NCBI GenBank assembly: GCA_005191425.1
Contig: SUPR01000031.1
Span: 3,823 to 35,822 of the forward strand
Length of the DNA stretch: 32,000 nucleotides
Direction of reading: 5' to 3'
Origin: Candidatus Helarchaeota ASGARD archaeon Hel_GB_B
GTDB taxonomy: Archaea; Asgardarchaeota; Lokiarchaeia; Helarchaeales; HEL-GB-B
Shown here: one piece after another, positions 1 to 32,000 of the stretch
How positions within the stretch are numbered: position 1 is the first letter of the stretch
Layout of the letters: the number at the start of each line of letters is the position of its first letter
Translations under genes and position numbers: made by a program
Notes under the pieces: model-generated
What the model saw: only the letters and a program-made list of their open reading frames with translations
Database searches by the model: none
Told to the model about the DNA's origin: nothing

Positions 1-2
1 CA

Positions 3-353
3 CCACTATGGAATACAATTGATCGCATGGATAAAAAAGAAAAGGAACTCTATACATCATTAAGACAAGTTTATGGTGGACTATTAATGAATGGTCCCTT
101 CAGTATAGTAATCGCTAGAAATGGAGAAATGATAGGTCTAACAGATAGAGTTCGCTTAAGGCCACTTACTGCAGCTGTAAATAGTGATATGTTATATATT
201 TCATCGGAAGAGGCGCCAATCAGGTTAATAGACCCGAATATTGAATATGCTTGGATACCGAAAGGAGGAGAACCAATTATTGGAAGATTGTCCGAGAAAA
301 AAGTTATTTATAATGAAAAATTAACCTTACAAGATCTAAATAAGGAGGCATAA
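3..353 (+). CDS. Class II glutamine amidotransferase subunit of split glutamate synthase (GltB1-like), 5'-truncated by the window
   Basis: Frame is open from base 3 (PLWNTIDR precedes the ORF-track Met at 27). Motifs NGPFS..., TDRVRLRPL and SSEE resemble archaeal GltB1 GATase proteins. Directly upstream of GltB2/GltB3. Confidence 0.85.
   Translation, partial: PLWNTIDRMDKKEKELYTSLRQVYGGLLMNGPFSIVIARNGEMIGLTDRVRLRPLTAAVNSDMLYISSEEAPIRLIDPNIEYAWIPKGGEPIIGRLSEKKVIYNEKLTLQDLNKEA
343..348 (+). promoter_or_regulatory. Shine-Dalgarno site (AGGAGG) for the GTG start at 359
   Basis: AGGAGG at 343-348, 10 nt before GTG 359-361. Confidence 0.6.
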
Positions 354-358
354 ATTTA

Positions 359-1858
359 GTGAAATCATATTTATTACCTGAATTCAAAATTATTCGGGAT
401 GATGACCGATGTATTCGATGCCAAGTTTGTGTTAGGCAATGTGGATTTGGTGTTCATACCTATGACGAAGAAAATGATATAATTATTTCTGATGAATCAA
501 AATGCGTGGGATGTCAACGTTGTGCAGTTTTCTGTCCTACTAATGCTTTAACAATAATGACTAATCCATATGAATATCGTCCAAATGCAAATTGGAGAAA
601 GGAATTTATTAATGATGTAAAAAAGCAAGCTGAAGGTGGAGGAGTAATACTTACTGGATGTGGAAACGATAAACCATATAAAATTTATTGGGATCATATT
701 GTTCTTAATGCATCACAAGTTACTAACCCGTCCATTGACCCATTAAGAGAACCTATGGAGCTAAGGACTTATTTAGGTAGTAAAACAAACCAATTAGAAA
801 TGGTAGATGGAGAGTTAAAGACGGTCTTAACGTCTCAAGTTATGATTGAAACACCAATAATATTTTCGGCACTATCATATGGTGCAATTAGCTTTAATGC
901 ACAAACGTCCTTGGCAAGAGCAGCAAGTGAATTTGGAACTTTATTTAATAGTGGAGAAGGTGGATTGCCGAAAGAATTAAGAAAATATGGAAAAAACGCA
1001 ATAGTACAATGTGCATCAGGTAGGTTTGGAGTTGATCCAGAATATTTAAACAGTTCAGCAGTTGTAGAAATTAAAATTGGTCAAGGTGCAAAACCCGGGA
1101 TTGGAGGACATTTACCAGGTGAAAAAGTTTCAATTCCAGTTTCCAGAACTCGGATGATCCCAGAAGGTACAGATGCATTATCTCCAGCGCCACAGCATGA
1201 TATTTATTCAATAGAAGATCTTTCTACCTTAATCTATGCGTTAAAGGAAACTACAAATTATGAAAAACCTATCTCTGTAAAAATTGCAGCAGTGCATAAT
1301 TCTGCGGCAATAGCAAGTGGTATGGTACGAGCTGGTGCAGATATTATTGCTCTTGATGGAATTCGAGGTGGTACAGGAGCTGCTCCAAAAATAATTCGAG
1401 ATAATGTAGGTATCCCGATTGAATTGGCATTAGCTGCTGTCGATGAACGGTTGAGAAAAGAGAGAATTAGAAATAAATGTTCAATTATTGTTGCAGGTGG
1501 GTTTAGGAATGCAGGTGATATTATTAAAGCAATAGCATTAGGTGCAGATGCAGTTTATATAGCGACTGCTGCTTTAGTAGCAATGGGATGCACTTTGTGT
1601 CAAAAATGTTATACCGGAATTTGTAATTGGGGTATTTGTACAACAGATCCTTGGCTTTCAAAACGTATTAATCCAGATATTGCGACTAAAAGACTCACAA
1701 ATCTGCTCAGAGGCTGGAGTCTTGAAATTAAAGAGATGCTTGGTGGAATGGGTATAAATGCTATAGAATCACTTAGAGGTAATAGACACCACTTAAGAGG
1801 TGTAGGATTAAATAAATGGGAGCTTGATGTTTTAGGAATTAAAGGGGCTGGTGAATAA
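359..1858 (+). CDS. gltB: Glutamate synthase FMN-binding subunit (GltB2) with N-terminal 2x[4Fe-4S] ferredoxin domain
   Basis: CIRCQVCVRQC and CVGCQRCAVFCP ferredoxin motifs; EIKIGQGAKPGIGGHLPG, SPAPQHDIYSIEDL and DGIRGGTGAAP glutamate synthase signatures; CTLCQKCYTGIC [3Fe-4S] motif. Confidence 0.95.
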   Translation: MKSYLLPEFKIIRDDDRCIRCQVCVRQCGFGVHTYDEENDIIISDESKCVGCQRCAVFCPTNALTIMTNPYEYRPNANWRKEFINDVKKQAEGGGVILTGCGNDKPYKIYWDHIVLNASQVTNPSIDPLREPMELRTYLGSKTNQLEMVDGELKTVLTSQVMIETPIIFSALSYGAISFNAQTSLARAASEFGTLFNSGEGGLPKELRKYGKNAIVQCASGRFGVDPEYLNSSAVVEIKIGQGAKPGIGGHLPGEKVSIPVSRTRMIPEGTDALSPAPQHDIYSIEDLSTLIYALKETTNYEKPISVKIAAVHNSAAIASGMVRAGADIIALDGIRGGTGAAPKIIRDNVGIPIELALAAVDERLRKERIRNKCSIIVAGGFRNAGDIIKAIALGADAVYIATAALVAMGCTLCQKCYTGICNWGICTTDPWLSKRINPDIATKRLTNLLRGWSLEIKEMLGGMGINAIESLRGNRHHLRGVGLNKWELDVLGIKGAGE

Positions 1859-2618
1859 TTTGCAAAATGGAACTTCTATAAAAATTGATGCAAAAGAAAT
1901 TTTCTATAAGGATTTGAATAATTTTATTTTAGATTCTGCCTTAAAAGGAATTAAAAAAATTATTTTAAACAATGTTTTTGGACAACGGTATATCGCAAGT
2001 CGGCTTTATAATATCCCAAAAATCGAAATTGAAGTATTCGGAACTCCAGGCAATGATTTAGGCGCATTTAATGATGGACACCAAATAACAGTTTATGGAA
2101 ATGCTCAAGATGGAGTTGGTAATACAATGAATGAAGGAGAAATAATAATTCATGGACATGCAGGAGACATTCTGGGTATGTCTGCTAGAGGTGGCAAAAT
2201 TTTCGTCAGAGATTATGTGGGATATAGAGCAGCTCTCCATATGAAACATTACAAAGATAAAAAACCAATTATAGTAATTGGGGGAACTGCACAAGATTTT
2301 ATTGGCGAATATATGGCTGGTGGAATAGTAATTTTACTAGGACTTGGACTTAAAAAAGGAGAAAGTCATAAACCAAATTTCGTTGGGACAGGAATGCATG
2401 GGGGGACTATTTATATAAGAGGTGTCGTCAACTCATTTCAATTAGGTAAAGAAGTTGGAATTGTTGAACTAACCGAAGAGGACCATAAAATTATTGAGGA
2501 AAATGTTAAAAAATACGCCAATTATTTTAATAAAGATGTAGATGAAATTTTAAACAATGATTTTATCAAATTGATTCCGATTTCTAAGAGACCTTATGGA
2601 AAACTTTATGTGTATTAG
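1851..2618 (+). CDS. Glutamate synthase GXGXG beta-helix subunit (GltB3)
   Basis: GQRYI, GTPGNDLGAF, GNAQDGVGNTM, GEYMAGG and GTGMHGG glycine-rich repeats. Overlaps the gltB2 stop by 8 nt. Confidence 0.92.
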   Translation: MNNLQNGTSIKIDAKEIFYKDLNNFILDSALKGIKKIILNNVFGQRYIASRLYNIPKIEIEVFGTPGNDLGAFNDGHQITVYGNAQDGVGNTMNEGEIIIHGHAGDILGMSARGGKIFVRDYVGYRAALHMKHYKDKKPIIVIGGTAQDFIGEYMAGGIVILLGLGLKKGESHKPNFVGTGMHGGTIYIRGVVNSFQLGKEVGIVELTEEDHKIIEENVKKYANYFNKDVDEILNNDFIKLIPISKRPYGKLYVY

Positions 2619-2683
2619 ATAGTGATTTTAATACTCAAATTTCTACATAATTTTTTAAAATTAAAATAAAAAAAATTAATGAT

Positions 2684-4681
2684 TTAAACTCTTAACCCTG
2701 CCTTATAACCATCGTTAATTGCATCTAATGCTTTTCTAGGTTTTTTAGCATCACCAATTATACGAATTTGAAAACCACTTTCTTTTAGTTTATCTGCAAA
2801 TTCGCGATCTTTTTTAACACCTGTAGCAATTATAACATTATCGGCTTTGATTTCTTGTATTTTATCACCTGTTTTTACGATTACATTGTCAACGGTAATT
2901 TCTAATACTTCTGAACTTGTTAATTGTCTGATCTCTTTATACCGTAAATCTTTCATCATGGTCCATCTTGTAGACCTACCAATATTACCACCTAATTTTG
3001 GTAATATGTCTATAATAGTCACATTCTTTAGTCCTTTACGATAATAGTGTAATGCTTCGTCAATTGATAGAACTTTATGCTGAATCATAAACATTGCAAT
3101 TTCTGATGAAATAGAACCCATTTCCGAAACATAAAGAGCAGTTTCAACGCCCGTTGCTCCCCCGCCAATAATTACAATATCATCTTTTAGGAGAACATTT
3201 CCAAGCAAAACATCCTTAGCTTTCACAACATGAGGGAGGTCAATTCCTTTTATGGGGGGTATTATATCTTTACCTCCAGCAGCATAAACTATTTCATCTG
3301 GGTTTATTTTCTTAACAATATCTAGAGTACATTCTGTATTTAATATTACATTAACCCTTAGTTTGTCTAATTGGTTTTTTAACCAATCAATAGCCCTCAT
3401 AAATTCTTGTCGACCTGGAGGAATTGCAGCTAAATAAAATGCACCACCCAAATAACTATCTTTTTCGTATAATATAACATCATGGCCTCGCATTTTTGCG
3501 ACCATGGCGGCTTCCATGCCACCAACACCACCACCAATGACTAAAATTTTCTTTTTCTCTTTTGCAGGAGTAATTGCATATTGATCTTCTCGGCCTGCAG
3601 CAGGGTTTTGAAGACATGTAATTGGTTGCGCTTCAAAAACCATATCAAAACAGCCTTGTGCACAACCTATACACCACCTAATATCATCATACCTACATTC
3701 TTTAACTTTTTGAACAATATATGGATCACAAATAAGTGGTCGGCCCCAACCAATTAAGTCGCAATAGTTATTTTTAAGTAATTTTTCTGCTGTTTGTAAA
3801 TCATGAATTCTATGGCATTCTACTACTGGTATATTTACTGTTTTTCTAATTTCATAAGTCATAAATGAAAATGCACCATGTGGAACATTAGAAGTAAGTT
3901 GAGGAGTTTTTGAGGTATGCCAAGCACCAGCAATGTCTAAAACATCAACACCAGCTTTTTCTAATAATGGAGCAACTTTTTTCCAATCTTTAAAAGATAA
4001 ACTTCCCGGGACAAGGTCATCATGGGGCATACGCCAAATTAATGGGAAATCACCTACATGATCTCTAATACTTTTTATAACTTCATATAAAAATGTCATT
4101 CTTTCTTCGAGTGTTTCTCCACCATATCGATCCTTCCTTTTATTTATTAAGGGCGATAAAAATTGGCAAGGTAAATACCCAGTATTTCCGCAAACTTGAA
4201 CCGCATCAAATCCAGCTTCTTTTAACCTAGCCGAAGCAAGGCCATAGTCTTCAACTATTTGTTCGATCTCTTTTATTGTTAATTCACGTGCAACTTTTCT
4301 AGCAAACGGGGCATCACATTCTGAAGGAGCTACTAACTCCCCAATTACGCCAAAACGCCCAGCATGATATAATTGCGCTGCACATTTAGTCCCATATTGA
4401 TGAATTGTATCAGCAAACTCTCTCAAACCTGGAATAAATTCATCAGAGCCTAAGTTTGGCATTGTAGGTGCTCCCCCTGAAAATTCCGAGAAGTTGCACC
4501 CACCTATTACAATCATTCCAACTCCACCTTTTGCTCTTTCTTCGTAAAATCTTATAAATTTCTTCGTTATCGCTCCTTTTGAATCTGCATAAGATAAATG
4601 CATTGATGGCATGTAAATTCTGTTTGAAAGAATAAGATTATCTTTAATTTTTAATGGTTCCAATAACATCAATTTTATCAT
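2684..4681 (-). CDS. NADH:flavin oxidoreductase, 2,4-dienoyl-CoA reductase (FadH)-like (OYE barrel + 4Fe-4S + FAD/NAD domains)
   Basis: ERAKGGVG, AQLYHAGR, GYLPCQFLSPLINKRKDRYGG, CIGCAQGC...C cluster motif, VIGGGVGGMEAA and IIGGGATGVETA dinucleotide-binding motifs. 665 aa. Confidence 0.88.
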   Translation of the reverse strand: MIKLMLLEPLKIKDNLILSNRIYMPSMHLSYADSKGAITKKFIRFYEERAKGGVGMIVIGGCNFSEFSGGAPTMPNLGSDEFIPGLREFADTIHQYGTKCAAQLYHAGRFGVIGELVAPSECDAPFARKVARELTIKEIEQIVEDYGLASARLKEAGFDAVQVCGNTGYLPCQFLSPLINKRKDRYGGETLEERMTFLYEVIKSIRDHVGDFPLIWRMPHDDLVPGSLSFKDWKKVAPLLEKAGVDVLDIAGAWHTSKTPQLTSNVPHGAFSFMTYEIRKTVNIPVVECHRIHDLQTAEKLLKNNYCDLIGWGRPLICDPYIVQKVKECRYDDIRWCIGCAQGCFDMVFEAQPITCLQNPAAGREDQYAITPAKEKKKILVIGGGVGGMEAAMVAKMRGHDVILYEKDSYLGGAFYLAAIPPGRQEFMRAIDWLKNQLDKLRVNVILNTECTLDIVKKINPDEIVYAAGGKDIIPPIKGIDLPHVVKAKDVLLGNVLLKDDIVIIGGGATGVETALYVSEMGSISSEIAMFMIQHKVLSIDEALHYYRKGLKNVTIIDILPKLGGNIGRSTRWTMMKDLRYKEIRQLTSSEVLEITVDNVIVKTGDKIQEIKADNVIIATGVKKDREFADKLKESGFQIRIIGDAKKPRKALDAINDGYKAGLRV

Positions 4682-5197
4682 CTTTTAATTTAAATTCTAG
4701 AAAATAATAATTGAAAGTATATTGAATAACCTAAAAATTTTTTCATTAATATATTAACTTGAATTTTGAATTTCCGTAATAATTTTTCTTAATGATAACC
4801 GAATTACGACTTTTAAATGCTACTGATAATTATACTTACCACTTCTAACCTCTATTTAAGAAGCAAATTCGATATCTATTATAATTAATTAAATTACAAA
4901 TATCTTAGTAATAAGGACGATAAGAATTCTATTATTACATTCATTTACGTATTACTCGATTTTGATATAATGGTGATCAATACCGCAGAAGAAAGTCGGT
5001 TCCGAGGAGAGTTTAGTCGTGAAGAGAGATTTCTAGGTAAAATAGAGGTAATATAGAGTAATATCAATAATATTTAAAGGTGAGAATCCATAATTATAAT
5101 CGTGAACTCACAGTTTTTAGCCATTAAATGGTGATACAAACACGACAGGGTGTCTATTGAGTGCACACCAATTCATTTGGTACCAATAGAATTGTAA

Positions 5198-5569
5198 TTA
5201 TTTGACAGGTTATTCATTTTTAACTATATTTTATTAAAAATTATAGATGATGTTTATAATAAGACGGGAACTTTTTGGGAGTTTTATAATTCTGGAGCAG
5301 GTTAAGTTAATGATGTATATGGGAAAAGTTGGTGGACACCAGCATCAGATTGTATAGGTTGGGATGGCTTAAGTTCCAATTTAATAATTGAAAAATTGAT
5401 TGGTATTGCTTATAACAATTCAGGAATTTTATTTAACCCATTAATCCCTGCAGAATGGAATTCATTGAAGATTGTTTTATCTTTAAATCTAATTGATTTA
5501 AATTTAACTCTTAAAAATAACCGAATTAAAGGAGACCTTTTTTTAAAAATCAATATTTCAACAATTTAA
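5198..5569 (+). pseudogene. Degraded C-terminal fragment of an (alpha/alpha)6 glycoside hydrolase (GH63/MGH1/trehalase-like)
   Basis: One frame reads ...DDVYNKTGTFWEFYNSGAG*VNDVYGKSWWTPASDCIGWDGLSSNLIIEKLIGIAYNNSGILFNPLIPAEWNSL...ISTI*. Internal TAA at 5303-5305, terminal TAA 5567-5569, no start or intact N-terminus. Family call is from motif recall. Confidence 0.6.
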
Positions 5570-5699
5570 CAATTGTAGATTTAGCTCATTTAAACCAGGA
5601 CACATATTCAATAAGATCAATTCAGTTTAATTTTACGAATTTTGGACATTACTTGTTCTTAATAAAATAAAAAAAAGTAAAATATAGATTATAAAAAAA

Positions 5700-6581
5700 T
5701 TAACATATAGTACATTTTTTAAAGTACATAATATACTTGTTTGTACCTAGAATAGCAACAGTAGGGTCAGCAACAATACCTGTAAAACCCGAAATTAGAT
5801 TTTGAGCTATGAAAGTTAGTCCGCTGCTGTTATATTCTGCAACTGATATATTTTTACCATTATGAAGATAAGTATAATATTTCCCGCTAATAACAACAGT
5901 AGATGCAAGCCACCCTTGTGAAAATGAGAAGGAAGTATCTTCTGTAAAATTACCCGTTGCAGAATTACTTGTTGCTTTAATTAATTGGTTCCCAGTATTT
6001 ACAAAAAGCACCCATCCACCTGTTGAGTTTTGAAATAAATCTGGATCAGTAATCCTATCTTTAGTGAATATAACGGCTTCTTCATTAAAATTAATACCAT
6101 TATCAGATACGGCTGTAACAATTTTATGATTAATTCCGGATGGATTGAGATTACCTAAATATGTTAAACGTATTTTACTACCATCTACAATAGGTGCTGG
6201 ATCAACCGGCATTGGACTATTTGTCCCGTTAATTGAAACGGCATATATACTATAAGTTGACCCATTATTATGACTTATAGCTACTTTTAATGAGCCACAG
6301 ATCCCATCTACAAAATATACATAAATACTTCCATTAAAATAAACAGCTCCCGGCACAGAAGCATGATTAAAAAGAAGTGTATAATTTACAGTCCAATTTA
6401 TTCCATCAGTAGAAGTTGCACAGTAAATCTGGTGATAATATGGGCCTCCTTCTGGCATTTTAGTGTTCTTTTGCAGATTAAAAATAACTATAGGAATAAT
6501 TATTGCACCAACAATGATTATAACCAATAGAAGGGAAAATAGTACTATATTCTTTTTTGAAACCAATTTTATCATTCTCAT
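5700..6581 (-). CDS. Membrane-anchored or secreted five-bladed beta-propeller protein (Asp-box/BNR-like repeats, GH43/GH32 clan-like)
   Basis: N-terminal hydrophobic segment (IVLFSLLLVIIIVGAIIIPIVIF); repeats ATSTDGINW, AISHNNGSTY, AVSDNGINF, ATSNSATGNF; DP motifs VDPAP, TDPDL, ADPTV; 9 N-x-S/T sequons. Confidence 0.7.
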   Translation of the reverse strand: MRMIKLVSKKNIVLFSLLLVIIIVGAIIIPIVIFNLQKNTKMPEGGPYYHQIYCATSTDGINWTVNYTLLFNHASVPGAVYFNGSIYVYFVDGICGSLKVAISHNNGSTYSIYAVSINGTNSPMPVDPAPIVDGSKIRLTYLGNLNPSGINHKIVTAVSDNGINFNEEAVIFTKDRITDPDLFQNSTGGWVLFVNTGNQLIKATSNSATGNFTEDTSFSFSQGWLASTVVISGKYYTYLHNGKNISVAEYNSSGLTFIAQNLISGFTGIVADPTVAILGTNKYIMYFKKCTIC

Positions 6582-6845
6582 TTATTTGAATTTTAATAAT
6601 TTTTTAATTTGACAAATTAATTAAAATTATTATTTAAATAATTTTTAATGCTAAATAATAATTTATAAATAATTTTTAAATTTTGATGAAAAATTATTAT
6701 TATTTATGTCTTAAACCCGACTGTATTCATATTTGATTATAATATTTGATTTTAAAATATGTATTTTTTATCTACGTCATTTATTAAATTTCTTGATGTT
6801 TTTAAAATAATTCAAGCGTATTTTAAATTTAATAATGAATAAATA

Positions 6846-7148
6846 TCAGAGATATTCCTTTAACTTTTCAATTGTATTTTTCCCATAATCTGTAATTTCA
6901 TAATAAACATATCTATTTATTTTTTCTTTTTTTATTAAGTTTAATTTGACCAGTTCATTTAGGTATAACCTAATACCAGAGGATGTCCTTTTTACTTTTC
7001 GAGCAATCTGAGCTTGGTAGAGTGGAGCATCATTATCAAGCAGTATCTTGATTATTTTGAATTTTATTTTGTTTGCCTTTAATTTGAACATATTTATGAA
7101 TTCTTCTTCGCTAAATTTTTTCCAGATAGTTTCTTTTTGTTTAGACAT
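6846..7148 (-). CDS. Winged-helix transcriptional regulator (ArsR/MarR-like)
   Basis: 100 aa; KIIKILL...QAQIARKVKRTSSGIRLYLNELVKLNLI...YYEITDYG helix-turn-helix plus wing. Confidence 0.85.
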   Translation of the reverse strand: MSKQKETIWKKFSEEEFINMFKLKANKIKFKIIKILLDNDAPLYQAQIARKVKRTSSGIRLYLNELVKLNLIKKEKINRYVYYEITDYGKNTIEKLKEYL

Positions 7149-7317
7149 TTATCTCAATTCTTGAATGTTAATAAGAATAATAAATTTCAGTTTATTTTCA
7201 AATTAATATTTAAATAATCAAATGATATGAATTAAAACCAATTAAATTTTATTAATAGAGTTAGAGTCAATTATTATTCTTTTAGAGATTATTTTTTGAG
7301 GATATAAGTGTAAGGTT

Positions 7318-7830
7318 TCATATTTTATTTTTTTCTAATAAAGAGAATGCGAGATTAACTGCGTCTATACCATTTTTTGCAGAAAATACTCGGTAATTTT
7401 TATTATTTACATATTTATTGTAGAATTCTTCAGACACACCACCAGATTTGGGTATTGTTATCAATGTTTTATTTAGTTTCAAGGAATAATTTGCCTCTAT
7501 TCTGGTACCTAAAACTCCAGCAATACAAATCAAAATATCAGATGATTGGACTACCAGAAAATTTCTATTTTCGCCCATATTAGTAGGGATCTTAATTGTG
7601 ACATATTGATTAGCTTCATCTGGGCTTATTGATGGTAAAATACCAACGCTTATACCATTAAAGTCATGACAACCTTTACATGCTGATTCCATTACTCCGC
7701 CTTTACCCCCACAAATTAAAATACCCTTCTTTCTTGCTATTTCCGCTCCTACATCATAGGCTATCTTTTTAATATCATTAGATATACCAATGCCACTCCC
7801 GATCACACCAATTTGGAACATTTTAAACAC
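7318..7830 (-). CDS. TIGR00725 / LOG (SLOG) family Rossmann-fold nucleotide-binding protein
   Basis: IGVIGSG, ICGGKGGVMESACKG, VGILP, TNMGENRNFLVVQSSD, GVLGTRIE. Confidence 0.85.
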   Translation of the reverse strand: MFKMFQIGVIGSGIGISNDIKKIAYDVGAEIARKKGILICGGKGGVMESACKGCHDFNGISVGILPSISPDEANQYVTIKIPTNMGENRNFLVVQSSDILICIAGVLGTRIEANYSLKLNKTLITIPKSGGVSEEFYNKYVNNKNYRVFSAKNGIDAVNLAFSLLEKNKI

Positions 7831-7831
7831 A

Positions 7832-8632
7832 TTATAAAGTGATTTCCATTTCTTTATTTAATTCTAGTACTTGTAATTTAGTGTCAGGATGTTTTTCTTT
7901 TAATATTTTTTCAATTTTATCGATTTGATACATGTAATAATCGCTTAAAGGGGGAAACGAATCATCAAAATGTGTGGGAATAACCAATTTAGGACTGAAA
8001 ATTTCAATATATTTTATGGCATTTTTCCATGCATCTCTCCTTCCAGCAACAGGAATAATTAAGACATCCGTTGAATAATCTTCTTCTTTAAATAAATCTT
8101 TACTAAATCCTAATGACCCAAAAATAGTGACTTTTTTATTATCTTCTTTAAGTAAATTGAAAATCCACCCTAAAACTTCACCCTTTTTCCAGCTTATCAA
8201 ATCTTTACCTGAAACTAAAAGCTTGTAAGTACTCCATCTAAATATTTTTCGTATAATGGTCCCAAAATCAAAAGTAATATGTTTACCTTTAATAGCTTTT
8301 ACTGTAAAATCGTCCATCTCAAATGAATCGCCACTATTAACTTTGACCACTAAATTTTCGTCTAATCCTTTATTTTCAATTGCAACTTCTGCTGCAGGTG
8401 TAGAAACGTAAACCTTTATTCCCAGTTTTTTTACAAGATAAGGTGTATCTGCAAAATGATCAAAATGACCATGAGTAATAAAAATATAATCTGCTTTTTG
8501 GATCATATCTTTATTTATCTCAGGTTTAATAGGATATGCATTTTTAAACCTAGAAAGCCATGGATCCATTAAAATAATACTTGACCCGGTCTTAATTTCT
8601 AAAGCAGCGGTCCCAAGCCATCTTATTTTCAT
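7832..8632 (-). CDS. Metallo-beta-lactamase-fold hydrolase (UPF0173/UlaG-like)
   Basis: IRWLGTAALEI, DPW, THGHFDH metal-binding motif, VIPTHFD. Ends 1 nt before the TIGR00725-like gene. Confidence 0.88.
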   Translation of the reverse strand: MKIRWLGTAALEIKTGSSIILMDPWLSRFKNAYPIKPEINKDMIQKADYIFITHGHFDHFADTPYLVKKLGIKVYVSTPAAEVAIENKGLDENLVVKVNSGDSFEMDDFTVKAIKGKHITFDFGTIIRKIFRWSTYKLLVSGKDLISWKKGEVLGWIFNLLKEDNKKVTIFGSLGFSKDLFKEEDYSTDVLIIPVAGRRDAWKNAIKYIEIFSPKLVIPTHFDDSFPPLSDYYMYQIDKIEKILKEKHPDTKLQVLELNKEMEITL

Positions 8633-8675
8633 TTTTCATCACAATTTTAAATTTTTTTTATCATTATTTCTACCT

Positions 8676-8696
8676 TAATAATAATAATAATAATAA
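8676..8696. repeat. (TAA)7 trinucleotide microsatellite in a divergent intergenic region
   Basis: taataataataataataataa read directly at 8676-8696. Confidence 0.85.
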
Positions 8697-8920
8697 CAAT
8701 TTTAAATTTGCTTACATCCTTTAAGATTAAAAAAAAATATGAGTATAATAAAAAGGCCCAAGATTTCTGATTTATTATTAGTATTAGGTTAAATACCAAG
8801 AATAGTTATTTAGATTTCTCTAAAATATTGCCAAAATTTTCAATATATTTGGTAAAAAACTTGAATTTTATTTCCAAAAATAAATTTAGTAATAGAGAGT
8901 TTTTAATTTATTGATAAGGA

Positions 8921-9700
8921 ATGGAAACGACAACAATATCAAATAAGGATTCTGAAGTGGAAAAAAGAGTTCCAACTCTAATTAATGGTTTTGATAAATT
9001 AATTGAAGGAGGATTTGTAAAAAATAGTTTAAATTTGATTAGTGGGCCAGCAGGATCTGGGAAAACAATTTTTTGCTTGCAATACGTATATAATGGGGTA
9101 AAATATCTAAAAGAGCCCGGCGTTTTTATTACATTAGAAGAAAGCGTCGAAAGTATAAGAAGTTCAATGAAGAGATTTGGAATTGATTTAAGAAAATACG
9201 AGCGTCCTGACAAGTTTAGTCTTGCAGATTTGGGTGCAATAAGAAAAGAACTGTCAATTGAAGAAGAAGTTCAATCAGGTGGACTTTTAGATTTGGACTC
9301 GTTAATTGAATATATAAAAGGGGTAATAAGTCTGACAGATGCAAAAAGGCTTGTATTGGATTCATTGACGGCTATTGGAATTAAATACCATGAAACAAGT
9401 ACAATTCGACAGGCTTTATTTAGGTTGGGCAGATTTTTAAGAGATTTGGGAAGTACTGTTCTAGTGACGACAGAGTCGATCCCATACCAAAATAAATACA
9501 CCAGATTTGGTATTGAACAATTTATTGCAGACTCTTTTATTCTTTTAAATTTAACAGAAATAAATGGAATATTAAAAAGAACAATATTAGTAAGAAAAAT
9601 GAGGCATACTAATCATGATTTGCACGTTCACCCCTACAAAATAACTTCAAATGGAATAGAAATATTAAAAGGAAGAGATTTTTACAATATTAAATTTTAA
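8921..9700 (+). CDS. Single-domain KaiC/RAD55-like RecA-superfamily ATPase
   Basis: RVPTLINGFDKLIEGG, Walker A GPAGSGKT, ITLEES, Walker B LVLDS, VTTE, FIADSFILL, RKMRHTNHD..HPYKIT..GIEI. Confidence 0.9.
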   Translation: METTTISNKDSEVEKRVPTLINGFDKLIEGGFVKNSLNLISGPAGSGKTIFCLQYVYNGVKYLKEPGVFITLEESVESIRSSMKRFGIDLRKYERPDKFSLADLGAIRKELSIEEEVQSGGLLDLDSLIEYIKGVISLTDAKRLVLDSLTAIGIKYHETSTIRQALFRLGRFLRDLGSTVLVTTESIPYQNKYTRFGIEQFIADSFILLNLTEINGILKRTILVRKMRHTNHDLHVHPYKITSNGIEILKGRDFYNIKF

Positions 9701-9712
9701 AAAGGTGTTAAA

Positions 9713-10585
9713 ATGTTTAAAGGGCTGTTTATAATTGAAAATGATAATATTATATATAGTTTAGCTTTACAACAAAACATTTTTAATGTTGGTTATGATT
9801 ATTACTATGATTTTTTAAAGACTTCAGCAGATTGGGAAGAAAGACATGATTCAGAGATGATTTTTGATGTAATAGCTGGAAATGTCTGTTTATATTACAA
9901 ATATATCCAAAATTATAATTTAATTTTAGTAATAATTGTGGATTTATATAATAAAGGAGAGCAGATTAAGGAGATTTTTCGGGAGGTCAGTTCAATTTTA
10001 GAAGATAAATCTTTAGACCTTTTAAAGGATGACGCCCGTTTTAAGACATTTACGCAACTATTTTTAACATTTCAAGAACATATTCCAATTAAAATTTCAC
10101 TTGTCGGGTTTGGAGGGGTCGGAAAAACGACTATATTGAAATTACTAAAAGAACAAGAACTCCCTACTACCCATAATCCAACGATATTAGCCGATATTAC
10201 GCAATATAATTTAAATGGTATTCATTTCAATTTTTGGGATTTTGCAGGACAAGTTGCTTATAAAAATGTCTGGCCGAAACTAATTAATAAATCAGATTTG
10301 GTCATTGTAGTTACTGATTCTTCGCAGAAAAATGTATCTTTATCAAAATTTTTTCTTGATTTAATTTTAAACATTGTACCTTATTCTAAAAAAATTATCA
10401 TCGCAAATAAACAAGACACGCCAAATGCTATAGATGTACCACGTATTAATCAAATTTTAGGAGAAAATACTATTCCATTTGTTGCTATTGACCCAAATTA
10501 TAGATCAATTCTCTTAGAAAATATTTTTAATGCTTTAAACTTAATAACAGAGGGAGAACAAATTGTGATTCAATCAAATTATTAA
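9713..10585 (+). CDS. Small GTPase (Arf/Rab/Roc-like) with N-terminal longin-like domain
   Basis: G1 GFGGVGKTT, G2 PTI, G3 WDFAGQ, G4 NKQD. The N-terminal ~125 aa show a beta-beta-alpha-beta-beta-beta-alpha-alpha pattern consistent with a longin fold. AGGTG SD at 9703-9707. Confidence 0.8.
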   Translation: MFKGLFIIENDNIIYSLALQQNIFNVGYDYYYDFLKTSADWEERHDSEMIFDVIAGNVCLYYKYIQNYNLILVIIVDLYNKGEQIKEIFREVSSILEDKSLDLLKDDARFKTFTQLFLTFQEHIPIKISLVGFGGVGKTTILKLLKEQELPTTHNPTILADITQYNLNGIHFNFWDFAGQVAYKNVWPKLINKSDLVIVVTDSSQKNVSLSKFFLDLILNIVPYSKKIIIANKQDTPNAIDVPRINQILGENTIPFVAIDPNYRSILLENIFNALNLITEGEQIVIQSNY

Positions 10586-10652
10586 ATTTCTACTTTTAAT
10601 GCCATTTATTTAATCTGAAAAATATTTAAAAATGTAAATACAATTAATTACT

Positions 10653-11708
10653 ATGGAATTTTGGAAAAAATTTTTTATATTTGTTGGAATTCCATTCTTG
10701 ATTTTTTATATTTTTATGATCATAATATATTTTGCGTTTCTTAGCAGTATTTGGTTAGTCGCGTTAATTGTGGGCGTATTTTGTCTCCGTAAAAACAGAA
10801 TATGGTGAAGGCTTAGTAAATTATCAATAGCAATGTTCATTTGTGTTTTTATTTTAATTTCAAATCCGATTTACTGGCCTTCACAAATTTATAGACACTT
10901 AGATACTTCTACAATTATTACTCCTAACGCCCCGGCAGTTCAACATCTTAATGATACATCACAATTTTGGGCATACATAAATTCCACTTATGGAATAAAT
11001 GGACCATGTTACAAATCCTTAACTGATTATCAAAAAGTCCATTTGGTGGAACATTTTATCTTAGACAAAATTCAATATTTAAATATCCAATATATTTGGT
11101 TTGTAATTGACTATGTTGCAACTCCTACAGAAGTTTTAGAACGAGGAGTAGGCGATTGTCAGCATCGGACAGTTGTAATGGTCTCATTTCTTATTTACTT
11201 AGGATTTGATGCGTATTGTGCGGAGTGCCCATTGCATTGGTATCCAGTTGTATTTTTAAAAAATGGTTCTATTACTTATTTATATCATGTAAATTGGACG
11301 CAACCTGAAATCTTGATTAATGACCATAACAAAATTTTTTTAATGGATTTACCAACGAGACTTTATGACGCTCTAACCCATTTTTCACTCAATGAACCGT
11401 TAAATGCTCTATTAAACACGCCGTTTTTCTGGATTATATTGATCCCTCTTTCTTTTGGTATGTCCGGATCTTTAGTATTAATTATAAAAACATCAGGAAA
11501 CCCATCAAAAAAGAAAAACTTATACAATATTTTATTTGGTGGAATATCACTAATAATTGGTTTATTATTTACTACGATTTTAGGTAATATCTACATTCCA
11601 ATAAGTTTAACTATAATACTTATTACAATAATTATAACAGTCCAATTAATTAGCCATAATTTTTTTCTATTTAGAAAATTAAGCAGAAACAATAAGAATG
11701 TAAGTTAA
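10653..11708 (+). pseudogene. Membrane transglutaminase-like (Cys-His) protein, paralog 1, interrupted by in-frame TGA at 10806-10808
   Basis: ATG 10653 gives MEFWKKFFIFVGIPFLIFYIFMIIIYFAFLSSIWLVALIVGVFCLRKNRIW*RLSKLSIAMFICVF..., colinear with the intact paralog (MIWRKLFIFLGIPLLIFYIF...CLRKNKFWRRTTKMSIALF). The ORF-track Met 10833 is internal. GDCQ and HWY motifs intact. Confidence 0.8.
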
Positions 11709-11768
11709 TTTCATTCATTTATTATTCTTTGATAATATTTAAAAATCTCTTTAATCTAAACGATATTT

Positions 11769-12848
11769 ATGATTTGGCGTAAGTTATTCATTTTCTTAGG
11801 AATTCCTCTTTTGATATTTTATATTTTCATGATGACAATTTATTTTGGATTTATAAGCACGATTTGGTTTATAGCTTTATTAGTAGGGCTTAGCTGTTTA
11901 AGGAAAAATAAATTTTGGAGGAGGACGACAAAAATGTCCATAGCCCTTTTTATATTTATGTTTATATTAATATCAAATCCGTTATATTGGCCACAGCAAA
12001 TTATGCGACATTTAAATACTTCTTTAATAATAACGCCAAACGCACCGGCTATACAACAATTGAACGGGACATCTCCGGGTACCTTTTGGTATTACATGAA
12101 TACTACCCATAATGTTAATTCTTCTTTTTTTTATAACAATTTAAATGAACCCCAACAATTACACTATATAGAAGAATATGTCTTATGGAAAATTAAATAT
12201 ACATATATTTATAACGTCTATGGAGTAATTGATTACGTAGCAACTCCTACAGAGGCGCTCCAAGTAGGGACTGGAGATTGTCAGTCTAGAACAGTGGTCA
12301 TGACTTCTTTTTTGATATATTTAGGATATGATGCTTGGGCAGTAGAAACCCCCTTTCATTGGTATACTCGAGTTTATTTAACTAATGGGTCATATATATA
12401 TCTTTATCGTCATAATGGGACTGATCCCATTGTTAGAATAAATGACCATTCAGTAATTTTTGAAAAAAACGTATTTGAAATATCTTTATTAATTTTACAA
12501 CATAAAAAAATAAACGACCCTATTAATTATTTTATAAGACAGCCGATATTTTGGACGGTTTTAATTCCATTATCGTTTTTAATAGCATATATATTTGTAT
12601 TAATAATTAGGACCTCTGGAGTTCCAACACAGAAAAAGAAGATGACGAATATCTTGTTTGGTGGGACATTCTTAAACCTTGCATTTTTATTTATTTTAGC
12701 CATTTCGAGTCTATACCCACCAATCTCCGCAACATTATTATTAATTACAATAATTCTAGAAGTACAATTAATTAGTCACAATTTTTTTATGGCACCAGAG
12801 GCAGTTGATTTGGAAAATAGTAATAATAAATTGAAAGAAGGAAAATAA
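11769..12848 (+). CDS. Membrane transglutaminase-like cysteine protease-fold protein, paralog 2
   Basis: DYVATPTEALQVGTGDCQSRTVVMTSFLIYLG...HWY motif; hydrophobic segments at both ends; sequons NTS, NGT, NTT, NSS, NGS, NGT in the central domain. Confidence 0.8.
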   Translation: MIWRKLFIFLGIPLLIFYIFMMTIYFGFISTIWFIALLVGLSCLRKNKFWRRTTKMSIALFIFMFILISNPLYWPQQIMRHLNTSLIITPNAPAIQQLNGTSPGTFWYYMNTTHNVNSSFFYNNLNEPQQLHYIEEYVLWKIKYTYIYNVYGVIDYVATPTEALQVGTGDCQSRTVVMTSFLIYLGYDAWAVETPFHWYTRVYLTNGSYIYLYRHNGTDPIVRINDHSVIFEKNVFEISLLILQHKKINDPINYFIRQPIFWTVLIPLSFLIAYIFVLIIRTSGVPTQKKKMTNILFGGTFLNLAFLFILAISSLYPPISATLLLITIILEVQLISHNFFMAPEAVDLENSNNKLKEGK

Positions 12849-12849
12849 T

Positions 12850-13500
12850 ATGACAGATTGTTCAGATTGTACCAAAAATAAATGTTTATTTGGTCCTAAA
12901 AATAAAGATCCAAATTGTATGATGAATCAATATCCAGATGCAATAAAAAATGCTAGAGAAATATATGAAAAAGATGTAGAAATTAAAGAGTGGGTCAAAG
13001 TCGCTAGTATTGTAGAGGCAACTGGTTATTGTGAATGGCCTAGATTAAAAGATACTATAGAATTCGCCAAAGGAATGAACTTTAAGAAAATAGGAATTGC
13101 GTGCTGTATAGGACTATTGAATGAAGCTAAAGAAATAACTCAAATTTTAACTAACTATGGATTTGATGTCCACGTAGTAATGTGTAAAGTAGGGGGTTTT
13201 AAAAAGTCAGATTTGGGAGTCCCACAAGATTGTATTATGACATCAAAAACTGGATATCTTATTGGCACTATATCATGTAATCCAGCAGCGCAAGCTCTAA
13301 TTTTGAATGAAATCGATACAGACCTAAATATAATCGTAGGTTTATGCGTTGGACATGATATGATTTTCACGAAATTATCAAAAGCACCAGTAACTACCCT
13401 AATAGCAAAAGATAGGCGACTCCAGCATAATCCAGCAGCTATTTTATATACTCATTATGGGAGAAGTTTTATTCAGAAAGATCTTTCACTCCTAAAATAA
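12850..13500 (+). CDS. DUF1847-family Cys-rich putative metal-binding protein
   Basis: CSDC..C N-terminus; KIGIACCIGL, CKVG, CNPAAQALILN..TDLNIIVGLCVGHD..F.K.S.APVT.LIAKDR. Confidence 0.85.
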   Translation: MTDCSDCTKNKCLFGPKNKDPNCMMNQYPDAIKNAREIYEKDVEIKEWVKVASIVEATGYCEWPRLKDTIEFAKGMNFKKIGIACCIGLLNEAKEITQILTNYGFDVHVVMCKVGGFKKSDLGVPQDCIMTSKTGYLIGTISCNPAAQALILNEIDTDLNIIVGLCVGHDMIFTKLSKAPVTTLIAKDRRLQHNPAAILYTHYGRSFIQKDLSLLK

Positions 13501-13534
13501 ATTTCTAAAATTGAAAATTTGGGGCATTTACCAA

Positions 13535-14710
13535 ATGAAAAAAATTGCTTCCAATAAATTAGATAATATAAAAACTTCAATATTTTCAATTATGACTGAG
13601 ATGGCTAATAAATATAATGCAATTAACTTATCTCAAGGGTTCCCAGATTTTCCTGGTCCTGAATTTCTGAAGGATGCTGCATGTAAGGCAATTCGAGAAA
13701 ATAAAAATCAATACGTCCCGTCTATTGGAATTCCTGAGCTCCGAGAAGCAATTTCAAGAAAATATAAGCGCTTCTATAACTTAGATTTTGACCCTAATAC
13801 TGAAATTACTGTTTTTTCAGGGGCTACAGAAGCTTTATACAGTACATTATCGGGTATTTTAAATTCTGGAGATGAAGTTATATTATTAGAGCCATGTTAT
13901 GATGCTTATGCACCAGTTTGTGATTTTAATTATTCAAAACCTAAATATATAAGATTAGAATATCCCGACTTTAAAATTAGTCAAGGACAAATACAAGAAG
14001 CATTCAATGAAAATACAAAATGTATAATAATTAACACACCAAATAACCCTACGAGCAGAGTTTTTGATAAAAATGAATTAAAATTGATAGGCGATCTTTG
14101 TGTTGAAAATGACTGCTATATTATTACTGATGAAGTATATGAACATATTACATTTGAGAAAACACACACACCAATGGCAAGTATTAAGGGATTAAAAGAT
14201 CGCGTAATAACTATATCATCTACCGCAAAAACCTTTAGTCTAACTGGCTGGAAAATTGGGTTCGCTCTAGCTGATGAAGATATTACTAGACCCATAAGAA
14301 ATTTTCATCAATTTGTTACTTTTTGTACTCCAGGACCATTTCAGTATGCTATGGCTGAAGCAATGGATCTTAAACCCAATGACCCTTACTTTAAAAATTT
14401 AAAAGAGCAATATCTTGAACGTCGTAATTTATTAAATTCTAAACTTATTGAAGTCGGCCTTAAAACCATCCCTACTGAAGGTACCTATTATATTGTGGCG
14501 GATATAAGTTCATTTAAAATAACTAATGATGTAGAATTTTGCGAATTTTTAACTAAAAAGATTGGAGTTGCAGCAATTCCAATGAGTGCCTTTTATTATC
14601 ATGAAAATAAGGTCGATAAATTAATTCGTTTTTGTTTCTCTAAAAAGATCGAGAACTTAGAAATGGCTGCAGAAAGACTGGAAAATTTAAAAAGTTATTT
14701 AAAAGAATAA
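13535..14710 (+). CDS. PLP-dependent aminotransferase class I/II (YbdL/kynurenine aminotransferase-like)
   Basis: AINLSQGFPDF, GATEAL, NTPNNPT, DEVYEH, SSTAKTFSLTGWKIG (PLP Lys), RFCFSK. ATG at 13535 preferred over the TTG at 13511. Confidence 0.92.
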   Translation: MKKIASNKLDNIKTSIFSIMTEMANKYNAINLSQGFPDFPGPEFLKDAACKAIRENKNQYVPSIGIPELREAISRKYKRFYNLDFDPNTEITVFSGATEALYSTLSGILNSGDEVILLEPCYDAYAPVCDFNYSKPKYIRLEYPDFKISQGQIQEAFNENTKCIIINTPNNPTSRVFDKNELKLIGDLCVENDCYIITDEVYEHITFEKTHTPMASIKGLKDRVITISSTAKTFSLTGWKIGFALADEDITRPIRNFHQFVTFCTPGPFQYAMAEAMDLKPNDPYFKNLKEQYLERRNLLNSKLIEVGLKTIPTEGTYYIVADISSFKITNDVEFCEFLTKKIGVAAIPMSAFYYHENKVDKLIRFCFSKKIENLEMAAERLENLKSYLKE

Positions 14711-14714
14711 TAAT

Positions 14715-15140
14715 TTATTTCATTGGAAATACTATTTTAAAATCGCCCGAAGTTACTTTTTTTCCATTATTTTTTTCAACTACATATATACCATAAATTA
14801 TTTTTGAATTATTTTTATTTTCTATTTTTGTTATTGTTCCTTTATGGATAATTTCTTCATTCAAATAGATTGGATTTTCAAATTTAACAGAAATTTTTTT
14901 TATACTAGAAATATCTCCACTCCAATTGATCAACCATTTAGGTATATAGCTAAAAGTGAAATTTCCTGCTACTACAATGTCTTTAAATCCTAATTTTTGA
15001 GCATAATTCTTATTAAAATGTAAAGGATTAATTTCATTTATTAGCCTATTATATTTCTTATAAATCTCTTTTCTAATTTTTACTTTATAAGGAGGTATCT
15101 TATCACCTACTTTAATTTTATCTATTTCTGATTTGTCCAT
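14715..15140 (-). CDS. MaoC-family hot-dog dehydratase (HadB-like)
   Basis: INEINPLHFNKNYAQKLGFKDIVVAG hydratase-2-like motif; FENPIY..E.I...G.I.. Confidence 0.8.
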   Translation of the reverse strand: MDKSEIDKIKVGDKIPPYKVKIRKEIYKKYNRLINEINPLHFNKNYAQKLGFKDIVVAGNFTFSYIPKWLINWSGDISSIKKISVKFENPIYLNEEIIHKGTITKIENKNNSKIIYGIYVVEKNNGKKVTSGDFKIVFPMK

Positions 15141-15155
15141 TTTATTTCACCAAAT

Positions 15156-15671
15156 CTAATCTAATTTAAAAAAGAATTCATGGTTGTCAATTGCACAAAT
15201 TTTTTCATTCTCATTTAAAATATATAATTTAAATACAACTGAATAATAATTTCCTTTAGAACCTGTTTTCTTTACTGGATTGTCTACTTTAATTTTAATT
15301 TTATAGCTATGATTAACAACAATAGGTTTAATAAATTCAAGAATTGATCCTACATGAATTACACCTTTAATTATTCCAGGCAGAAGTTCAGGCCCACCTT
15401 TAATAAAAATTTCTTGAGTGACTGGACAGGTTAAATTCATTATATATTCAAGTGGGACTAACTTATCAGAAAAGCCAGCTTGAATGGCGTAGTCTTTATC
15501 ATTATATAAAAGATTGTTATCGTCAATATAAGTTAAAAATTTTTTGATCTCTTTTTCATTAGGGACAACATCGACCATTCCCATATTTGTAATTATTTCG
15601 TTAATTATACTTGTAAATTTAGTTAGTTTTGAATATTCATCTCCATTCATTTTATTCTCGTCCAGATTCAT
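15156..15671 (-). CDS. MaoC_dehydratase_N / HadA-like hot-dog protein
   Basis: IKKF..IDDNNLLY.D..YA..AGF...VP, IHVG..LEF.KPI, KTGSKG. 15 nt from the MaoC gene. Confidence 0.75.
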   Translation of the reverse strand: MNLDENKMNGDEYSKLTKFTSIINEIITNMGMVDVVPNEKEIKKFLTYIDDNNLLYNDKDYAIQAGFSDKLVPLEYIMNLTCPVTQEIFIKGGPELLPGIIKGVIHVGSILEFIKPIVVNHSYKIKIKVDNPVKKTGSKGNYYSVVFKLYILNENEKICAIDNHEFFFKLD

Positions 15672-15850
15672 TCTTTAAAATTTTTAATTTTATTATTTAA
15701 TTTATAATTTTGAAATTAATAATTTAAATTAATCCTTTAATCATATATTTATTAAATTTAAATTCACAAATATTTTAATTATAATAACATATATCCACAA
15801 TTAGTAAATTTGATAAAATTTTAATATGTAATTTAGGTTGGAAGAATATA

Positions 15851-16681
15851 ATGACTCGACTAAAAATAGGACTTGCTCAAATAGCTCCAAAATTGGGTGC
15901 AGTAAAGCAAAATTTAGACAAACATTTAGAAATAATTGAAAATGCTAAAAATCAAAAAGTAGACCTTTTAATATTCCCTGAACTCTCATTATGTGGTTAT
16001 TATGCAAAAGATATGTATTATGAAATACTTCCAAAAGTTAAAAATGCCATAGATACAATATGTAAAAATTGTGGAAACTTGACTATAATATTAGGGATTA
16101 TTGAAGAAAATAAACGAATTAGAGGAGTTTTACATAACTCTGCAGTAGTAATTGAAAATGGTAAAGTTGTAGGGACTACTCAAAAAGTTTATTTACCGGA
16201 TTATGGAATGTTTGAAGATATGAAATACTTTAAACCGGGAAATAAAATAAAAGTTTTTAAGACTAGAAAATGTATTTTAGGAATTGCTATTTGTGAAGAT
16301 TTCTGGCACCCAGAAGTTGTCCATGCAATCGCTCTAAAAGGAGCAGAAATCGCTGTCTTGATCTCTGCTTCACCATTTATGTCTCGAGAAATCGGTGAAA
16401 TGCTGAATAAAATACGGGCAATTGAAAACACAATTTTTATTGCATATGTTAATAACGCAGGAGCTCAAGAAGGAATTGTTTTTTGGGGGGGGTCTGAGAT
16501 TGTTTCTCCAAATGGTAATGTATTAGTAAAAGCCAATTATGTTGAAGAAGATTTTAAAGTTTGTGAAATTGATTTGAATGATATTCCACGCGTTAGGGCA
16601 GGAATGCCTATATTAAGAGATGCCAGAAAAGCTATCTTAGAAGAATTGTTAAAAGCTCATGGTGAATTGAATGAAGATTGA
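15851..16681 (+). CDS. Nitrilase-fold glutaminase (carbon-nitrogen hydrolase), stand-alone partner of NAD synthetase
   Basis: E-K-C triad in FPELS, QKVYLPDYGMFED and ICEDFW; FWGGS. Overlaps nadE by 11 nt. Confidence 0.88.
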   Translation: MTRLKIGLAQIAPKLGAVKQNLDKHLEIIENAKNQKVDLLIFPELSLCGYYAKDMYYEILPKVKNAIDTICKNCGNLTIILGIIEENKRIRGVLHNSAVVIENGKVVGTTQKVYLPDYGMFEDMKYFKPGNKIKVFKTRKCILGIAICEDFWHPEVVHAIALKGAEIAVLISASPFMSREIGEMLNKIRAIENTIFIAYVNNAGAQEGIVFWGGSEIVSPNGNVLVKANYVEEDFKVCEIDLNDIPRVRAGMPILRDARKAILEELLKAHGELNED

Positions 16682-17501
16682 ACTACCTTTGGATTGTGAA
16701 TTAACTGCAAAAGCCATTAGAACTTTTATAAAAGATTATATGGATAGAATTGGTATTAAAAAAGCAGTTGTAGGATTATCTGGTGGAATTGATTCAACTG
16801 TTACGGCATATTTAGCGGTTGAAGTTTTCGGAAAAGAGAATTTGCTTGGTCTTATTATGCCTTCGAATGCAAATACTAAATTGGATACTGAACATGGCCT
16901 ATTGGTCGCTAAAAATTTAAACATCAGATATAAAGTCATTCCAATTCAAGATATGGTCGATGCATTCGAAAAAAATGTTGGAGTTAATGAAATAGATAAA
17001 GTATCTCGTGGAAATATTATGGCACGATGTAGAATGATTTTACTTTATTTTTGGGCAAATTTAGAAAGAGCAGTAGTATTAGGAACAAGCGATAAAACTG
17101 AACTACTTTTAGGATATTTTACTAAATATGGTGATGGTGGATCAGATATTATGGTAAATGCTAGTCTATATAAGACCCAAGTAAAAAAAATGGGCGCATA
17201 TTTAGGAGTCCCTCAAGCAATTATTGATAAACCACCTACAGCAGGACTATGGAAAGGTCAAACAGCTGAAGGTGAAATTGGTATTACCTATGAAATTATT
17301 GATAATATCTTATACCATTTGCTTGAATTACGATATTTACCTGGACAAGTAATTAATGAATGCGGAATGAACCCTTCCGATGTGGAAAAAGTTTTAAAAA
17401 TGATACGTAATTCTGAACATAAAAGACAAACACCTAGATACCCAAAAATCGGATATAGAGAAATTAACTGGGATTATAGGTACCCTGTAGAACGCTCCTA
17501 A
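16671..17501 (+). CDS. nadE: NAD+ synthetase
   Basis: VVGLSGGIDS PP-loop, GNIMARCRM, GTSDKTELLLGYFTKYGDG, KPPTAGLW, SEHKR. GGTGA SD at 16661-16665. Confidence 0.95.
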   Translation: MKIELPLDCELTAKAIRTFIKDYMDRIGIKKAVVGLSGGIDSTVTAYLAVEVFGKENLLGLIMPSNANTKLDTEHGLLVAKNLNIRYKVIPIQDMVDAFEKNVGVNEIDKVSRGNIMARCRMILLYFWANLERAVVLGTSDKTELLLGYFTKYGDGGSDIMVNASLYKTQVKKMGAYLGVPQAIIDKPPTAGLWKGQTAEGEIGITYEIIDNILYHLLELRYLPGQVINECGMNPSDVEKVLKMIRNSEHKRQTPRYPKIGYREINWDYRYPVERS

Positions 17502-17673
17502 ATGAAAATTATTATTATAATTTAAAATTTTTTATAATGATTAACTCTATTTTTTCCCCTAAATTATAATTTACTATTTTTTCCAATATTATTATCTTTA
17601 TTTGATAATTTTAAATATTAAATGACTTGAAAAATATTCAAATAAACATATTTATCAATAAAATAAAATTATT

Positions 17674-18504
17674 TCATTTGTGATTATTTTTACTTTTTAT
17701 TTCATCAATAACCTTTTGTACTTTATCAATACCTATTTCTTCTATTACTTTGTCAATACCTATTTCTTCTATTACTTTGTCAATACCTATTTCTTCTATT
17801 ACTTTATTAATACCTACTGATTCTATTACATTTTTTAACCCCAAAACTTCGATAGCATATCTGATATTCTTAACAAAATCGTCCATTGTTAATTCTTTTT
17901 CTGTAAATATTTTGGTCACCTCATTAGGATATAATATAAAAGCTACACTTAAAAAATTTTTTAATTTTTTATTTTCAACTATTAATTCAATACTTTTCTT
18001 TAATTTTAAACCTGAAGAAAAAATTAAAAGTGAGATATTTTCTTTTTTTATGTCCAATTCATTGATAACAAGAAAATAAATGGGATAATAAAAATTAAAA
18101 CAATAAAGACCATTTTCTAACTTTTTTAAATTTAATTGTTTAATGAATTTAGAGCGCCTTGAAACTATATACCAGCTAGTAATTTCCTTCATTTGGATAA
18201 TGTTTAGATTTTTTCTTTGACAATAGAGCCCACAATATCCTGTTAATTTTGGAATATCAGACTCTTTTTGTTTGTCTCTTGCACTTTTAAATTCAAAAAT
18301 ATTATATTTTTTTAATCTTTTTGTAATTATAGTTAATGTTCTGCTCCTTATATCAGGTTTCTCTTTTATTATTACAAGATCAATAATAAGAGGCAATTTA
18401 CCAACTTTAACATCCGGCTCCACTTTTAAATTTGCATTTATCAATTCACTCTTTACTAAATTTTTAAAAAAAGCATCCCAACTCATTTTAAATTTCATCA
18501 ACAT
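17674..18504 (-). CDS. PD-(D/E)XK-like (Rpn/YhgA-like) putative nuclease with C-terminal 9-aa tandem repeats
   Basis: DAFFK N-terminus, VGKLPLIIDLVII...IFEFKS (D...ExK pattern), KLTGYCGLY; C-terminal IGIDKVIEE repeats. Confidence 0.55.
   Translation of the reverse strand: MLMKFKMSWDAFFKNLVKSELINANLKVEPDVKVGKLPLIIDLVIIKEKPDIRSRTLTIITKRLKKYNIFEFKSARDKQKESDIPKLTGYCGLYCQRKNLNIIQMKEITSWYIVSRRSKFIKQLNLKKLENGLYCFNFYYPIYFLVINELDIKKENISLLIFSSGLKLKKSIELIVENKKLKNFLSVAFILYPNEVTKIFTEKELTMDDFVKNIRYAIEVLGLKNVIESVGINKVIEEIGIDKVIEEIGIDKVIEEIGIDKVQKVIDEIKSKNNHK
17720..17829. repeat. 27-bp tandem repeat: 3 near-identical copies plus 1 degenerate copy, encoding (I)GIDKVIEE on the minus strand
   Basis: tcaatacctatttcttctattactttg at 17726-17752 and 17753-17779, a last-base variant at 17780-17806, degenerate ttaatacctactgattctattac from 17807. 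Confidence 0.95.
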
Positions 18505-18628
18505 ATTATATTTTTTAAATGGTTAGATTAAATAATTAAAAATTCAATATTTTAATGATTTAAAAAAGGACATAAAAAAATTAGTAAAAAAAATTATGTT
18601 AAAAATAAAATCGTCTGTATTAAGGATA

Positions 18629-20020
18629 TTAACCTTCCCTTTCTATTATGACAGCAGTACCCATTCCGAAACCAACACATAACGCTGCAATACCATAGGA
18701 GTATTTTTCACGTTCCATTTCATAAAGCATTGTGCATGGTAATCTTGCGCCAGAACATCCAGTTGGATGTCCAAGAGCTATAGCGCCACCACATCGATTA
18801 ACTCTATCACCAGGAGCTAACATTCCTTCAGGTGTAAAATCAGTTTGTGATGCGGGATATCCCAATTCATCATGTAAAATTTTTCCAGTTGCAAGAATAA
18901 CAGATGAAAATGCTTCATTTACTTCCATTATTTCAAAGTCTTTTAGAGTCATGTTAGCTTTTTTCATTGCTTTGTCCATTGCATATCCAGGACCAGTAAG
19001 CATGTGATAAACATCGGAGCCAACTACACCAAAAGTGATGATTCGAGCTCGGGGTTTGAGTCCAAGTTCCTCGGCTTTCGCTCTACTGGCAAGTAAAAAT
19101 AATGATGCACCATCATTAGTAGGACAAGAATTACCAGCAGTCATGAATTTACACCCAGGAACTGTCTTTAATTTGCCCATTTTTTCTTTTGCAACTTCCC
19201 AGCCCCAATCAGCTACATTTGTTCGGATTACTTCATCATAATCATAAATAAATTCACCGCGTTCTTTAGTTTTTGTTTTGATTGGGACGATTTCATCCTT
19301 AAATTTACCTTCGCGCATTGCTTTTGTTGCTTTATATTGTGATAGCCAGCCCACTTTGTCCAATTCTTCCCGCGTTAAATGCCAAGTTTGAGCGATTCTA
19401 TCAGCAGATATTAATTGAGATGCAAATGTTGGATAATTTTGCATGACGCCTTCATAAGGCAATGCCATAATCCGTTCATAAAGTTCTCTTGTTTTTTTCT
19501 TTTTCTCATAAAGACCGGGATGCTCTTTACTTTCTTTATATTTTGGTACTTCAACTTTTCTATAATCGTTTGCATCTATCCCTATTGGATATTTACTCTG
19601 TTGTTCAACACCACCAGCAATATATAGGTCGCCCATTCCACTCCAGATTCCCATGCTTGCGACCATCATCGCAGTCTGTCCACTTGCACAATGCCTGTTC
19701 AAATGAAGACCTGGGACAGTCACAGGAAAGAGGGGCTTTTTCTCACCATCTACAATTTTTTGAGCTCCTAAAGAAGTAACTCTTCCAATATCTAGAGCCC
19801 CGCCGCCAACCGGACTACAACACCCAACAATAATATCTTCAAATTCGGCAGCATGGTCATATAAAACTGGATTTCTTTCGAATATTGCCTCAGTAAGTTT
19901 TACGGTCATTAAAGAGGTTACAATCTCACTTAATGAACCTCCTCGTTTACCCATAGGGGTTCTCACTGCATCGATTATAACAACATCATTTGGCTTTTCA
20001 TTAACCAATTTACTCACCAT
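18629..20020 (-). CDS. Thiolase (acetyl-CoA C-acyltransferase)
   Basis: DAVRTPMG, NRHCASG catalytic Cys, TAGNSCPTNDGA, NEAF, GGAIALGHPTGCSG, LCVGFGMG. Confidence 0.95.
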   Translation of the reverse strand: MVSKLVNEKPNDVVIIDAVRTPMGKRGGSLSEIVTSLMTVKLTEAIFERNPVLYDHAAEFEDIIVGCCSPVGGGALDIGRVTSLGAQKIVDGEKKPLFPVTVPGLHLNRHCASGQTAMMVASMGIWSGMGDLYIAGGVEQQSKYPIGIDANDYRKVEVPKYKESKEHPGLYEKKKKTRELYERIMALPYEGVMQNYPTFASQLISADRIAQTWHLTREELDKVGWLSQYKATKAMREGKFKDEIVPIKTKTKERGEFIYDYDEVIRTNVADWGWEVAKEKMGKLKTVPGCKFMTAGNSCPTNDGASLFLLASRAKAEELGLKPRARIITFGVVGSDVYHMLTGPGYAMDKAMKKANMTLKDFEIMEVNEAFSSVILATGKILHDELGYPASQTDFTPEGMLAPGDRVNRCGGAIALGHPTGCSGARLPCTMLYEMEREKYSYGIAALCVGFGMGTAVIIEREG

Positions 20021-20100
20021 ATTTCAATTTTGTTTTCAATATAATAAATTGGTTAAATAATTTAAAATTAGGTTTAAGAATTTTTTCTTAAATTTAATTT

Positions 20101-20118
20101 TATCGACAATTATTGATT
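20101..20118. promoter_or_regulatory. Imperfect copy of an 18-bp palindromic candidate operator
   Basis: tatcgacaattattgatt matches the palindrome at 20326-20343 at 15/18 positions; about 80 nt upstream of the thiolase start. Confidence 0.3.
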
Positions 20119-20325
20119 ATTTAATTTGTCATTAATTATTTTTTTATTTAAGTCGGAAAAAAAATAATTAAATTAACAATGTATATTATGTTTTTAAATT
20201 TAAACTTATAATAATGAAGTATTAAGATAATTTTAAACCAAAATAAATGAAAAAATACAAAGAAAATTAAATTGTAAACCAAAAAATAGATAATAAATAA
20301 TCTTAAAATTTAATTTGAAATATAG

Positions 20326-20343
20326 TATCAATAATTATTGATA
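20326..20343. promoter_or_regulatory. Perfect 18-bp palindrome, candidate transcription-factor site
   Basis: tatcaataattattgata is its own reverse complement; lies in the divergent thiolase / membrane-protein spacer. Confidence 0.35.
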
Positions 20344-20553
20344 AAATAATTCATAAATATATGAAAAATAAATATGAGAATTAGTATACAAATATAAATT
20401 ATAAATTGCATGATAAGAAATAAAAAATAAATGAAAATCAATCTTAAAGGTAAAAAAAAGAAATTAAATTAACTTATTGAACATTAGATATTAATATAAA
20501 CTGATAATTAATATAATTTTTATCTTGAACAAATATAATTTGAGGTTTATTAT

Positions 20554-21678
20554 TTGAAATCAAAAAGTGAGTCATTTAAAGACATTTTTTTTCAAATCAG
20601 TCTGTTTTTTTTTAATTTGATAATAAGTTGGGTATTATTTGATAGTATTAAGTTAATTAAAGATAATTATCAGGTTTTAGTTGTAAATATAATTACATTA
20701 ATAGTTTGTGTATTTTTAATAATCTATTTATCCAATCATTTAGATAATAAAACAACTATAATTATTGGGACATTTGTATTAACATTAGGTTTAGTTTCTA
20801 CTTTTACAATTTCAAATTTATTTTGTACAATATTAATAATTTTTGGATATACATTTTTAATTAGTCCATTATGGACTGAATCGCAAAAAAATCATAGGAT
20901 GTCTAATTTTATATTAATAAATCTTTTATTTTCATTTATTTTTGGTTATTTTATGGAAATATTAGGAGATATCAATAAAATCTCATTGTTAACAATGAAT
21001 ACAGTTTGGACATCAATTTTTCTATTAATAATAGGAATAATCTTAGTAAATTGGTTAATTCCTACATCAGAAAAAAGAGATATGAACAATAAAAAATTAA
21101 AAATTAACAATAACTATAGAATTTCTTATAATATAATTCAATCAATTTCAATAGGTCTATTGTTATTTTTAATAATGACATTGATGAATTTTGAAGTATT
21201 TCCTCTTAATTGTTTTACAGTAAATTATTCGTTTTTTGTAATGATTAATGTCATTACAATGGGAATAATCGTTATTATTTCAATGATTTTTACTAATATT
21301 GAAATTGTGAATAGCCTGAAATTTTTAAAAATAATATATTATTCCACATTAGTATTTAAATGTGTAATTGCAATTTTATTGGCAATATCATTAATCTTTT
21401 CATTTTTGAGTATAATATTATTAATTATTGGGGGTATACTTTCATTTATTTGTATTTTTTTGGATCAAATTATTTTAAATAAATATAACATCGTTTGGTG
21501 GATGCCATTATCGTTAATTATTACTTTAGGAATTTATATTTTTATTATTGTGATCCCAAACCAATTGATTTTATTTTTAATAGTAGCGTTAATTCTATTT
21601 GGTGTATCATTTATTTCTAGAAATTTTATTTTAAGAACAGTTCCAGCTTTGAAAGAACTTGAAAAAGAAGACGATTAA
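20554..21678 (+). CDS. Polytopic integral membrane protein, unknown function
   Basis: 374 aa with about 11-12 hydrophobic segments; TTG start with GAGGT SD at 20542-20546. Confidence 0.75.
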   Translation: MKSKSESFKDIFFQISLFFFNLIISWVLFDSIKLIKDNYQVLVVNIITLIVCVFLIIYLSNHLDNKTTIIIGTFVLTLGLVSTFTISNLFCTILIIFGYTFLISPLWTESQKNHRMSNFILINLLFSFIFGYFMEILGDINKISLLTMNTVWTSIFLLIIGIILVNWLIPTSEKRDMNNKKLKINNNYRISYNIIQSISIGLLLFLIMTLMNFEVFPLNCFTVNYSFFVMINVITMGIIVIISMIFTNIEIVNSLKFLKIIYYSTLVFKCVIAILLAISLIFSFLSIILLIIGGILSFICIFLDQIILNKYNIVWWMPLSLIITLGIYIFIIVIPNQLILFLIVALILFGVSFISRNFILRTVPALKELEKEDD

Positions 21679-21695
21679 TTCGTTTGAGAGTTAGT

Positions 21696-22637
21696 TTAGT
21701 CTATGGTGGAGTTATTATTGCCCTTTTTAGAAATTATAGATTCTAATTTTGGATATAATTCTCTTAAAAAATTACTCCAAATATCCTGTAAATTGATAAA
21801 CATTTCTCCAATCAATACAAAAAAGAATATATTTTCATCAATAACTAAATTTTTTAGCAGAAATTGGAACTGTTTATTAATAACTAAATAGATTTCATTA
21901 ACTCTTTTCATTTCCTTTATATTTTCAATAGTTGTCAACATGTCCATAATAATTGTTAAAAAAAATGGTTTGTTTTCATCAGATTTATAAACTTCAGAGA
22001 GGATTAATGAATTTTTCTCGAAAAAGATAACTCCTTCCAATTTTTTATCATCTAAAAAATTTAATAAAAGTAAATCAATTTTATTTAGGTCCGAGATTAA
22101 TTTTGAAATGCCATAAGAAAATGATTCGACTAACGATTTTCTATCATAAATAGATGTTTTAAAAACTTTTACTTTACCAATGGAATTTTCTAAAAATAAT
22201 TTTTTTAACTTTTCAAATTTTTCCATGAAATCCTTATTGTCTAAGATTTCAGGGTCAAATTTATGAATACAAATGATTATTTCAGGGGTTTCATTATATT
22301 CTTTTAAAATATTTAATATTTCTTTGTAGTATTTTAATGATACATCATAAAGAGATTCATCTTTAATATCAACTATATAAAATAATAAGTCAGTATCGAG
22401 AAAACTTCGTTCATCTCTAATATATTTTTCTCTAAATTTTTCTTGTCCTCCTAAATCCCACAATATTGTTTCTGTACCCATTAAATCAATCGAACTTCGT
22501 TCTATCCCTAATGTTGGACTAATTTTACTTAATTTTGAATATTCTTGCTCTAAAGATAATATAATAGAAGTCTTACCAGCATTTCCTAATCCAGCGTATA
22601 GAATTTTACAATATTTCTGCTCCATGGAAATCATCAA
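21696..22637 (-). CDS. Rag/Gtr1-like small GTPase with C-terminal roadblock-like domain
   Basis: G1 GLGNAGKTS, G2 PTLG, G3 WDLGGQ, G4 HKFD (His as in Rag/Gtr), G5 TSI; ~125-aa C-terminal alpha/beta domain. The true start may be ATG 22634 or 22625. Confidence 0.82.
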   Translation of the reverse strand: MMISMEQKYCKILYAGLGNAGKTSIILSLEQEYSKLSKISPTLGIERSSIDLMGTETILWDLGGQEKFREKYIRDERSFLDTDLLFYIVDIKDESLYDVSLKYYKEILNILKEYNETPEIIICIHKFDPEILDNKDFMEKFEKLKKLFLENSIGKVKVFKTSIYDRKSLVESFSYGISKLISDLNKIDLLLLNFLDDKKLEGVIFFEKNSLILSEVYKSDENKPFFLTIIMDMLTTIENIKEMKRVNEIYLVINKQFQFLLKNLVIDENIFFFVLIGEMFINLQDIWSNFLRELYPKLESIISKKGNNNSTID

Positions 22638-22955
22638 TTTTATTATTGGGAAAAAACTTCATTTTGTTAAGTAGTATTCTTAACATTTAACTTTTATCTT
22701 TTTTCAATTAAATTTAAAATTCAATTTTCTCATAAACTTTTTAGTTTCAATATAATTAAAGAAGTTCTATATTAAAAAAGTGATGCAAATAAATTATTTA
22801 AAAAATTTATTCATTTAAAAAATGTTTAGACTTACAATTTTAAGAAAACACTTCGAGTAATGTTTTAGATTTTGTTTAACTTTTTAAGTTTTGAATATTA
22901 ATAAAGGATAATGAATATAATTTATCTAAATTTCAATTGATGATAGTGTTATTAT

Positions 22956-25592
22956 ATGGACGATAATAGACTACATAAAAAGTATCTAAAAGTCCCGGAA
23001 TGGTTTAAAGAGAATTTAGCGTTTGATTATTTATTGCCGAATCAATCTGCATTTTGCATTGAATGGTTTGATATTAAAGAATTTAAGGACACGAATTTTG
23101 AGTATTATAATGAAAGTGGTTTGCGAAAAAAAGTTAAAGTTAGAAAATTTGGTCCTAATTATTTTATAGTTTCGGGAACTGGGACAGGTAAATCATTAAT
23201 TGCGCATATTGCAATGATTTCGACTCTTACTGAAAAAGGGGGGTTAGTAATTTATTCAGGAAATTACAAAGCGCTTATCAATGAACAATATGATGAAATT
23301 TCAGAATTAATAAACGGGCAAAAATTTAAAATAAAAAGAAAAACGGGAGATTTTACTTCGACCGGAGTTGAAGATTTAGGATATTTTGACATTATATTGA
23401 CTACATATGAGTCTTGTGAACAGATTTTACAGAATAGACCTAAATGGTTGCATAAAGTAAATTTAATTGTGATTGATGAGGTCCATACGATAGGTGATGA
23501 AGGGAGAGGGCCTATTCTTGAAAGTGTTATAGCAATGGCTTTGAGTTTAAAAATTCCATTAATATTCCTCTCAGCCACTGTAGGTGACGAAGAAGATATA
23601 GAAAGTTTCGCCAAGAATTTAAATGCGACTCTTATTGATGCACATGATTTTAGATTAATACCCCTTGATAAATTTATATTAACAGAGAATGAAGCTTATT
23701 TTAATAATGGAAAAAAATGCGTTAAAATTGTCAAGTCTACTGGAAGATTTGAAAACACATCGTCATCAATTGGAGCAATGAGAAATTTTGCATTATGGGT
23801 ATTATTTTCTCAAGCCAAGAAGGCAATTGAAGAAAATGCCCGTGAACCACAAATATTGTTATTTGTCAGGTCAAGGAAAGATGCTGAAGATAATTGTAAA
23901 AGATTAGTAAAAAGGATCAAAGAATTATTAGAAATGCCCAGTATTAAAAAAAATTTTAATTTTAAACCATTTAAACTTGATGATGTAAAGGAATTATCTC
24001 CGCCATCTACGAACGTCATGTTATCAGATATTCTTAAGGAAACAATTCCCTATCGTGTTGCATTTCATTCTTCTAATCTGACATTAGAATGGAGAAATTA
24101 TGTTGAGAAAATGTTTAAACTTGGATATATTCGGGCGATCTGGAGTACTCCAACTTTATCAGCGGGAGTTAACCTTCCTGCTCAATATACGCTTATATAT
24201 CCAAAAATTGGTATTCGAGACTTGAGAATTAATGAATATAACCAGTCTATCGGTAGAGCAGGACGTCCAAAATATGATAAAATTGGATATGGCGGAATAG
24301 TAATGATAAATAGAAACGAATTAACGACTAAAGAAGAGAATTTAAGATGGTACTTAACTAAATATTTAAATGCACCTACTGATGCTATTTATAGTTCTAT
24401 GATTAGAATTGAAGATAGAGAACTAAATAATCTAAAGCAAGAAAATGTTAAGATTAATGGAAATCTTATGTTAATATATTATAATCAGAGATTATTAAGA
24501 ACGCACCCAAATTTTTTTGCATTCATCCTAAAATTAATATCAGCTAATTATGCAACGAATAAACACAAAATAATCGATTTTTGTAAAAAGTACCTATTTA
24601 TTTTTAAACAATTTCCCGAGTTACCAGTATCGAATCTAATTGATGAAGCGATTCAAGTGTTATTAGACCCTTATCGAGTAGTTCCAGGGGAATACTTTGG
24701 CAAAATTCTTTATAAAAAAGCTTTAGGAAATAGTTTTCCCCTAATAGATGAACTTCCAGAGAATAGCAATTCCTATTCTGTTCGACCACTTGGTGAATTA
24801 TCCATTAAGACTTATTTACGGCCACTTAGTGCATCAATTTATGCATCTCTATCTACAAATAGAGAAATTAATCATAGGCTATTTTATAATAAAAATGAAG
24901 ATGTTATTGCTTCAAAATTATTATATTTTATAGGTCTAGCACCTGATTTTCAAGCCCAATTTTCAATTCCATCCTCAATACTTATAAGTTTAATCAATGA
25001 ATATAATAACTACATATCTGACGATGGTTTTATATTAAATTCTGATTTTATACAAATTGATTCGGATGAGTGCTATAATTATAAATCATATCCATCTCTC
25101 TATTCCCTTTCGAAATCTGTTGACCATCTTCAAATAAAATCATTTCTTTCATGGTGGGTTTCCTTAATAACTAATGAATGGATTAATGAAACACCACTTA
25201 GAAAAATTGAGGAGAAATTTAATATCTCAATAGGATCATACCAGAATTTTTTCGGACAAAATGGAGTATATGCATGGTTATTACAGGCATCTGCTTTAAT
25301 TGCAATGCATTATAAAAATAAAATTCTTTATAAAAAATTACTTTTATTAAGTCGAAGAATAGAAAAAGGATGTAAGCTGGATATATTGCCATTAACTTAT
25401 TTAAAAAATGTTGGGCGAGACCGGGCAAGGCAATTATGGAATCTAGGATTTAAAACCATAGAGTCTGTCGCAGAAGCATCTCCAGAGGCTATTGCAAAAG
25501 TTAAAGGGTTAAGTCTAAATCTTGCTACAGATGTTATTGCTCAAGCCAAAAGAATCGTTTCAATTAGAGAAAAAAATAAAAGAAAAAACTAA
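22956..25592 (+). CDS. Ski2-like SF2 helicase, divergent Hel308/Hjm paralog with C-terminal HhH
   Basis: Q-motif LLPNQ, Walker A SGTGTGKS, TTYE, DEVH, LSAT, FHSS, TPTLSAGVNLPA, QSIGRAGRP, C-terminal VGRDRARQLWNLGFKT helix-hairpin-helix. Confidence 0.88.
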   Translation: MDDNRLHKKYLKVPEWFKENLAFDYLLPNQSAFCIEWFDIKEFKDTNFEYYNESGLRKKVKVRKFGPNYFIVSGTGTGKSLIAHIAMISTLTEKGGLVIYSGNYKALINEQYDEISELINGQKFKIKRKTGDFTSTGVEDLGYFDIILTTYESCEQILQNRPKWLHKVNLIVIDEVHTIGDEGRGPILESVIAMALSLKIPLIFLSATVGDEEDIESFAKNLNATLIDAHDFRLIPLDKFILTENEAYFNNGKKCVKIVKSTGRFENTSSSIGAMRNFALWVLFSQAKKAIEENAREPQILLFVRSRKDAEDNCKRLVKRIKELLEMPSIKKNFNFKPFKLDDVKELSPPSTNVMLSDILKETIPYRVAFHSSNLTLEWRNYVEKMFKLGYIRAIWSTPTLSAGVNLPAQYTLIYPKIGIRDLRINEYNQSIGRAGRPKYDKIGYGGIVMINRNELTTKEENLRWYLTKYLNAPTDAIYSSMIRIEDRELNNLKQENVKINGNLMLIYYNQRLLRTHPNFFAFILKLISANYATNKHKIIDFCKKYLFIFKQFPELPVSNLIDEAIQVLLDPYRVVPGEYFGKILYKKALGNSFPLIDELPENSNSYSVRPLGELSIKTYLRPLSASIYASLSTNREINHRLFYNKNEDVIASKLLYFIGLAPDFQAQFSIPSSILISLINEYNNYISDDGFILNSDFIQIDSDECYNYKSYPSLYSLSKSVDHLQIKSFLSWWVSLITNEWINETPLRKIEEKFNISIGSYQNFFGQNGVYAWLLQASALIAMHYKNKILYKKLLLLSRRIEKGCKLDILPLTYLKNVGRDRARQLWNLGFKTIESVAEASPEAIAKVKGLSLNLATDVIAQAKRIVSIREKNKRKN

Positions 25593-25600
25593 TTTAATAT

Positions 25601-26506
25601 TTAATTTGATATTTTTTCCTTAGTTTTAACCATAAGAATTGAAATTATAAGTCCTAAAAAATAAAAAGCCATACAATCCATAAATAAAATTATTGAACAA
25701 GTCATAATTTGTAAATAAAAATAATTATTATCATAATATCTTATATAAATCCCAAGTCCAAGTAGAAAAACTACAAATATAGTTGTAATTATACTCAATA
25801 TAACTAATTGATTCTTGAAATTACCTGTAATTAATTCGCTCTTTTTTATATGTTCCCATGCTATATATGCAATTCCAAATCCCAAAATACAAATGAAGAA
25901 CGTCATAAATACTTGCATAGTTATATTTAAGATATTTCCATATAATCCAATCAATAAAAGAGGAAAAAAGAATAATGATGTTAAAATTCCAATTACTGAC
26001 CCAATATTTTTTATTATAATAGGGTCTATTTTAAACAAATTTTTAGATTTTTCATTTTTATCCTTTGTATTGTTATTTTCATTTTTTATTTTGCCAATAA
26101 CATTCTTATTCATAATTGAAAAATCGTACCCAAACATATAAAATGTGATAAAAAGAAACAAATAGTTTAAACTGTCAATCAAATTATTTAAAAGGATTAT
26201 TGATTGAAAATAGGTAAATATTCCCATTAATAAAGATAAAAATAATGTAATAAAACCAATTATACCGATAACTGTTATGATATTTTTTAATTCTGTAATT
26301 TTTTCAGATTTAGAAAGATAACTCCATAACCATACTCCTCCAATATATCCAAGAAACCCCAATTCTATTCCTAAATAAATAATTATCATTTCAAATATAT
26401 AATTAAAAATTATACCCAGAACTGGAAAAATTAAAAGAATTAAAGACAAAATCAAAAAAATATTTCTCATTTTTCTATAGTTAAGAAAAAACTCTTTTAT
26501 TTTCAT
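25601..26506 (-). CDS. Integral membrane protein made of two internally repeated ~4-TM halves
   Basis: WSYLSKSEKITELKNII versus WEHIKKSELITGNFKNQL and other matching segments, separated by a K/N/E-rich linker. Confidence 0.75.
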   Translation of the reverse strand: MKIKEFFLNYRKMRNIFLILSLILLIFPVLGIIFNYIFEMIIIYLGIELGFLGYIGGVWLWSYLSKSEKITELKNIITVIGIIGFITLFLSLLMGIFTYFQSIILLNNLIDSLNYLFLFITFYMFGYDFSIMNKNVIGKIKNENNNTKDKNEKSKNLFKIDPIIIKNIGSVIGILTSLFFFPLLLIGLYGNILNITMQVFMTFFICILGFGIAYIAWEHIKKSELITGNFKNQLVILSIITTIFVVFLLGLGIYIRYYDNNYFYLQIMTCSIILFMDCMAFYFLGLIISILMVKTKEKISN

Positions 26507-26665
26507 TTTAATATTTCCTGATAACTTTAATTTTAATTAATATATTTTACATTACCATTATTTAATTGATATAAAAAATTGTTTATTAGAAAAAATAATC
26601 ATTAAAAAGATTTAATCTTACGGTTTAAATGAAGGAATTTATTAAATTTTTAAATTAAAATTATT

Positions 26666-27049
26666 TTAATTTATTTTAGATTCTAAATCTCTTGATGCAA
26701 TGATATCGACATTCAGACCGAGAATATTTTTGATTAAAACATCGCCCATTTTGATTGGAGCTGGAACTTTAATATTTGCAATTTCTTTCATACATTCAAA
26801 TAATTTATTTTTAGGTAAAGGTTGATTCGACCTAACTGGAATAAGAGGTAAAATGCCGTTTTTTACAATGATAGTAGTAGTTAATATCCTTCTTGGGTCG
26901 ATATACTCTTGAATAGCATATTCTTTTCCGTGTTTACAGGAATAGCCTTCAGCTTCAATATTTCCATTTTTAAATTTAGAAACTTTGACTTGACAACCTT
27001 TAGGGCAGCCAATACAGGTAATGATTTTTGAGTCAACGATTTCAGACAT
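26666..27049 (-). CDS. DUF1667-family small CxxC metal-binding protein
   Basis: CIGCPKGC...GYSCKHGKEYA..E..DPRRILTTT, PVRS..P.PK, APIKMGDVLI.NI. Confidence 0.88.
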   Translation of the reverse strand: MSEIVDSKIITCIGCPKGCQVKVSKFKNGNIEAEGYSCKHGKEYAIQEYIDPRRILTTTIIVKNGILPLIPVRSNQPLPKNKLFECMKEIANIKVPAPIKMGDVLIKNILGLNVDIIASRDLESKIN

Positions 27050-27051
27050 TT

Positions 27052-28326
27052 TTAATTTTCACTTTTTTTTTCTTTTGGAATAACTTCAATTAAAATATTA
27101 TTATCGATTAAAATATCTTGTTTGGGTAAATCAATAATAAGCATTTCACTAGGTCGTGCAAATCGTTCGAATTTTTTATAGATTAATTTATCATTTACCT
27201 TAAAATTTATGTATACATTATTTTCAGGTTTTTTAACGCGCATATAGAACCGAACAGAATTTTTAAATGCTGTCTTATTAACTTTTTGAGGTAGAACATA
27301 CCCAATATTTCTTCCACACAATAGCTGGACAAAATTCTTATCAATTTTAATAATCTTTTTGATAAATTTAGCGGCGATTTCACCAGTTAAAGTACCTTCT
27401 GATGCAACATTATCAACAAGGTCATTTACATGCAATACATTTCCACAAGCAAAAATTCCTTCGACATTGGTCTGAAAATAATTATTAATTATAGGACCGC
27501 GGGTTTTGGGGTCAAGTTCAACACCAGCAGTTTTTGACAATTCATTTTCAGGGATTAATCCTACGGATAAGAGAAGAGTATCACATTCAAACGATTTTTC
27601 AGACCCTTTTATAGGTTCCCAATTTTCATCGACTTTTGAAACGACTACGCTTTCAACACGATCTTTCCCTTTAATTTCAATTATAGTATGTTGGAGTAAT
27701 AAAGGAATACCAAAATCGTCTAAACATTGAACTTTATTTCTGATCAGTCCACTTGTATAAGGAAGAATTTCGATGACTGCTTTAACTTCTGCGCCTTCTA
27801 ATGTCAATCTACGTGCCATTATCATTCCAATATCACCAGACCCTAATATTACAAATTTTTTACCGGGCATCAGACCTTCTATATTTACTAATCGTTGAGC
27901 AAGTCCTGCTGTATAAATACCGGCAGGCCTAGTACCCGGGATTCGAATATTTCCCCGTGTGCGCTCTCGACAACCCATTGCAAGAATAATTGCTTTTGGT
28001 TTTACTAATATAGCACCTTCATTTTTATTTACAGCAAGGATATTTTTATTTGGTCTAATCTCAAGTACCATGGTATTTAGCATTATAGGAATTTTGTATT
28101 CCATTACCTTATTGATATATCGTTGAGCAAATTCAGGACCTGTTAATTCTTCATCAAATATACCTAGTCCAAACCCATTATGAATACATTGGGGTAAAAT
28201 ACCGCCCAACTCAAAATCACGTTCAATTAATAAGACATTAACTCCATTTTCATAAGCAGATATTGCTGCTGCTAGACCTGCAGGCCCACCTCCAATAATT
28301 GCAATATCAGTTATATATGTCTTCAT
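27052..28326 (-). CDS. FAD/NAD(P)-dependent oxidoreductase (NADH oxidase-like)
   Basis: IIGGGPAGLAAA, GGILPQCIHNGFG, GCRERTRG, GSGDIGMIMARR, SVGLIPENEL, GNVLHVNDLVD. Confidence 0.9.
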   Translation of the reverse strand: MKTYITDIAIIGGGPAGLAAAISAYENGVNVLLIERDFELGGILPQCIHNGFGLGIFDEELTGPEFAQRYINKVMEYKIPIMLNTMVLEIRPNKNILAVNKNEGAILVKPKAIILAMGCRERTRGNIRIPGTRPAGIYTAGLAQRLVNIEGLMPGKKFVILGSGDIGMIMARRLTLEGAEVKAVIEILPYTSGLIRNKVQCLDDFGIPLLLQHTIIEIKGKDRVESVVVSKVDENWEPIKGSEKSFECDTLLLSVGLIPENELSKTAGVELDPKTRGPIINNYFQTNVEGIFACGNVLHVNDLVDNVASEGTLTGEIAAKFIKKIIKIDKNFVQLLCGRNIGYVLPQKVNKTAFKNSVRFYMRVKKPENNVYINFKVNDKLIYKKFERFARPSEMLIIDLPKQDILIDNNILIEVIPKEKKSEN

Positions 28327-29774
28327 TTTGTATCCCTCCGCAAATGTTTTGTAGTACCAATTACTAATTCACTACCTTTACCATGTTTAGTTATTTCAGT
28401 GGGATTTTTTCCTAATTCATCGCATAGTATACTTATAATTCTAGAAGTACAAAATCCACCTTGACATCGCCCCATACCAGCTCGAGTCCTAAATTTAATG
28501 TCGTCTAGTGTGCGAGCAGGTAATGGACTATTAATTGCAGCTCTAATTTCTGCTTCAGTAATTGTTTCACACCGACATATTACTCTACCATAATTTTCAT
28601 CTTTTTTAATTAATTCATCTTTATCTTTAGGTGAAAGGTATGCAAAATGAGGAGGTTTATCAAGTGTAGGTATAAAATCTGTTTTTAATCTAAGGTTTAT
28701 TCCAATATTTTTAAGAATATCTACAACATAAACTGCAATTCCCAGACATGAACTTAGTCCAGGAGATTGAATACCCGCTACATTAATAAATCCATCTATT
28801 TCAGTTTGCTCTATAATAAAATCATTATTATTTGAGACTGCACGTAAGCCAGCAAAAACGGTAATTGCATCACGTAATGGGAGGTTGGGGATAAGTTTTT
28901 TCCCACCTTCAATGACCTCCTTTAATCCATCTAATGTACAAGAAATATCTTCTTTATCATCAATATTTTTTGCATTTGGTCCAACAAAAAAATTATTTGA
29001 AACAGTTGGGGAAACTACAATTCCTTTGCTTATTTTAGTAGGAACTGGAAATAATATATGGTTAATTTTCATGACATTTTTATCAAATAAAACATATTCA
29101 CCTTTTCTTGGAGTAATTTTAAAATAGTCCAGTCCTACGAGGGAAGAAATTTTATCAGCATAAAGACCTGCAGCATTAATAACGATATTAGATTTAATTT
29201 CAATACCAGATCTTATGATTATTTTAAATTTATCCTCTTTTTTTATTTCAATAACTTCAGAATCAGGAAGGAAACGTAGTCCATTAATAATAGCATTCTC
29301 AACAAAGTTGATACATAGTTCATAGGGTGAAATAATAGCAGCTCCGGGGCAGTATAGGACACCACAGACATTTGGATTTAGATTGGGTTCCATTTTTAAA
29401 ATTTTTTTAGGATCTTCAATGATTTTAAAATCTTTAATGCCGTTTTTTAACCCATTTTCTTTAAGTTCGTATAATTTTTCTATTTGATCTTTTTCTAATG
29501 CTACGACAAAAGACCCAATTTTTGAATAACTTACATTTAAATCATTACATACTTTTTCAAATAATGGCAAGCTTGCAACATTAAATCTAGCTTTATTAGT
29601 GCCATTTTTTGCTGCATAACCTCCATGAATGATGCCAGAGTTTGCTTTTGTAGTACCCATGGATACACTGGGATTTTTTTCTATTAAAATTGTCTTAACA
29701 GAATATTTTGACAGTTCTCTTGCAATAGCAGCGCCAGAAATTCCTGCACCAATAATAGCAATATCATATTCCAA
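28323..29774 (-). CDS. FAD-dependent glycerol-3-phosphate dehydrogenase-like (GlpA/LhgO family) with C-terminal BFD-like [2Fe-2S] domain
   Basis: IIGAGISG, TTKANSGIIHGGY, PRKGEY, GIQSPGLS, CRCE.ITEAEI...RTRAGMGRCQGGFC. TTG start with GGTGA SD (complement of 29781-29785). Confidence 0.85.
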   Translation of the reverse strand: MEYDIAIIGAGISGAAIARELSKYSVKTILIEKNPSVSMGTTKANSGIIHGGYAAKNGTNKARFNVASLPLFEKVCNDLNVSYSKIGSFVVALEKDQIEKLYELKENGLKNGIKDFKIIEDPKKILKMEPNLNPNVCGVLYCPGAAIISPYELCINFVENAIINGLRFLPDSEVIEIKKEDKFKIIIRSGIEIKSNIVINAAGLYADKISSLVGLDYFKITPRKGEYVLFDKNVMKINHILFPVPTKISKGIVVSPTVSNNFFVGPNAKNIDDKEDISCTLDGLKEVIEGGKKLIPNLPLRDAITVFAGLRAVSNNNDFIIEQTEIDGFINVAGIQSPGLSSCLGIAVYVVDILKNIGINLRLKTDFIPTLDKPPHFAYLSPKDKDELIKKDENYGRVICRCETITEAEIRAAINSPLPARTLDDIKFRTRAGMGRCQGGFCTSRIISILCDELGKNPTEITKHGKGSELVIGTTKHLRRDTK

Positions 29775-29865
29775 AAAAAGTCACCAATTTTTAATTAAAT
29801 GAAATATAAAAAAAGATTTTGGTATTTTTTTGCAAATTTGCTATTTTGACCTGAATACAGTCCAA

Positions 29866-30633
29866 TTATTTATTGGTGCTATTTTCCCATTTTTTATGAG
29901 CATCATCGATTGATTTCTCGTAAAGAATCAATTCTACATACCGTATATGGTCTTTAATACACTTTTTAATACATTCATCAGAAATATTTTCGGACCCGTT
30001 TTTCCCAATTTCATATATAAACATTTCTAATGGTGAACGATAGTATTCTTTTAAAAAATTTATTCTTGGAAAGTATCCCATAGCCCGCATCTTTTGTAAT
30101 AAACTTTTTACATAGCCTTCATACAAAATTAAATAGTTTTTATCTTTATCTATATTATTTAAAATAGTTTCTTCATTTTTTTCTCTGAATGTTGCATTCC
30201 ATTCATAGTCGTCGCTTAATAACTCTTTCCACTCTTCAACTTTAATTTTTCCAGTTAATCTAGCGCGAAATGTTTCTAAAAGAATCTCTTCTTCTAATTC
30301 GCTAACTTTTTCTATATAGCTCAAATTTTGATATGGCATAATTTGTAAATCAGGCAGTTTCTCATAAAGATCGGGTAAACTTTCCAAAATTGGGTTATAT
30401 TTGTATTTTAACGCATTTAAAAATGGTTCATTAACATTACATTTCTCTTTATATATTTCCCAAAACTCATCAGTCGTTAAATTGCCGAATCCAAATTCTT
30501 CTAACTCACAAGATAAATGACTTGGAAAATTAATTAAAAATCGCTCTGGAATATTTTTTAATTTACGAATTTTCTCTTTAAAAAGTATTGAACTCCTTTT
30601 TAATTTATTTAAAACATAAACAACAATCTCCAC
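29866..30633 (-). CDS. Hypothetical soluble, largely helical protein
   Basis: 255-aa open frame, GTG start preceded by AGGAG; no motif recognised. Confidence 0.7.
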   Translation of the reverse strand: MEIVVYVLNKLKRSSILFKEKIRKLKNIPERFLINFPSHLSCELEEFGFGNLTTDEFWEIYKEKCNVNEPFLNALKYKYNPILESLPDLYEKLPDLQIMPYQNLSYIEKVSELEEEILLETFRARLTGKIKVEEWKELLSDDYEWNATFREKNEETILNNIDKDKNYLILYEGYVKSLLQKMRAMGYFPRINFLKEYYRSPLEMFIYEIGKNGSENISDECIKKCIKDHIRYVELILYEKSIDDAHKKWENSTNK

Positions 30634-30787
30634 GGCTTATCTCCTATGTGGATACTTTTTTGTTTTTATTTATAATAACTAGGAGTGATTTCATTTTACC
30701 TATATTATAAAAGAATACTTAAATATATAAAAAAGTTGCACAAAATGAGCTATAATTTAAAAAAAATAGAGTTTTAAAAATCAATGA

Positions 30788-31999
30788 TTAGAGTTTAAAT
30801 TCTGTTTTCTTACCAGCAGTCCAAACACCTAAGGCTCTACCTAGTTCTTTATGGGTTTTTCCATATTTAGTCAATTTAATACCTTGCAATGTAGCATCAA
30901 TTGCTTGTCTAAATGCAGTAGCGCCTGCCTTTGGGCCATCAGGATGAGCATGAATACCGCCACCAGAACCTATGATAATATCAGTCCCTAAATCATTTAC
31001 ACATCTATCTACTAATCCTGCAGTAATTCCCCCTGATGGCATAGGCATAGTTGGTCGCAAATGATAAAATGGCCATCTTAAAGTATTGGCTACTCTAATA
31101 TACTTTTCTTGAATAACAGATGCTTTTCCATATGGAGCGGGATGTACTACAATATCTGCACCACATAATCTTGCTAATTTTCCAAGAATTAAATGACTTG
31201 AAACACCAAACCATGGCGCCATATACATTGCTCCGGCAAAATCCATATGCCCAAGAATGGGAACTTTTACTGATGGATCTTCTGCTAGAGCTCTTAATAC
31301 TTCAAATCCTAAAACTGGAAAATTTATCATAATGCCATTTGCACCTAATTCTTGGACTTTATCAGCATTTTCTAAAATATTAGGTAATTTATCAGTGATA
31401 TTTGCGGTATAAATTGTCTTTTCACCTTTTTCTGAATCAGCTTTATCAGCCATTTCCATAAAAGCTGGGACTCTATCTTCAAGTTTATTGTAATCTTGGT
31501 TGGACACTAATTCATCATCTTTAATTATATCACAACCACCAACTGCTGCATCATAAAATAATTGCGAGAATTCTGGTGCCCAAGTATATGTACATGGTTT
31601 TATCATGTTATTTAGGAGAGGCCTTTTTGGTACTTTTAGTATTTTTCTAATACCTTCTATACCAAATTTTGGGCCTTTAAAATCATCGACATATACTTTT
31701 GGAAATCTGACATCTACCATCTTCAATTCGCCCCCCATACTAATATTCCCGAAGATAGCTGTCAAAAGCATCGAGACCATATTTTTTACATTGATATAGG
31801 GAAATGCTAACTGTATTACATAGGTCCGCTTAGGCTCTTCTTTTCGTCCAGGTCTCTCAAATTCATAGTCCGGTATTTGTGTAAAACTGACAACTTTAGC
31901 CACATGTCTTCGTCTTACTTCTGGAGTTTCCATTGGAACTGGTACGAAGGTTCCTGTGCTTTGTTCTATTGCTAATGCTGGCCCAATTATATTTACATT
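30788..31999 (-). CDS. RuBisCO-like protein (form IV RLP), 5'-truncated by the window
   Basis: Frame is open past the ORF-track Met 31933 to the window edge (NVNIIGPALAIEQSTGTFVPVP-METPE; the EQSTGT motif). Also GPKFG, MIKP, GCDIIKDDE, YGK, PSGG, GGGIHAHPDG. Carboxylase positions K177, R295 and H327 (spinach numbering) appear substituted. Confidence 0.92.
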   Translation of the reverse strand, partial: NVNIIGPALAIEQSTGTFVPVPMETPEVRRRHVAKVVSFTQIPDYEFERPGRKEEPKRTYVIQLAFPYINVKNMVSMLLTAIFGNISMGGELKMVDVRFPKVYVDDFKGPKFGIEGIRKILKVPKRPLLNNMIKPCTYTWAPEFSQLFYDAAVGGCDIIKDDELVSNQDYNKLEDRVPAFMEMADKADSEKGEKTIYTANITDKLPNILENADKVQELGANGIMINFPVLGFEVLRALAEDPSVKVPILGHMDFAGAMYMAPWFGVSSHLILGKLARLCGADIVVHPAPYGKASVIQEKYIRVANTLRWPFYHLRPTMPMPSGGITAGLVDRCVNDLGTDIIIGSGGGIHAHPDGPKAGATAFRQAIDATLQGIKLTKYGKTHKELGRALGVWTAGKKTEFKL

Positions 32000-32000
32000 A

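Follow-up and report, generated by a model that had tools for sequence, protein, structure and literature searches.

A KaiC-family ATPase and a longin–GTPase encoded side by side: a candidate two-NTPase switch in a Helarchaeota genome

The window, a 32,000-nt stretch of the genome of Candidatus Helarchaeota archaeon Hel_GB_B (contig SUPR01000031.1), contains an apparent operon that couples an evidently intact, CI-like KaiC-family ATPase (hereafter, KaiC1) to an ArfL-like longin–GTPase (hereafter, GT1), and we are inclined to think that the two enzymes act together as a two-NTPase switch. Asgard genomes each encode dozens of eukaryote-like small GTPases (43 Ras-family matches in this genome), and the KaiC pairing provides a testable partner for one of them. 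Which GAP or GEF belongs to a given small GTPase is hard to foresee from the arrangement of genes (Tran et al., 2024, PMC10933270).

Organization of the two-gene unit

The two genes are co-directional and divergent from an upstream gene for an MBL-fold hydrolase (Table 1). The pair is bounded by large intergenic gaps, 288 nt upstream and 247 nt downstream, as would fit a separate two-gene unit; the upstream gap presumably holds its promoter region and the downstream gap, which is T-rich, is likely the end of the transcription unit. The stop codon of KaiC1 occupies positions 9698–9700. Reading the sequence, we take the two genes to be a real bicistronic operon, organized as a tight unit. The preliminary description had reported an ATPase gene and a GTPase gene 12 nt apart with an intervening AGGTG, and both the coordinates and the spacer are borne out. 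A scan of the locus for stem-loop terminators found none, and a sigma-70 promoter scan gave 25 hits where 17 were expected, under a model that does not apply to AT-rich archaeal DNA. A reading of the locus as a defense system was rejected, as PADLOC matches all had E >3e-4 and included no notable matched stretches.

Table 1. Features of the KaiC1–GT1 locus (positions in the window).
Feature	Positions	Strand	Remarks
MBL-fold hydrolase gene	7832–8632	minus	divergent to the KaiC gene
Intergenic, AT-rich	8633–8920	+	between the KaiC gene and the divergent MBL-fold hydrolase gene; presumed promoter region; ORF map
KaiC1	8921–9700	+	single-domain KaiC/RAD55-type RecA-superfamily ATPase, 259 aa; Pfam PF06745
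Spacer, 12 nt	9701–9712	+	Shine-Dalgarno-like AGGTG at 9703–9707, 5 nt ahead of ATG at 9713
GT1 ORF, 290 aa	9713–10585	+	longin plus Arf-like G domain
GT1 longin domain, residues 1–123	9713–10081	+	predicted; AlphaFold2, Foldseek, VIA-align
GT1 Arf-like small GTPase domain, residues 124–290	10082–10585	+	Pfam Arf, invariant alignment columns
G1, GFGGVGKT, residues 132–139	10106–10129	+	
G2, T157	10181–10183	+	
G3, DFAGQ, residues 176–180	10238–10252	+	includes catalytic Q180
G4, NKQD, residues 232–235	10406–10417	+	
G5 equivalent, A258	10484–10486	+	
Intergenic, T-rich	10586–10832	+	3' of GT1; likely end of transcription unit; ORF map, sequence

Properties of the ATPase and the GTPase

KaiC1 matches the Pfam KaiC family (PF06745) as one domain over residues 17–250 with an E-value of 7.3e-65 and 219 bits, where the cut-off is 26.6; the alignment spans positions 1–228 of the 231 in the profile. 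This confirms the earlier reading of a single-domain KaiC/RAD55-like ATPase ending at position 9700. The Walker A motif (GPAGSGKT, residues 42–49), the catalytic E73/E74, the Walker B D147, and R228 are all conserved in a family alignment (A4) and align to the KaiC CI domain, where R228 falls on an arginine that we take to be the arginine finger. By its motifs, KaiC1 appears catalytically intact. The best matches are the CI domain of cyanobacterial KaiC, PH0186 (2zts), and PH0284 (2dr3), with which KaiC1 shares Walker A, the glutamate pair, Walker B, and the arginine; a PDB search scored 150 bits for CI, 55 bits for CII, and 183 bits for PH0186, pointing to a CI-like domain.

The label ‘autokinase’, which the preliminary description had attached to this protein, is unsupported because KaiC1 is CI-like and has no canonical phosphorylation sites: in the HMMER alignment, Q200/F201 stand at the positions of the KaiC CII phosphosites S431/T432, with the CI-type glutamate retained as E199. 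Membership in the KaiC family and intact ATPase motifs would suit a true autokinase working as a timer or in the manner of a clock, with the GTPase reading its phosphorylation state, but the single CI-like domain and the replaced phosphosites argue against it, as do scores far below the circadian KaiC cut-offs (189 against 408 bits for NF006799; 145 against 546 bits for TIGR02655). Circadian KaiC is a tandem of CI and CII, whereas KaiC1 is a single domain of 259 aa with neither a KaiA nor a KaiB partner; the best match to the KaiB profile PF07689 in the genome, which is 94% complete, reached 21.9 bits, under the cut-off of 27. We consider a timer of this kind highly improbable.

The N-terminal domain of GT1 is a longin fold according to its AlphaFold2 model (m451862eb349b; pLDDT 81.9, pTM 0.78). 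DSSP assigns the elements E2–9, E12–18, H21–37, E51–55, E58–65, E70–77, H82–98, and H107–122 to this model, an order of strand-strand-helix-strand-strand-strand-helix-helix with no N-terminal helix. The top Foldseek matches are all longins and form a homogeneous list. Superposition with VIA-align on the longins of TRAPPC, AP mu/sigma, and VAMP7 gave Z-scores of 13.3–12.0 (111–119 residues, rmsd 2.4–3.1), and a wider longin set (TRAPPC, AP, VAMP7, Sec22, SRX) gave 13.3–10 with 104–120 residues aligned, against about 8 for Roadblock domains. A Pfam scan of residues 1–122 returned no match, longin families included; a homolog from Odinarchaeum (P0097) has PF19036, Fuz_longin_1. The ~125-aa longin-like domain proposed from the strand and helix pattern thus holds up, by Foldseek and VIA-align, on a predicted model of ~123 residues.

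In its C-terminal part, GT1 carries a complete small GTPase. Residues 123–258 match Arf (PF00025, E 4e-21) and also Roc and Ras, all above cut-offs, and, among proteins of solved structure, eukaryotic Arf/Arl members come closest in sequence (E 1e-13). Motifs G1 to G4 are invariant in 20 family members (alignment A1), in agreement with the preliminary description, which had called them clear. Its ‘degenerate’ G5 needs revision, since that position, VAID in GT1, is conserved in the family (A258 is invariant, and conservation reaches 90% or more at I259 and P261) and is better regarded as divergent yet conserved than as decayed. In the AlphaFold2 model, the longin domain takes the place of the Arf-type N-terminal amphipathic helix. 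A Rag/Gtr identity, which calls for a Roadblock domain C-terminal to the G domain, was also considered for GT1 and rejected: PF04670 gives no match, the N-terminus is longin, and the chain ends ~30 residues after G5.

GT1 belongs to a longin–GTPase family of 1425 homologs, nearly all from Asgard metagenome-assembled genomes, throughout which its N-terminal domain can be aligned. Its own subfamily is small and divergent (~35% identity to the remaining family), and GT1 is without the ~55-aa C-terminal helical tail present in most family members. The Asgard ‘Arf-like’ ArfL group has been placed outside the Arf/ArfR clade (Vargova et al.).

Conservation of the pair and parallel KaiC–GTPase loci

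A search of 5.8 billion clusters recovered as the GT1 subfamily only P0001–P0004 and a fused protein, P0207, which correspond to the window and three related lineages, plus the strain with the fusion. A KaiC1 ortholog lies directly upstream of GT1 in every member with upstream DNA (L001, L002/L003/L004/L186, L190), with a spacing of 12–27 nt across L001, L002, L186, and L190; the KaiC plus longin–GTPase pair that the preliminary description expected in related genomes is therefore present in every GT1 relative found, and fused in one. In that strain, P0207 (538 aa; L191, 6001–7617) runs from KaiC residues 1–249 straight into the start of the longin–GTPase, as the result of a 57-nt in-frame deletion between flanks that, where compared, show no other difference from L186 and L002. 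The fusion occurs in one assembly only, and a stop-spanning deletion has a one in three chance of staying in frame.

The five lineages are close kin (KaiC 76–80% and GTPase 59–64% identical) with synteny that extends beyond 10 kb, so inheritance could by itself account for the conserved adjacency. The pair might accordingly consist of co-transcribed but functionally unrelated genes, brought together once in a recent Helarchaeales-like ancestor and inherited with the block, in which case the KaiC would serve another circuit and the longin–GTPase would be a stand-alone ArfL paralog. Consistent with this, the pair is confined to close relatives with extensive shared synteny, and the partner is absent elsewhere: no KaiC was found within 5 kb at any of 80 loci of the wider longin–GTPase family (tblastn to E 1), and a GTPase within 1.5 kb was likewise missing from all 29 loci of the nearest KaiC1 relatives among Asgard archaea. 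Of the subfamilies found, only that of GT1 has a KaiC gene as its immediate upstream neighbor. The closest non-orthologous relatives of KaiC1 (45–53% identical) come from Thermoplasmatota and Halobacteriota and have unrelated neighbors. Placement of its nearest non-Asgard relatives in KaiC–Roadblock clusters was ruled out by the contexts of three such loci (L187, L188, L189), where the neighbors are an Lhr helicase, an AsnC regulator, and a protein of 2053 aa, and neither a Roadblock nor a GTPase gene occurs. Against unrelated genes stand the tight, conserved 12–27 nt spacing, the in-frame fusion, adjacencies built from non-orthologous parts in the same genome, and KaiC–GTPase pairs in other Asgard classes (both below). 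We regard mere co-inheritance as unlikely, if by no means far-fetched, and a functional link between KaiC1 and GT1 as somewhat probable on this sequence evidence.

The surrounding region also contains an MBL hydrolase and a SLOG gene upstream, and transglutaminase-like membrane proteins, DUF1847, and an aminotransferase downstream. The pair could be the output arm of a larger module, with the MBL hydrolase, the SLOG protein (LDcluster4), and two transglutaminase-like membrane proteins sensing a nucleotide-derived signal or membrane event and relaying it to KaiC and the GTPase. MBL, SLOG, KaiC, GT1, and the two membrane paralogs do keep the same order in the window, L001, L002, L185, and L191, but the order of the block carries no independent signal because the rest of the region is shared by these relatives as well. 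Moreover, the other loci described below (C150, C129, Freyarchaeum, Heimdallarchaeota) have no MBL, SLOG, or transglutaminase-like genes, and PADLOC gave no significant match. Such a module is in our estimation improbable.

The genome of the window has two further adjacencies. One, on contig C150, pairs a KaiC paralog (31% identical) with an Arf-family GTPase of 324 aa (GT2) encoded 11 nt downstream of it; the N-terminal extension of GT2 is a longin of the NPRL2/FLCN type (predicted model pLDDT 90, Foldseek E 2e-5). A profile-profile comparison of the GT1 and GT2 longins gave no significant sign of a common origin (hhalign probability 0.5%), and they would be either different subtypes or too diverged. 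On contig C129, a Roadblock-Ras-like GTPase is two genes away from a GvpD/KaiC-like ATPase. Loci from kin are not independent of each other; within the window's own genome, a GTPase gene lies no more than 1.5 kb away for 3 of the 10 KaiC-superfamily ORFs, compared with 5.3% of other ORFs, a modest enrichment (permutation P 0.013).

Pairings extend to other Asgard genomes, where at least 16 of 29 KaiC2-like loci have a small GTPase gene within ~350 nt (11 co-directional and immediately downstream, 4 divergent, and 1 that runs off its locus). These include Freyarchaeum, in one case with a Roadblock gene between, and a Heimdallarchaeota genome. The GTPases adjoining KaiC genes of this different clade, found in Freyarchaeia, Heimdallarchaeota, and two more families, are Rab-like. 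The KaiC tree groups the GTPase-linked KaiC2-like genes in a single clade and places the window KaiC, with its long branch, within another that is otherwise without a GTPase link. Its position outside the KaiC2-like clade suggests a second, independent KaiC–GTPase juxtaposition, that is, that the pairing in the window arose independently of the KaiC2-like pairings. Tentatively, Asgard archaea may have recruited KaiC-family ATPases again and again as general partners for small GTPases under longin or Roadblock regulation, the window pair being an independently evolved instance, though we hold this broader proposal to be doubtful.

Proposed function and known systems

In the mechanism we favor, the KaiC1 ring would serve as an ATP-state-dependent platform, the longin domain would be an in-cis regulatory and dimerizing platform for the GT1 G domain, and the nucleotide state of one enzyme would gate the other. 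In the cyanobacterial clock, partner binding by the CI ring depends on its hydrolysis state, and longin/Roadblock platforms regulate Rab, Rag, and MglA GTPases. Physical contact, direction of control, and cellular output are what we infer here; a complex prediction with both proteins as alignments gave ipSAE values of 0.00 and 0.03, where the mark is 0.32, and carries no weight either way.

The conserved operon, the single-chain fusion, and the parallel pairs in other Asgard classes would provide defined two-protein systems to express. If the link is real, it illustrates how proto-eukaryotic GTPase switches joined archaeal ATPase signaling before membrane trafficking existed. Were the general partnership also true, an archaeal-type hexameric ATPase hub would have been wired to GTPase-regulator folds later found in eukaryotic TRAPP, Rag/GATOR/FLCN, and adaptor complexes, and the coupling in the window would be tight enough to permit a single KaiC–longin–GTPase chain in one strain.

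The preliminary description had proposed an undescribed system, which applies to the pairing and not to its parts. The longin–GTPase protein type was already known, as Asgard fusions have been reported since 2016: PMC4917890, citing Klinger et al. (2016), counts five longin domains that are joined to Arf-like GTPases in lokiarchaea, and strain MK-D1 encodes longin-GTPase, GTPase-Roadblock, and longin-GTPase-Roadblock architectures, with GTPase genes generally not in operons with presumed regulators (Tran et al., 2024, PMC10933270). GT1 shares its domain order, longin first and Arf-like G domain second, with the Asgard ArfL fusions, but differs in its divergent subfamily, its missing ~55-aa tail, and the KaiC gene upstream. 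In our literature search, no paper found linked KaiC to Asgard GTPases, and we consider this link to be the new part.

Among other regulators of small GTPases, the TRAPP core, Mon1-Ccz1, MglB-MglA, Ragulator-Rag, and SRX-SRbeta all use longin or Roadblock platforms. The modeled residues 1–123 of GT1 resemble TRAPPC2, TRAPPC2L, TRAPPC4, AP mu/sigma, VAMP7, and SRX (Z 10–13), and an Arf/SRbeta-like G domain accompanies the longin fold. Unlike these systems, GT1 has its platform fused in cis to the GTPase, with no trafficking components nearby.

On the ATPase side, Makarova, Galperin and Koonin reportedly described KaiC-like ATPases in mBio in 2017 as hubs of archaeal signal transduction. There too, a single-domain KaiC/RAD55-type ATPase gene lies beside a variable signaling partner, but the partner of KaiC1 is a eukaryote-like longin–GTPase. 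In the archaellum motor, the KaiC-like protein ArlH binds and modulates another hexameric NTPase, ArlI, and is thus a precedent for a single-domain KaiC-like protein contacting a second NTPase, although that partner, a secretion-type ATPase, is no small GTPase; KaiC1 itself scores 42 bits against the ArlH model, far below the cut-off of 215.

The KaiC1-GT1 gene pair and its longin-GTPase

The layout claimed in the preliminary description, a KaiC ATPase gene followed by an AGGTG motif and a second open reading frame, is present as described according to the ORF coordinates and Pfam. The ORF map shows the pair set apart by intergenic stretches of 288 nt on one side and 247 nt on the other.

Coordinates of KaiC1, GT1 and comparable KaiC-GTPase loci (L, locus; G, genome, with G000 that of the window; C, contig)
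Feature	Location	Strand	Details
KaiC1	8921-9700	+	259 aa, single-domain KaiC/RAD55-type ATPase; Pfam PF06745, E 7.3e-65, residues 17-250
KaiC1 stop codon	9698-9700	+
AGGTG	9703-9707	+	between KaiC1 stop codon and GT1 ATG
GT1	ATG at 9713	+	290-aa ORF
C150 operon	L085 (G000:C150:17000-28000) 4529-7916		KaiC2, 278 aa; 11 nt downstream, 324-aa longin-Arf GTPase
C129 row	L182 (G000:C129:16000-24720) 4009-8434		four co-directional genes
Heimdallarchaeota locus	L180 (G025:C51:4000-16000) 3260-8964		Rab-like GTPase divergent from KaiC
Family f14 operon	L179 (G114:C23:9000-20000) 2997-6239	-	KaiC, 258 aa; Rab-like GTPase, 184 aa; GvpD/KaiC-like ATPase, 484 aa; response-regulator receiver, 149 aa

Pfam matches GT1 residues 123-258 to Arf (E 4e-21), Roc and Ras, and returns no match for residues 1-122. 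An AlphaFold2 model of residues 1-123, computed with 64 aligned N-terminal domains of homologs (pLDDT 81.9, pTM 0.78), has the longin order strand-strand-helix-strand-strand-strand-helix-helix; the helix with which Roadblock domains begin is absent. Longins (AP mu/sigma, TRAPP subunits, VAMP7, SRX, Ykt6, COPZ) lead the Foldseek list against the PDB at borderline E-values (~1e-3), with the Roadblocks MglB and LAMTOR ranking below them. Moreover, a second, Foldseek-independent aligner gives Z 13.3-12.0 over 111-119 residues (rmsd 2.4-3.1) with TRAPPC2, TRAPPC2L, TRAPPC4, AP mu/sigma and VAMP7, versus Z ~8 with Roadblock domains. As modeled, the N-terminal domain is a longin, and the match predicted earlier is thus borne out on a predicted structure.

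In an alignment of 20 family members, G1 (GFGGVGKT), G2 (T157), G3 (DFAGQ, containing the catalytic Q180) and G4 (NKQD) are invariant. The G5 position, previously read as degenerate, is instead a conserved family variant, VAID, in which A258 is invariant. The wider family comprises 1425 matches, nearly all from Asgard genomes, most commonly of 345-351 aa and with an N-terminal domain that aligns throughout; close homologs of GT1 carry the names Helarchaeota or Promethearchaeota. GT1 belongs to a small, divergent subfamily, ~35% identical to the remaining family, and is without the C-terminal helical tail usual there. Lokiarchaeal fusions of a longin domain to an Arf-like GTPase were reported in 2016 (Klinger et al., as cited in PMC4917890), longin-GTPase architectures of MK-D1 were described in 2024 (PMC10933270), and Vargova et al. 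treat the 'Arf-like' ArfL as an Asgard-only group with no direct relation to eukaryotic Arf. Given the 2016 and 2024 publications, the protein type is not new, and the suggestion of an undescribed system would hold only for the pairing with KaiC: no paper uniting KaiC, Asgard and GTPase was found in the literature searched, a search outside which the 2017 KaiC-hub paper falls.

A CI-like KaiC

KaiC1 retains Walker A (G42-T49), E73/E74 and the Walker B D147, and its R228 aligns with an arginine of KaiC CI that we take to be the arginine finger. Compared with cyanobacterial KaiC, it is much closer to the CI domain (150 bits) than to CII (55 bits), and Q200/F201 occupy the positions of the phosphosites S431/T432. 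It scores far under the circadian KaiC cut-offs, and no KaiB above cut-off was found in the window's genome (3.54 Mb, 94% complete). Taken together, these features leave the 'autokinase' of the preliminary description unsupported, and an ATP-state-dependent platform, as for CI, is the better analogy.

The nearest non-orthologous relatives of KaiC1, 45-53% identical, come from Thermoplasmatota and Halobacteriota metagenome-assembled genomes; its best Asgard matches are only 36-42% identical, and in the tree of Asgard KaiC genes its branch is long. These distant affinities might reflect acquisition of the gene by horizontal transfer, or rapid change once it was paired.

KaiC-GTPase neighbors in this and other Asgard genomes

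We surveyed 29 loci, drawn from 300 Asgard genomes, that carry the best matches to KaiC2 (a KaiC1 paralog on contig C150). A small GTPase gene, mostly Rab/Ras-like, lies within ~350 nt of the KaiC2-like gene at no fewer than 16 of the 29: in 11 it follows directly in the same direction, in four it is divergent, and in one it is truncated by the end of the locus. For instance, the gene order in Candidatus Freyarchaeum is GvpD-like ATPase, KaiC, GTPase, with a Roadblock gene inserted between KaiC and GTPase on one related contig. At the Heimdallarchaeota locus, KaiC lies between the Rab-like GTPase and a block with a 474-aa V4R protein (TRAPPC3-like superfamily) and a Ras-like GTPase of 319 aa that is extended at its N-terminus; the locus also encodes a 445-aa protein. 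The KaiC and GTPase part of the f14 operon is found again in ~10 genomes of that family.

In the KaiC tree, the GTPase-linked KaiC2-like genes fall within one clade (17 of 28 rows). KaiC1 and its ortholog lie on a long branch within the other clade, none of whose remaining members has a GTPase link. Taken at face value, this sequence-based placement, uncertain as that of a long branch, would make the window pair a second, independent KaiC-GTPase juxtaposition. Counting against a general link, the 80 loci from the wider family of longin-GTPases include none with a KaiC within 5 kb, a GTPase within 1.5 kb is missing from each of the 29 loci that represent the nearest KaiC1 relatives in Asgard archaea, and the closest non-orthologous KaiC1 relatives (Thermoplasmatota, Halobacteriota) have unrelated neighbors.

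Within the window's own genome, a small GTPase lies within 1.5 kb of three of ten KaiC-superfamily ORFs, versus 5.3% of other ORFs (genome-wide; permutation P 0.013). KaiC2 is 31% identical to KaiC1 and lacks the catalytic Glu pair, with LLKNQ where the family shows TLEE. In the adjacent GTPase, the G domain matches the Arf family strongly (PF00025, E 5e-43), and the N-terminal extension is confidently modeled as a longin (pLDDT 90). By Foldseek (E 2e-5 to 1e-3), this longin resembles NPRL2/NPRL3, FLCN/FNIP and Lst4, as well as a longin of Lokiarchaeota whose structure has been solved; profile comparison detects no relation between it and that of GT1. The C129 row starts with a Roadblock-Ras-like GTPase fusion of 316 aa, continues with a 212-aa CYTH-like protein and a GvpD/KaiC-like ATPase of 473 aa, and ends with a 387-aa Rce1-like CPBP protease. 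In Lokiarchaeia family f3 genomes (L119-L145), open frames of ~1130 aa begin with ~310 residues homologous to the C150 longin-Arf protein, with no KaiC within 1.5 kb. On the opposite strand, genes for a 176-aa Rab-like GTPase and for a TackOD1-domain protein converge on the C150 operon.

Conservation and fusion of the pair

Among 5.8 billion protein clusters, the GT1 subfamily comprises only P0001-P0004 and a fused protein, P0207. A KaiC1 ortholog lies directly 5' of every subfamily gene having upstream DNA, at a spacing of 12-27 nt (contigs of L001, L002/L003/L004/L186 and L190), and identity across lineages is 76-80% for KaiC and 59-64% for the GTPase. Because these lineages also have surrounding genes in common, adjacency alone could be inheritance. 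The main alternative to a functional link, which we judge less likely, is that the two genes are functionally unrelated and were inherited together.

P0207 (538 aa), recovered in a search for longer relatives, comes from a strain of the P0003 species and joins KaiC residues 1-249 straight to the first residues of the longin-GTPase. DNA alignment traces it to a clean 57-nt in-frame deletion, in which the final nine codons of KaiC are lost together with its stop codon and the spacer; the aligned flanks show no other difference. Such a fusion is suggestive, being the expected outcome for proteins that function next to each other; it is not decisive, since a single assembly carries it and a deletion that spans the stop keeps frame with a chance of 1/3. 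The analysis establishes the genes' structure and adjacency, the folds and motifs, the fusion and the recurrence, whereas contact between KaiC1 and GT1, the direction of control and the output are inferred. We propose, as slightly more likely than not, that the ATP or ADP state of a KaiC1 ring would control binding or release of the longin-GTPase, with the longin domain serving as an in-cis platform for the G domain.

At window positions 4682-5699, ~1 kb is without any ORF of at least 60 aa; the matching stretch of the related loci L001, L185 and L191 holds a Roadblock/LC7 gene between an FMN oxidoreductase and a 290-aa gene, and tblastn with those Roadblock proteins found no remnant in the window. 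Directly 3' of the pair, in the window (10833-11708 and 11769-12848) and in relatives, lie two paralogous genes for multi-pass membrane proteins, with a weak, below-cut-off match to a transglutaminase core (PF01841, E ~4e-3).
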